A stretch of 46,407 nucleotides of DNA from an uncultured archaeon (lineage in GTDB: Archaea; Asgardarchaeota; Thorarchaeia; Thorarchaeales; Thorarchaeaceae), in NCBI GenBank assembly GCA_964458565.1, contig CAYWJO010000027.1:1-46407 (forward strand), given 5' to 3'. The notes beneath the pieces are model-generated. The model saw only the letters and a program-made list of their open reading frames with translations. It had not been told where the DNA came from and ran no database searches. The first letter of the stretch is position 1; the number at the start of each line of letters is the position of its first letter. The position numbers were made by a program, and so were the translations under genes. This document shows, one piece after another, positions 1 to 46,407 of the stretch.

Positions 1-1842
1 TTCAATACTCAACAATCTACCAAATCCCGTAGCTATAGCATCGACAAGATCTATTGATTCAAGCTCCTCTTCCGAGAATCTCTCTCCGGATATCAATGCT
101 CCAGCATGTTTAGCTAACTCATCTGCAAAAGAAATATCTTCAAGAGATTTGGAAATCGTGATGAGTTTTTCATCACCCAGATTCGAGTCCATACTGAGAT
201 TCTCCAACGCATCAATTGCGGATTTGTGATGAGAAGTTATATTGTCCGCCACAAGCTGTGAATAAGATGCTACACGCTCGCGTACATTTCTTAAACTCAT
301 GTTTTCAATAAGGTACATTCTAGTGAGGACGATAGGGAATAGGAAAACACAAACTGCCATCACTGCTTCACTTACCCACCATCCTGCTGTCCACACTGGG
401 AAGTTTGCTTTTAGGATACCAACGACAAGCCAAATTGTTATTGAACCCGCTCCGATTGAATCGAATGAAAATTCGCCTCCATAAATTCCAGCAAGAAGTA
501 GGATGAAATTCAATACTACAAAGAGTGAGAGGTAGCTTATTGAAAGGAGTAATGCTATACTAATACTACTTTGCGCAAATCCAAATGAGAATTGCGCGTG
601 GATGAACTCTCCAATAAATATCATGAACGCAAATATTCCAACAATCAGATAGTTGAATTTCTTCCTTGATTGATAATCCTCTTCAGTTATCGGTGAAAGC
701 GTTACTCGAGTTGCATAAAATAGGGCGAATAATGAAGCGACCCCTCCGAACATATATGGTAATATCAACCCTGTTTCAATACCAATGAGATATAATATTG
801 AAGAGATTCCAAGTGAGATTTCAGCAATTGACCAGAATGCTAGAGCGAGAACAATTGGATTGCGATATGGCATAATCTTGTATTTGGTTCTAACCGAAAG
901 AGAGTAAGAAAGTACTCCTGCAAAAATCGCTCCACCTATGTGAATCAGTGTGGTTGCTCCAATATCTGGAAGGTAGTCAACTACAACCTGTGACTCGATT
1001 AGTTTTGTGAATAGAAAGGGGAGAACTACAAGTGCACATATCCCAGCAGCTATTCCATATGCAATATCCTCAGATATCCCAATATGTGTGAGGAATGGAT
1101 ATGCTGTTGCAATAATAGCAAAGATAAATGATATCGCCATCAACACAATCGCGAATAACCAAAGCGAGTTAGGTGCTGGCAATATAGTAATTAGAACTAG
1201 TGACGATGCAGCAAGGATAATAAATGAGATACCTAATCTGATTGGATCGTGTGATTCTACGGTTCGATGATGAGTGACTAGGAGTACAGCCGCTGCTAGG
1301 TATGACACAATAGCAAATACTCCAATACAATAACCTCCTATAAGAAAAATCCATTCTTCAATTGGTAAGCGTGTCACATACATGAATAATACAAAAATCG
1401 TTGTTCCCAAGATAACAATAATTGGGGAAGCCCATCTCCTGTTCCAGATTGAGTTTTCTTGGAGTACAGTCCTTTCAAGATAGCTGTAGATGACCATAAT
1501 CACACCTGTTGAAGCAAGTGCGATTAGGTTAAGGAAAATCCCAGCTGTTGTTGCTTGGATAGCTTGGACCTCTGGTGTGAAAACATAATAGATTGATGCG
1601 CCACCAAAGATCATCGACGCATAGCCAGTCCCAGCTGCAAAAATATAATGTGATGGAGTTGGATCAGTTTTTGTCCTATTTAATGCACATACAGTTATCG
1701 TAATTGTGAGAAAAGCAAGAACAGAATAAAATATCGTCGAGGATTCAGGTGTATTCCATGTAGGATTACTTAGGAGGAAGATAACAAGTCCTCCAAACAT
1801 AACCGCAAAGCCTGCGATAATTCTACGATTCTCTAACACCAT
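1..1842 (-). CDS. Multi-pass membrane sensor protein with histidine-kinase-like C-terminal region (3' end runs off the window)
   Basis: Missing from the ORF track because it is truncated. ATG at 1842 (MVLENRRIIAGFAVMFGGLVIFLLS...); the frame was open in every block I checked down to base 1. About 510 aa of hydrophobic helices, then a coiled region SQLVADNITSHHKSAIDALENL and ESIDLVDAI, resembling a HisKA/HATPase junction. Confidence 0.75.
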   Translation of the reverse strand, partial: MVLENRRIIAGFAVMFGGLVIFLLSNPTWNTPESSTIFYSVLAFLTITITVCALNRTKTDPTPSHYIFAAGTGYASMIFGGASIYYVFTPEVQAIQATTAGIFLNLIALASTGVIMVIYSYLERTVLQENSIWNRRWASPIIVILGTTIFVLFMYVTRLPIEEWIFLIGGYCIGVFAIVSYLAAAVLLVTHHRTVESHDPIRLGISFIILAASSLVLITILPAPNSLWLFAIVLMAISFIFAIIATAYPFLTHIGISEDIAYGIAAGICALVVLPFLFTKLIESQVVVDYLPDIGATTLIHIGGAIFAGVLSYSLSVRTKYKIMPYRNPIVLALAFWSIAEISLGISSILYLIGIETGLILPYMFGGVASLFALFYATRVTLSPITEEDYQSRKKFNYLIVGIFAFMIFIGEFIHAQFSFGFAQSSISIALLLSISYLSLFVVLNFILLLAGIYGGEFSFDSIGAGSITIWLVVGILKANFPVWTAGWWVSEAVMAVCVFLFPIVLTRMYLIENMSLRNVRERVASYSQLVADNITSHHKSAIDALENLSMDSNLGDEKLITISKSLEDISFADELAKHAGALISGERFSEEELESIDLVDAIATGFGRLLSIE

Positions 1843-1971
1843 ATCGAGTGGTCTCCAAACTACACTACATTGTTTTTACAGCTAAATGTAGTGAAAAACA
1901 TTGTGAGAATTCAATTCCACAAAATCTCATGTGGTTTCTTAAAATTGATATCGAACTTAATAAAAATCAGA

Positions 1972-1993
1972 GATGAGGGAAACTCCCCTCATC
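1972..1993 (-). terminator. Hairpin GATGAGGG-N6-CCCTCATC followed by T-rich tract on minus strand
   Basis: 8-bp perfect stem just downstream of the 2001..2366 stop codon. Confidence 0.55.
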
Positions 1994-2000
1994 AATGTGC

Positions 2001-2366
2001 TTATACTTGGAAATATTGTTTGACTGCTGGAACGTTTAGATAGACTAGTGTTAGTACTGAGAGTGTTATTCCCTCTAACCAAAATATAGAGAACGCATAG
2101 AGTGCGATCGCAATAAGATTCAGGAAAACTGCCCATGTCCAAGCTTCTCCTTTTCCATCCATAAGCGCCTTAGCAATCCAAAATGCAATTAATGCAACCA
2201 CAAGGCCAAGAGCTGATTCCATATTCTCATAAACTGCGATTCCAAATCCAGCTGTTGCAAGACCTAAAAATGCATTTATTATTAGAAGGAATACTGCAAT
2301 CGTTACTTGAATTGGTCTTTCTGATGTTGTTCCGGTAACGCCACCTGGCATTGGTATTTCTGCCAT
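2001..2366 (-). CDS. Small 3-4 TM membrane protein, function unknown
   Basis: Hydrophobic helices; AGGTGA-type RBS upstream. Confidence 0.75.
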   Translation of the reverse strand: MAEIPMPGGVTGTTSERPIQVTIAVFLLIINAFLGLATAGFGIAVYENMESALGLVVALIAFWIAKALMDGKGEAWTWAVFLNLIAIALYAFSIFWLEGITLSVLTLVYLNVPAVKQYFQV

Positions 2367-2446
2367 GATATCACCTACTCTATTTCGGTTCGCATTGCTC
2401 CTAAATACTATTTCGGATAATCGTAGTTTTCATTTTTTCCGATTTT

Positions 2447-3028
2447 TTATGTCTTATTACTCCTTCCGACTTCTCTGAACTCTTTCATCAGATCAATCAT
2501 ATTGCCAAACATGTCTACTATGTTCTCGCCAGTCAAGGCTGAAGTCTCCCAAAATATCGCAGGAACATTGAGTCTGTCAATATAGAACTGAGTGAACCGC
2601 CCTCCCTCCTCAGTTGTTACAATTTCATTTGATGGATACTCTGACCGTAGGTCTATTTTATTAGCTATTATTGCAGTGGGTGGAAGTTTACCTATATGTT
2701 TGAAGGCTTCTACCAGCCATTTGGATGCATTGTCAAATGAATCGCGGTCTACAACTGAGTACACAAAATTAATCCCACTCGATCCCTTATAGTAATGGCT
2801 CCGTACACTTTTGAATGAAGGTTGTCCTGCAAGGTCCCAGATAACAAGTCTGACCGCCCCTCCTCTATGAGATATGTACCGTTGAGCAAAGTCGACTCCG
2901 ATTGTTGGAAGATGGCTCTTCTTGAAACCCTCTCCAAGATAATTTCGTCTTATACTGGTCTTTCCTACTGCACCGTCTCCAATCAATACGATCTTAAACA
3001 TCATTTCTTTTGGTGGATTTGCTGCCAT
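2447..3028 (-). CDS. Rab-like small GTPase (Ras superfamily)
   Basis: G1 GDGAVGKTS, G2 PTIGVDF, G3 WDLAGQ, G4 NKID, G5 ETSAL; no C-terminal Cys. Confidence 0.95.
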   Translation of the reverse strand: MAANPPKEMMFKIVLIGDGAVGKTSIRRNYLGEGFKKSHLPTIGVDFAQRYISHRGGAVRLVIWDLAGQPSFKSVRSHYYKGSSGINFVYSVVDRDSFDNASKWLVEAFKHIGKLPPTAIIANKIDLRSEYPSNEIVTTEEGGRFTQFYIDRLNVPAIFWETSALTGENIVDMFGNMIDLMKEFREVGRSNKT

Positions 3029-3153
3029 TATTTACCACTAATTATACACTGATTAGATTAATCGTACTCGCTAATTGAAATAAAAGGTATAGCCTATTTA
3101 CATGACAGCAGGTTGATATAGGTCCTATGAGATAATGCCATGATGGATATCAT

Positions 3154-3375
3154 TTGATGAAAAAAAGTGAAACAGGTCGATACGAAAACAAAACAACAAA
3201 TGAGTTTTGGATTGCAGAAGTGAATGGTAGATTCGTTACGATACAATTTGGTAATATTGGAAGTGAAGGTTATAGAGCATCTCGTGAATTCTCTACATAT
3301 GAACAAGCTATTGCATTTGCAATTAAACGACTTGAGGCTAAAATCGAGGAAGGATATAGACGTCCTGAAACCTAA
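3154..3375 (+). CDS. Stand-alone WGR-domain protein
   Basis: FWIAEVNG..VTIQFGNIGSEG....F...EQA......L..KIEEGY is the typical WGR pattern (W-G-R appears as F-G-N). Confidence 0.85.
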   Translation: MMKKSETGRYENKTTNEFWIAEVNGRFVTIQFGNIGSEGYRASREFSTYEQAIAFAIKRLEAKIEEGYRRPET

Positions 3376-3431
3376 AATCTGGACATTCATCCTCCGATAG
3401 TGATATAGCCAATGAATCCTTCCTTCTTCTG

Positions 3432-4238
3432 ATGTCACCGTATTCTTGGAGTAAGAGACCTCATAGGAATTCTGCGGAGGTTGAAAGATTCATTCAAGAT
3501 TATCTATCATCTACTTCCTACGAGGGTATAAGCGGGGCAACTCCGTTCCAACCAGTTTACAAAGAGGCACTTGCTGTCCAGCAAGCCTACCTGAGAAGCA
3601 TCTTGAAAGATCGCTTGGGCTCATTTATAAAAAATGGTTCACTCATTTCAATAGGAATCGCATATCATAAATCAACCATAGATTGTATCAATCAGCGAGT
3701 AAATAATAGAATTGATTACAATACTTGGAACTTGTATGCCGGCGAATACGAGGTTCTCAATTCTATACTTAACGAAATTGCTGAAAAAGTTGCTCAGGAA
3801 ATTGATGGAATAGCTATCCCTGCAACAACATCAATACCAACATATGCTGTAAATCATGTCAGTGACTACTATCCAACAACTCTATCTCATCGATTAGTCG
3901 CTCTAAAATCAGGACTAGGATGGCGGGGGAAAAACAGTTTGATTATCCATCCAAAGTTTAGTTGTGCAGTCCGTTTTACTTCGGTCCTTACGGAGCTTCC
4001 GTTGGTGCCTGGTGAAGAGATTGATTCAATGTGTGGCGATTGTACTGCTTGTGAGGAAGTATGCACTTTTATCAAGTTCAGAAAATCATTACCTGATTAT
4101 CGAGAGAATTGCCGGAGATACTTATCTCATCTCGGTAGGCAAGGAATTACAGCTGCAGTTTGCGGGAAATGTATTCAAGCATGTTTTCGACATGGTCTAC
4201 TGAAGGATAACTTCGAATCTATAGGGAGAAATACGTGA
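3432..4238 (+). CDS. Epoxyqueuosine reductase (QueG)-like / reductive-dehalogenase-superfamily 2x[4Fe-4S] protein
   Basis: SHRLVALKSGLGWRGKNSLIIHPKF cobalamin-region motif; CGDCTACEEVC and C...CGKCIQAC. Confidence 0.85.
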   Translation: MSPYSWSKRPHRNSAEVERFIQDYLSSTSYEGISGATPFQPVYKEALAVQQAYLRSILKDRLGSFIKNGSLISIGIAYHKSTIDCINQRVNNRIDYNTWNLYAGEYEVLNSILNEIAEKVAQEIDGIAIPATTSIPTYAVNHVSDYYPTTLSHRLVALKSGLGWRGKNSLIIHPKFSCAVRFTSVLTELPLVPGEEIDSMCGDCTACEEVCTFIKFRKSLPDYRENCRRYLSHLGRQGITAAVCGKCIQACFRHGLLKDNFESIGRNT

Positions 4239-4243
4239 TCTAT

Positions 4244-5521
4244 TCATTCTGGATATAAATCAAAAACCTGAGTTCCACTAGATTCAGCTGGATGTTCTAG
4301 TAGGTCATTCAGGTATCTTGTTGTACCGGTATCTAATATTTCAGTAATAATCTCAATAAGTTGTCCATCTAGGTTCAAACTGTCTGCTAGCTGTCCCTCT
4401 CTTCTTAATGTATGCAATTCACCAACTCCACTTTCCAGTTTCTTTGCTATTTCATGGAATGGCTGGCTTTTGTTCCACGGAAGTCCTAACATCATCGATT
4501 GATAGAATACAATGTCTAAAAGAACATCAAGTACTCTGTAATTGCTCTCATGGTCTCCTGGGAGAGTATGGCGAATAGAACGGTCTCTTATCCCCACTTT
4601 CTTGCAAATATGATGACCATTCCAAATTACATTACCTCTGAGTTTACTCCAAATGGGTATTCCATATGCATGGTTATTCGAATAAGCCTCCTTGATTCTT
4701 TCATACTGTTCTGGGAATCTCTTCTTTGCGATATTCATGAATTGTTCTTTCTGTCTTCCGGGTTTTAATGTCATTCCACCAAATTGAATAAATTCAGCAC
4801 CAACTTTCTTGGCTTCTTTTGCGAGAGCTGTCATATTCGCTTCATCATCACCAATCCATGGAACGACTGGAGTGCTCATGACTCCACCAAAGAGACCCGC
4901 CTTTCGAATTTCCTTCAAAGCTGCAAATCGTTCTGAGGTTGTGGATGCTTTTGGTTCTAATATTTTTTGAACCTCTTCGTCGTAGGTCGTAATTGTAAAG
5001 ATGACATTCACAAACGCCTCTTTGTGTAATTCCTTGAGAAGGTCGAGATCTCTCAATACAAGGTCTGATTTTGTGAGGATCATTGTAGGCATTCGAAAAT
5101 CTAGGAGAACTTCTAAGACTTTTTGAGTAAGTTTGAATTCACGCTCAGTTGGCTGATAGCTATCTGACACACCTCCACTTGCCCCTATCACAATCTTTCG
5201 AGGTATCTTCATTGCAAGACGTTTTGCATCCTCGGGATCAAGGAATGACCACAGCGTTTCTGTTTCAAGAGAACTCTGTGAAGTGTATCCTAATCTCTTC
5301 AGCTCTTTTCGAAGAATCTTAGGTGCATTCTCTTTAACACGAATGTGTGTGTAGAAATCATCAATACGATAATATTGACAAAACCCATCGCAATATACAC
5401 ATCCATGTTCGCACCCTCTATAGAGATTCATGGAACGATTAGTATGAAACCATCCATCAGCCACTATTGGTTTTGATAGGAGTGTTTTTGCTTGAGTTTT
5501 CTCATATCTCATGTCAGACAC
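4244..5521 (-). CDS. Radical SAM protein, spore-photoproduct-lyase-like (Rv2578c/SplB-type), with C-terminal helix-hairpin-helix-like domain
   Basis: NLYRGCEHGCVYCDG (CxxxCxxC), SDSYQP.E, ILTKSDLVLRDLD; tail IITEILDTG resembles the PolX N-terminal HhH domain. Confidence 0.85.
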   Translation of the reverse strand: MSDMRYEKTQAKTLLSKPIVADGWFHTNRSMNLYRGCEHGCVYCDGFCQYYRIDDFYTHIRVKENAPKILRKELKRLGYTSQSSLETETLWSFLDPEDAKRLAMKIPRKIVIGASGGVSDSYQPTEREFKLTQKVLEVLLDFRMPTMILTKSDLVLRDLDLLKELHKEAFVNVIFTITTYDEEVQKILEPKASTTSERFAALKEIRKAGLFGGVMSTPVVPWIGDDEANMTALAKEAKKVGAEFIQFGGMTLKPGRQKEQFMNIAKKRFPEQYERIKEAYSNNHAYGIPIWSKLRGNVIWNGHHICKKVGIRDRSIRHTLPGDHESNYRVLDVLLDIVFYQSMMLGLPWNKSQPFHEIAKKLESGVGELHTLRREGQLADSLNLDGQLIEIITEILDTGTTRYLNDLLEHPAESSGTQVFDLYPE

Positions 5522-5621
5522 ACCTTAGATTTTGATAAGAGAACACCATAGTATTGATTCTTACTCTCTGTTTAACAGAGCTGTCTAAATATCTTCCATT
5601 GGTGATACTCTGCATGATATT

Positions 5622-6974
5622 TCATTGAATAGCAGATATGGTGTACTCTACAGGCCCTGAAAGTGTGTGTATTTCTAGAGATCTTTTTGCGAGATTGGGG
5701 TCTTTCATTTTACTATTAATGCTCTGAATAATGTATTTTTGAAGCCCAATTGATACATCAGGACAGATTTCACCTTTCAATGATTGCTGAACTCTTCCCC
5801 CAACTTTTCTAATTGCTTCTTCAATCTCTATATATCTAGACAATGATGTCATAGCTTCATTGATGTCCAGTGCATTAAGAATCGTATATCCATATTCCGT
5901 TAACCAGAGATGTCGGAGATCGATACTATTGCTCTTTTTCAAAATTCTCAGGTTCTCAAGTTCTTTTCTTCTGCATTCTAAAATTAATGGAACCAGTTTA
6001 GAAGCTTTTGAAATTTTCAACTTCTCTATATTCATAAAAAGCGTTAATCCTCCTCTTCTCAGTTGATCTGTTAAAAGATGAATTGTGCGATCATAGATGA
6101 CTTCTTTGATTGCAGACATACTCATCCCTAACTCTATGTCTCCGATAATATCATTGAGTGGACCATCATATATTCCTAATTCGGAAATTCCAAGTGCTCT
6201 TAGAATCAATCTCTGTATCGGAAAAAGGCATTCACCCTCACCAATAGAATCGATGTACTTATCCACTACTTTCATGATGAGATTCCAAACACTCAGTTCA
6301 ACACATTGATTTGGCTGTGAATTCCACATTTCCTCATTTTGCTGTATTAAGTGGTAGCTATCTACAACACGACACGAAATATCCTTCAATAGCCTTCTTT
6401 TAGTCCCTATCATTGCTAAAGGTGTTACATCTATTTCATTCAGATTGTTATTCTCCAAGTATAGGTCTTTGAGATTAACGCAGAATAAAAGTGGATTCAA
6501 ATCGATCTTAGTCAATTGATTGCTAGAAACATCTAGCATCTCCAAAGATTTAGCTCCTGCTAATGGCGACAAGTCGATTTCTGTCATGTTATTATTATCA
6601 ATTCGAAATCCTGTGAGGTTTCTGATATCTCTCAATGGTTCTAAATCAATTAGAGTCAATTGGTTAGCTCCAAGATCAAGAAAAACAAGACTTTTGCAGT
6701 TGGAAATGGGGTTTAAATCAACGGATGTCAAAAGATTGAAGCTCAAATTAATGTGCTTCATCTCATGACAACAGGAAATAGTATCCAGTTCAATAGATTT
6801 CAATCCATTATTTTGCAAATACAGTATCTTCAAATCAGGAAAATCTGAGATGAAAGAGAGATCGATATCCCTTATATGATGTCGAGCAAGATTCAGCGAT
6901 TTAATTTCTTCATTCACTAATTTTGATTGTTGTTGATTATCGGTATCAGTATATGTTATCTCAATCATGCCCAT
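5622..6974 (-). CDS. Leucine-rich repeat protein with C-terminal domain of unknown function
   Basis: About 7 repeats of about 24 aa, LxxLxLxxNxLxxIDLxPL. Confidence 0.9.
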   Translation of the reverse strand: MGMIEITYTDTDNQQQSKLVNEEIKSLNLARHHIRDIDLSFISDFPDLKILYLQNNGLKSIELDTISCCHEMKHINLSFNLLTSVDLNPISNCKSLVFLDLGANQLTLIDLEPLRDIRNLTGFRIDNNNMTEIDLSPLAGAKSLEMLDVSSNQLTKIDLNPLLFCVNLKDLYLENNNLNEIDVTPLAMIGTKRRLLKDISCRVVDSYHLIQQNEEMWNSQPNQCVELSVWNLIMKVVDKYIDSIGEGECLFPIQRLILRALGISELGIYDGPLNDIIGDIELGMSMSAIKEVIYDRTIHLLTDQLRRGGLTLFMNIEKLKISKASKLVPLILECRRKELENLRILKKSNSIDLRHLWLTEYGYTILNALDINEAMTSLSRYIEIEEAIRKVGGRVQQSLKGEICPDVSIGLQKYIIQSINSKMKDPNLAKRSLEIHTLSGPVEYTISAIQ

Positions 6975-7270
6975 TTCCCTAATCTACTATACTGATTGCT
7001 ATTGATAAAGACCACAAATTTCTGATAATGCAAGAGTAAATGTTATCGTCACAATTCGTTGTTACGAAAATCAATGTTCACTACCACAAAACCTCGTTTC
7101 ACAAGCTCAAATGACAATAGCTGCATGCATTGTTTGTTTTCACAGAATCCATATCCAACTACAGCAACAGGACAGTTAGTCATCTACTCTACCGAAACGA
7201 CTATAATAGGACAAAAATTGACGCGCTCAATTCTATGTTCATCTTATTGAACAAAAGGGACCGAACGACG

Positions 7271-7534
7271 ATGGCAGCAGACTGTTCAGATGGACTCTGT
7301 AAGTTAAAGATACAGGCAATTGACAATGCTATTGGTTATCATAAAAGTAAGTGGCATGTGCTATTGAGTTCTACGCCAAGCACAAATGATGTTGAGAATG
7401 CTCTTCAGTTCTGTGAAGTCTTCCAAATTGAAGCAAGAGTTCGTGAAACGCCTGACGGATTTGAAGTATTGGCACGAGATTTCAATCAATACGGAATTAT
7501 CCGTAGCAAAGTTCTATTCTTGGACATGTTCTAG
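7271..7534 (+). CDS. Hypothetical protein (likely start MAADCSDG at 7271; ORF track extends it to 7130)
   Basis: Protein-like composition from ATG 7271; no recognisable motif. Confidence 0.5.
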   Translation: MAADCSDGLCKLKIQAIDNAIGYHKSKWHVLLSSTPSTNDVENALQFCEVFQIEARVRETPDGFEVLARDFNQYGIIRSKVLFLDMF

Positions 7535-7643
7535 ATTTCTATAAAGTGCAGTGCTGGAATCTCTAAAGCTAGTTTTCTGATGAGAGCAATTATTTGCTGT
7601 AAACAGTTAATCAATACTACTAGATTAGATTGATTGTGAGGGG

Positions 7644-8087
7644 ATGCACATGTCAAAGGAATACCCTGAAGCTATGGATATGGCGACTCTTTTGGAATAT
7701 CTCAGAGAATTTCCACTAGCGCATCTGGCAACAATTGATGGTGACCAACCTAGAGTAAGAGCTATGGCGTTGATAGTCCATAATGATGAATTATGGTTAT
7801 CCACTAAAACCGTCTGGGATAAGGTTAGACAGCTTGAAGAAAATAATAGAATTGAGTTGTCTATTGGAATTAAGGGAGAATCTGGGACAGGTACTGCAAG
7901 AGTTACAGGAAGAGCTATTAAAATTAATGATAATAAAATCAGATCTGAATTAGCAGAAGCCATTCCATGGTTCTCACGGTACTGGTCTTCGCATGATTCA
8001 GATCTATTTGGATTATACCGAATTGAAATCAGTAAAGTGCTGATTGACCATCCTGATGATGGGAAAAAGTATCATGTCCGATGTTAA
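7644..8087 (+). CDS. Pyridoxamine 5'-phosphate oxidase family (FMN split-barrel) protein
   Basis: AHLATIDGDQPRVRAM...LWLST....KVRQLEENNRIEL. Confidence 0.9.
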   Translation: MHMSKEYPEAMDMATLLEYLREFPLAHLATIDGDQPRVRAMALIVHNDELWLSTKTVWDKVRQLEENNRIELSIGIKGESGTGTARVTGRAIKINDNKIRSELAEAIPWFSRYWSSHDSDLFGLYRIEISKVLIDHPDDGKKYHVRC

Positions 8088-8209
8088 GAGAGTTTAACTT
8101 TCTTACCGTAACTTATTGGAGATTTTTCCATTAACCCTTTTCATTATTGAAGCCCATCCTTTAGAATCCATAATTATTCTGCAAACTTATCATGTCTACT
8201 TTATATTTA

Positions 8210-8227
8210 TATGTCGTTAACGACATA
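8210..8227. promoter_or_regulatory. Perfect 18-bp palindrome TATGTCGTTAACGACATA (ATGT-N8-ACAT), putative PadR operator directly after a TATA-like TTTATATTTAT
   Basis: Palindrome read directly; lies 26 nt upstream of the PadR ORF; ATGT-N8-ACAT is the known PadR-type operator layout. Confidence 0.75.
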
Positions 8228-8252
8228 GTTAACTACGTATTAAACGACAATT

Positions 8253-8804
8253 ATGAAGGTTTACAATATGTCACAAACACAGATGTCAAAATGGGTCAAA
8301 CAGACAGCCAGGGTACCACGAGGATATCTTCGGTACCAAGTTCTTACAATGCTGAGAGAAGGACCCAAGTCTGGTTCCGAGATTGCCGATCGAATAGAAC
8401 GTGAAACAGAAGGAGAGTATAGACCGGGCTCAGGGTCGATCTATCCAGTTCTAAAGAAACTATACACAAATGGATTCACGGAAAAGCTCCCCATTGAAGA
8501 TGGAGTACAAAGGTATCGCTTGACCGACCTAGGCAATTCATTCTTCGAGGAACATGTCGATATCATGGAGGAAGTCCGGAATAGACTTGACTCAATTGAA
8601 CTTCCCTTTGCTAATCTCTTCCAGAATAATCCACAATTTCGTATTTACTTCATGCGAATTTCAAAAGCAATGATGGCAATCAGTGAGCTTTCTAATGATG
8701 AATGGAGTCCAGATATACTAAATAAAATTGAGATGGTTGTTTCGAAAAGCGCAGATGAACTTGAATTAATTTTGAAGACTTTAAACTATGATAAACTATC
8801 TTAG
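8253..8804 (+). CDS. PadR family transcriptional regulator
   Basis: RGYLRYQVLTML.EGPKSGSEI...YRPGSGSIYPVLKKL...YRLTDLG. Confidence 0.92.
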   Translation: MKVYNMSQTQMSKWVKQTARVPRGYLRYQVLTMLREGPKSGSEIADRIERETEGEYRPGSGSIYPVLKKLYTNGFTEKLPIEDGVQRYRLTDLGNSFFEEHVDIMEEVRNRLDSIELPFANLFQNNPQFRIYFMRISKAMMAISELSNDEWSPDILNKIEMVVSKSADELELILKTLNYDKLS

Positions 8805-8816
8805 GAAGAATGTGAA

Positions 8817-9887
8817 ATGACAAGTACCGAGAAACCAGTGAAGGATGCGAGAAGAGGGAATCCGATGTTCTCAGCAAAGGAATTTGAATTCCTCGAATGG
8901 GCCGAGAATAACCCTGAGCATCTATTTTCTGCCCGTGCAGATGCACTACGAGAAGGATTTGAGTACCTCATAAATGAGCATCCAGATATGAAACCTCCAG
9001 AGGGATTTACAGCTGAAACCGTTGGCAATGTACAATTGATGAAGTTTCGAAAAATACCAAAGAGGAAGATGCCAGGGATGCTAAAGATTGTCCGGAATCT
9101 ACAGAGGGGAATGAGAGAGAGCTGGGAGGATATCGAGCCTTATTTGGAAAGTCTGGAACCTACTCCCTTTGAACTCAAACCAGGTCTTTGGGAAGAATTG
9201 CAGAAATTTGTCAAGAAAAAGTGGAATGATGTTTTCATTGGTTTCACAGAACTGCCTCAAGAGATGATATTCAAGGGTAAATTCACATTATTCAGATACG
9301 CAATAGTTGTTTGTCAAGAGATGAAGAAGGACAAAATAGACCAAGCACCTGAATTCGAGGCTGGGAAGGAAGTAATGCGGGTTTATGGTAGTCTCGGGTT
9401 GGTTGTTAATGAAATAGCTAGGTGGCTTAGAAAGAAAGGAGTTCGAAGCCATAGTAATCATCCATTAGGCGGATTGATTAACACACCTTCTCTTGCAGGT
9501 AAAGCTGGAATGGGATGGATAGGTAGGAATGGAATGTTGATATCCAAAGAATATGGACCCCGTCAACGTATCGCTCCTGTCTTCATTGAACACAAGTACT
9601 TCGAGTTCACAGATAATCGAGATCACGACTGGATAGAAGATTATTGCAAATTGTGTGAACGTTGTCTGAAAGAGTGTCCAGCACAAGCAATCTATCCAAA
9701 AAGCGTTGTACGTTTTGACAATGTTCCAGGAATCGATACTATGCAATCTTGCATAGATAGGGACAAGTGTTTTCCTTTCTTCGCAGAAACCCTTGGTTGT
9801 TCAGTCTGTGTCAAGGTGTGCCCATTCTCAAAGGCTGGAGATACCTATGAAAGATTGAAGGCAGTCGTAGAGAAAAGTAGAGGATGA
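8817..9887 (+). CDS. Reductive dehalogenase/QueG-superfamily cobalamin + 2x[4Fe-4S] protein (no TAT leader)
   Basis: LAGKAGMGWIGRNGMLISKEYGPRQRI; CKLCERCLKECP and C..(x9)..CSVCVKVCPF. Confidence 0.85.
   Translation: MTSTEKPVKDARRGNPMFSAKEFEFLEWAENNPEHLFSARADALREGFEYLINEHPDMKPPEGFTAETVGNVQLMKFRKIPKRKMPGMLKIVRNLQRGMRESWEDIEPYLESLEPTPFELKPGLWEELQKFVKKKWNDVFIGFTELPQEMIFKGKFTLFRYAIVVCQEMKKDKIDQAPEFEAGKEVMRVYGSLGLVVNEIARWLRKKGVRSHSNHPLGGLINTPSLAGKAGMGWIGRNGMLISKEYGPRQRIAPVFIEHKYFEFTDNRDHDWIEDYCKLCERCLKECPAQAIYPKSVVRFDNVPGIDTMQSCIDRDKCFPFFAETLGCSVCVKVCPFSKAGDTYERLKAVVEKSRG
9618..9698 (+). repeat. Copy 1 of exact 81-bp direct repeat (copy 2 at 11207..11287)
   Basis: CGAGATCACGACTGG...GCAATCTATCCA is identical in both copies. 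Confidence 0.97.
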
Positions 9888-9891
9888 TATT

Positions 9892-10086
9892 TTGGGAATT
9901 AAGAGAAGAATCCTGCTTTCCTTCATGGATAAAATAGCTATCCCTCGAATCAGGAACATCATCGAATTGGAGAAGACCACAGGTCAAATTCCTGAGATGA
10001 TCCTACCCATAGAGAATTCTCCTACACGGTTCCATATTCCTCTAAAAAGAGAAAATGAACGCCTTCTTGTCAGTGACCTGTGGTAG
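9892..10086 (+). pseudogene. Probable truncated N-terminal gene fragment; its tail is antisense flavodoxin sequence
   Basis: Starts 5 nt after the upstream stop; about 50 protein-like residues, then it runs into the flavodoxin antisense strand. Confidence 0.45.
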
Positions 10087-10290
10087 CCTATCAGCGAGGT
10101 CAAGCAGGTATTTGTGATGTTTTGCACCATATATTCCTGAGCCAAAGCCTACTAGACTATACTCTTGAAGATCTTCAGGGATTACTTCCTGTGGCAGTTT
10201 TATTTGTGCATCAAGAACTTCCGCGAAGACCCTAGCTATTTTCTCAGTATTATTGTGATGATAGGAATACAAGACTAATAGAGATTTCAT
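10042..10290 (-). pseudogene. Truncated flavodoxin family protein (N-terminal half only)
   Basis: MKSLLVLYSYHHNNTEKIA...LVGFGSGIYGAKHH...KKAFIFS then TAG; the usual C-terminal half is absent in the frames I translated. Confidence 0.8.
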
Positions 10291-10330
10291 TTGCAACACT
10301 TCAGTCAATATTGAGGAAAATAACCAAGAG

Positions 10331-10352
10331 GGGCTAGCCGCTAAACTAGCCC
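10331..10352 (-). terminator. Hairpin GGGCTAG-N8-CTAGCCC
   Basis: Just downstream of the 10363 stop, followed by a T-rich stretch on minus. Confidence 0.45.
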
Positions 10353-10362
10353 GCAAATCAGT

Positions 10363-10947
10363 CTATTCATTTACTTCTTCCGAAGGTTCGGTCACTACTT
10401 CTTTATCAGATATCTCCTGTATTATCCAGTAGATGAAGTATATTGCTATGGGAATGCCAGCAATCAGAGCAACCCAGAGAAATGCAGCAACAAAGGAATA
10501 TACCCAGACATCTAATGTCCATGCTTGAAAAGCAAGTTCCCACCGACCTTCGATCCAAGTAATAAGTAACCATGCCAACATAACAAAGAAACCAAAAGCA
10601 TCGCTATCTTCACGCCGACCACGCTGAGGCCATGCAGCTCGATCTTCTTCTGGAAGTTTTTTGTACCAGAAGAATAATGCCGCAATTATTAGTATTAACC
10701 AACTTCCAACAAAGGCAAGTTCCCAAAAAATCAAATTGAAGATAAAAGTGAAGAAATATCCGACTGTCCATTCTCCAATCATAGATGGCACGAGTCCTGA
10801 TAATTGTGCATTTGCCACAACCCAAAGTAAGACAGCAAGTGCCACAATCGCAGCCCCAACAAAACTCACAGCCGCTATTATCGTAACTTTCCAATGTTTA
10901 ATTATGAATTTTTTCTGACCTTCATCGAGAAATTCATCTTCTTCCAT
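10363..10947 (-). CDS. 4-TM, Trp-rich membrane protein of unknown function (likely start MEEDEF at 10947)
   Basis: AGGAG RBS before ATG 10947; hydrophobic helices. Confidence 0.8.
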   Translation of the reverse strand: MEEDEFLDEGQKKFIIKHWKVTIIAAVSFVGAAIVALAVLLWVVANAQLSGLVPSMIGEWTVGYFFTFIFNLIFWELAFVGSWLILIIAALFFWYKKLPEEDRAAWPQRGRREDSDAFGFFVMLAWLLITWIEGRWELAFQAWTLDVWVYSFVAAFLWVALIAGIPIAIYFIYWIIQEISDKEVVTEPSEEVNE

Positions 10948-11014
10948 ATTTAATATCTCCTTTAGGAATCTGAAAAATGATAGGAGTAAACAAACTGAAA
11001 AGTCTGTTCCCATC

Positions 11015-11473
11015 ATGCCAATCATGCGTTTCTACAAGCCTGCGGATACCCAACCCTGTTATTATTGTGAGAGGATAGAAGCGACAGAACAAGAGAAAGG
11101 ATATCCAATTCGTGATGGTATCTACACGTATGAGAAGTACGTGTTCAGATGTGCATGGCATGCAAGATTTCAGTGCTACAGATGTGAAAAGCAACACCAC
11201 TTCAGCCGAGATCACGACTGGATAGAAGATTATTGCAAATTGTGTGAACGTTGTCTGAAAGAGTGTCCAGCACAAGCAATCTATCCAGAGAGTGTTGTGA
11301 GATTTGATAACGTTCCAGGAATTGATGTGATGCGAACATGTATCGATAGAAACAAGTGGTTTCCCTTTTTCGCAGGAACCCTCGGTTGTTCAATTTGTGT
11401 CAAGGTCTGTCCATTCTCACGAGCGGGAGACACATACGAGAAATTACACGAAGTTGTTAGGAAGCGAAGCTAA
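11015..11473 (+). CDS. Chimeric ORF: Cys/His Zn-finger-like N-terminus fused to the Fe-S C-terminus of a QueG/RdhA-like paralog (possibly a pseudogene)
   Basis: CYYC..CAWH..CYRC..HH, then RDHDWIEDYCKLCERCLKECP identical to the 8817 gene; one ligand Cys changed to Trp (DKCF to NKWF). Confidence 0.65.
   Translation: MPIMRFYKPADTQPCYYCERIEATEQEKGYPIRDGIYTYEKYVFRCAWHARFQCYRCEKQHHFSRDHDWIEDYCKLCERCLKECPAQAIYPESVVRFDNVPGIDVMRTCIDRNKWFPFFAGTLGCSICVKVCPFSRAGDTYEKLHEVVRKRS
11207..11287 (+). repeat. Copy 2 of exact 81-bp direct repeat; similarity continues with mostly synonymous differences to about 11470
   Basis: Direct comparison with 9618..9887. Confidence 0.97.
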
Positions 11474-11752
11474 GAACACTATCTCAATGATCCTGAAATT
11501 ACTAGAAGAGCAGAATGACAGTATTATTGTCTTAGCTTCCTCCAAATCTCCTTGCAATATTTCCTCCACTCCCTTTAATTTTACATATTTCGTCGAGTAT
11601 CTTTGGAATCTCTACCTGTGTTATGTGTCTATTTTCTATTAGCTAGTTATGTTCCACAGTTATGACCGCAAGCTCTTTGAGGCATATTAGATCTTCAACT
11701 TGCGTATCTATTATTTAACTGATTAAACATGCTAATAGCAAGAATGTGTAGA

Positions 11753-12421
11753 TTAGGCCTTTTTCTTAGCGAATATCCAGTATTGCCTTTCTCCACCCAA
11801 TTTCAATATTCCCTCAGCTATTATGTCAAACCGAAAATCTTTCACAACTGCTAGGGTTTTATTTGGGTTGTTAGTGCTCCACAACATTGGTTCTCCAAAG
11901 AATTCACTCATTCCTTCCGACTCATATACACCTGTATTGAGAACCAATATTCCATTGTCTTTCAGCATACGATGGAAGTTCTGAATAATAGTTGGATGGT
12001 TAATTCGTGGGATATGCCATAATGTGTACACACAGATAATGCCATCAAAAAAGCCATCTGGAAAATACAGTTCGAGTATATTCTTGTGACAGAAACTAGC
12101 TTCTGGAACATTCTCTCTTGCTAATTCAATCATCTTCTCGGAGATGTCAACTCCAGTTACTCTAAATCCCTTTTTCACTAGAGATTTCGATGTTGGTATT
12201 CCAACCCCGCAACCTGCATCTAGTACTCTCCCTGCTTGTGGGAGTAGCTCAGAAAATTGCTCAAGTTCACGGTTGAATTTCTCATTGTCTCTAAATTTAT
12301 GATACCTCTCTCCCATCTTATCATAGCTTTTTTCGACTGTTTTGAATATGTCCAATATAACCAAATCCTCCTCTGTATCTAATGACAGTGATCTATTAGT
12401 TTCAGCTCGAAATTTCTGCAC
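11753..12421 (-). CDS. Class I SAM-dependent methyltransferase (true start probably TTG near 12355-12364)
   Basis: VLDAGCGVG, VTGVDISEKMIELAR, FDGIIC; GAGGAGG RBS near 12367-12373. Confidence 0.92.
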   Translation of the reverse strand: MQKFRAETNRSLSLDTEEDLVILDIFKTVEKSYDKMGERYHKFRDNEKFNRELEQFSELLPQAGRVLDAGCGVGIPTSKSLVKKGFRVTGVDISEKMIELARENVPEASFCHKNILELYFPDGFFDGIICVYTLWHIPRINHPTIIQNFHRMLKDNGILVLNTGVYESEGMSEFFGEPMLWSTNNPNKTLAVVKDFRFDIIAEGILKLGGERQYWIFAKKKA

Positions 12422-12706
12422 ATCAGTAATCCTTGGAATTATCTCTCTATTCTCTTCAGAAGAGCCAAGATTGTTATTGAACCCATTTTTATATTAATAA
12501 TTAACAATATTTAATTCATTCGTTATGGGGCTTTTTTAACTTATCATAGCGTCAATCTTGTTTCAGACGCAATAGATTTCATCCAACTTTCGATTTGTTT
12601 ATAGTTCATCTAATCAACCCAAAGTGCACAGCAAAAACCGTATAATACTGAAATAATATCGCGCGAACTTATATTCTAGTTGGATAATGTCATATCAGGC
12701 GATTGA

Positions 12707-13315
12707 ATGATTGAATGGCTAAACATAGTACTTCTTTTTGTAGCAATGTTAACATCCCTCCATTTCTATGTTAAAAGTGCCCAACCTGCCAAATTGGCTC
12801 AAGAAATAGGACCAATTGCTTATGAAAAATGTGAACGATATCGAATATATGCGAGTATCCCTCTTTTCGTACTCGTCGTTTCATATCTATTGTATGTACT
12901 ATACCCAATCCCTCTGCCATTTCCACAGCAGTTCCCATGGGACTTTTCAATCACACTTCTTCTAGCTTTAATCCTAGGGATTCCTTCATTTTCACTGATG
13001 TTTCTTGGTGTCAGAGACGCTGGCGAGGAAACTCTGAGACCGAAAGAAGATCATGAAATGTATGGAGGTATTTACAATAAGATACGACATCCTCAAGCAC
13101 TTGGTGAAGTGTGGACAACTCATCTCATCGCATTGATTCTTAACTCAACATTTCTTTTTCTCATTTCTTTTCTCTGGATCCCAGTGTTCTATTATATGTG
13201 TGTGGCTGAAGAACGTGATCTTGTAATTCGATATGGTCAAGAATATATCGACTATAGAGAGAGGGTTAGGATGTTCTTCCCTAAAATCCGAAAAAGATCG
13301 AAGGAGGGCAAGTAA
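12707..13315 (+). CDS. Isoprenylcysteine carboxyl methyltransferase / PEMT-family membrane methyltransferase
   Basis: GGIYNKIRHPQALG...EERDLVIRYGQEYIDYRERV. Confidence 0.88.
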   Translation: MIEWLNIVLLFVAMLTSLHFYVKSAQPAKLAQEIGPIAYEKCERYRIYASIPLFVLVVSYLLYVLYPIPLPFPQQFPWDFSITLLLALILGIPSFSLMFLGVRDAGEETLRPKEDHEMYGGIYNKIRHPQALGEVWTTHLIALILNSTFLFLISFLWIPVFYYMCVAEERDLVIRYGQEYIDYRERVRMFFPKIRKRSKEGK

Positions 13316-13741
13316 ATGGTTCAAGTTGATTCGAGAATAAGAGAGAATAGGTCTCTATTTACAGCAGCAATCATCCAAGTTATTTATGGACTGATTGAGT
13401 TAATAGATTCAATTGCTATCGTTCTCATCTCGATTGGTATAATACCGAATCTCTATGTTTCATTGATTACAGCTGATACGATAGTTGGTGGGTTATTGGA
13501 GACCATGCCTGTCCTTTTCATACCCATATTCTTTTTCTTTACAGGATTCCGACTACTTTCTGCGTACTGGATACTTCAGAACAAAGTCAAAGGATTTTGG
13601 CTAGCACTCTTCATTACAGTGGTTACCCTTTTTGCTACTTGGTTTCTTCTACCATTTAGTGTAATAGATATGATTGTGATTTTTCCATTTATTCTCTTAT
13701 TACTCATGGGATACTTTGAAGATGAATCTATTATCAGCTGA
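13316..13741 (+). CDS. 4-TM membrane protein, function unknown
   Basis: Starts immediately after the previous stop; hydrophobic helices. Confidence 0.75.
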   Translation: MVQVDSRIRENRSLFTAAIIQVIYGLIELIDSIAIVLISIGIIPNLYVSLITADTIVGGLLETMPVLFIPIFFFFTGFRLLSAYWILQNKVKGFWLALFITVVTLFATWFLLPFSVIDMIVIFPFILLLLMGYFEDESIIS

Positions 13742-13838
13742 CATAGCTACAAATTATTCTATATTCATTCAATTTATTAGCAATGATATCCCTTACTCAC
13801 TCGTTTTGTCGGATACGAAGGTGTAGGAGAGTAATCAC

Positions 13839-16007
13839 ATGAAAGTTCGCATGCTTCTTGTGGATGATGATGAAGAGCTCCTCTCTATGACAGAAACCTT
13901 CTTGTCAAATGAGAGTGATATATCCGTTTTAACGGCATGTTCTCCTGAGAAAGCCCTTGATCTCATTAATAGAGGAAACCTTGACGTTATTGTATGCGAT
14001 TACCAAATGCCAGCCATGACTGGATTGGATATTCTGGCGAAGTTGAGAGGTGAGGGGTGTGATATTCCCTTCATTCTCTTAACAGCGTATTCCCAAGAAG
14101 AACTAGCAATTAAAGCACTTAACCTTGGAGCTGATTTCTATATGAAGAAGGAGGGCTCACTTGATACAAAAATGGCTGAAGTAGCTCATATTGCACGCTC
14201 AATAACTGCACAGAAACAAGCTTTGGCAGAGAGTGAAGCACGATTTACGCGATTATTCCGGAATCTTCCTGTAGGTTTCGCTCGTCATAAAATGATCTTT
14301 GATAAGAACGGAGAACCTATTGATTATATCTTTCTTGAAATTAACTCAGCTTTTGAAGAATTCACAGGTCTAAAGAAAGAAGATGTTATAGGAATACCGA
14401 TAACACAAGTTCTCCCAACAATTCGAGATGACCCTACGGATTGGATAGGTATCTACGGAGAAATAATTCAGAAGCGTGTCGATAAAAGTTTCATGTCATA
14501 TTCTCAAGCTCTTGGAAAATGGTATAGTGTCAATGCATATAGTTTGGGTGATAATGAATTTGTCACTTTATTTCAGGACGTCACCGAGCAAGCCGAGCAT
14601 GATCGACAAATTCTGAAGGAAAGAAATCGGGCTGAGTCGATTCTTAATATAGCGGGGACTATGATTGTGGTCCTAGATGAAAATGGGATTATTCAGATGG
14701 TGAATCCTGCTGGTTGCGAAATTCTGGGATGTGATGCTGATTACGTTGTGGGAAAAAATTGGTTTACGACATTTATTCCTCCTGGTATTAGAGATGAAGT
14801 ATCTGGAATATTCACTCAGCTTATTAGTGGGAATATAGAAGATTTCGAGTGTGCTGAAAATCCCATTCTCACATCTTCAGGAAATATTAAACCAATAGCT
14901 TGGCGAAATTCACTAATTTTTGATGAAGATGGTATAATCAAGGGCATAATGAGTTCTGGTTTAGACATAACCCATCGTAAGGCAATTGAAAAGCAATATG
15001 CTTGGCAAGCTCTTCTTGTTAATTGTGTGAATGATGCTGTGATCTCAACAGATTTGGAGTTCAATGTGTTAAGCTGGAATAAAGCTGCTACAGAGATGTA
15101 TGGTTGGAAACCAGAAGAGGTCCTAGGTAAACCTCTTCATGATTTTGTTCAGATAATACCTGATGAAGGGATGTATCGTCATCCTTTGATTGATATTTTA
15201 TTAGATGCTGGTCTCTGGACAGGTAGTGTTCTTCACAAGGTTAAAACGGGTGAATTCATTCCTGTGTTAGCTTCTGTAGCTCTAATCAGAAATGCAGATG
15301 GTGAACCCATCGGGACAGTTTCTACCAATCAAAATATGGAAAACATAAAGCAGATTGAGGACCAAATTATACGGCAAAAGGAAGAGCTGAGTGAATTTGC
15401 CCATCTTCTTGCTCATGATCTTCGAAGTTTTATACTCAAATTAAGAGGGTATATCGAGCTGAGTGTCCAAAGTACTGAAGGGAATCATAATGAGAAAATG
15501 CTAGTTCTCTTGAAGCAGATGGATGTGTTAATCGAAAACTCAATCAGACTAGCCGATTCTGGTTTAGTTATTGGGACCAAGCAAAAAGTTAGTTTGCAGA
15601 ATCTGATAAGAGATATTTTTCAACAGATAATACCCCCCGATGTCGAAACAGAACTGGACATGCTCCCAATGGTGATGTGTGACCCTTTGAAAATCGATCA
15701 GGTCTTCCGAAACTTACTTGACAATGCAATTCAACATGGAAACCCATCCTCGATAGTTATTCATTCGAAACCTGTTGATGATGGAATCGATGTACTAGTT
15801 ATGAATGATGGCTGTAAAATAGATGATGAGCTTCTGCCAATAATACTCGATCATCGAGTCAGATCCAGTAGTGCAAGTGGTATTGGGCTCAAGATTGTAC
15901 GCAGAATAGTTGATGCACATGGATGGAATGTATCTCTGGATGATACTGAATCAACCTGCTTCAGAATCCATATACCCGCAAGAGATATTATAGATTCAAG
16001 TTGTTAG
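13839..16007 (+). CDS. Hybrid sensor: receiver + 3 PAS + histidine kinase
   Basis: LLVDDD, VCDYQMP, H-box LAHDLRS, N-box FRNLLDNAIQHG, G2 SGIGLKIVRRIVDAHG. Confidence 0.95.
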   Translation: MKVRMLLVDDDEELLSMTETFLSNESDISVLTACSPEKALDLINRGNLDVIVCDYQMPAMTGLDILAKLRGEGCDIPFILLTAYSQEELAIKALNLGADFYMKKEGSLDTKMAEVAHIARSITAQKQALAESEARFTRLFRNLPVGFARHKMIFDKNGEPIDYIFLEINSAFEEFTGLKKEDVIGIPITQVLPTIRDDPTDWIGIYGEIIQKRVDKSFMSYSQALGKWYSVNAYSLGDNEFVTLFQDVTEQAEHDRQILKERNRAESILNIAGTMIVVLDENGIIQMVNPAGCEILGCDADYVVGKNWFTTFIPPGIRDEVSGIFTQLISGNIEDFECAENPILTSSGNIKPIAWRNSLIFDEDGIIKGIMSSGLDITHRKAIEKQYAWQALLVNCVNDAVISTDLEFNVLSWNKAATEMYGWKPEEVLGKPLHDFVQIIPDEGMYRHPLIDILLDAGLWTGSVLHKVKTGEFIPVLASVALIRNADGEPIGTVSTNQNMENIKQIEDQIIRQKEELSEFAHLLAHDLRSFILKLRGYIELSVQSTEGNHNEKMLVLLKQMDVLIENSIRLADSGLVIGTKQKVSLQNLIRDIFQQIIPPDVETELDMLPMVMCDPLKIDQVFRNLLDNAIQHGNPSSIVIHSKPVDDGIDVLVMNDGCKIDDELLPIILDHRVRSSSASGIGLKIVRRIVDAHGWNVSLDDTESTCFRIHIPARDIIDSSC

Positions 16008-16014
16008 AACCTAC

Positions 16015-17649
16015 TTAGTTCTTTAGCATTTTAAATGCTAATTTGTTTACAAGAATGCTTTCTAACATTGCAAGTGAGATTTGTAATAGCAAAGCCAACA
16101 CATGACTCTGCGTCATCAATATCATTAATGCGTATCCTCCAAGTGGAATTGCATTCATCAACGCACTCACAGCCATGGCTCCAAACACTATTATTTGATC
16201 ACCTGCGATATTTACAGCAACCACTCTTCCTCCGCCTCTTACGCGATATACAAAAGTACCAATCATAATACCAACTGCATACAAAACTGGAATCTGGAAA
16301 ATGGGGACTAATAATATGAGAGGTGTAATTGGATTAGACAGAGCATACCAGACTACTAAAATTGCCATTGCTAGAATGAATTGAATACCAAATACTCTTA
16401 CTTTTGCAGTTAGAATCATTTTCGTGGTTATTGGTAGTCCTTCATGAAGTGAACCTCCTTCCGAATCAAGTCCAAGTAAACCCATAAACGAGAGACCTGC
16501 AAATGTGGCGATATAGGCTATTCCAAGAATAGCTGATGTACTTCTGAAGTATGTCTCTGATGTGAGTGCGACTAGGGGATATGCTGAAAACATCATAAGA
16601 ATAGGCATTACAATAATCATGATTGAACCAAGATTACGAGTTGCTAGTTTCATGTCTTTCCTGATAATTCCACTAATTGGATTGAGCACATCAACTGATA
16701 TCTCACGCTTTGATTCGCTTGTACTTCTTGTGACTCCTTTTACAGCAACTGCTCTTAAGGAACTGCCGCTAGTGCGATATGCTCTAATTGCAATCAATCC
16801 ATAGAAAAGTGAAGCAGAGCCTGCTAACGCTATGGTTGTAATTTGGAAACCTCCTAGTAAAGACATGGAGAAAATCCCAATGCTAAAGGGGAAAATCAGA
16901 GCAAGTATTGGCATAGCTCCGTCTCCTATCCCTGAGGATATACCCACCATCACTTCAATAAGACCAGGTAATATCCCAATTATACTGTAAGTTGCAAACA
17001 TGCCCAATACGATACCTAATCCAGCTATTATTCTGATCACAGTAGAAGCTCTTGATTCCGAAGAAGAATGAGATTTGATATAGAACCATCTTGAAACTTT
17101 GATTAAAGCTCCAATTGACAATGATGTTGTAGTCAAGCAACCAACAAGTGCTATGAATCCTACATAGGGTCCAATGACTAGTAAACATATGAGTGGAAAT
17201 ACAATATTGATGATTATTGCTGGAGCTATGAACACTCTAGTAAATGAAAGTACTAGGAGATTCTCTAGATCCTCTCTTGAGAATGGTAATATGGATGGTA
17301 GTTTCATAGTACTAGCATTGAAGAACCCTGTCGTTGCCATGAGGTTCAAGAAGAAAATTAGTATGAATGTCAGACCAAGGAAAAGTGAAATGGATAAGGA
17401 CATTCGCATATGCAGAGGTCCTATTTCTGTATCAAAATACCCCGCTGCAATTGAGATGATGCCTAACATGGTTACGAAGAACGCAGTGAGTCCCCCACTA
17501 AACCTGTTTGCGCTCTTAATTTGTCTCATGATTTTCTCAGGATCTTCTTTGATTCGTGATCGGTTCATTGGATTTGCATCGAGATATCCTTGAAAGCGGA
17601 CTTCCGTCGAAATGACACCAGCAATTCTCCATTTCTCTCGAAACTTCAA
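16015..17649 (-). CDS. ABC-2-type exporter permease (about 14 TM)
   Basis: Two hydrophobic halves; IIRKDMKLATRN and LPIT motifs; 4-nt overlap with the ATPase gene. Confidence 0.85.
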   Translation of the reverse strand: MKFREKWRIAGVISTEVRFQGYLDANPMNRSRIKEDPEKIMRQIKSANRFSGGLTAFFVTMLGIISIAAGYFDTEIGPLHMRMSLSISLFLGLTFILIFFLNLMATTGFFNASTMKLPSILPFSREDLENLLVLSFTRVFIAPAIIINIVFPLICLLVIGPYVGFIALVGCLTTTSLSIGALIKVSRWFYIKSHSSSESRASTVIRIIAGLGIVLGMFATYSIIGILPGLIEVMVGISSGIGDGAMPILALIFPFSIGIFSMSLLGGFQITTIALAGSASLFYGLIAIRAYRTSGSSLRAVAVKGVTRSTSESKREISVDVLNPISGIIRKDMKLATRNLGSIMIIVMPILMMFSAYPLVALTSETYFRSTSAILGIAYIATFAGLSFMGLLGLDSEGGSLHEGLPITTKMILTAKVRVFGIQFILAMAILVVWYALSNPITPLILLVPIFQIPVLYAVGIMIGTFVYRVRGGGRVVAVNIAGDQIIVFGAMAVSALMNAIPLGGYALMILMTQSHVLALLLQISLAMLESILVNKLAFKMLKN

Positions 17650-18425
17650 TTAGCTAAAGCCTCCCTAAGAGTATCAACACCCTCTCGAACGTCTTCGTCT
17701 TCACCTGTTAACTTCAAGAAGAGATTCTCTAAATCTGCTCCTTCTGATTCAGCTTGTTTACGCAGTTCATCTAGTGTGCCTTCTGCAACCAGTATGCCTT
17801 CATCGATTATCCCAACACGATCACAAAGCCCTTCAGCCATCTCCATAATGTGTGTACTTAACAGAACAGACCCTCCTGACTCAACATGTAATTTGATGAC
17901 ATCCTTCATAATTCGAGATGTTCGAACATCTAATCCACTAAATGGCTCATCTAGTATCAATAAATCTGGTGCGTGGAGGAGAGCGATGATAAGCATTGTC
18001 TTTTGTTTGTTACCTTGGCTGAGTGTCACAACTGTCTTGTCATAATGTTGAGTAAAATCAAGAGCCCTCGATATTTCAATTGCCCTTCGATTCGCGATTT
18101 CTGAAGGTATCTGACGAATTGATGCAATAAAATCAAAGAGTTCGCGAGGTGTGAGTGATTCATACAAAGATATTTCTTCTGGTACATAACCAACTCTCTT
18201 CTTGACTTCAATAGAATCTGTCACAGTATTTATCCCAAAGATTTCAGATATACCCGATTCCGGATCTAAAAGACCCATCAAAACTTTCAATGTAGTGGAC
18301 TTACCAGCTCCATTAGGACCTAGTAATCCATAAATTTCACCCTCTTTCACATTGAATGTTAGGTTATTAACCGCTACAAGATCACCGTATTTTTTTATCA
18401 AATTCTTTACTTCTACCGTATTCAT
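17646..18425 (-). CDS. ABC exporter ATP-binding protein
   Basis: GPNGAGKST, LSQGNKQK, LLILDEPFSGLD, STH. Confidence 0.97.
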   Translation of the reverse strand: MNTVEVKNLIKKYGDLVAVNNLTFNVKEGEIYGLLGPNGAGKSTTLKVLMGLLDPESGISEIFGINTVTDSIEVKKRVGYVPEEISLYESLTPRELFDFIASIRQIPSEIANRRAIEISRALDFTQHYDKTVVTLSQGNKQKTMLIIALLHAPDLLILDEPFSGLDVRTSRIMKDVIKLHVESGGSVLLSTHIMEMAEGLCDRVGIIDEGILVAEGTLDELRKQAESEGADLENLFLKLTGEDEDVREGVDTLREALAN

Positions 18426-18432
18426 ATCTCAA

Positions 18433-18876
18433 TCATTCTCCACCTTTCTCATTGTTGCTCGACCTCAATTTGACTTTCCTTTTAATGAATGTCCAATATG
18501 AATAGAAAACTATCCAAGCTGTGTATGGAATAACCACCAACCACCATAAAGGTGTAGATGCGAGCAAGATTATGCTGTTAATGAAGACATACATAAATAC
18601 ATTGACAAACCATGCTCTTCGCTGCCATCCATGATGCGCGACAATATGCACTGCTCTTAATGCAGAGAATCCCTTCTCGTTAAGTTCGTATTCACCCAAT
18701 TGATTCGTTGCAAGTAAGATTTCCATTTTTTTAAGATGGAAATCGAGCTGCCCACTACTCTCTATCTTGAACTTGCGTTTGAGATCAGCAAATCTCATTG
18801 GTCCTCTTGCGAGAGTCTTTAATATCTCGATTCTAAGTGGGTGTGAGATTGCATCGAATAGGTCATCCGAAGTCAT
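18433..18876 (-). CDS. ArsR-type winged-helix regulator with two C-terminal TM helices
   Basis: LFDAISHPLRIEILKTL...SSGQLDFHLKKM, then hydrophobic AWFVNVFMYVFINSIILLA and LWWLVVIPYTAWIVFYSYW. Confidence 0.85.
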   Translation of the reverse strand: MTSDDLFDAISHPLRIEILKTLARGPMRFADLKRKFKIESSGQLDFHLKKMEILLATNQLGEYELNEKGFSALRAVHIVAHHGWQRRAWFVNVFMYVFINSIILLASTPLWWLVVIPYTAWIVFYSYWTFIKRKVKLRSSNNEKGGE

Positions 18877-19022
18877 TTTTATTCAAGATTTACTACTACA
18901 TGAAAGGATATTATTCTTTCATCCTTGACCAATGGTCAATGAATGTAGACCTTAGAATCTGTAGATGGATTTCTCAGTTCATGTCGAAAAATATGTCCCA
19001 TTGCTACAATTATTCTGTTTTA

Positions 19023-19604
19023 TTATCCGTAAAACCTAGGAGCTGCAGATGCAGCTACTGTGGGAGGTGAAAAATCACTACTTGAGTCATTGTATATCTG
19101 TTCAGCTGTGATTCTAAAAACGTCTGTGATATTGATTCCATCCTTAGCGCTAGTCATGATAAATGGGGCTCCGTGGTCAGAAGCAAATGTCATAGCTTCT
19201 TCTTCACTTACTTCATATGGTAGGTCGCATTTATTCCCACAAACAACCATTGGTACCCTTTTTCCAATAGATGAATCTGCCTCTCTCACCCATGTGGAAA
19301 GCGCTTCGAATGAACCACGATTGTTCATATCAAACACTAGAACAACTGCTTTAGCGGATTTATAAAACACAGGTCTGATGAATTTGAATGTGTCTTGACC
19401 ACCCATATCCCACATTATCAATTTCACACTAGTTTTCACATCGTCTGCATCAATCTCTACTGTACTTGTAAAGTGTTGTACACCGACCGTGACCTGGTAC
19501 TGTTCACGAAAAGAACCAGTGGACCATCTCTGAACTGTACTCGTCTTTCCTACTCCTGCGTTACCTACGATAACCATTTTGTAGATAAAGGCGGCATCTA
19601 ACAT
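19023..19604 (-). CDS. Rab-like small GTPase (likely start MLDAAF at 19604)
   Basis: GNAGVGKTS, VTVGVQH, WDMGGQ, NKCD, TSAK. Confidence 0.95.
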   Translation of the reverse strand: MLDAAFIYKMVIVGNAGVGKTSTVQRWSTGSFREQYQVTVGVQHFTSTVEIDADDVKTSVKLIMWDMGGQDTFKFIRPVFYKSAKAVVLVFDMNNRGSFEALSTWVREADSSIGKRVPMVVCGNKCDLPYEVSEEEAMTFASDHGAPFIMTSAKDGINITDVFRITAEQIYNDSSSDFSPPTVAASAAPRFYG

Positions 19605-19777
19605 CACACTAATCCTCAAGACTATTATATTGTATTATAATATATATCTATCTAGCTTTAAATAATATAGTACGATTACGAGAAAGTAATTTGCTTTCGT
19701 ATCATAATCATTTCATTTGGATCAAGATTATTGACGCTATCAATGAGACTTATCAACAATACTGCGTAATATCAAAT

Positions 19778-20266
19778 ATGGGCGAAGTAGATAAAGAGAA
19801 ATTTCTTGAAATGATGATGCCTAAAAATCATACATATCAATTAGTCTGTGGAATCGTGTTTTTCATCGTCTGGTTTTTAGATGCTTTTCTTCTAAGAATT
19901 ACTACAGTATATGCAGATTTACTTCCTTTTTGGTTGCCTCTTTTTTTAGCGTTAATAATTTTCATAGTGTGTCTTTATCTCATCGATGCATCCCACAAAG
20001 CCCTCTTTAATTCCGGTCCCTTTGGATTGAGAACTGAAGGTGTTTTCGCCAGTGTCAGACATCCTATGTACCTTGGCACAGTCTTGTTCTATCTAACCTT
20101 AGCAGTAGCTGTAATTTCACTTGCGTCAATTTTGACTTTCTGCATGGTTTTTCTAGTGTATAATTACATAGCTGATTTTGAAGAAAAACAGCTTGAGATG
20201 CGCTTTGGAGTTGAATTCTTGGAATACAAAGAGAGAGTGGGAAAATGGGGTCCCCGATGGAAATAA
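19778..20266 (+). CDS. Isoprenylcysteine carboxyl methyltransferase / PEMT-family membrane protein
   Basis: LRTEGVFASVRHPMYLG...EEKQLEMRFGVEFLEYKERV; ATG 19778 preferred over TTG 19691. Confidence 0.88.
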   Translation: MGEVDKEKFLEMMMPKNHTYQLVCGIVFFIVWFLDAFLLRITTVYADLLPFWLPLFLALIIFIVCLYLIDASHKALFNSGPFGLRTEGVFASVRHPMYLGTVLFYLTLAVAVISLASILTFCMVFLVYNYIADFEEKQLEMRFGVEFLEYKERVGKWGPRWK

Positions 20267-20288
20267 CTCTTAATGGGAACACATCTAA

Positions 20289-20316
20289 AATTTCATAATT
20301 TCATAATTTCGAAATT
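20289..20316. promoter_or_regulatory. Tandem AATTTCAT x2 + palindrome AATTTCGAAATT, putative operator of the downstream regulator
   Basis: Read directly; about 40 nt upstream of the 20358 ORF. Confidence 0.5.
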
Positions 20317-20357
20317 CTTAAATTAATGGGATCCCATATATAACTGAGAATCTCATA

Positions 20358-20843
20358 ATGACTTCTATAGATTTACGAAAAAAGTTTCTAACGATTATTG
20401 GAGATACCTATGAGACCTATGGATATCCAGAATACTGTGGTTGGATAGAAGGACTTCTACTTCTGGAACCCAGAGAGTGGTCCCAAAGAAGTATATCGGA
20501 AAGGCTAGGTGAACTTTTTCCGGCATCAAAATATCCTACATCGATATCATCTGTTAATCGAGCTCTAAAAATTCTAGAATCCTACGGAGTGGTTGAGAAA
20601 GCCGGATCACGGAAAGAAGGTTTCAGGTATCGCACAATCGCGTCTTCCAATCTTGTTTCCTCAATGCTCTACCAACTAATAGCGGTTAATCAGGACTTCA
20701 TCAGTAAGATGGAGATTCTGAAAAAGAAGAATCAGAAATTTGATACAGAATTGAGGAGAGCTACTTCATATCAAATCAGTATCGCGAAAACTTGGAACAA
20801 AGCTCTGGAGCTTCTCATTGAATCTATTCGTGGTGAAAAATAG
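20358..20843 (+). CDS. GbsR/MarR-type winged-helix regulator
   Basis: YETYGYPEYCGWIEGLLLL....SQRSI...SISSVNRALKILE..GVV. Confidence 0.8.
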   Translation: MTSIDLRKKFLTIIGDTYETYGYPEYCGWIEGLLLLEPREWSQRSISERLGELFPASKYPTSISSVNRALKILESYGVVEKAGSRKEGFRYRTIASSNLVSSMLYQLIAVNQDFISKMEILKKKNQKFDTELRRATSYQISIAKTWNKALELLIESIRGEK

Positions 20844-20855
20844 GGGTGTTTTTAG

Positions 20856-22361
20856 ATGAGTAAGAAATCAATCATTATTATTGGCGCTGGACTAGCTGGT
20901 CTATCAGCAGGTTGCTACGCTCAAATGAATGGTTATGAGAGTAGAATATTCGAACACCACTCAAAACCTGGTGGCGTTGCTGCTGTATGGAAGAGAGGTG
21001 AGTATCTAATTGATGGTGGTATTCACTTTCTCATCTGTCATAAACCAGGGAGTTCAATATATGACCTATACACTGAGATAGGTGCAGTAGACAATCTTGC
21101 TGTTGAAGACATGACTACATATCTCCGGTTCTATGATGCAACAGGTTCGAAGCATATTGACCTTACTGGAGACCTCGATAAGCTTGAAGCTGATTTCCTT
21201 GAAATATCTCCAGAAGACAAAGAGGAGATTCGGAGTTTCATTAAGGAAATTCGTTCTCTACGTGACTCTCCGTTGCTAACAGATATGGGAATGGATGTAA
21301 CACCTCCAGAACTCAAGAGCCGTTTTGGCTCATTGAAAGAGATGTGGCAGATGCGTGGATTCATGAAGTACTTTTATGGGAAGTTCTCTAAGTCTGCAAG
21401 AACGTATGCAAAGCGATTTCAAAATCCATGGCTTCGTTCAATAATTGAATATAGTTTTTCGCCAGATATTGCCATTTGGTTTGTGATTATGATATTAGCC
21501 TCAGTAGCAGCTGGAATGATTGGGCTAATTAAAAATGGATGTCATGAATTTGTGAATCGAATAGTAGGCACGTATGAGTCACTTGGAGGAAAGATTCAGT
21601 ACAAAACAACAGTTGAGAAAATTATCGTGGAGGATGACAAGGCGGTTGGAGTTTTATTGTCAGATGGAACAGAGCACAAAGCTGATGTGATTGTTTCAGC
21701 AGCTGATGGAAAGAGTACAATCTTCAACTTACTTGACGGTAGGTACACTGACGAGAAAATTGAGAAACGTTATGCCACTTGGAAGCCTTATGATCCCACA
21801 TTCATTGTGAGTCTTGGTGTTGCGAGAACATTCGAAGACGAGGCGCCTCTTACAGGATTCTTACTAGATGATCCCATCGTAATCAATGAAAAGAAAATCA
21901 AGATCCTTCCTCTAAGGGTCTTCAATTACAGCGATGTATTTGCACCAGAAGGGAAGTCTGTGATTCAGATTATGTTGGAAACTGATTGGGAATACTGGAA
22001 GACTCTCCATGAGAACATAGAGGAATATGTAGCTGATAAAGAACGAATTGCTAAGGAAGTTATCCAACGCCTTGAGAGATATTATCCTGGAATCTCATCA
22101 CAGATTGAGGCTACGGATATAGCAACTCCCTATACGACTTGGAGATATACTCTGAATTACAGGGGATCGCCAATGGGATGGCAAATGACACGAGCATCTC
22201 TGATGGAGGTAATACCTCGAACTTTACCTGGACTCGAGAACTTCTATATGGCAGGACAGTGGGTCTTGGCTGGTGGAGGTGTACCAGGTTGCATCTACAC
22301 AGGTCGTAATGTAGTCCGGATACTCTGTAAGAAAGACGGAACGAAGTTCAGGATTGAATAG
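20856..22361 (+). CDS. Phytoene desaturase (CrtI)-like FAD-dependent oxidoreductase
   Basis: IIGAGLAGLSAG, EHHSKPGG, IDGGIH, ATPYTTWRYT, LENFYMAGQW..GGG. Confidence 0.9.
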   Translation: MSKKSIIIIGAGLAGLSAGCYAQMNGYESRIFEHHSKPGGVAAVWKRGEYLIDGGIHFLICHKPGSSIYDLYTEIGAVDNLAVEDMTTYLRFYDATGSKHIDLTGDLDKLEADFLEISPEDKEEIRSFIKEIRSLRDSPLLTDMGMDVTPPELKSRFGSLKEMWQMRGFMKYFYGKFSKSARTYAKRFQNPWLRSIIEYSFSPDIAIWFVIMILASVAAGMIGLIKNGCHEFVNRIVGTYESLGGKIQYKTTVEKIIVEDDKAVGVLLSDGTEHKADVIVSAADGKSTIFNLLDGRYTDEKIEKRYATWKPYDPTFIVSLGVARTFEDEAPLTGFLLDDPIVINEKKIKILPLRVFNYSDVFAPEGKSVIQIMLETDWEYWKTLHENIEEYVADKERIAKEVIQRLERYYPGISSQIEATDIATPYTTWRYTLNYRGSPMGWQMTRASLMEVIPRTLPGLENFYMAGQWVLAGGGVPGCIYTGRNVVRILCKKDGTKFRIE

Positions 22362-22487
22362 ATTCATTCATCGATTCTCTTAGCAGTAATCAATTGAGCG
22401 AAGAACCCTCCAGATTCCTAAAACTAAAATTCAGTGATATTCCCTGATTCGTCCTCGATATCTTTACAAGGCAAAAAGAAATGAGAA

Positions 22488-22507
22488 AGTGCTCTTTTCA
22501 GAGCACT
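22488..22507 (-). terminator. Hairpin AGTGCTCT-TTTC-AGAGCACT + T-tract
   Basis: Directly downstream of the 22519 stop; TTTCTTTTT follows on minus. Confidence 0.6.
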
Positions 22508-22518
22508 CCATGTGAACA

Positions 22519-22927
22519 CTATTTCTTACGTAGTTTCATAATCACTACTAACACAACTATAACTCCTACTCCTGCACCCGCTAATAGTAGAAGCAGAGAA
22601 ATATCTCCACCTGTTGGAGACGGAGTCGTCGTTTCATTAGATGTTGCCATAGTAGAGGGTGTAGTTGTTGGAGCTTCTGTTGTGGTTGGTGCGGGACTAG
22701 TAGTTAATGTTGATGTTGTACTTGTGACAGCTGTTGATGTGGTAGTAGCGGACGTAGTAGTTGAAGATAATACCTTCAGATGATTATACAATGGTCGTAG
22801 TTGGAGAAGTTGGTAGTGGATTAGGTCTTGTTATTGTGGTGATATTGCTCTTGAGAAGAAAACAGTCATAGAGAGAGAATGGGAATCGAGATTGCAATTA
22901 TCATTATGGTACTCTCTCGTATCTCAT
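22519..22927 (-). pseudogene. Degraded Thr-rich cell-surface protein with C-terminal TM anchor
   Basis: Intact Thr linker, TM helix and KLRKK; upstream signal-peptide-like (IMIIAISIPILSL) and Thr/Pro segments are scattered over three frames with stops. Confidence 0.6.
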
Positions 22928-23158
22928 GAAACTAAAGGAAAGATGCCACGACACAGGTACCTAACCAGTCCTTATCGGTTTGAAATACACTGATAGGGGA
23001 GTAAAGCATTTTTAGTCTATTCTTTCGGCTATGATTTGTTGAAGCTTTTAGTGTAACTGCTATAACAACACCTCACATCAGGATTCTTTTCCAATTTTGT
23101 AGATAGTGTATTAACAATATTTAAGTCGTATGTTTAATCGCATGATTTACCAAAATCG

Positions 23159-24106
23159 GTGAGAGTGTTTTTATCAAGTAGAAACATTGCTATTCTAATG
23201 AACAGAGTGAAAAGGAGGATGTTCTATTCGTTTCTTATGAATCCTTTACCTCGACCGTATCAAGAGACTGATCGTGAGTCTATCCTTAAGATTGCTGAAG
23301 GCACTTGGAACGGGCATGATCATCTAAATACAGAACTTGATGCTATCGTTAAGAATCATAAATCCAATCCTTTTGTACTGGAGATTGATGGGACAGTTGT
23401 TGGTTTTGCCAATCTTAGGATTATTGATAATGGAAAAACAGGTTGGATGGAAACCTTGAGAGTACATCCTGATTATCGTGAATCAGGATATGGACACCTT
23501 TTGACTGATTATTTGGTTCAATTTGCTAGGGAGAAAAGGCTTTCCCGTCTTAGACTCACCTTGGCAACAATGAATGATGCTCCAATAAAACTTGCAAAGA
23601 GTATTGGAATGAATGAAATTCTCATTATGAAGAATCTATGGTATGGACATGTTTCTGAAATTAAATGGAGTTTTAGTGAGATTGAGATGAAGGAGGTCAC
23701 AGGCTCCGATTCATATTATCTACTTCAAAGCAATCCTGCATTGATGCCAAGGAATATTGGGATTTACTTTTGGTATGCTTTCGATACTGATGTTTCAAGC
23801 TTCAATGAAGTAGGAAAAAAAGTTAGAATTTGGGCAGGACGAAGGAAGAACATTTTAGTTGCGCTAGCGTTTGGTCTAAGACGAGAAACCCCACAAGGTC
23901 CAGAATGGAGTGCATCGATTTATGCCAGAGAAAAGGCCTCTTTTCTTTCAGCAATTTCACATACGCTTCATCTATGTAAGTCCTTTAGAATTGAATCTCT
24001 AATGATTCAACATGAACCAGAGAATGCCGTTCAATATGACTCTATTGAGTGGATGAAATCTCCAATTCATCAAATTGACTTGGCTTTGTATGAGAGAATC
24101 CTTTGA
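23159..24106 (+). CDS. GNAT family N-acetyltransferase (start probably ATG 23219 or 23237)
   Basis: GWMETLRVHPDYRESGYG acetyl-CoA motif A. Confidence 0.9.
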   Translation: MRVFLSSRNIAILMNRVKRRMFYSFLMNPLPRPYQETDRESILKIAEGTWNGHDHLNTELDAIVKNHKSNPFVLEIDGTVVGFANLRIIDNGKTGWMETLRVHPDYRESGYGHLLTDYLVQFAREKRLSRLRLTLATMNDAPIKLAKSIGMNEILIMKNLWYGHVSEIKWSFSEIEMKEVTGSDSYYLLQSNPALMPRNIGIYFWYAFDTDVSSFNEVGKKVRIWAGRRKNILVALAFGLRRETPQGPEWSASIYAREKASFLSAISHTLHLCKSFRIESLMIQHEPENAVQYDSIEWMKSPIHQIDLALYERIL

Positions 24107-24196
24107 AGCTATGGGATGGGTGAGGTAGAACTTCATGAATCTTTTTTCCGATGACAAATAAACAAGAAACCTCTCTCTTTTTTAGATGGATATGGT

Positions 24197-25552
24197 TTGA
24201 TGTATTTGGTGTGCACCATGCTTGATGAGATTGTACCACTAATGCAGAAGTTAATTCAGAACAAGTGTGTTAATCCTCCTGGAAATGAGATGAGAAGCAT
24301 CAAAACAATTGAGCAATACCTGAAATCAAAGGGGATTGACTCTGAGATTTTCGAGAGTACCACTGAACGTGGTAATCTACTTGCAGAGATTAAGGGCACT
24401 TCACACCATCCTAGCTTGATGTTTGGCCCATCTCATGTAGATGTTGTGCCTGTTGAAGAAGAGTCGAGTTGGTCGATTCCTCCATTTGAAGGTAGAGTAG
24501 AAGACGACTTCATCTGGGGACGAGGGTCTCTTGATATGCTCTATATTGTAGCTTGTCAAGCAGTTGTGTTTTCACACCTAGCTTCAAATGGATTCAAACC
24601 TAGGGGCGACCTCAAGCTCCTGATAGTAGCTGATGAAGAAGCTGCTGGGACATTTGGAGCAAAATGGATGGTTGATAATTATCCTGACAAGGTGAAAGTA
24701 GAATATCTAATTTCCGAGACTGGCGGGGAACCAGTGGAAGCCAATAGAGTAGCATTCTGGTATGGTGAGAAAGGATCGAATTGGACTAGATTAATCTTCA
24801 AAGGTGCTGAGTCCCATGGAAGTGCTCCTCTGCTTAGTGATAATGCAGCTATCAAGCTAGCAAAAGCAATTGAACGTATTACAGACTATCAGCCACCCCG
24901 CGATTTGACTTTGGTCCGGAATCTAATTGCTCCTCTGAGTATGGGTGGTCTTACCAAAAGTCTTGCATCCTCATCAATTACCCTTCCACAGGTTTTAAAA
25001 TCGTTAAGAAAGAGTAACCCTGGAATGGCTGGATTTCTTCATGCAATTTCTCAAATGACATGGTCACCAAATGTCTGTGAAGCTGGTACAAAAATCAATG
25101 TAGTACCTGCTAAAGCTCAACTGGATATTGATATTCGTACACTTCCAGGACAGAACGAAGAATATGTCCGAACTCATTTGCAGCACGCTTTGGGTGACCT
25201 TATTGATGATGTCGTTATCGAGCGTGTTCCTGAGGAGTTGGGAGGTGCAGTATCTCCTGGTACAATGAGTGATATGGACTCTCCTTTTGTAGATATAATG
25301 AGAGGTGTTCTTAGAGAATTAAGAGGTGAGGAATTTGATCTTGTTCCTCTTTTTTCACCTGGAGCAACAGATGCAAGATTCTTCAGACAGGCTTTTGGTA
25401 CACAAGCTTATGGTTTTGCTATTACAGACGGACGTCTAGACTTGTCTACATTATTCAAATTATTCCACGGGGATGATGAGAGAGTCTCATTGGGAACGAT
25501 TGAGTTAACAGCAAATGCTTACAAAATGGTCGCGGAAAGGTTTCTTAGTTAG
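24197..25552 (+). CDS. M20/M25/M40 family metallo-hydrolase
   Basis: SHVDVVP, WGRGSLDM, ADEEAAG, HGS, GATDAR, HGDDER. Confidence 0.95.
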   Translation: MMYLVCTMLDEIVPLMQKLIQNKCVNPPGNEMRSIKTIEQYLKSKGIDSEIFESTTERGNLLAEIKGTSHHPSLMFGPSHVDVVPVEEESSWSIPPFEGRVEDDFIWGRGSLDMLYIVACQAVVFSHLASNGFKPRGDLKLLIVADEEAAGTFGAKWMVDNYPDKVKVEYLISETGGEPVEANRVAFWYGEKGSNWTRLIFKGAESHGSAPLLSDNAAIKLAKAIERITDYQPPRDLTLVRNLIAPLSMGGLTKSLASSSITLPQVLKSLRKSNPGMAGFLHAISQMTWSPNVCEAGTKINVVPAKAQLDIDIRTLPGQNEEYVRTHLQHALGDLIDDVVIERVPEELGGAVSPGTMSDMDSPFVDIMRGVLRELRGEEFDLVPLFSPGATDARFFRQAFGTQAYGFAITDGRLDLSTLFKLFHGDDERVSLGTIELTANAYKMVAERFLS

Positions 25553-27467
25553 GAGAACCTACTTCGATTATAACTTCATCTGATATTTCATTATTCAGAA
25601 ACATCTCAGGTGAGATTACATCTCCAAATTCCTGTTGTGAATCAATTAATCGCTTTCTCTGTGCACTGAGTAATTCATATAGGATTGGGGGTGTATCTCT
25701 GACGCAATCATCATACTCTTTCTCAATTCTATCAATCTTATTGAGGAGTTCGGGAATTCGAATCGCAAATTGCTGATTATAATCCTCGAGTGAATATTCT
25801 TTGTTTAGATGTATTTTGAATAAGTTCCTTAAGTCTTCATAGAGCGGAATATAACCGGTTGGTGTTTTTCTTGCATTTATCTCACCATGCACCCTGAGGT
25901 CCATCCACTGTAACCAAACTCTCTTGTCCTTCTTATCAGTGAGATCGTTTCCTTCCTCATCTTTTTGGAAGTAATTAACACTGAAGACTTTTGGTACTTT
26001 TTCAAGACCTTCAACGAACTCCAGATGATTTTTGATATAGCGTCCAAGAGGTATTGACATAAAATCCATATTTGCGAATGCCTGGAATTTACGAATCCCA
26101 CTTGGTCCCATCGTAGCTGCGGTTGATTCGGATTCCAAACTTGCCCCCATGGTGATTACTCCATGTGACCAATCAAACGCTTCTTGTACAGGAACCCAAG
26201 TATCGGGGTCTCTTCCTCCATAGATGACTGCTCCTAGTTCCACGCCTTCAGGATCCTCAAGTGTGTCATCTAAATTATCCAATCCTTCAAGACCAATTGT
26301 GTATCTTGCATTCTTATGTGCGAGAGGTATAGATTCACCATTTTCGTCTTTCTTACCTTCAAACCACGCACCTGAATGATTGATGCCTCTTTTTGGTGGA
26401 TTTCTCCCATCTCCAAGCCAATACGGGATTCCTTCATCGACTAACACATTTGTAAAGATGACAGGATGTTCTGAATGAATTACATCCCAGATGACCGGAT
26501 CGGCTTTTTTACTAACTGACCTTATGATTCCAAAGATCCCTCGTTCAACATTAACAGCTCTTGGAATACCATCAATGTTTTTGATATATGCAAGGTCATC
26601 ACCCACGATGGTTGCACCTGGAACCATAGATGTACTAGTCTTACCACATCCACTAGGAAACGCACCACTCATGTATGTCTTTCGTCCTTTCGGACCATGC
26701 ACAGCCATTAGAAACATGTGTTCAGCTAACCAGTTTTCTCTACTAGCTTTTCTAATCGCTAGACGAAGTGCGAGTTTCTTGAGACCTATTGTATTACCTG
26801 CATATTGTGTGTTATAGCTGTAAACTATATTCTCCTTGTAATCGATAGCTACTCCCCTTTTTTTCCAATTTGTACTGACAGAGTGAATAAGTTTACCTGA
26901 TGAATGAAGCATCCAGAAAATTTCAGCATTTGGCTCCAGTTTCTGAAAATATTCGTAGCCTCTTCGATAGAGAAGGTCCTCACTATGTGCAACATAGAAT
27001 GAATCAGTTATTTGTACACATGGAATTGAAAATTCTGAATCGACTGGCCCTAGACAGAGGAACCGGATGACCATTTTCTTGTGATCCATGCTGTTTTTCA
27101 GTCGTTTTCTAGATAGCTCGATACCTTCTTCCCTATCCATCTGAAGTAGGTGTTCTCCTAGGGATTCTCCAGCTGGTACAAGGTATATTGTATGTTCTTT
27201 ATCACGTGCTTGATCAAAGAATCCATCATAATGCACTGTATGGTTTGGATGTGCTAGCTTGGTTTCTTCTCCTCTCGCAATGGCAGTCTTCCTTATGTAT
27301 TCGACATCCTGTTCTGAGTCATCACAGACAAATACCTTCATTGGTTGACAGAGGTCGATTGCTTCTGCAACAAAATCATGAACACGCTGAGAGGGGATAG
27401 CAAGAATCTTTCTTAGATTCACCTTGTTGAGTGAAGACTCTAGAATAGTCATTGTATCAACCATCAA
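25545..27467 (-). CDS. pckG: Phosphoenolpyruvate carboxykinase (GTP)
   Basis: YAGNTIGLKK, WLAEHM, GAFPSGCGKTS, VGDDLAY, AHKNARYT, IYGGRD. Confidence 0.96.
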   Translation of the reverse strand: MMVDTMTILESSLNKVNLRKILAIPSQRVHDFVAEAIDLCQPMKVFVCDDSEQDVEYIRKTAIARGEETKLAHPNHTVHYDGFFDQARDKEHTIYLVPAGESLGEHLLQMDREEGIELSRKRLKNSMDHKKMVIRFLCLGPVDSEFSIPCVQITDSFYVAHSEDLLYRRGYEYFQKLEPNAEIFWMLHSSGKLIHSVSTNWKKRGVAIDYKENIVYSYNTQYAGNTIGLKKLALRLAIRKASRENWLAEHMFLMAVHGPKGRKTYMSGAFPSGCGKTSTSMVPGATIVGDDLAYIKNIDGIPRAVNVERGIFGIIRSVSKKADPVIWDVIHSEHPVIFTNVLVDEGIPYWLGDGRNPPKRGINHSGAWFEGKKDENGESIPLAHKNARYTIGLEGLDNLDDTLEDPEGVELGAVIYGGRDPDTWVPVQEAFDWSHGVITMGASLESESTAATMGPSGIRKFQAFANMDFMSIPLGRYIKNHLEFVEGLEKVPKVFSVNYFQKDEEGNDLTDKKDKRVWLQWMDLRVHGEINARKTPTGYIPLYEDLRNLFKIHLNKEYSLEDYNQQFAIRIPELLNKIDRIEKEYDDCVRDTPPILYELLSAQRKRLIDSQQEFGDVISPEMFLNNEISDEVIIEVGSPN

Positions 27468-27671
27468 TATTCCACCAGAAGACTACATGCTCTATATGAC
27501 TACTTCAATGGTAAACCAATATAATACCCTCGCCAGCGGCAATGACAAAAGAGAGAGTAAATCCAATCCGGGATGATTATTTTCTGTTCGAATTTTAGAA
27601 CGACAAGTTCTAGGAATAGTCTTATGTAAAAATGTTGCATCTCATATTCAGGGACATTTGAAATCCTAGAA

Positions 27672-29114
27672 GTGGTTCGGATGAAGAAGAAGGCAATTCT
27701 TCCTGTACTATTATTAATCGTTTCTTCCTTCTCAATGGTCTTTCCCACACATCCACTGAATAAACTAAACTTGGAAATCATGAAACAAGGGGTTCTAGCA
27801 GATAGTGAGCCCATTGTGTCCTATACTTCGAACGATATCAACGAGTCTGTAATTCTTAGCAATGGGGATACTGCTGTTGGAGATCATGTAGTATTGAATG
27901 TCACTGCACCTGAATTCATACCTGAAGATGAAATCATCTCAATGGAATTACTTCTTTCTTCTGGTGTCTATTATGTATCAACAGGTACACTAGTAATCCC
28001 TGACGGTTCATACGATTTATTTGGTACTCCTGTAATTGATTTCACTCAATTTACATGGGAGTACATACCAGAAATTAATTCAGGTGATGAACTCTCACTC
28101 GAGCTTGACTTTACAAATAGTGACTGTGATGTTGTGGCTTGGTTGTACAGTATTGATGGACTAGTTCAGGACAACTCTGAGTGGCAATTTGGGAACAATT
28201 TGTTATCAGATAGTATGGCAACAGGTTCGCATCCCGAAGTAGGATACATCATAGCAGATTTTATCGGTGAATCCGCTACTCTTGCTGTTGGTATTTTCGA
28301 TTTTGATTTACAAAATGGGACTTATACCTTGACTGTAGATGGAACCTTATCTGATGAGGTTGAATCAGACGGAAGTTCTGTCTACTTTGATACATACCAA
28401 TTTCTCTCTAATGCATCTAGGCATGTGGAAGTTACAGTGTACACCGATACAAACATGAGTTATACATATCATTATGATTTCACTTTTGAGAATTTCTTTA
28501 GTCCAGCTATAACTAATCTTACTGTGGTTGGGGATGGTGCTGTTAAATACATAACGTGGGATGTAGAAGATCGAAATGCTCAAGATGAGCATTTTTGCGA
28601 GGTTCTGCTTTCTTTTGACTATGGGCTAAGTTTTATGCTCATGATGAAAAATATCACAACCAATTCGTATACTTGGGATTCGACAGGTTGGTTATTTCGT
28701 GATTATGAGATAATGGTTAGAGTCTTTGACAATGATCCCTATGAAAACCCAGATGCTATTCACACCGGTGATTATTGGCCTAGATTGGGTGATATTGAAA
28801 CTGTCCCTGTTACCGCTGGAACAGAATTTCACAGTGATTCCGACTGGACCACTTGGGATTGTTGGTCCTCATATTATTATGACTCATCGTCATCATCATC
28901 AACATACTCTTCGTCAACCGAGTACTTGTCAACTGTAGAAATTACTACAACACCAGAGAGCTCTCAATCATCTACAGAACATCACAGCAATTCGGATACC
29001 ACTGCAATTTTCCAGGTTGTCAGTCTGGCAATAACACTGTCATCGCTTGGAGTGATTGTCATATTCTCAATTCTAATAGCCGTAACTCGGATGGGTCACA
29101 AATATTCTGGATGA
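27672..29114 (+). CDS. Secreted acidic beta-rich surface protein with Ser/Thr linker and C-terminal TM anchor
   Basis: N-terminal signal KKKAILPVLLLIV; PPC/Ig-like beta segments; Ser-rich linker; TM helix. Confidence 0.8.
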   Translation: MVRMKKKAILPVLLLIVSSFSMVFPTHPLNKLNLEIMKQGVLADSEPIVSYTSNDINESVILSNGDTAVGDHVVLNVTAPEFIPEDEIISMELLLSSGVYYVSTGTLVIPDGSYDLFGTPVIDFTQFTWEYIPEINSGDELSLELDFTNSDCDVVAWLYSIDGLVQDNSEWQFGNNLLSDSMATGSHPEVGYIIADFIGESATLAVGIFDFDLQNGTYTLTVDGTLSDEVESDGSSVYFDTYQFLSNASRHVEVTVYTDTNMSYTYHYDFTFENFFSPAITNLTVVGDGAVKYITWDVEDRNAQDEHFCEVLLSFDYGLSFMLMMKNITTNSYTWDSTGWLFRDYEIMVRVFDNDPYENPDAIHTGDYWPRLGDIETVPVTAGTEFHSDSDWTTWDCWSSYYYDSSSSSSTYSSSTEYLSTVEITTTPESSQSSTEHHSNSDTTAIFQVVSLAITLSSLGVIVIFSILIAVTRMGHKYSG

Positions 29115-29125
29115 AAAAGAAATGA

Positions 29126-29146
29126 TGAGGGGTGTAATTCCCCTCA
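29126..29146 (-). terminator. Hairpin TGAGGGG-N7-CCCCTCA between convergent genes
   Basis: T-tract follows on minus, downstream of the MFS stop. Confidence 0.6.
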
Positions 29147-29159
29147 AAGGATGTAAACA

Positions 29160-30530
29160 CTAAATTGAACCTGGTACAATATCATCTTCTAGTGTAGACA
29201 TAGTTGCATCTAAACCAGTTTTTGATGCTCCCATGACAGGTTGTCTGACTTTGACTAGTATTATCAGAGACACTATGAAGAATATCATGATACTGAGCAA
29301 TGAGTTCTTGTGAGCTCCGATTATATCAAACCCAGCTCCCTGTGACCATGTCAGTACTGATGCGTAGACAAATGGACCAAGGATCGCAGCAAATTTCCCT
29401 GTAAGGGCATACATACCATACATCTCAGATTTCTTTTCTTCAGGTATGTATTGACCAAACATGCTTCTGGCCGTACTCTGAGCAGAACCCATACCTACTC
29501 CCGCAATCAGTCCTACAATCCACCATACGATTGGAGCACTACCAAAATAAGCGATTACTAGAGCCACAATCCAGATTACCAAGGTGATCATAAGAGTCGG
29601 CTTTGTCTTGATTCTGTCTGCTACATATCCGAAGATGAATGCACCTGGAATTGCTGTAAGTTGTGTGACTGCGAAGAAAATCAATATATCCGTCGTTGAA
29701 AATGCGTACACCTTTTCACCAAACAACGCTGCGTAGTATATGACTGTAGTAATTGCATCGCTGAATAGAAAATAAGCAATCATGAATAGTGGTACACCCT
29801 GATATGTTCTGATCTCTCCAAATGTCTTTCTAACACGACTGAATCCAATTCTGATATAGCTCATTCCCTCTTCTTCTGGTTTCTTGGTAGCTGGTCTATC
29901 TTTGAGTCCCATAATACTTGGTATTGAAAACACAAGGAAGAATAAAGCACCCAATAGAAATGGTACAGTGGATTCGGTTCCATATATTGAAACGCTGATC
30001 AGCGCGATGATAATTGTGAGCATAGCACCCACGTATCCTGCAGCAAATCCTATACCTCCAATTCTCCCAATCGTATTCTCATCACTGATTTCTGGTAACC
30101 ATGCATTGTAAAACGGAAGTGCTCCCTGAAATCCGATATTTGCGAGAATAAAGATAACAAAAGCCCAAACCCATATGGGAAGTCCGAATGCTATTGCATT
30201 TGGAATAGTGAAGAATAGTAACGCATTGAAATAGACACATATTATTGTATAGAAGATAAGGAACTTCTTTTTTGATCCGGATGAATCCGCAATCGCACCT
30301 AAAATCGGTGAACTTAATGCGATTACTATCATTGTTATACTTCCAGCATATCCCCAAAGTGCTGTCCCTAGGAAACCACCATCGTTGGTAACGCTAGTTA
30401 CTAAACCTTCAAAGAATCCTGGAAATAGAGCAGTGACCATGAGAACTGTAAAGCTGGTATTTGCGAAGTCATAGAGATACCAAGCAATGCGTTCTTTCCT
30501 ATCAGTAGGAACCACTTGATCTGATGCCAT
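29160..30530 (-). CDS. MFS transporter, UMF1/Atg22-like family
   Basis: AWYLYDFANTSF, SPILGAIADSSGSKKKF, FYNAWLPEI, GKFAAILGP. Confidence 0.92.
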   Translation of the reverse strand: MASDQVVPTDRKERIAWYLYDFANTSFTVLMVTALFPGFFEGLVTSVTNDGGFLGTALWGYAGSITMIVIALSSPILGAIADSSGSKKKFLIFYTIICVYFNALLFFTIPNAIAFGLPIWVWAFVIFILANIGFQGALPFYNAWLPEISDENTIGRIGGIGFAAGYVGAMLTIIIALISVSIYGTESTVPFLLGALFFLVFSIPSIMGLKDRPATKKPEEEGMSYIRIGFSRVRKTFGEIRTYQGVPLFMIAYFLFSDAITTVIYYAALFGEKVYAFSTTDILIFFAVTQLTAIPGAFIFGYVADRIKTKPTLMITLVIWIVALVIAYFGSAPIVWWIVGLIAGVGMGSAQSTARSMFGQYIPEEKKSEMYGMYALTGKFAAILGPFVYASVLTWSQGAGFDIIGAHKNSLLSIMIFFIVSLIILVKVRQPVMGASKTGLDATMSTLEDDIVPGSI

Positions 30531-30627
30531 GAATAATCATATCCTGTGATGAATTCTGGGAAATGTCTAGAACATGCTGATATTTAACAACAATGTAAAA
30601 CATGATTTTGGTATCCGATGAAGTGTT

Positions 30628-31410
30628 CTATATGGCAACCCGATTTCTTATCCATTCCAAGACCGTTTCATTAAATTTAGTTGATTGCTCAAGCATTACA
30701 CTATGACCTGCATTGTCTAAGATTTTCAGAGTAGAATCAGATATACTTTGATGCAAATACTCTGAGTATTTTACAGGTGTCATCATATCATCCTTTCCTA
30801 CAATAATCAATGTTGGAAGAGTGATCTCATTAACTCTCGCTATGATGTCGAATTCGTTACACATCTGGAAGTCTCTAGCGATTACCGATGGATTGCATTT
30901 TCTGACTTCAACTTTAGATGCTTCTATCATCTTTGGATTTGCACCTTCATGGAACATATATTCACCAACTGCAGATACATATGACTCGAAGTCATTCTCT
31001 AGCATATTGAAAATAATCGGATGGACGCTTAGTTTTGCACCAGTTCCAACTAGAATAATTCCCCCTAATTTTTCAGGATTTTCAAGCGCGTATAGTTGTG
31101 CCAGAGCGCCTCCCATACTGTGCCCTAGTAGAAATGGTTGGGTAAATCTATCACATACACCATCGATATCTTTGAGATAGCTTGTTACCGTCCTGCTTTC
31201 ATTCCTGTCAGCTGTTTTCCCATGTCCATTCAAATCAATTGCTACACAATGTAAGTGATTTGAGAGTGTTTTCAGTTGCAAAAACCATGTTGCTGAAGAC
31301 CCTCCTGCGCCATGAATCATCACAAGGGGAATGTTGTTTTCCTCACCTATTGATTCGAAATTAACTGACATAGTTCCATCCTTTAAAAAAGCCCTTATTG
31401 ACTTTCGCAA
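30628..31410 (-). CDS. Alpha/beta fold hydrolase (start probably MSVNF at 31371)
   Basis: HGAGGS, DLNGHG, GHSMGG nucleophile, GKDD, AGH. Confidence 0.95.
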   Translation of the reverse strand: MRKSIRAFLKDGTMSVNFESIGEENNIPLVMIHGAGGSSATWFLQLKTLSNHLHCVAIDLNGHGKTADRNESRTVTSYLKDIDGVCDRFTQPFLLGHSMGGALAQLYALENPEKLGGIILVGTGAKLSVHPIIFNMLENDFESYVSAVGEYMFHEGANPKMIEASKVEVRKCNPSVIARDFQMCNEFDIIARVNEITLPTLIIVGKDDMMTPVKYSEYLHQSISDSTLKILDNAGHSVMLEQSTKFNETVLEWIRNRVAI

Positions 31411-31477
31411 TTGTCATATAATTTAAATCAATTAATCTGTATAGTTACGCATTAGTATTAACAAGGACTGAATAGAT

Positions 31478-32743
31478 GTGAGTTCGACAGGTAGGAGTGC
31501 CATTGTAATTATCGTAATCGTTTTAATTGGGGTCGGTGTGGGAGCGGGAGCCTACTTTTTCGTCTATTATTTTATTCCAACTTCACCCACAACAACTGCT
31601 TCACCAACCACCACAACTACCGTACCAACAACTTCAACAATTACATACTATTCGTATACTGACTATTGGTCTACAAGCACATCATACCTCTCTTATACAG
31701 ATTATTGGTATTCGACGACCTCATATTGGTACACAGACTATTGGAGTACCTCAACATACTGGACTGAAAATCCATATGATATTGCTATTGTACTCACGAC
31801 TGATGGCGCAGGAGATGAGGGATTCAATGATGGTGTACTTAATGGTGCTTTAAGCGCATGGCAAGACTTCAGATTAGAAATTGATGTAGTTCAACCTACT
31901 CATATCATGGAATATGAAGTATGCCACCGGATCTTTGCTGAACATACCTCATACACAACTCCCTACAAACTAATCATAGGTGTAGGATTTGACCAAGCAG
32001 ATGCTATCATGAGTGTTGCCGAGGATTATCCTAATCAGAACTTTGCTATCGTTGATATGTTTATAGATCCTGCAGAGTATCCTAATGTTGCCTCCTTATT
32101 ATTTTCTGAACACGAGGGATTTGCACTTGTAGGTGCTATTGCCGGTCTCATCACTCAGACTGATTCGATAGGTTTTGTTGGTGGAATGGATATCCCACTC
32201 ATAAACAAATATTTAGCTGGATATGCTTTCGGAGCTAACTATACAAATCCAGGTGTCAATGTAACCTATGCATACACCAACGATTGGGTTGATATTGCAG
32301 CAGGTCAGACTCTTGCTGACGGTATGTATACTCAAGGGATTGATATTATCTTTGCAACTGCATTATATTCAGGCCTTGGAGTTTTTGACAGTTGCAGAAC
32401 CATAATCGAAGATGAAACAAATACCACACCAATTTGGACTATCGGTTATGATACCCCTCAAATGTACTTAGGAACTTCTGATTCTGAAAATCCCTCTGCA
32501 CCAACATTCTGTTTAACTTCAATGATCAAGAGAGTTGATGTCTCAGTCTACAACATTATTAGGGATGTTTTCCTTGGCAACTTCACGGGGGGACTGAAGT
32601 TCTTTAATTTAAGTAATAATGGCGTTGATTATGAAGTTAACAGTAATCTTCTAAAATTGCCCGGTTCAGTAATTTCTGCAGTTGAATCTTTTAAAGCTGA
32701 TATTAAATCTGGTAGTATAAGTGTCCCTGATTCGATATACTGA
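31478..32743 (+). CDS. BMP (PnrA/TmpC-like) ABC substrate-binding protein, divergent paralog, with N-terminal TM anchor and YTDYW repeats
   Basis: GDEGFN, EHEGFALVG, GFVGGMD, SMIKRVD; clear paralog of 32970..34115. Confidence 0.92.
   Translation: MSSTGRSAIVIIVIVLIGVGVGAGAYFFVYYFIPTSPTTTASPTTTTTVPTTSTITYYSYTDYWSTSTSYLSYTDYWYSTTSYWYTDYWSTSTYWTENPYDIAIVLTTDGAGDEGFNDGVLNGALSAWQDFRLEIDVVQPTHIMEYEVCHRIFAEHTSYTTPYKLIIGVGFDQADAIMSVAEDYPNQNFAIVDMFIDPAEYPNVASLLFSEHEGFALVGAIAGLITQTDSIGFVGGMDIPLINKYLAGYAFGANYTNPGVNVTYAYTNDWVDIAAGQTLADGMYTQGIDIIFATALYSGLGVFDSCRTIIEDETNTTPIWTIGYDTPQMYLGTSDSENPSAPTFCLTSMIKRVDVSVYNIIRDVFLGNFTGGLKFFNLSNNGVDYEVNSNLLKLPGSVISAVESFKADIKSGSISVPDSIY
31646..31767 (+). repeat. Coding tandem repeat (Y/L/W)-x-YTDYW-S/Y-ST x3
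   Basis: YSYTDYWSTSTS / LSYTDYWYSTTS / YWYTDYWSTST; codons differ between units. Confidence 0.85.
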
Positions 32744-32969
32744 AGCTAGATCACTTGCATTAAACGAGTGAATTAGCAATGTAACTCAGGCGTTCTCCAT
32801 TGAATTCCAGAGGACTCATGCTAGACTATTCAGTTTAGATGTTGCATTTGCTAAATGGGAGATTAGGGAGGTTTTTTAGGGGGTACTGTTACATAATTAG
32901 AGTAAGTCAATAGGTTTCGCTCTTAGTGCGTAATCTATACGACAATATCCATGGAGAAACGATAACAAA

Positions 32970-34115
32970 ATGAGCTCATCAAGTAGAGGCATGATGGCAG
33001 CAATCGTGATTATTATTATCGCAGTTGGTGCTGTTGGTGCCTGGATATTGATTGCCAATCCGTTCGCTCCCCCAACAACAACTGAACCAACAACTACAAC
33101 TACAACGACAACAACAACTACAACCACTGGGAATCCAAATCCCTATGATGTAGCAATAGTCTTTGCTACCGGTGGTCTAGGTGATAAGTCGTTTAATGAT
33201 GGTTGTAAGACTGGTGCAGATGAAGCAGTAACGGACTTTGGCATTAGCTTCACATATGTGGAGCCTACAGCAATCACTGAATACGAAGGATACATACGAG
33301 GATATGCTGAACATACAGCTTATGATGATGGATATGATCTCATCATATCGATTGGTTTTGATCAGGCAGAAGGGATAATGGCAGTTGCTGATGATTATCC
33401 AGACCAGCACTTCGCTATTGTCGATATGTTCATTGACCCAGTTAACTACTCAAATGTTGCTTCCCTGCTTTTCAACGAGCATGAGGGTTCAGCACTTGTA
33501 GGTGCTATAGCCGGACTAACAACAGAAACTGATAAAATTGGTTTCGTCGGTGGTGCGGATATTCCACTCATTAACAAATTTTTGGCAGGATACGCATTTG
33601 GTGCGAACTATACCAATACTGGTGTTAATGTAACATACGGATACACCAATGATTGGGTAGATACTGCAGCAGGTCAGACTCTTGCTGATGGTATGTATGC
33701 TCAGGATGCAGACATTATCTTTGCAGCTGCTGGTCGTTCGGGACTTGGTGTCTTTGACAGTTGCAGCTCAATCATCGATGCTGAGACAAATTCAACCAAC
33801 ATCTGGACAATTGGTGTAGACAGTCCACAGATGTACCTTGGTACGGCTGATCCTGAAAACCCAGTTGCGCCAACTTTCATGTTGACATCAATGCTCAAGA
33901 GAGTTGACTTAGCAGTATACCAAATGATCGCTGACACATTTCATGGTAACTTCACAGGTGGTTTGAAGTTCTTCACCCTCGCTAATGGCGGTGTAGACTT
34001 CGAGATAAACGAAGATTTACTTGTTCTACCCCCAACAGTAATTACTGCAGTTGAGGATTTGAAGGCAGCAATCATCAGTGGAACTGTGGTAGTTCCAGAC
34101 GCAATCTACTGGTAA
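32970..34115 (+). CDS. BMP family nucleoside ABC substrate-binding protein
   Basis: Canonical GGLGDKSFN, AAGRSG, IGVDS, SMLKRVD; TM anchor and poly-Thr linker. Confidence 0.95.
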   Translation: MSSSSRGMMAAIVIIIIAVGAVGAWILIANPFAPPTTTEPTTTTTTTTTTTTTGNPNPYDVAIVFATGGLGDKSFNDGCKTGADEAVTDFGISFTYVEPTAITEYEGYIRGYAEHTAYDDGYDLIISIGFDQAEGIMAVADDYPDQHFAIVDMFIDPVNYSNVASLLFNEHEGSALVGAIAGLTTETDKIGFVGGADIPLINKFLAGYAFGANYTNTGVNVTYGYTNDWVDTAAGQTLADGMYAQDADIIFAAAGRSGLGVFDSCSSIIDAETNSTNIWTIGVDSPQMYLGTADPENPVAPTFMLTSMLKRVDLAVYQMIADTFHGNFTGGLKFFTLANGGVDFEINEDLLVLPPTVITAVEDLKAAIISGTVVVPDAIYW

Positions 34116-34128
34116 TCAGTGATTAATT

Positions 34129-34146
34129 GAGGGGAATCTTCCCCTC
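34129..34146 (+). terminator. Hairpin GAGGGGAA-TC-TTCCCCTC + T-rich tract
   Basis: 14 nt after the BMP stop. Confidence 0.6.
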
Positions 34147-34245
34147 TCTAATTTTCTTTCATTCTCTTCATCCCTTTAAGTTAAATAGTCGTAATTCTAA
34201 GAGTCAAATCAATCTGTTACATAACAGAGTAAGCGAGGACTCAAT

Positions 34246-36555
34246 ATGTATGCAGTTGAACTGGAGACTATTTCAAAGACTTTTCCGGGTGATGTTCAAG
34301 CAAACAAGAACATAACATTGCGGGTCAAAGAGGGAGAAGTTCATGGTTTGCTTGGAGAAAATGGTGCTGGGAAGTCCACTCTGATGAATATTCTTTACGG
34401 TCTACTTGATCCAACATCTGGGAAAATAAAAATTCGTGGTGAGGAAGTTACTCTCAAATCACCTGATGACGCTATTTTGCGTGGTGTTGGAATGGTCCAT
34501 CAACACTTCAAACTGATTCCTCCTTTAACCGTTACAGAAAATGTAATCATGGGAATGGAACCTAGAAGGCGAAGAATAAGCCTCTTTACTATTTTCATTA
34601 TGCTTTTGACTTATGTGTATTTGATTGCGATGACATTCACCATTTTCGGAGTTGAGGTTATTGTCGGAGAAGAAACATTGGTTGATTATTCGATTCCAGC
34701 TTTCTATAATGCTATTTTCATCATTCTTACAATATTCACATACTTAACCTATGACCGGATTGGAGGTTGGATGAACAAGTTAGGTTTTGTAGGTCGTTTC
34801 TTTGTCAGATTAGGTTCCCCTCTCAAGAAGGTTATTGATCAACTCGCTCCGATTGGCATAAAAAATGCCCAAGAACGAATTCGTCAAATTGCTATTGAGA
34901 ATGGGCTTGCAATAGATCCAACTGTTAAGATTGCTGATCTATCTGTTGGGTTGCAACAGCGTGTTGAGATCATTAAAACACTATATCGTGAAGCAGAGAT
35001 ATTAATTCTGGATGAGCCAACGAGCGTCCTCACACCTCAAGAAGTGGATGAACTTTTTGAAACTCTCAAAGCATTCAGGGACTCTGGAAAGACAATCATA
35101 CTCATCACTCACAAACTCCGAGAGACCATGGCTTTATGCGATCGAATCAGTGTTCTACGTGATGGTGAGCTTGTTGGTACTGTAAATAGGGATGAAACAT
35201 CACGAGAAGAATTAGCAAAAATGATGGTGGGTCGTCCTGTTGTTTTCACTGTAGAAAAAACTCTTGGACATCCAGGAGAAACCATACTTTCTGTAGATAA
35301 TCTTGTAGTCAGAGATCATCGTGGTCTTATGGCTGTGAAAGGAGTATCTCTTGAAGTAAGGGCTGGAGAAATCTTGGGAATTGCTGGAGTTGAAGGTAAT
35401 GGGCAGACTGAACTTGTTGAAGCACTTACAGGTCTTAACCGACCCATAGTTGGAAGAGTGTGTATTAACGCTGATCCATCAGTTTCACTGAAAAAGGGTT
35501 TCTTAAGCCGACTTTGGGACGAAGATCTGACCAAGTATTTTACTCATGGGCTTATGTTATCATTGTTCTGGTTGTTTGCGTTGTTTTTCTGGGTTCTTTT
35601 AACATTTGCACTGGTGCATACCACATTGTTTATCGGGTTAGCAGTGAGTATCTTTATTCTAGGATACATAACAGGTTCTATCACTATCTCACTTTCAGAT
35701 GCGATATGGAGGATACAATGTAAAGAATCGAGAGGTAGTAAGTTTCTACAAGGCATTATCCAATTTGTAGCACTTGCACTATTGTCTCTACCTTTGGTAT
35801 TCCTTGAACTATACTTCATATACTCCGTATCTTTCGATTTGTTGGATTCTATTATTAGGATGTTAATCCCCTCTATACTGATAGGATTCGTGAGTAAGAG
35901 AATTGCATCTCATTTCCAACTAGAGGATATCGTAATCGTGCAGGCTGACGTAAAACCCTGTGAGGATTGGATGCTTGATATAACAGGTGTTAAGCCAAGA
36001 CAGGTCCGTAGATCCGGTATTAGTTACATTCCAGAAGATCGTCACAAGAGAGGACTCCTTCTCTCATTTACCTTGGAAGAAAATCTTGTTTTAGGTCGTC
36101 ATTATATCAAACCATTTTCCAGAGGTAAAGGACTTCCCATTCTTGAATTAAGTACAATCGAGGATTTATCAGATTCGCTCATCAAAGAATTTTCGATAAA
36201 AACAACTGGCAGCGAGAGTTTTGCCAGTACTCTATCCGGTGGCAATCAACAGAAGGTTGTTGTAGCTAGAGAGATTGCAGCGAAACCCCGATTGTTAATT
36301 GCTGCTCAACCTACGAGAGGTCTGGATGTAGGTGCTACAGAGTTTATCCATAGAACCCTTTTGAGACTACGGGACGAAGGCGTTGCGATTCTTCTTGTTT
36401 CAGCAGAGCTTGATGAAATTCGTTCATTGTCAGACCGGATTGCGGTGATTTATTCTGGTGAAATTGTGGGAATGCGGCAACCGGAGGATACTGATGCTCA
36501 AGAGCTTGGCCTGATGATGGCTGGTGCTTCTGCAGATTCGGAGGTGTCTGTATAA
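34246..36555 (+). CDS. Nucleoside ABC importer ATPase (NupA/YufO-like, two NBDs) with two inserted TM modules
   Basis: GENGAGKST, VHQHF, LSVGLQQRVEI, LDEPT, ITHKL; GVEGNGQ, IPEDR, LSGGNQQK, QPTRGLD; hydrophobic inserts at about aa 107-202 and 409-577. Confidence 0.93.
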   Translation: MYAVELETISKTFPGDVQANKNITLRVKEGEVHGLLGENGAGKSTLMNILYGLLDPTSGKIKIRGEEVTLKSPDDAILRGVGMVHQHFKLIPPLTVTENVIMGMEPRRRRISLFTIFIMLLTYVYLIAMTFTIFGVEVIVGEETLVDYSIPAFYNAIFIILTIFTYLTYDRIGGWMNKLGFVGRFFVRLGSPLKKVIDQLAPIGIKNAQERIRQIAIENGLAIDPTVKIADLSVGLQQRVEIIKTLYREAEILILDEPTSVLTPQEVDELFETLKAFRDSGKTIILITHKLRETMALCDRISVLRDGELVGTVNRDETSREELAKMMVGRPVVFTVEKTLGHPGETILSVDNLVVRDHRGLMAVKGVSLEVRAGEILGIAGVEGNGQTELVEALTGLNRPIVGRVCINADPSVSLKKGFLSRLWDEDLTKYFTHGLMLSLFWLFALFFWVLLTFALVHTTLFIGLAVSIFILGYITGSITISLSDAIWRIQCKESRGSKFLQGIIQFVALALLSLPLVFLELYFIYSVSFDLLDSIIRMLIPSILIGFVSKRIASHFQLEDIVIVQADVKPCEDWMLDITGVKPRQVRRSGISYIPEDRHKRGLLLSFTLEENLVLGRHYIKPFSRGKGLPILELSTIEDLSDSLIKEFSIKTTGSESFASTLSGGNQQKVVVAREIAAKPRLLIAAQPTRGLDVGATEFIHRTLLRLRDEGVAILLVSAELDEIRSLSDRIAVIYSGEIVGMRQPEDTDAQELGLMMAGASADSEVSV

Positions 36556-38627
36556 TGGTTATGGAAGAACACTTACCCAGTTCAGACACAAGGAAGAAGT
36601 CTGACACTCGAGCAAAGAGGATTTTCAAACGTATTCACACTGCTCTAGATAGTTCGACTCCTGAACCAATGAAATCCATTTGGAGAACAATCGTAAGATC
36701 TGATATACCACCTCCAGAGCAAATTATCTATCCGTCTAGAATCGACAAGATTTTTCGTTATTTCGTAACAGGTTCAATGTTCTATCTTCTCATGCTAATC
36801 GTTACTGCATTATATACAGCACTGATAGCACCTGGAATAGGAATTACTTCTCTGTCTATTCTCGTAGCATTATCGGCTATCTTGATAATTTTCTTTGGAC
36901 TAATCAACACTGGACTCACAACACGGTTATGGAAAATTCCACAAGCTGGAAAATTCGGTTATGTTGCGATGCATGGCCTCTCGTTATTGCTTGAGATGAT
37001 TATTTTCTATTTACCACATCTCTTGTTTGTGTTTGACACAACTGATCGTATCATTCTCTTGGTAATAGTGATGGGTAGATTTCTTATTTACGCCTTCACT
37101 TTCGGATATCTAAGTTCAAGAATTGGTCATGGATTTGCCTCTGTTGATGAGGGTGCATTGGGTAGTTTACCCAAATACCTCGGGGATTCTTTTCAGAAGC
37201 TTATTTCTTGGAATTTCTGGAAGACAATCTTATGGGCAGGTGTTTCAGTCTTGCTCGCAATTCTTGTCAGTGCTCTTATTATGGTAACAGCAGGGTACGA
37301 TCCAGGGGTAGCTTTCAGTGCATTGACTACAGGTGCGCTTCGGCAATTTGATCGAGTGTTATTCTATGCTACACCATTAATACTCACTGGTTTGGCAGTG
37401 GCTCTAGCTTTCAAATGTGGTCTCTTCAATATAGGTGCAGAGGGCCAAGTGTATATGGGATCTATTGCAGCTGCTGGACTTGGAGCCCTTTCATGGTGGT
37501 GGTTCACGCCACCAGAATGGTTTGCAGTTTTTCACATTCTGGGATGTTTAGCTGTTGGTGCTTTGTGCGGCTTTGCTTGGGGTCTTCTTCCAGGACTCCT
37601 GAAGTCATACAGAGGAGCGCACGAAGTAGTAACTACAATGATGCTTAGCTACACAGCAGTGATTTTTACTACATGGCTTGCATCGGACTTGTGGAAGGAA
37701 CCTGGTCCATACCAGTATAATGCTCAGACTCCAGAGATTGACCCTACAGCTGTTATAGGGAATTTGTTTGGCTCTGATTATCTAAACGGCGGATTCATAA
37801 TCGCAATCCTCGGTGTCGTATTTGTATGGTTCGTGTTGAATCGAACTGTGCTTGGATATGAGATGCGTGCGGTTGGGATTAACGTAGATGCTGCAGAGTA
37901 TTCAGGAATCAATCCAAAATATAGGATGGCTTTGGCATTAGCTCTTAGTGGAGCACTTGCAGGATTAGCAGGTGCTTCCGAAATACAAGGCCAATATCAT
38001 CGATTCTACAAGGAATGGTCTCCTGGTCTTGGTTGGGATGGAATCACAGTCGCAGTTCTTGGACATAATAATCCTTGGGGGTGTCTTCTGGGTGCTATCT
38101 TTTTTGGATTCCTTAGAGCTGGTGGAAACGCTATGCATCAAGAAGCTCATGTACCCTCTGAAATGGTCGGTGTTATTCAAGGTCTTGTGGTTTTATTTGT
38201 GGCTGCTCCAAGACTGATTCAATGGATGGCAGATCAGGGTATTGATTATGCGAAATGGTTGCGAAATAAACCCACGGTAGCACTTCCACCTTTCATCACG
38301 ATGGTGATGGGTATATTGGCCATGGGTATAAGCTTTTCATTCATTATCTCAGCACCAGAAGAACTTGCTATGCTTGTAGGTCCTCTTTGGATCGCAGCGA
38401 TGCTGAGTCTGATTGCTGCTCTTTCCATGTTGGGTAGGCAAAAACGAGGACCAGATTTGTCAATGCTTGCAGCAATATCATGGGTTATGATTGGTCTTCT
38501 GGGAGTAATGATGAGAGATACTGGTGTGACATTTGTCTTTCTTGGTATGGGTTTCGTCTGGATTGTGATTTGCACGATAGCGCTCTTGATGCTACAGAAG
38601 TATCATGAAATGGAGGTGCAGCAATAA
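36555..38627 (+). CDS. Nucleoside ABC permease (NupB/YufP-like) with N- and C-terminal TM extensions
   Basis: TPLILTGLAVALAF, GLFNIGAEGQ, HEVVTTMML, GYEMRAVG.N..AAEYSGI, GWDGITVA; 690 aa. Confidence 0.93.
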   Translation: MVMEEHLPSSDTRKKSDTRAKRIFKRIHTALDSSTPEPMKSIWRTIVRSDIPPPEQIIYPSRIDKIFRYFVTGSMFYLLMLIVTALYTALIAPGIGITSLSILVALSAILIIFFGLINTGLTTRLWKIPQAGKFGYVAMHGLSLLLEMIIFYLPHLLFVFDTTDRIILLVIVMGRFLIYAFTFGYLSSRIGHGFASVDEGALGSLPKYLGDSFQKLISWNFWKTILWAGVSVLLAILVSALIMVTAGYDPGVAFSALTTGALRQFDRVLFYATPLILTGLAVALAFKCGLFNIGAEGQVYMGSIAAAGLGALSWWWFTPPEWFAVFHILGCLAVGALCGFAWGLLPGLLKSYRGAHEVVTTMMLSYTAVIFTTWLASDLWKEPGPYQYNAQTPEIDPTAVIGNLFGSDYLNGGFIIAILGVVFVWFVLNRTVLGYEMRAVGINVDAAEYSGINPKYRMALALALSGALAGLAGASEIQGQYHRFYKEWSPGLGWDGITVAVLGHNNPWGCLLGAIFFGFLRAGGNAMHQEAHVPSEMVGVIQGLVVLFVAAPRLIQWMADQGIDYAKWLRNKPTVALPPFITMVMGILAMGISFSFIISAPEELAMLVGPLWIAAMLSLIAALSMLGRQKRGPDLSMLAAISWVMIGLLGVMMRDTGVTFVFLGMGFVWIVICTIALLMLQKYHEMEVQQ

Positions 38628-39583
38628 TGCAAGGACTTGATGTCACACTAAACATTATTGGTTGGCTTTTGAAAGCGACATTGGAATCTTCAGTACCACT
38701 GGTTCTGGCTGCACTTGGTGGTATGTTTTCAGAACGCTCAGGCGTGGTGAATATTGGTCTTGAAGGAATGATGTTACTTGCTGCAGCTTCTGGAGCAGCG
38801 GGCAGTTTTCTCACAGGTAATCCATGGATAGGTCTTCTATTTGGAGTTGGTGCGGGTGCAGGATTAGCAGTTATCCATGCAGTAATTTCCGTGAAATACA
38901 AAGGTAATCACATTGTGTCTGGTACAGGAATTTTACTCTTTGCAGCGGGTGCAAGTACGTTGATGCTACAGGTAATCTGGGGTCGACCTGGTACCTCTGA
39001 TAGAGTACCAACAATTCCAGATGTAGGATTCTCTGGAGCTTCAGATGTTCCTCTCCTTGGTCCTGTGCTTGAGGGAGTATCTCCAATTGTTTACGGTATG
39101 TTTGTAATAGCAATTATCTGTTGGTATGTCCTTTACAAGACACCCTTTGGATTACGCTTGCGAGCTGCAGGAGAAGACCCAAGCACACTTGATACAGCTG
39201 GTGTGAATGTTGAAACTATGAGATATATTGGAGTAATTTTGAGTGGTGTGCTTGCAGGACTAGCTGGAGCTTATCTATCTATATCTTTCCAACCTCGATT
39301 TAGTAAAGGTATGACTTCTGGTCGGGGTTTCATCGCGCTCGCAGCTTTGATATTTGGAAATTGGACTCCGATTGGCTGTCTTTTAGCTGGAATCTTCTTT
39401 GGCTTCCTTGATGGCCTTACCTTCGCAGTGCAGATTATCCCAGAGCTATCATTTCTGCAACCATATAACAACTTCATTTTCATGTTGCCGTTTGTGCTTG
39501 TTGTAGTTGCTCTAGCAGTCATTCGGAAGTCTGTGCCACCAAAAGCAGTAGGTGTACCGTATGAAAAAGAGACGAAAGGATGA
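38627..39583 (+). CDS. Nucleoside ABC permease (NupC/YufQ-like)
   Basis: SERSGVVNIGLEGMM, TPFGLRLRAAGEDP, GRGFIALAALIFGNW, PKAVGVPY. Confidence 0.95.
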   Translation: MQGLDVTLNIIGWLLKATLESSVPLVLAALGGMFSERSGVVNIGLEGMMLLAAASGAAGSFLTGNPWIGLLFGVGAGAGLAVIHAVISVKYKGNHIVSGTGILLFAAGASTLMLQVIWGRPGTSDRVPTIPDVGFSGASDVPLLGPVLEGVSPIVYGMFVIAIICWYVLYKTPFGLRLRAAGEDPSTLDTAGVNVETMRYIGVILSGVLAGLAGAYLSISFQPRFSKGMTSGRGFIALAALIFGNWTPIGCLLAGIFFGFLDGLTFAVQIIPELSFLQPYNNFIFMLPFVLVVVALAVIRKSVPPKAVGVPYEKETKG

Positions 39584-39666
39584 AGATGGGGATCCTAGAG
39601 ATCCCTTTCGCTCTATAGAGGGATGAATACCTTTGAATTATCTTTAAATTCGAAAAAAATCGTTAA

Positions 39667-40113
39667 GTGATGCACATGACAATTCATAATCGAAATTCAA
39701 TGATTCTCTGTATAGTTGGTGGAGCGTTGCTAATCACATCAGGTGCTAGTGGCGCAGTAGGCATCATTGGTAATTTTGCTGAGAACTTGAGTGCTCTCCT
39801 TGGTCTTGAGGGTGCAGCAACAGTAGAGCTTATTCTCGGTATACTAGCAGGATTGACAGTGCTTGGAGGTTTGGGAGTGATCATTGCAGGATTGATTGTT
39901 ACAACCGAACGAGTGGAGTTTGGTAGAATTCTTATTTTTCTCTCAACAGGTATGGGAATACTTGGACTTGTCATGAGTCTTGTTCAATTACTCATGATTG
40001 GTACACTAGTTATGGATTTAATGATTCAAGTGGGACAATCTCTCGGTTGGGTTGGTGCCATATTCTCTATCACTGGCCGAACAATAACAGAACAGCCACC
40101 AATGGTTAAGTAG
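39667..40113 (+). CDS. Gly-rich 4-TM membrane protein, function unknown
   Basis: Four hydrophobic helices. Confidence 0.75.
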   Translation: MMHMTIHNRNSMILCIVGGALLITSGASGAVGIIGNFAENLSALLGLEGAATVELILGILAGLTVLGGLGVIIAGLIVTTERVEFGRILIFLSTGMGILGLVMSLVQLLMIGTLVMDLMIQVGQSLGWVGAIFSITGRTITEQPPMVK

Positions 40114-40117
40114 TATC

Positions 40118-40510
40118 TTAGAATTCAAAGATGGAAACTGATGATTCTAGGTTCTTTGCAGACTGAACACACTCTCTCAGAATACCTTCTTTATCGGCGT
40201 CCATTGTTATGAAAGCAGCTACGAACCATATCCCCTTCCCAGTTCCACAAACTAGTCCTATCGCTCCATCTGGATTGATTCCCACTAATCCTTCTTTTGC
40301 AGCAAGTGCTACAAGAAATGGGATCCCCTTTACAATCAATGAGGGTCCACTAGTTCTCCAAATCTCTAAAATCATAGAGATATCATTCTCAATCATCATG
40401 TTCTCAGTTGCATATGCCATTTTTCCTTCAAACGTAAAAGCACAAGAGCCAATGATATTCTCATAATTAGACATTGCAATCTCAATTGTTCTTTTCACTC
40501 GCATACTCAT
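40118..40510 (-). CDS. Profilin-like protein (Asgard type, divergent)
   Basis: 130 aa; helix - GSCAFTFEGKMAYATEN - ILEIW...PSLIVKGI.F - EGLVGINPDG..GLV - C-terminal helix, which follows the Asgard profilin pattern as I recall it. Confidence 0.7.
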   Translation of the reverse strand: MSMRVKRTIEIAMSNYENIIGSCAFTFEGKMAYATENMMIENDISMILEIWRTSGPSLIVKGIPFLVALAAKEGLVGINPDGAIGLVCGTGKGIWFVAAFITMDADKEGILRECVQSAKNLESSVSIFEF

Positions 40511-40571
40511 CTAAGGTCGAGATGGTGTTGGAAAAATCATTGAAATACCTTTGTCGCACTCATCCATTCAA

Positions 40572-41168
40572 TCAAGATGCAAGTGATATGGCCTTCGCGA
40601 GAAGAATGCTCCTGTGGTGTAATTCATCATGAGCAACCCATGTTGTGAATCTATTGTTCCTCACTGCCATTCCATGTCTTAGTGCAATATCCTCTCTTTT
40701 TTCAGAAGAGATGATTGGAGATGTGAGTTTGTATACAAACCATTCTCCTGACTCTTGTTCTCTGATTCTGCATTTAACATCGATGAACTCTGTATCACTA
40801 ACATACACTCTGAAGCGCTTCCCTAGTGATTGGGTTATCTTGCTTTTCTGACCAAACACACCTTTTAGAATGCTAATTGTGTAAGTGACTGCAGGGCTTG
40901 GCATAAATGCCCAGTGCCAAAATGCGTAGAAGAACATCATAACAGAGAATGCAAGAAAGAAACCTACAGTATTGAATGATGCGACGACTTCAAATCCTTG
41001 TGCCCAACCTGCAGGAATCCAATCTATTGGTGGATCTTTGAGAATTGAGTCAATACCATTTGAGTAAAACAAGATGAATGAAGCCGCGTACATAGCTATG
41101 AGTGCAGCTAAGGCAATCCTCTGCCGGTCTATGTATAGACCACGGGCTTTATTCAGTAGCTTATCCAT
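40572..41168 (-). CDS. 2-TM membrane protein with soluble C-terminal domain, function unknown
   Basis: Start overlaps the upstream stop (TAATG). Confidence 0.75.
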   Translation of the reverse strand: MDKLLNKARGLYIDRQRIALAALIAMYAASFILFYSNGIDSILKDPPIDWIPAGWAQGFEVVASFNTVGFFLAFSVMMFFYAFWHWAFMPSPAVTYTISILKGVFGQKSKITQSLGKRFRVYVSDTEFIDVKCRIREQESGEWFVYKLTSPIISSEKREDIALRHGMAVRNNRFTTWVAHDELHHRSILLAKAISLAS

Positions 41169-41527
41169 TATTCTTCTTCTTCTTCAAGTGATTTTAGGTA
41201 GATCTTCTTGGACTCCTCACCGAATTCCTTACACATTTCAATAAGAACAGTAAGCAATGGGTGCTCGCTATTGATTCGAATCGCGTAAAGCTTGGGTGTA
41301 AGCTCATCGATTTGTATCATATCGTTCTCCTGCAAATGTGATAGGACTCCTCTGTAGAGGCTTCTTGATTTACCACTGTAGCCGATAAGACGGCTTAATT
41401 GAACGCCACTTACGCTCTTTGGATATATGTGTCCGAGTGCTAATAGTATTGCTCTTCGGGTATCATTCAGTGAGGACATCAGCTGAATGAGTTCATACAT
41501 TGTGCGTAAGTTGTCGTCACTACTCAT
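41168..41527 (-). CDS. Winged-helix DNA-binding protein
   Basis: TRRAILLAL...VSGVQLSRLIG...LY..VLSHLQENDMI + wing. Confidence 0.7.
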   Translation of the reverse strand: MSSDDNLRTMYELIQLMSSLNDTRRAILLALGHIYPKSVSGVQLSRLIGYSGKSRSLYRGVLSHLQENDMIQIDELTPKLYAIRINSEHPLLTVLIEMCKEFGEESKKIYLKSLEEEEE

Positions 41528-41731
41528 TTGGAATCAACAGGACATCTATTTGCTTGTGTTGTCTGAAACACATTCAAAAGGTTGAATTTTACTCCCCTTG
41601 AACCGTTTCACTATCTTAGTTTAATGTTAAATGCTCTATTTCTACTTATCGTCAACTTACTCCATTCACCAAAGAATTAATTACGTTCGAAACTCTCCAC
41701 AATATGAAACTCTATTTAATTACAGGAGGTC

Positions 41732-42310
41732 GTGCCCATTTCATTTGGTAGTAAATACTTCGGATGGTTAGTAGCCCTACTCATCATATTCATTGGAGGT
41801 TGGTTTCTATTACCAGCTGCATACGAGACCTTGATTCTGGTATTCGCTCCGCAGCTTGGTAGTTGGTTGAGACCGACTGCTGTAATGATTAATCTACTCA
41901 TTGTAAATCCTATGAGTAATCCTATTGCTTTAGCTCTTTGGATTGCGGCTGGTCTTGTTGGTGGGATTATCGCAGGTACAAAGAAAGGTGGATTTGTGGT
42001 TGGACTAGTCACTTGGCTATCATGTCTCTTGATTATTGGTTTCTGTGTGATTCAGATATTTCAAGCAGGGATATCATTTGGTACACTAGTAATTCCACCT
42101 GGTTACTCAATTACTGATATCCTAGGAATCCCATTAATCCAAGATGTGATTGGAAGTGTTCTTGGAGCGTTAACTGGCATTGGTTCTGGTGGTTTTGGAC
42201 CTGATATGATAATGCAATTGCTTCTTCCATTGATTGTGTATTTCTTGATACCAGTGATAACAGTAATTATTGCAGCCATAATCGGCGCAGCAATCAGACC
42301 AAAGGAGTGA
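41732..42310 (+). CDS. 4-TM membrane protein, function unknown
   Basis: Hydrophobic; GLVGGIIAGTKKGG motif. Confidence 0.75.
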   Translation: MPISFGSKYFGWLVALLIIFIGGWFLLPAAYETLILVFAPQLGSWLRPTAVMINLLIVNPMSNPIALALWIAAGLVGGIIAGTKKGGFVVGLVTWLSCLLIIGFCVIQIFQAGISFGTLVIPPGYSITDILGIPLIQDVIGSVLGALTGIGSGGFGPDMIMQLLLPLIVYFLIPVITVIIAAIIGAAIRPKE

Positions 42311-42317
42311 GATAAAC

Positions 42318-43991
42318 ATGAAATTAAACCGTAAGATTACAGTAAGCATTTTCTTGATTGCTTTTCTTGGATTTCCAATAATGATGGCCACAAATGTTTC
42401 TGCAAATCCTATCTTAGCACAGGAGATGGAAACCATTGAGGCTATAATCTCTGATGGTGCCGAAGGTCTCTTTACATATATTGATACAGAGGGTCGACCA
42501 ATAACGGCTTATGGTCAGGTTGGTTTTCCTTCAGATGCATTGAATCTAGATGCCACAATGTATGATGACTGTCTCGCAATGGCTTTACTATCGATCAAAG
42601 GAGAAACCCTTGATTATCTCCTTACAAATCTTATACCTACATTGTTTGGTGGAAGTGAACCAGTCAATGCAACCATATCTTCAACTCTGGGGTACACAGC
42701 TCTTCAGTTTGGTGACGGTTTTAGTATCGATTCAATACTCGATATCCTTGGAGATACCTTTAGTCTCTTGATTACAGCATACTTGGATATCAGTGAAACT
42801 GCAGCAAATACACGTGTCAGTCAGGTCCTAGCCCATCTATCAGGAGCTCCATTTAGTTTCGCATTTTCAGAACTAATCTCACTAAGAATTGACGAAGCGA
42901 TGATTGCAGAAATGACAGGTGGTGAAGGTGGAATTGACCTCCCCTTTGAGTCAATTGACCTATTTATTCACAAGTTGGAGACCCCAACTACGCAGACTAT
43001 CAATACAATACTTGGAATAATGGATGACGATGGACTTCTTGGTAGTATTGATCAAACCGAGTTCACAGAAGCATCTGGTTCAGCGGCTGCTCTTGTAGCA
43101 ATACCTCGGTTCGAGCTGATTAACGATTTGATAGGTGGTTTTGGTGGAATGGGAACCAATGAGCTATCACCTTATGGTCAATTTGCATTAGCTCAGAACT
43201 TCACGTTTGATCAGCCAATTGCAGTCGCAGGAGCAGGATATATTGGTGACCAAGCTATCGAAGCAGGTGACACTGAGTTGAGACTTAGTGTGGTAGTTGG
43301 AGCAAGTTCATTCGAACCATTTACGGATGCGAATTCAATCGTAATATGCGCTCTACCAGACACCACCAATATCACAGGAATAACTCCGAATACTGAGGGG
43401 TCATTCTGGAACCCAAATCAAACCCTCATATATTGGAATGCAACCCACTTGGGTACACAGCCAGATTATATTATTCACTTTGAATCCGATGATTTCCCGC
43501 CCCGCATTGATGTTGAGCGTACATTTGAACCAGATTCACCTGTAACAGAGGCTGGTACAGTCGATGTGACAGTCACTGTAACAAACAATGGTGATTTTCC
43601 AATTACAGATGTTGTTATTGATGACTCATATTTGGAAACTCTTTATCCCACTTTAGTAATAACAGGCTCAACAACACGAACTGTTTCATCTATCACCCCA
43701 GATAGTTCTGCAACGCTTGAGTATTCTGTGACGTTTGTTAGTGAGGGTGCATATGCTTTCATTCATGGGGAAGTTAGCTATACTTACGAAGGTTCAGAGT
43801 ATTCTGAGGGAATACCTGATCAATCATATACAATTGCTTCGAGCTTCATAGATAGCATAATGAACCTCATCGAGGATGGATGGCCATATTCCGGAATGGC
43901 TCTAGGAATAATCGGCTTGGGTGCTGTTGTTAACATAGCTCTAATGCGCCGTGGTGGTGGCGGTAGATCTGGCGGAGTATATCAAGTCTAG
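42318..43991 (+). CDS. Secreted acidic protein with C-terminal Ig-like (DUF11/BatD/TRAP-beta-like) domain and TM anchor
   Basis: Signal peptide; VTVTVTNNG..PITDVVIDD...G.Y.F...EVSY; TM helix, then RRGGGG. Confidence 0.8.
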   Translation: MKLNRKITVSIFLIAFLGFPIMMATNVSANPILAQEMETIEAIISDGAEGLFTYIDTEGRPITAYGQVGFPSDALNLDATMYDDCLAMALLSIKGETLDYLLTNLIPTLFGGSEPVNATISSTLGYTALQFGDGFSIDSILDILGDTFSLLITAYLDISETAANTRVSQVLAHLSGAPFSFAFSELISLRIDEAMIAEMTGGEGGIDLPFESIDLFIHKLETPTTQTINTILGIMDDDGLLGSIDQTEFTEASGSAAALVAIPRFELINDLIGGFGGMGTNELSPYGQFALAQNFTFDQPIAVAGAGYIGDQAIEAGDTELRLSVVVGASSFEPFTDANSIVICALPDTTNITGITPNTEGSFWNPNQTLIYWNATHLGTQPDYIIHFESDDFPPRIDVERTFEPDSPVTEAGTVDVTVTVTNNGDFPITDVVIDDSYLETLYPTLVITGSTTRTVSSITPDSSATLEYSVTFVSEGAYAFIHGEVSYTYEGSEYSEGIPDQSYTIASSFIDSIMNLIEDGWPYSGMALGIIGLGAVVNIALMRRGGGGRSGGVYQV

Positions 43992-43999
43992 AATTCCTT

Positions 44000-44045
44000 A
44001 ACGACTGCACCTCTTATGGTGCATGTCGTTTTCCTTTTCTTTTTC
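44000..44045 (+). terminator. Hairpin AACGACTGCACC-N6-GGTGCATGTCGTT + long T-tract
   Basis: 9 nt after the 43991 stop. Confidence 0.7.
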
Positions 44046-44096
44046 ATTAGCAAGTATCTTTATGTGGAAAAAGTGAATTTTCATATTGTGAATCAA

Positions 44097-45047
44097 ATGC
44101 AACTCAAGGATAGTCTCAATGGTTACTTGCGATTACCAAGATCATTCTTTGGTGTTCCCTCGCCAAAAAAGGGTCTACCTGATATTGGTATTCTTGGTGT
44201 TCCATATGATTTGACTTCTAGCTATTATCCTGGATCGCGATTCGGTCCTGATGCAATTCGGAAAGCCACAGACAGTGAACAATCACATAGCCATTTACTA
44301 CAAGTTGGAAGGGATGAGTTTGAGGATTCAAAACCTCTCTCAAAACGATTAACCATTGAAGATGTTGGAGACCTTGAGATTAGTTCTAGATTACCTGAAC
44401 AAGCTTACTATGATATATCTGAAGCAACCACCAGGCTTGCTAAAAATGGTACATCCTTATTATTCCTGGGAGGGGATCATTTCATAACATATCCCATAAT
44501 TAGAGGTCTCTCTCGTTTCAGGGAAGGTGTTGTTGGAGTTGTCTATCTTGATTCTCATGCAGATTTCTATGATGATATGGGTGGAAATCAATTATCTCAT
44601 GCTACAACATTGAAACGAATTGTGAATGAGGAACTAGTTAAGATTGAGAACATCGTTGCTTATGACCTTAGGACCGCCATACCTGAACATACTAAGGAGC
44701 TTGCAGGTAATCGTCCAATAGATATACAAAATCCAACGGTCTTCGCAGAATACCTCAAAGAGGTATCAGAAAATGTTGATTGGCTTTATCTTTCACTAGA
44801 CCTTGATGTGATGTCTCCAGAACTTGTGCCTGGAGTTAGTCATCCAGAATCTGGTGGACTGTCTTTTATAGGGGCAATTCAATTAATTCGGAATGTGTTT
44901 AGAACAGGAAAAGTTCTCTACGCAGATATTGTGGAATTCAATCCTTTACTCGATAGTTCGGGAATCACAGCAACAACAGCTCGAGACCTTGTGAAAGAAT
45001 TGCTGTCTGGTTTTGCATTCCAGAAAGAATATAATGAAATGAACTGA
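44097..45047 (+). CDS. Arginase/agmatinase (ureohydrolase) family protein
   Basis: GVPYD, GSRFGPDAIR, GGDHF, DSHADF, SLDLDV, PGVSHPESGG, DIVEFNP; the ORF-track start at 44016 overlaps the terminator, so ATG 44097 is preferred. Confidence 0.93.
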   Translation: MQLKDSLNGYLRLPRSFFGVPSPKKGLPDIGILGVPYDLTSSYYPGSRFGPDAIRKATDSEQSHSHLLQVGRDEFEDSKPLSKRLTIEDVGDLEISSRLPEQAYYDISEATTRLAKNGTSLLFLGGDHFITYPIIRGLSRFREGVVGVVYLDSHADFYDDMGGNQLSHATTLKRIVNEELVKIENIVAYDLRTAIPEHTKELAGNRPIDIQNPTVFAEYLKEVSENVDWLYLSLDLDVMSPELVPGVSHPESGGLSFIGAIQLIRNVFRTGKVLYADIVEFNPLLDSSGITATTARDLVKELLSGFAFQKEYNEMN

Positions 45048-45101
45048 CTTCATTCAACTAGAAGGGTTCTTAGAACAGACTTGGAACACAGCTAAAGAGT
45101 G

Positions 45102-46407
45102 ATGATGATGAGTGATTATGATGTAATTGTTGCAGGTGCTGGCACCGGTGGTGCGACCACTGCCTATACTTTAGCCAAAAAGGGGCATTCAGTTCTTTTG
45201 ATTGATCGGAAATCAAAGGAGAAAATCGGAGATAAGACATGTGGCGACGCTCTAGGTGATCACCATATCATAGAGTTACGTAGACTCGTTGGAATTCCGG
45301 AGCTCCCTAAAGATATTATCGAACATCCTGTAAACGGTATAGACTTAATTTCACCAGACCGGGAACACAAAATGCGAATGCAGGGACCAACAACAACTGG
45401 AATGTCATTCAACCGCCATAAGATGGGTCAATGGTTTTTGGGTCTTGCTGAAAGTGTTGGCGCTGAGGTGATGGCATCCACGAGAGCTAAGCGTCTTCTT
45501 ATAGATGATGGTAAAGTCAGTGGACTTGCAATCTCACAAGAGGGAGGAACGGACAAAAACATCAGTTCAAAGATAGTTGTTGACGCGACTGGTGCCACAG
45601 GAATGCTTAGACGTCAATTACCTGAATCTTCTCCCATTGAGCGAGTTATTAACAAGGAGGACATGATGGTAGCTTGGCGTGATATCTATGAGACCCCTGA
45701 GTATGATTTTGAAACACCTGATATTCTCGAGATATTCTGGAATCAAGATGAAACATTAGGTGGGTACACGTGGATCTTTCCGCAAGGGAAGAATCGTGTC
45801 AATGTCGGTGTCGGTGTCATGACTATCACAGGTCATAGGAATCCTCAGGAAATAATGTCAAAATTTGTCGCTCCCAATTGGGATTTTATGAAAACAAAAC
45901 TTGTCACCTTAGACAGTAGTGGAGGAGTTGCTCCCATCCGTCGTCCTATTGATACAATGGTGGATGATAACTTTGTTCTGGTCGGTGATGCAGCTTGTCA
46001 AGTTAACCCAATTCATGGTGGTGGTATTGGATCTTCACTTCTAGGTGGTGCTTTGGCTGGAATTACTATGTCTGAGGCATTGGAGGCAGGTGACACATCA
46101 ATCAATGCACTTTGGCCATATAATCCAAAATACATGAAAGCTTATGGTCAAAAACAGGCTTCTCTTGATGTATTTCGATGGTTCTTACTCAACGTGACCA
46201 ATGATGATATCGATTTCGTTTTCAAAAAGAGAATTATCAAAGCTGAAGAGCTACTAGGCACAAGTATGACTGGGCAGATGGATATGGGTGCACTCGAGAA
46301 AGCTAGACGTTTAATGTCAGGGATTAGTAGAATCTCATTTCTGAGACGTGTTGTTAAGGTTGCTGGATTAATGGATGATATTCGAGATGTGTATGCTGAT
46401 TATCCTG
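45102..46407 (+). CDS. Geranylgeranyl reductase family (DGGGPL reductase-like) flavoprotein, truncated by window end
   Basis: Not in the ORF track. YDVIVAGAGTGG, KTCGDALG, GYTWIFP, VNVGVG, VGDAACQVNPIHGGGIG. Confidence 0.92.
   Translation, partial: MMMSDYDVIVAGAGTGGATTAYTLAKKGHSVLLIDRKSKEKIGDKTCGDALGDHHIIELRRLVGIPELPKDIIEHPVNGIDLISPDREHKMRMQGPTTTGMSFNRHKMGQWFLGLAESVGAEVMASTRAKRLLIDDGKVSGLAISQEGGTDKNISSKIVVDATGATGMLRRQLPESSPIERVINKEDMMVAWRDIYETPEYDFETPDILEIFWNQDETLGGYTWIFPQGKNRVNVGVGVMTITGHRNPQEIMSKFVAPNWDFMKTKLVTLDSSGGVAPIRRPIDTMVDDNFVLVGDAACQVNPIHGGGIGSSLLGGALAGITMSEALEAGDTSINALWPYNPKYMKAYGQKQASLDVFRWFLLNVTNDDIDFVFKKRIIKAEELLGTSMTGQMDMGALEKARRLMSGISRISFLRRVVKVAGLMDDIRDVYADYP

Follow-up and report, generated by a model that had tools for sequence, protein, structure and literature searches.

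The ATPase of a Bmp/PnrA-type importer (CUT2, nucleoside-like) encoded by an uncultured archaeon of the Thorarchaeaceae (Asgardarchaeota) carries predicted transmembrane (TM) helices inside both of its nucleotide-binding domains (NBDs), and we propose an integral membrane architecture for it, in which a two-helix hairpin with an amphipathic helix, nested in a loop of NBD1, and a four-helix bundle, nested in a beta-hairpin of NBD2, would pack on an enlarged permease. We put the probability of this explanation as a whole at roughly 0.6; the anatomy of the protein is directly observed in its sequence, and the function is inferred.

The ATPase and its operon

The window, by which we mean the entire stretch of DNA analysed (46,407 nucleotides, positions 1 to 46,407 of the forward strand of contig CAYWJO010000027.1, assembly GCA_964458565.1), contains the genes expected of a CUT2/Bmp-type transporter, namely Bmp binding proteins, the ATPase (P0001) and two BPD_transp_2 permeases (Table 1). 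The ATPase stop and the start of permease 1 (P0121) share one nucleotide (TAATG), and the start of permease 2 overlaps the stop of permease 1, again by a single nucleotide. The binding protein encoded nearest the ATPase has, as judged from hydropathy and sequence, a TM anchor at its N-terminus and a stalk rich in Thr; its paralog, by sequence, also has a TM anchor, with a stalk rich in Thr, Tyr and Trp. Permease 1 has about four extra TM helices at either end of its BPD_transp_2 core, according to hydropathy; in an alignment of five loci, the C-terminal four-helix extension is common to all, and the N-terminal extension is found only in permease 1 of the window.

Table 1. Positions of the importer genes and of the modules nested in or added to their products
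Feature	Position (nt)	Strand	Length or residues	Basis
Second Bmp-family substrate-binding protein (paralog)	31478..32743	+		Pfam Bmp, 155.7 bits
Bmp/PnrA-family substrate-binding protein	32970..34115	+		Pfam Bmp, 170 bits
Tandem-NBD ABC importer ATPase (P0001)	34246..36555	+	769 aa	Open ORF; Pfam ABC_tran, 158 bits
Insert 1, catalytic NBD1	34564..34851	+	aa 107-202 (96 aa)	Absent from insert-free relatives in alignment
Insert 2, degenerate NBD2	35470..35976	+	aa 409-577 (169 aa)	Four-TM module; alignments
Permease 1 (P0121)	36555..38627	+	690 aa	Pfam BPD_transp_2 over aa 266-549
N-terminal four-TM module, permease 1	36744..37148	+	aa ~64-198	Second copy of the insert 2 module
Permease 2	38627..39583	+	318 aa	BPD_transp_2

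The initial annotation, made from the sequence alone, had recognized an ABC importer ATPase of 769 residues, and this identification is borne out by the open reading frame, the ABC_tran matches and the Bmp and BPD_transp_2 neighbours. The Pfam match (PF00005, cut-off 25 bits) is split into three stretches, and the CUT2-type NCBIfam models also align in three stretches along the protein. The best of the NCBIfam models are CUT2/B6-type, every one scoring under its cut-off; the equivalog model for the putative B6 ATPase (NF047930), for example, gives 417.8 bits against a cut-off of 670. As the binding protein and both permeases likewise fall far below the B6 equivalog cut-offs, no substrate can be assigned.

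The motif set of NBD1 is complete (GENGAGKS of Walker A, Q86 of the Q-loop, the signature LSVGLQQR, ILILDEPT of Walker B with its catalytic Glu, and H289 of the H-loop), and to this extent the earlier statement that all catalytic motifs are intact can stand. It cannot be extended to NBD2, in which three catalytic residues are missing, namely the lysine of Walker A (GVEGNGQT), the Asp-Glu of Walker B (LLIAAQPT) and the histidine of the H-loop (VSAE). The degenerate motifs GNGQ, AAQPT, and SAE are kept in all 83 aligned family members, insert-bearing or not, and the degeneracy is thus the norm of the family and not decay. The known Bmp/PnrA nucleoside importers (CUT2, TC 3.A.1.2; NupA/YufO-like) likewise combine two NBDs in one chain, a catalytic NBD1 with a degenerate NBD2 featuring GNGQ and AAQPTRG. 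However, their ATPases are soluble and about 500 residues long, as stated in the initial annotation and as found here both for the characterized NupA/YufO-type proteins and for 136 of the 147 diverse representatives that we classified, while P0001 exceeds this length and has six predicted TM helices within its NBDs, and its partner P0121 has about eight helices more than the permeases of these systems. The two inserts account for 265 residues of extra length, and 504 residues are left once both are removed, as had been noted.

Predicted structure, topology and constraint of the inserts

In alignments with relatives that lack inserts, insert 1 comes immediately after TENVIMGMEP, as originally proposed. 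The loop at this site follows the post-Q-loop helix of NBD1 and lies in the helical subdomain; the equivalent loop of MalK cross-links to the EAA coupling loops. Both hydropathy (Kyte-Doolittle peaks at about aa 109-142 and 145-168) and an AlphaFold2 model agree with the composition first described, of two hydrophobic helices and a basic amphipathic helix. In the order of the chain, the insert consists of an RRRR stretch, a TM helix at 113-133, starting about five residues beyond the NBD1 helix, an acidic outer loop with a beta-hairpin at 136-147, a second TM helix at 149-178, and the amphipathic helix at 181-200, with pLDDT values of 63-88 for the helices.

Insert 2 lies between GRVCIN and DIT in the alignment, splitting the beta-hairpin downstream of the Walker A helix in NBD2, again as first read. 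Its four hydrophobic helices are supported by hydropathy (peaks at about aa 432-484 and 499-550) and by AlphaFold2, which models them at 427-455, 460-488, 496-524, and 532-556, with pLDDT values of 75-93 inside the whole protein and of 79.4 when the insert is folded alone. The bundle is attached by two linkers, each of about 20 residues, several motifs in the insert and its base are conserved in the alignment, and Cys406 and Cys572, which flank the insert, are both confined to the 12 insert 2 bearers among the 83 aligned members. The model of the ATPase alone, calculated from the 83-sequence alignment (mean pLDDT 88.4, pTM 0.75), folds both inserts as long helices of 21-30 residues, and their hydropathy peaks reach 2.3-2.4.

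Could these segments be missing from the mature protein, as an assembly artefact, an intron or an intein? Each insert has a length exactly divisible by three, and the cysteines flanking insert 2 give it a superficial resemblance to an intein. However, the same inserts are present at the same positions in three further proteins (P0002-P0004, 59-72% identity) from independent assemblies originating from ENA, JGI, and NCBI, and comparison with the orthologous gene at locus L002 reveals a frame kept across 769 codons, with one single-codon indel, and selection at the amino acid level, pN being 0.354 against a pS of 0.818 in insert 1, and 0.367 against 0.784 in insert 2. No flanking repeats or marks of mobile elements were found around the inserts. 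As to an intein specifically, there is no Hint or other Pfam match, the junction reads VKP/C, with Lys-Pro in place of the usual His-Asn before Cys572, and the model predicts helices of TM length, folded confidently in place. The existence of free-standing protein homologs of insert 2 (see below) also speaks against removal. Altogether, the artefact, splicing and intein readings can be excluded as far as sequence comparison goes, and we give this possibility hardly any credence.

Topology signals are apparent in both inserts. Across 38 homologs with a two-helix insert 1, the mean number of Lys and Arg residues is 2.7 and 3.1 in the flanks versus 0.16 in the loop between the helices, and across homologs of insert 2 there are 0-1 such residues in the outer loops and 2-6 in the central loop. 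An even number of helices per insert, two and four, would leave both halves of each NBD in the cytoplasm. Insertion into the membrane is thus a prediction, made from hydropathy, the positive-inside pattern, AlphaFold2, constraint, and the homology of insert 2, and it agrees with the integral membrane ATPase of the initial annotation; on these grounds we regard an integral membrane ATPase as very probable.

Whether the inserts matter to the transporter is a separate question. They change at about four times the rate of the core (pN 0.35-0.37 versus 0.09), and synonymous sites are saturated (pS about 0.8); the identity of insert 1 across subclades is just 8-25%. One interpretation is that the inserts are tolerated passengers, hydrophobic hairpins and a duplicated small membrane protein accumulated by constructive neutral evolution in membrane-facing loops that are mechanically neutral; they would be maintained by constraint against misfolding and would bring the transporter no benefit. 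Such rapid divergence, with little sequence common to the subclades, is what this interpretation would predict, and it is further favoured by the variable size of the inserts, which have two or four helices and can reach hundreds of residues in Chloroflexota, by a patchy distribution among close relatives that demands more than one gain or loss on the core tree, and by the existence of insert-free operons that are otherwise alike. What it does not explain well is that both inserts are kept by orthologs at 71-72% overall identity, with synonymous sites saturated, that motifs are conserved in insert 2 and at its base, that the ATPase and the adjoining permease have each kept a copy of one module, and that two domains of life have recruited different modules into these loops. 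We consider the passenger interpretation improbable.

We favour instead an explanation in which the nested helices would hold the ATPase in the membrane permanently and provide lateral contacts to the enlarged permease with its approximately eight extra helices, stabilizing the assembly; the ATP sites would remain unobstructed, because both insert loops are situated away from the NBD-NBD interface. The lengths of the linkers, of about five residues for insert 1 and twice about 20 for insert 2, would fit such an anchoring geometry, provided that both inserts leave the NBDs on the side facing the permease. A link to the permease is suggested by the module of insert 2, which also heads permease 1; this permease is translationally coupled to the ATPase and carries the four-helix C-terminal extension as well. 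Docking to the permease and the stabilizing role are inferences, and, given an integral membrane ATPase, we lean only slightly toward a role in anchoring or assembly. A prediction of the complex between insert 2 and residues 55-215 of P0121 scored 0.00, the fold of the partner itself being uncertain, and counts neither for nor against docking. Separately, as regards a specific interface, the fast divergence of the inserts suits a loose structural constraint equally well.

Origin of the four-helix module and distribution of the inserts

The two inserts and the permease extensions gave only noise in Pfam searches at E values up to 10. The module that makes up insert 2 can nevertheless be traced. 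First, it has a second copy at the N-terminus of permease 1: the two share 30% identity over 149 residues (BLASTP, E 2e-4), the insert 2 profile aligns with the permease module over 133 columns (hhalign probability 88.5, E 2.7e-6), and a profile of the module recovers the permease copy at E 4e-45. Second, a six-frame search of related genomes with the insert 2 profile uncovered open frames of about 180-335 residues, at E 1e-13 to 1e-21, that represent free-standing forms. These were missed by a word-indexed protein search with the same profile, which found no proteins of 96-342 residues, a false negative when set against the six-frame result; the same kind of search with the N-terminal extension of permease 1 matched only itself. 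Of 60 genomes of the archaeal family, 34 contain free-standing frames, and a further tally gives 32 of 43 in the family but only 2 of 157 among other genomes of the phylum; the frames are often in tandem, and one is present in the source genome. Four aligned members keep all four helices along with the motifs Y..HG, G..N, W, HG, and G[YWF]. A CXXC zinc-ribbon tail is present at the C-terminus in three of the four examined, one of them (L101:4748-5530) matching an MJ0042-type finger at 28.2 bits, above the cut-off of 20.9, and two others giving weaker zinc-ribbon matches; insert 2 is without the ribbon, and Cys572 is the sole aligned cysteine that it retains. No transporters were found beside the free-standing relatives at the loci examined. 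By these profile matches, insert 2 is an autonomous membrane module, homologous to free-standing four-TM proteins, and on our reading it was captured from this family, which is found almost only in the archaeal family of the source organism, with another copy grafted onto the N-terminus of the adjoining permease.

Other attempts to identify the module were less successful. The best match among solved structures is 5mlz_A, the four-TM domain of an archaeal dolichyl-phosphate mannose synthase (Z 5.5, rmsd 4.2, 122 aligned residues), which is within the noise for helical bundles. In the ESM Atlas, a search by shape pointed to an archaeal hypothetical protein of 142 residues (TM-scores 0.62/0.77), a lead only, and a search by features with insert 2 returned nothing usable. 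An internal duplication of two plus two helices is supported by a weak signal only (28% identity over 60 residues, E 0.037). RDD (PF06271) was considered as the identity of insert 2 and rejected, with no match at E up to 10 and an hhalign probability of 0.2 against the RDD insert of the Chloroflexota protein P0140.

A different role for the nested modules is suggested by some of these features: instead of acting as anchors, the paired four-TM modules of NBD2 and the permease would form a separate membrane unit that might sense, gate or conduct an ion, a second ligand or the like, coupled to the degenerate, regulatory-type ATP site. In other asymmetric ABC proteins the non-catalytic NBD is a regulatory site, and it is in the non-catalytic NBD2 that insert 2 is located. 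The polar positions that are invariant (two HG pairs, Asn, and Trp) lie in or at the ends of helices, the cysteine pair at the base of the module is restricted to insert bearers, the free-standing family from which the module descends presumably has a role of its own, and an RDD domain occupies the same site in Chloroflexota relatives, one RDD protein having been reported to be an antiporter, Na+(Li+,K+)/H+ (PMC5996927). Yet the module belongs to no known functional family in Pfam or NCBIfam, its structural matches being weak or by shape only, none of the free-standing relatives examined has a transporter gene beside it, the insert has lost the zinc ribbon that free-standing forms carry, and most relatives do without insert 2. 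An independent function thus appears unlikely, and anchoring remains the reading that we prefer.

As to how widespread the inserts are, a crude hydropathy count of the 120 closest relatives, of which all the named ones are Asgard, detected TM inserts at one or both sites in 69: 50 have an insert in NBD1 only, nine in NBD2 only, and ten at both sites, and 51 have none. The helix number per insert is two or four in most relatives. The initial annotation had stated that its proposal would be refuted if the inserts were already common in NupA homologs; this is true narrowly, for the closest relatives and for the Chloroflexota genomes described below, but not for the diverse representatives, most of which are soluble. 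Insert 2 falls in two separated clades of the core tree (a quick IQ-TREE run with SH-aLRT support), and transfer or repeated loss is thus needed. At one locus, L005, an insert-free ATPase is encoded in the same operon and with the same C-terminally extended permease, so the inserts are not required for this type of transporter.

One further set of examples comes from outside the Archaea. An ATPase of this family annotated as Chloroflexia (P0126, 690 aa) carries TM inserts, and so do the giant proteins P0133, P0140, P0155, and P0178 (1077-1356 aa), all at the same NBD1 loop and NBD2 hairpin. The locus of P0126 also features a Bmp protein and enlarged permeases (426 and 736 aa), as in the thorarchaeal operon. 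Relatives of P0155 are found in Chloroflexota genomes, of which at least 16 have matches of about 1050-1430 residues, the size of insert-bearing forms. The NBD2 insert is RDD (39-53 bits) in P0133, P0140, and P0155. These inserts are unrelated in sequence to those of P0001, and far larger. No permease or Bmp gene adjoins at the loci of P0133 and P0155; a BPD_transp_2 permease hidden in the nested helices of P0155 was considered and is unsupported (hhalign probability 0.2). Judged from the sequences alone, the same two loops have taken up unrelated TM modules in Asgard archaea and in Chloroflexota, repeatedly.

Nested helices among known ABC architectures

In the usual description, the NBDs of ABC transporters are soluble 'engines', attached to the membrane domains either without a covalent link or by end-to-end fusion. 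End-to-end fusions exist in this very family (P0167, P0208, and P0262), likewise combining the ATPase and membrane helices in one chain, but in these a complete BPD_transp_2 permease follows an intact ATPase, whereas the helices of P0001 interrupt the NBD folds. P0001 itself was considered as such a fusion and this was rejected, since it has no BPD_transp_2 match and its helices lie within the NBDs. Insertions into an NBD are not unprecedented, as the lineage-specific regulatory insertion of CFTR, in the antiparallel beta subdomain of NBD1, is tolerated by the fold; it is short, disordered, and soluble, in contrast to the hydrophobic four-helix bundle of insert 2. Structural matches to the AlphaFold2 model cover NBD cores only: the top Foldseek match, 8s7v_K, is also a tandem ABC ATPase, and OppD (8j5q_D) and DppD (8wda_D) of M. 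tuberculosis are among the best (E 1e-21 to 1e-22, TM-score by target 0.62-0.71). Nested NBD helices are described in none of the 50 best-ranked solved chains. A 2026 survey distinguishes five ABC classes (forward and reverse, each either full or half, plus NBD-only), and no nested class is among them (PMC13257379). The initial annotation knew of no such architecture, and our search of full-text open-access papers and bioRxiv likewise turned up nothing on TM helices within an NBD, nor a paper on this layout.

A bolder proposal, going beyond anchoring, is that TM modules nested in NBD loops constitute an unrecognized architectural class of ABC proteins. In this case, the two four-TM modules would pair into an extra membrane unit, giving a regulated or ion-coupled importer function, and in the single-gene giants of Chloroflexota, at the far end of the same series, the nested helices would themselves form the pathway for translocation. 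We find this joint proposal speculative, and rather unlikely to hold in full.

In conclusion, the repeated insertion of unrelated modules marks both loops as membrane-proximal and mechanically neutral, and NBD loops so tolerant may be useful for engineering and for reading the mechanics of ABC proteins. The case also offers a traceable domain capture, in which, on our reading, a small membrane protein entered the loop of an enzyme and was also grafted onto the neighbouring subunit. Finally, if the predicted topology is right, the plain label 'ABC transporter ATP-binding protein' that the insert-bearing ATPases carry conceals their membrane nature.

Family, operon and catalytic sites of the ATPase

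The gene for the importer ATPase P0001 belongs to an operon in which two Bmp binding proteins precede the ATPase, permease 1 (P0121) and permease 2, the last three genes being linked by 1-nt start/stop overlaps. By its motifs, tandem layout and operon, P0001 is assigned to the Bmp/CUT2 importer ATPase family, and it fails the "soluble, about 500 aa" character of that family. ABC_tran of Pfam matches it in three stretches, and the NCBIfam models for CUT2-type tandem ATPases align along it (the top ones being a putative B6 transporter ATPase and AraG) well under their equivalog cut-offs, and thus no substrate is assigned. Both Bmp paralogs possess an N-terminal transmembrane (TM) helix anchor and long Thr-rich stalks, and the one at 31478-32743 additionally possesses Tyr/Trp/Asp-rich YTDYW-like units. 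The insert-free ATPase P0024 lies at a locus where gene calling divides the second permease into two genes, one of 236 aa and one of 88 aa (L005:9122-10095), and this permease may be split or frameshifted.

The initial annotation considered all catalytic motifs intact. This holds for the first nucleotide-binding domain (NBD1), which possesses the full canonical set, but not for NBD2, in which the lysine of Walker A (GVEGNGQT), the Asp-Glu pair of Walker B (LLIAAQPT) and the histidine of the H-loop (VSAE) are all missing. These losses are common to all of the 83 aligned family members, insert-bearing or insert-free, so that the family possesses one consensus and one degenerate ATP site; the catalytic NBD hosts insert 1, and the degenerate NBD hosts insert 2.

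Features of the operon, predicted elements of the two inserts, and free-standing relatives of insert 2
Feature	Location	Strand	Description
Bmp binding protein	31478-32743		operon with ATPase
Bmp binding protein	32970-34115		operon with ATPase
ATPase P0001	34246-36555	+	uninterrupted ORF, 769 aa
Permease 1 (P0121)	36555-38627		690 aa
Permease 2	38627-39583		318 aa
Insert 1 of P0001	aa 113-133, 136-147, 149-178, 181-200		helix, beta-hairpin, helix, amphipathic helix; AlphaFold2, pLDDT 63-88
Insert 2 of P0001	aa 427-455, 460-488, 496-524, 532-556		four helices, plus short helices in both linkers; AlphaFold2, pLDDT 75-93
Free-standing 4-TM proteins	L101:4026-4595, 4748-5533, 6251-7006		genome G046

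Two constrained sets of TM-type helices nested in two NBD loops

Alignment with insert-free relatives places insert 1 (residues 107-202) directly after TENVIMGMEP in NBD1 and insert 2 (residues 409-577) between GRVCIN and DIT in NBD2, leaving a core of 504 aa, and so reproduces exactly the positions first proposed; the insert-bearing frame was likewise confirmed to be open. Independent assemblies from ENA, JGI and NCBI supply the closest database relatives, labelled, where a name is given, as Thorarchaeota, Promethearchaeota or Lokiarchaeota, and both inserts are present at identical positions in P0002 and P0003 (71-72% identity) and in P0004 (59%). When P0001 is compared with the orthologous gene on the JGI contig L002, the frame is preserved, with one single-codon indel, and synonymous sites are saturated (pS 0.76-0.82), while non-synonymous change is 0.354 in insert 1 and 0.367 in insert 2 versus 0.091 in the core; the inserts are under purifying selection, which is weaker than on the core. 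No flanking repeats were detected beside either insert, nor did an intein or any other Pfam domain match within them. An artefact, an intron or an intein is thus barely credible as the source of the inserts, given their occurrence in independent assemblies, the selection on their codons and the lack of an intein match. Each of the two helices of insert 1 contains IFI(M/I)(L/I)L, encoded by a 17-nt direct repeat of 88% identity (window 34589-34605 and 34712-34728), which may reflect internal duplication, or chance among hydrophobic codons.

Hydropathy peaks within the inserts reach 2.3-2.4, and AlphaFold2, supplied with an 83-sequence alignment, returned a model of P0001 with mean pLDDT of 88.4 and pTM of 0.75. 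The charge pattern of both inserts obeys the positive-inside rule: in the two-helix type of insert 1 (38 homologs), mean Lys+Arg counts are 2.7 and 3.1 in the flanks versus 0.16 in the inter-helix loop, and in insert 2 (12 sequences) individual counts are 0-1 in the two outer loops versus 2-6 in the central loop. By a crude hydropathy count, helices per insert are mostly two or four, and the rare odd counts are read as threshold effects, as near-identical relatives of the same sequences count even. In sum, two even-numbered, constrained sets of TM-type helices are nested in two NBD loops.

The initial annotation knew of no described counterpart of this architecture. Within the Asgard clade concerned, the nested layout is common. 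The same crude count, applied to the 120 closest 90%-identity clusters, finds TM peaks at the NBD1 site only in 50, at the NBD2 site only in nine, at both in 10 and at neither in 51. Across 201 species genomes sampled from the phylum, a homolog is present in 36 of the 43 that belong to the window's own family, and in about 10 of these the match runs through insert 1, in open frames of 601-618 aa. Insert 2 is found in this sample only in the window's genome and in G194, there on a truncated contig. A quick maximum-likelihood tree of the cores nests the both-insert clade (P0001-P0004) among bearers of insert 1 and separates from it a clade with insert 2 only (P0005-P0016), whose sister is insert-free, a pattern that would require several gains, losses or transfers. 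Between subclades insert 1 retains only 8-25% identity, with an identical layout. Such fast evolution, along with the fact that insert-free relatives share the operon and the extended permease, calls for caution over an anchoring role; both would also fit inserts that are tolerated passengers of no benefit, a possibility that we consider rather unlikely.

Origin of insert 2 and of the permease module

Permease 1 possesses about eight extra helices of its own. Its N-terminal extension resembles insert 2 (BLASTP, 30% identity over 149 aa, E 2e-4), and a profile of 12 insert-2 sequences aligns with residues 64-199 of P0121 with conserved positions retained (hhalign probability 88.5, E 2.7e-6). 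Among five loci aligned, only the window's permease possesses this module; the permease beside P0003 matches the P0121 leader over its first 62 residues, suggesting that this lineage probably carries it too. A C-terminal 4-TM extension is common to all five aligned permeases. In P0121 it spans about four TM helices (window 38277-38594, residues about 575-680), occurs also at the locus with the insert-free ATPase, and, in the five Asgard loci compared, is unlike both the N-terminal module and insert 2.

A word-indexed search uncovered no free-standing relatives of insert 2; a six-frame profile search of related genomes uncovered them in 34 of 60 family genomes (E down to 1e-21), as open frames of about 180-335 aa, frequently in tandem, including one in the window's own genome (contig C9, L100:4602-5306, +). 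A broader profile detects the 4-TM module in 32 of the 43 genomes from the window's family versus two of 157 elsewhere in the phylum, with each genome yielding one to five matches; of the three in G000, one is the copy in the ATPase and another that in the permease. The free-standing family corresponds to no Pfam family. All four aligned members possess four helices and conserved Y..HG, G..N, W, HG and G[YWF] positions, and three end in a CXXC tail, which in one exceeds the cut-off for an MJ0042-type zinc finger (28.2 versus 20.9 bits), with weaker zinc-ribbon matches in the other two. Cys572 is the sole aligned cysteine that insert 2 retains, and its pairing with Cys406 is found only in the 12 insert-2 bearers. 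Some module copies lie within far longer open frames (G134:C9:61504-61950, G221:C24:3579-4010, G120:C32:30271-31398), including frames of 941 and 957 aa, each with one in-frame TGA, and a 434-aa frame in which two modules lie in tandem; such copies may represent additional fusions.

One of the nested sets thus descends from a free-standing membrane protein, and the adjacent permease bears a second copy of it. By this homology, insert 2 is a copy, captured by the ATPase, of a small and autonomous membrane protein almost confined to this archaeal family, which lends independent support to its being a membrane domain. That the paired 4-TM modules have a separate function, in sensing, gating or ion-linked activity, remains conceivable, if unlikely. 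Together with the predicted helices, the positive-inside charges and the constrained codons, the free-standing homologs support the proposal of an integral-membrane importer ATPase, and P0001 is very probably such a protein, as predicted without model coordinates.

The same loops in other lineages and a possible tether

From the 50%-identity representatives retrieved, we sorted 147 (P0122-P0268) according to size and hydropathy. Most (136) possess fewer than two hydropathy peaks, mostly at about 500 aa; one (P0123) is a partial protein of the 768-aa type; and three are end-to-end ATPase-permease fusions, whose layout differs from that of P0001. P0001 is not such a fusion. The remaining seven (P0124, P0126, P0133, P0140, P0149, P0155, P0178) possess inserts rich in TM helices, located in the NBD1 loop, in the NBD2 hairpin or in both, the NBD2 insert of P0133, P0140 and P0155 being a Pfam RDD domain (39-53 bits versus a 24.1-bit cut-off). 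That unrelated TM modules recur at these two sites is the strongest comparative argument for both loops facing the membrane and tolerating insertions. One example is P0126, whose annotation names a Chloroflexia bacterium as its source and whose Bmp operon includes permeases of 426 and 736 aa. Another is P0155, for which a scan of species genomes detected matches about 1050-1430 aa long in no fewer than 16 genomes of Chloroflexota, including Anaerolineae, Aggregatilineales, Thermoflexus and Ardenticatenia. Neither a permease nor a Bmp gene adjoins P0133 or P0155, and thus the nested helices of these two might themselves form the membrane domain. In this family, Chloroflexota ATPases attain lengths of 1077-1356 aa (e.g., P0155, L007:7001-10879; P0133, L009:6001-10071; L010-L025), with many TM helices nested at the two loops, RDD at the hairpin, and probably a third TM insertion site in NBD2. 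In the distant relative P0169 (648 aa; cluster of 54 members), about 140 extra non-hydrophobic residues occupy the hairpin site, which may be a general insertion hot spot in this ATPase family.

Solved structures among the top matches (e.g., Mtb OppD 8j5q_D and DppD 8wda_D) align with the NBD cores of P0001 only, and a sequence search of PDB chains returned no CUT2-type tandem importer ATPase. In the open-access papers searched, TM helices inside an NBD are nowhere described, which does not exclude a description elsewhere; a 2026 survey (PMC13257379) recognizes five ABC architectural classes only, none of them nested.

Both insert sites lie apart from the NBD-NBD interface. TM1 of insert 1 starts about five residues past the post-Q-loop helix, and the equivalent MalK loop forms cross-links with the EAA coupling loops. 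Insert 2 is held on two linkers of about 20 residues each, which would let it reach the membrane from its peripheral hairpin, and these lengths agree with a tether. We assign a probability of about 0.6 to the whole statement, that of an integral membrane ATPase anchored by its inserts, the anchoring being inferred. The nested helices would insert in the membrane with both NBD halves remaining cytoplasmic, and may pack against the permease, thus providing this importer with a permanent tether and an additional NBD-TMD interface.

Follow-up and report, generated by a model that had tools for sequence, protein, structure and literature searches.

A four-helix membrane module shared by the ATPase and a permease of a predicted Bmp/PnrA-type ABC importer in a Thorarchaeal genome

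The ATPases of ABC importers are peripheral proteins, and regulatory insertions in ABC nucleotide-binding domains (NBDs), such as that of CFTR NBD1, are short, soluble and disordered. For the locus described here, the nearest known systems are the Bmp/PnrA-type (CUT2) ABC importers of nucleosides and purines, such as those involving Borrelia BmpD/BmpA and Treponema PnrA. BmpD is described as the substrate-binding protein (SBP) in a family of ABC nucleoside transporters (PMC7093131). The window analyzed in this study is contig CAYWJO010000027.1 of assembly GCA_964458565.1, a stretch of 46,407 nt from an uncultured Thorarchaeaceae archaeon (Asgardarchaeota). Its plus strand, on which all features below lie, encodes in one operon a Bmp-type SBP, an ATPase with tandem NBDs and two BPD_transp_2 permeases. 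The SBP (positions 32970 to 34115; 381 aa; Pfam PF02608, Bmp, E = 5.8e-50) has a transmembrane (TM) segment at its N terminus followed by a poly-Thr stalk. The CUT2/RbsA-like ATPase (34246 to 36555; 769 aa) is matched by the Pfam family ABC_tran (PF00005) in three stretches spread across its two NBDs. Permease 1 (36555 to 38627; 690 aa; PF02653 at aa 266 to 549, NCBIfam permease match at aa 228 to 552) overlaps the ATPase stop codon with its own start (TAATG), and permease 2 (38627 to 39583; PF02653, E = 5.1e-42) is of ordinary length, with 318 aa. In NCBIfam, the top matches come from BMP-type B6/sugar double ATPases and permeases, and none of them reaches the equivalog cut-off (67.7 bits against a cut-off of 400 for the SBP and the B6-type equivalog). 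On sequence grounds, the operon is thus a Bmp/PnrA-type, nucleoside-type ABC importer, the substrate class being predicted from similarity at the family level.

The operon shares its make-up, its conserved NBD motifs and its permease cores with the described Bmp/PnrA-type importers, but differs from them in two subunits. While a typical ATPase has about 500 aa and the permease profile about 340, their counterparts here reach 769 and 690 aa. The ATPase contains two TM helices inside NBD1 and four inside NBD2, and permease 1 has gained a four-TM N-terminal module in addition to a four-TM C-terminal extension that is found throughout its family. The NCBIfam double ATPases (about 500 aa) align to the ATPase in three pieces, and its insert-free orthologues measure 525 to 553 aa. 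Insert 1 (aa ~111 to 192; 34576 to 34821) is a two-TM hairpin past the Q-loop region of NBD1: orthologue alignments stop at aa ~110 and restart at ~193, hydrophobic segments cover residues 109 to 142 and 145 to 168, and five other genomes also have an insert at this site. At insert 2 (aa 409 to 577; 35470 to 35976), orthologues skip from aa ~408 to ~577 of NBD2, and the intervening sequence consists of linkers and a module with four TM segments. This insert is flanked by the strand "GRVCIN" before it and by "DITG..PR" after it, with the Q-loop "IPEDR" further downstream, and the NBD2 motifs on either side (IPEDR, LSGGNQQK and LLIAAQPTRGLD) are intact. NBD2 has a non-canonical Walker A motif (GNGQT, with Lys replaced by Gln), which is shared by orthologues lacking the insert. 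As in CFTR NBD1, the extra segment appears to be tolerated in the region of the NBD beta-subdomain with the fold preserved; in contrast to CFTR, it is a folded four-TM membrane domain with a family of its own. Neither TM insertions in ABC NBDs nor the module family was described in the literature that we searched.

The first-pass annotation had proposed that insert 2 and the N-terminal extension of permease 1 contain the same four-TM domain. Direct comparison by BLASTP gave weak similarity (28% identity over 171 aa between ATPase aa 409 to 577 and permease aa ~54 to 201, E = 2e-4), and in related genomes, both segments matched a common set of stand-alone ORFs. From such stand-alone relatives only (n = 27), we built a profile, A1, which is independent of the fused copies. 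Aligned with hhalign, A1 recovered insert 2 at a probability of 99.1% (E = 1.6e-18) and the permease extension at 97.5% (E = 5.1e-12), whereas TM-rich controls (n = 4) reached at most 0.5%, with 0.2% for the permease 1 C-terminal extension, 0.4% for ATPase insert 1 and 0.4 to 0.5% for an unrelated two-TM insert from genus g4. The similarity therefore extends beyond hydrophobic bias, and the motifs that had been cited for the two copies occur in the expected order in both ORFs. Five columns are invariant in the alignment (the G of the first HG, the G before N, the W, the G of the second HG and the G of GY), and all of them are kept in both fused copies. As the annotation had suspected, insert 2 and the permease N-terminal extension are homologous, and they belong to a genuine protein family. 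A second profile, A2, delimits the module core to positions 35506 to 35961 in the ATPase (142.5 bits, E = 1.5e-41) and to 36714 to 37157 in permease 1 (aa ~54 to 201; 122.6 bits, E = 2.1e-35), and finds exactly three module copies in the genome as a whole. A recent duplication within the operon is not supported as the origin of the two copies, which are not sisters in the domain tree and share no DNA repeat: the ATPase copy groups with inserts from genus g6 (93/90), and the permease copy forms a long branch of unresolved position.

The family, which we define here through profiles A1 and A2 and call HG-W-HG, is built of two two-TM hairpins carrying the motifs KYFxHG, G..N..LS..IW.I, W.SLLGHG and GY..K.VA..F. 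The four helices are seen both in hydropathy plots and in an AF2 model of the insert-2 domain (pLDDT 86.9, pTM 0.78). An in-register alignment of the two halves has a probability of 66% (E = 5.5e-5, compared with 0.2% for reversed controls), which lends moderate support to the internal two-fold repeat that had also been claimed. The structure matched an archaeal cluster of hypothetical proteins of 142 aa (TM-scores of 0.81/0.90), and a protein atlas search returned nothing beyond this same unnamed cluster. Foldseek found no match in the PDB at E ≤ 0.001, and a sequence profile search of the PDB gave 0 matches. The best hit of a wide VIA-align search, the four-TM region of Pyrococcus dolichyl-phosphate mannose synthase (Z = 6.4), is below the level that is meaningful for helical bundles. 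In Pfam and NCBIfam, the TM domain yielded only scattered sub-threshold matches, those in Pfam involving single members (1 or 2 of 32 per family, E = 5e-4 to 0.08). SpoIIM (PF01944; best score, 19.6 bits), DUF4013 (PF13197; best score, 16) and Sensor (PF13796) are likewise small helical membrane domains, but no match reaches the gathering score (26.9 for each of the first two), and Actinobacterial Sensor/HisKA_3 kinases give TM-scores of 0.49 to 0.53 with the module. The module family is thus uncharacterized, with no curated family and no relative in Pfam, NCBIfam or the PDB.

Searches for stand-alone or otherwise fused copies, as the annotation had suggested, retrieved both kinds. Among 1.84 billion cluster representatives, the family gave 394 matches at E ≤ 1e-3, mostly of 130 to 300 aa and some with two module copies in one chain; their source names read "hypothetical protein" from Thorarchaeota, Bathyarchaeota or Odinarchaeota. 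Word-indexed searches of a 5.8-billion-protein set with each segment returned the query itself only, since members of the domain family have diverged too far to have 5-mers in common; an A2 search restricted to longer proteins also found only the query. The module is present in 59 of the 85 genomes of the Thorarchaeal family, compared with 2 of 314 elsewhere in our sample of the Asgard phylum, so that the family is essentially limited to one Thorarchaeal family plus Bathyarchaeota-labeled relatives. Stand-alone genes occur in one to three copies at a syntenic locus near MetRS, and the gene neighborhoods examined held no ABC genes beside them and gave no functional clue. Hypothetical proteins such as RDE13383.1 and MDH4213038.1, which have no Pfam match, show the same motif order, the five invariant residues and four helices; the fused copies differ in being embedded in ABC subunits and in each having one near-invariant residue fewer. 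Specifically, the N of G..N is replaced by T in the ATPase copy (GSIT) and the H of the first HG by T in the permease copy (VTG), which suggests that the fused copies may be losing the activity that the module had ancestrally. Stand-alone members usually continue into C-terminal, cytoplasmic zinc ribbons. Neither Cys pairs nor a ribbon follow either fused copy, and the ribbon is also missing from many short stand-alone members (130 to 170 aa), which makes it an optional addition and not a hallmark of the family.

Further fusions came from related genera. Three ATPases of genus g6 hold the module in NBD2, exactly where insert 2 lies, and a 937-aa protein of genus g3 combines a family-5 substrate-binding protein (SBP_bac_5) with a C-terminal module. 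Across genera, the module is therefore fused to three classes of ABC importer parts: ATPase, permease and SBP. Together with the stand-alone genes and the tandem two-copy proteins, these cases bear out the earlier proposal of a mobile four-TM module recruited by two subunits, and for a family otherwise known from hypothetical proteins, fusion to three component classes within one Asgard family is a rare pointer to function. The permease fusion was found in this genome only, a single metagenome-assembled genome, and orthologous permeases align from aa ~205 to 215 on, past the extension. In the g6 operons, the ATPase insert is present and the permease has no N-terminal extension, so that the permease-fused copy is not needed for retention of the ATPase copy and fused copies do not have to pair heterotypically.

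We propose that a lineage-specific four-TM membrane domain was captured twice by one Bmp/PnrA-type importer, once through in-frame insertion into a loop on the surface of the double ATPase's NBD2 and once through fusion to the N terminus of the first permease. Both ends of the domain very probably lie in the cytoplasm, given its even number of helices, its position inside a cytoplasmic NBD and ahead of the permease core, the cytoplasmic linker that precedes it when fused to the SBP and the zinc ribbons that follow it in the stand-alone form. Together with insert 1, this topology would make the ATPase an integral membrane protein with six TM helices, again with good support, and hold it permanently next to the permeases; membrane anchoring of the ATPase as such is strongly indicated. 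A folded four-helix membrane domain inside the NBD fold, along with the NBD1 hairpin, contrasts with the peripheral nature of known ABC ATPases. The annotation had suggested that the copies might pair in the membrane as an assembly, sensing or gating unit. It is tempting to speculate that the module also self-associates, and that the ATPase and permease copies might dock together, giving the complex an assembly clamp of its own. Such self-association is hinted at by chains that naturally hold two copies and by genes arranged in tandem; an AF2 model of one natural two-copy protein was of low confidence (pLDDT 59, pTM 0.39). Taken as a whole (double capture, anchoring and putative docking), we consider this explanation reasonably probable. 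A bolder version, which we think unlikely to hold in full, would see the module as a homotypic membrane-association device that ties Thorarchaeal ABC SBPs, NBDs and permeases to one another or gathers them into clusters, with the zinc-ribbon proteins that stand alone serving as free adaptors. If this were true, the ATPase would be, to our knowledge, the first described NBD made membrane-integral by a folded TM domain inside the NBD fold. In either form, the hypothesis that we offer is that the module is a self-associating tether in the membrane that serves to assemble the transporter.

Alternatively, the module might merely be tolerated in permissive NBD loops and at termini, acting at most as a generic anchor with no specific contact between copies. 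Several observations fit such passive accretion. The inserts are labile and patchily distributed, with insert 1 present in 6 genomes and insert 2 in 4, while most orthologues have neither and a different two-TM insert occupies the same NBD2 site in two genomes (G100 and G097); insert-2 carriers are not united in the host-gene tree; each fused copy has lost a near-invariant residue; the g6 operons lack a fused permease partner; and dN/dS in insert 2 (0.26 to 0.34) is three times that of the NBD flanks (0.08 to 0.19). However, a value of about 0.3 still means that insert 2 is under purifying selection, all five invariant residues and the order of the motifs have been kept despite deep divergence (~25% identity), and it was the same specific family, rather than random hairpins, that was taken up by three classes of ABC parts. 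Against our proposal, purifying selection on TM helices may simply mirror the need for membrane compatibility. On balance, we regard passive accretion as somewhat unlikely and favor capture with anchoring. Regardless of function, TM inserts come and go with unusual fluidity at fixed loop sites of the NBDs, which bears on how soluble and membrane domains come to be combined. Insert 1 and the g4 two-TM insert are not half-modules but unrelated to the module (hhalign probabilities of 0.4 to 7.8%). Insert 2 shows no sign of an intein or mobile element: the ATPase has no Hint or endonuclease Pfam match, no direct repeats bracket the insert, and what it encodes is a conserved membrane domain subject to purifying selection.

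A regulatory or sensing role, in which a cluster at the cytoplasmic face (two His-Gly, Trp, Asn and Lys) would bind a ligand, lipid or metal and tune the ATPase from within NBD2, appears improbable. It would fit the location of the invariant and near-invariant residues, all of which are no more than about 10 residues away from the helix ends on the cytoplasmic side, the cytoplasmic zinc ribbons of stand-alone members, and the Walker A variant, given which NBD2 could plausibly be a regulatory site. Yet no ligand-binding family or fold emerged from the structure, PDB profile, Pfam and NCBIfam searches, one near-invariant polar residue is missing from each fused copy, and the ribbons are not retained in the fused forms. 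Finally, that the similarity reflects mere hydrophobic or compositional bias, or the fusions an assembly artifact, as the weak BLASTP score, the empty word-based searches and the single genome with the permease fusion might suggest, is almost certainly wrong, as homology is settled by profile E values of 1e-12 to 1e-18 against ≤0.5% for TM-rich and 0.2% for reversed-sequence controls and by the invariant columns common to the copies, while both fusions are uninterrupted in-frame ORFs and three independent genomes also have the ATPase insert.

The additional C-terminal extension of about four TM helices that had been noted in permease 1 is indeed present (aa 553 to 690; 38211 to 38624), with TM segments at aa 574 to 602, 602 to 627, 633 to 654 and 655 to 683. 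Orthologous permeases (492 to 523 aa) align through aa ~675 to 681, and every family orthologue of about 500 aa includes this region, which, judging from these alignments, is ancestral to the permease family rather than specific to this genome and, as far as profile comparison tells (hhalign, 0.2%), unrelated to the module.

The operon at 32970-39583 on the forward strand encodes an ABC importer of the Bmp/PnrA type, in itself a known transporter family. By domain assignment, it comprises a Bmp-family substrate-binding protein (SBP; 32970-34115), a 769-aa ATPase with two nucleotide-binding domains (NBDs; 34246-36555), a BPD_transp_2 permease of 690 aa (permease 1; 36555-38627), and a second permease of 318 aa (38627-39583), all on the forward strand, and the ATPase stop codon and the permease 1 start codon overlap as TAATG. 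A profilin-like gene nearby and the source names of related sequences assign the genome to the Thorarchaeota (Asgard). Orthologous ATPases of the same archaeal family are mostly 525 to 553 aa long and match the query in three stretches, aa 1-110, 193-408, and 578-765, which defines two inserts in the 769-aa protein: insert 1 in NBD1 (aa ~111-192; 34576-34821, +), with two hydrophobic helices, and insert 2 in NBD2 (aa 409-577; from 35470, +), with four. The start at 35470 given in the first-pass annotation is precisely the first codon of insert 2. The NBD2 motifs flanking this insert (IPEDR, LSGGNQQK, and LLIAAQPTRGLD) are intact, and the NBD2 Walker A motif reads GVEGNGQTE, with a GNGQT core and glutamine in place of the canonical lysine (aa ~380-390; ~35380-35410). 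Since orthologues without the insert have the same substitution, the degenerate NBD2 site is older than the insertion, and, as judged from these sequences, the nucleotide site of NBD2 is probably degenerate in the whole clade.

The first-pass annotation had proposed that insert 2 and the N-terminal extension of permease 1 hold the same four-transmembrane (4-TM) domain, here called the module. Taken alone, the direct BLASTP match between the two segments (28% identity over 171 residues, E 2e-4) is suggestive of homology and exposed to the objection of hydrophobic bias. In a six-frame search of 86 family genomes, each segment separately matched the same stand-alone open reading frames of ~170-340 aa, one of them on contig 9 of the window's own genome. 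A profile built from 27 stand-alone domains only (A1) matched insert 2 with an hhalign probability of 99.1% (E 1.6e-18) and the permease N-extension with 97.5% (E 5.1e-12), whereas the transmembrane controls reached 0.2% (permease 1 C-extension), 0.4% (insert 1), and 0.4-0.5% (an unrelated 2-TM insert from genus g4). The homology of insert 2 and the permease N-extension is confirmed, well beyond chance. The motif order, too, was read correctly at first pass, and in a joint alignment with the fused copies (A2), both of these keep all five invariant columns. The consensus KYFxHG ... G..N..LS..IW.I ... W.SLLGHG ... IP ... GY..K.VA..F corresponds to KYFTHG / GSITISLSDAIWRI / FLQG / LSLP / IGFVSKRIASHF in the ATPase and to RYFVTG / GLINTGLTTRLWKI / AMHG / FYLP / FGYLSSRIGHGF in the permease. 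The internal twofold repeat suggested earlier is moderately supported: one half of the family alignment matches the other in register, HG on HG and G..N on GY..K (probability 66%, E 5.5e-5), against 0.2% for reversed controls and 0.4-7.8% for other hairpins. The window's genome holds exactly three module copies, namely, the stand-alone gene, insert 2, and the permease N-extension. DNA comparison found no similarity between the two module copies in the operon, which rules out a recent duplication of insert 2 as the source of the permease copy.

The module represents a hitherto undescribed family. Its AlphaFold2 model, based on alignment A2, shows four helices with confidence (pLDDT 86.9, pTM 0.78). 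Foldseek found no structural relative in the PDB at E <= 0.001, a sequence profile search of the PDB gave no match, and the best Z score of a wide VIA-align search, 6.4, is not meaningful for helical bundles. No Pfam or NCBIfam family matched at its threshold, with weak SpoIIM or DUF4013 matches in 1 to 2 of 32 members. In the ESM Atlas, the model matched a cluster of 142-aa archaeal hypothetical proteins (TM-score 0.81/0.90, rmsd 1.6 Å) whose commonest label is Bathyarchaeota. When 1.84 billion cluster representatives were searched exhaustively with hmmsearch, only 394 proteins matched at E <= 1e-3, most of them 130-300 aa long, and relatives are named as hypothetical proteins from metagenome-assembled genomes (MAGs) of Thorarchaeota, Bathyarchaeota, and Odinarchaeota. 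Some matches of 407-443 aa carry two module copies per chain in two different architectures; the metagenomic proteins P0006, P0009, P0015, P0017, P0032, and P0011 read module-linker-module-zinc ribbon or module-2TM-module. One such natural two-copy protein was modeled with AlphaFold2, with low confidence. In a survey of 400 genomes of the phylum, 59 of the 85 belonging to the window's family carry the module, against only 2 of the others. One or two zinc ribbons usually form the C-terminus of stand-alone members, whose genes lie, in one to three tandem copies, at a locus near methionyl-tRNA synthetase that is syntenic across genera (in the window's genome, contig 9, 8622-9107, or L061:2602-3306; elsewhere, L071:7026-10006 and L066:6001-6837). 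Transporter genes are absent from this neighborhood.

Further fused copies of the module occur in other genomes. Three species of genus g6 (G072, G074, and G069) carry it at the identical residue-level site in NBD2, flanked by "...V.I" and "DIT..PR..R..G" and preceding the Q-loop motif IPEDR; insert 1 is missing from the ATPases of these species, and their permeases (498 aa) have no N-extension. In the domain tree, the ATPase inserts of the window's genome and of g6 form a clade (support 93/90), and the permease copy lies among stand-alone members, its branch long and unresolved. In the host ATPase tree, the window's genome clusters with genus g4, and the insert-bearing g6 genes are nested in g6 beside insert-free ones, so that the two trees together call for repeated loss or for transfer of an insert-bearing segment. 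The very NBD2 site that holds the module here is occupied, in two g4 genomes (G100, L023:1797-3077, and G097, L033:1784-3031, both on the minus strand), by an unrelated 2-TM insert of ~65-70 aa; a third g4 genome, G098, has none. Insert 1, a 2-TM hairpin directly after the NBD1 Q-loop region and unrelated to the module, has very poorly conserved counterparts at its site in five other genomes of the family (G003, G018, G019, G023, and G006). Given these recurrent insertions, both NBD loops are hot spots for TM insertions in the clade. At least five genomes of genus g3 have open frames of ~660-965 aa ending in the module. The one fusion examined, a 937-aa protein of G002 (contig 9; L069:632-3445, +), has an extracellular family-5 (Opp/Dpp-type) solute-binding domain (PF00496, E 2.3e-47), three TM helices, an acidic cytoplasmic linker, and the C-terminal module (hhalign 98.7%, E 4.2e-16); similar large frames occur in G081, G091, G090, and G088. 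The module has thus been joined to the NBD, the permease, and the SBP of ABC importers, in keeping with the mobile module originally postulated for two subunits of one complex.

Permease 1 is, as first described, about twice the usual length. Its 4-TM C-extension (aa 553-690; 38211-38624) is present but, rather than being peculiar to this protein, is shared by all ~500-aa family orthologues; it is unrelated to the module and absent from the best-matching NCBIfam permease profile (337 positions). Only the N-extension is special to the window's genome, and it was seen in one MAG.

Only a topology that leaves both termini cytoplasmic is compatible with the contexts of the module, because its helix count is even, because it sits inside a cytoplasmic NBD and ahead of the permease core, because stand-alone forms have C-terminal zinc ribbons, and because of the arrangement in the g3 SBP fusion. 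Two subunits have captured a homologous domain, and the coding insert is maintained under selection. With linkers of ~20-30 residues on each side of the module, which are long enough to reach from the NBD surface to the bilayer, and with six inserted helices, the ATPase would very likely be integral to the membrane and held beside the permeases. Two-copy chains, tandem arrays, and repeated fusions to the parts of one machine are a classic signature of a self-associating unit, and for this reason it is tempting to speculate that the module self-associates, in which case the ATPase and permease copies might dock to each other. Such a pair is not obligatory, since g6 operons lack a fused permease copy, though their genomes have stand-alone copies.

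The main alternative to docking is that the inserts are passively accreted, tolerated anchors. Among the three g6 genomes compared, dN/dS is 0.26-0.34 for the insert versus 0.08-0.19 for the flanking NBD, values that indicate a constrained insert, though under looser constraint than the host. In either fused copy, one near-invariant residue has been replaced (Asn to Thr in the ATPase; the first His to Thr in the permease), which hints that the ancestral activity is not fully retained. Comparison of alignment A2 with the model places all invariant and near-invariant residues near the cytoplasmic helix ends; a regulatory role of this cluster, as a further alternative, is conceivable but unsupported.

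The literature searched contained no folded TM domain inside an ABC NBD. The shared module is genuine, stands out in ABC biology, and lends itself to testing; it is confined to a narrow uncultured lineage, and its function is putative. Elsewhere in the operon, a long poly-Thr stalk (TTTEPTTTTTTTTTTTTTG; aa ~36-53, 33075-33125) separates the Bmp domain of the SBP from the TM anchor at its N-terminus. Another Bmp paralogue lies directly upstream of the SBP gene (31478-32743).
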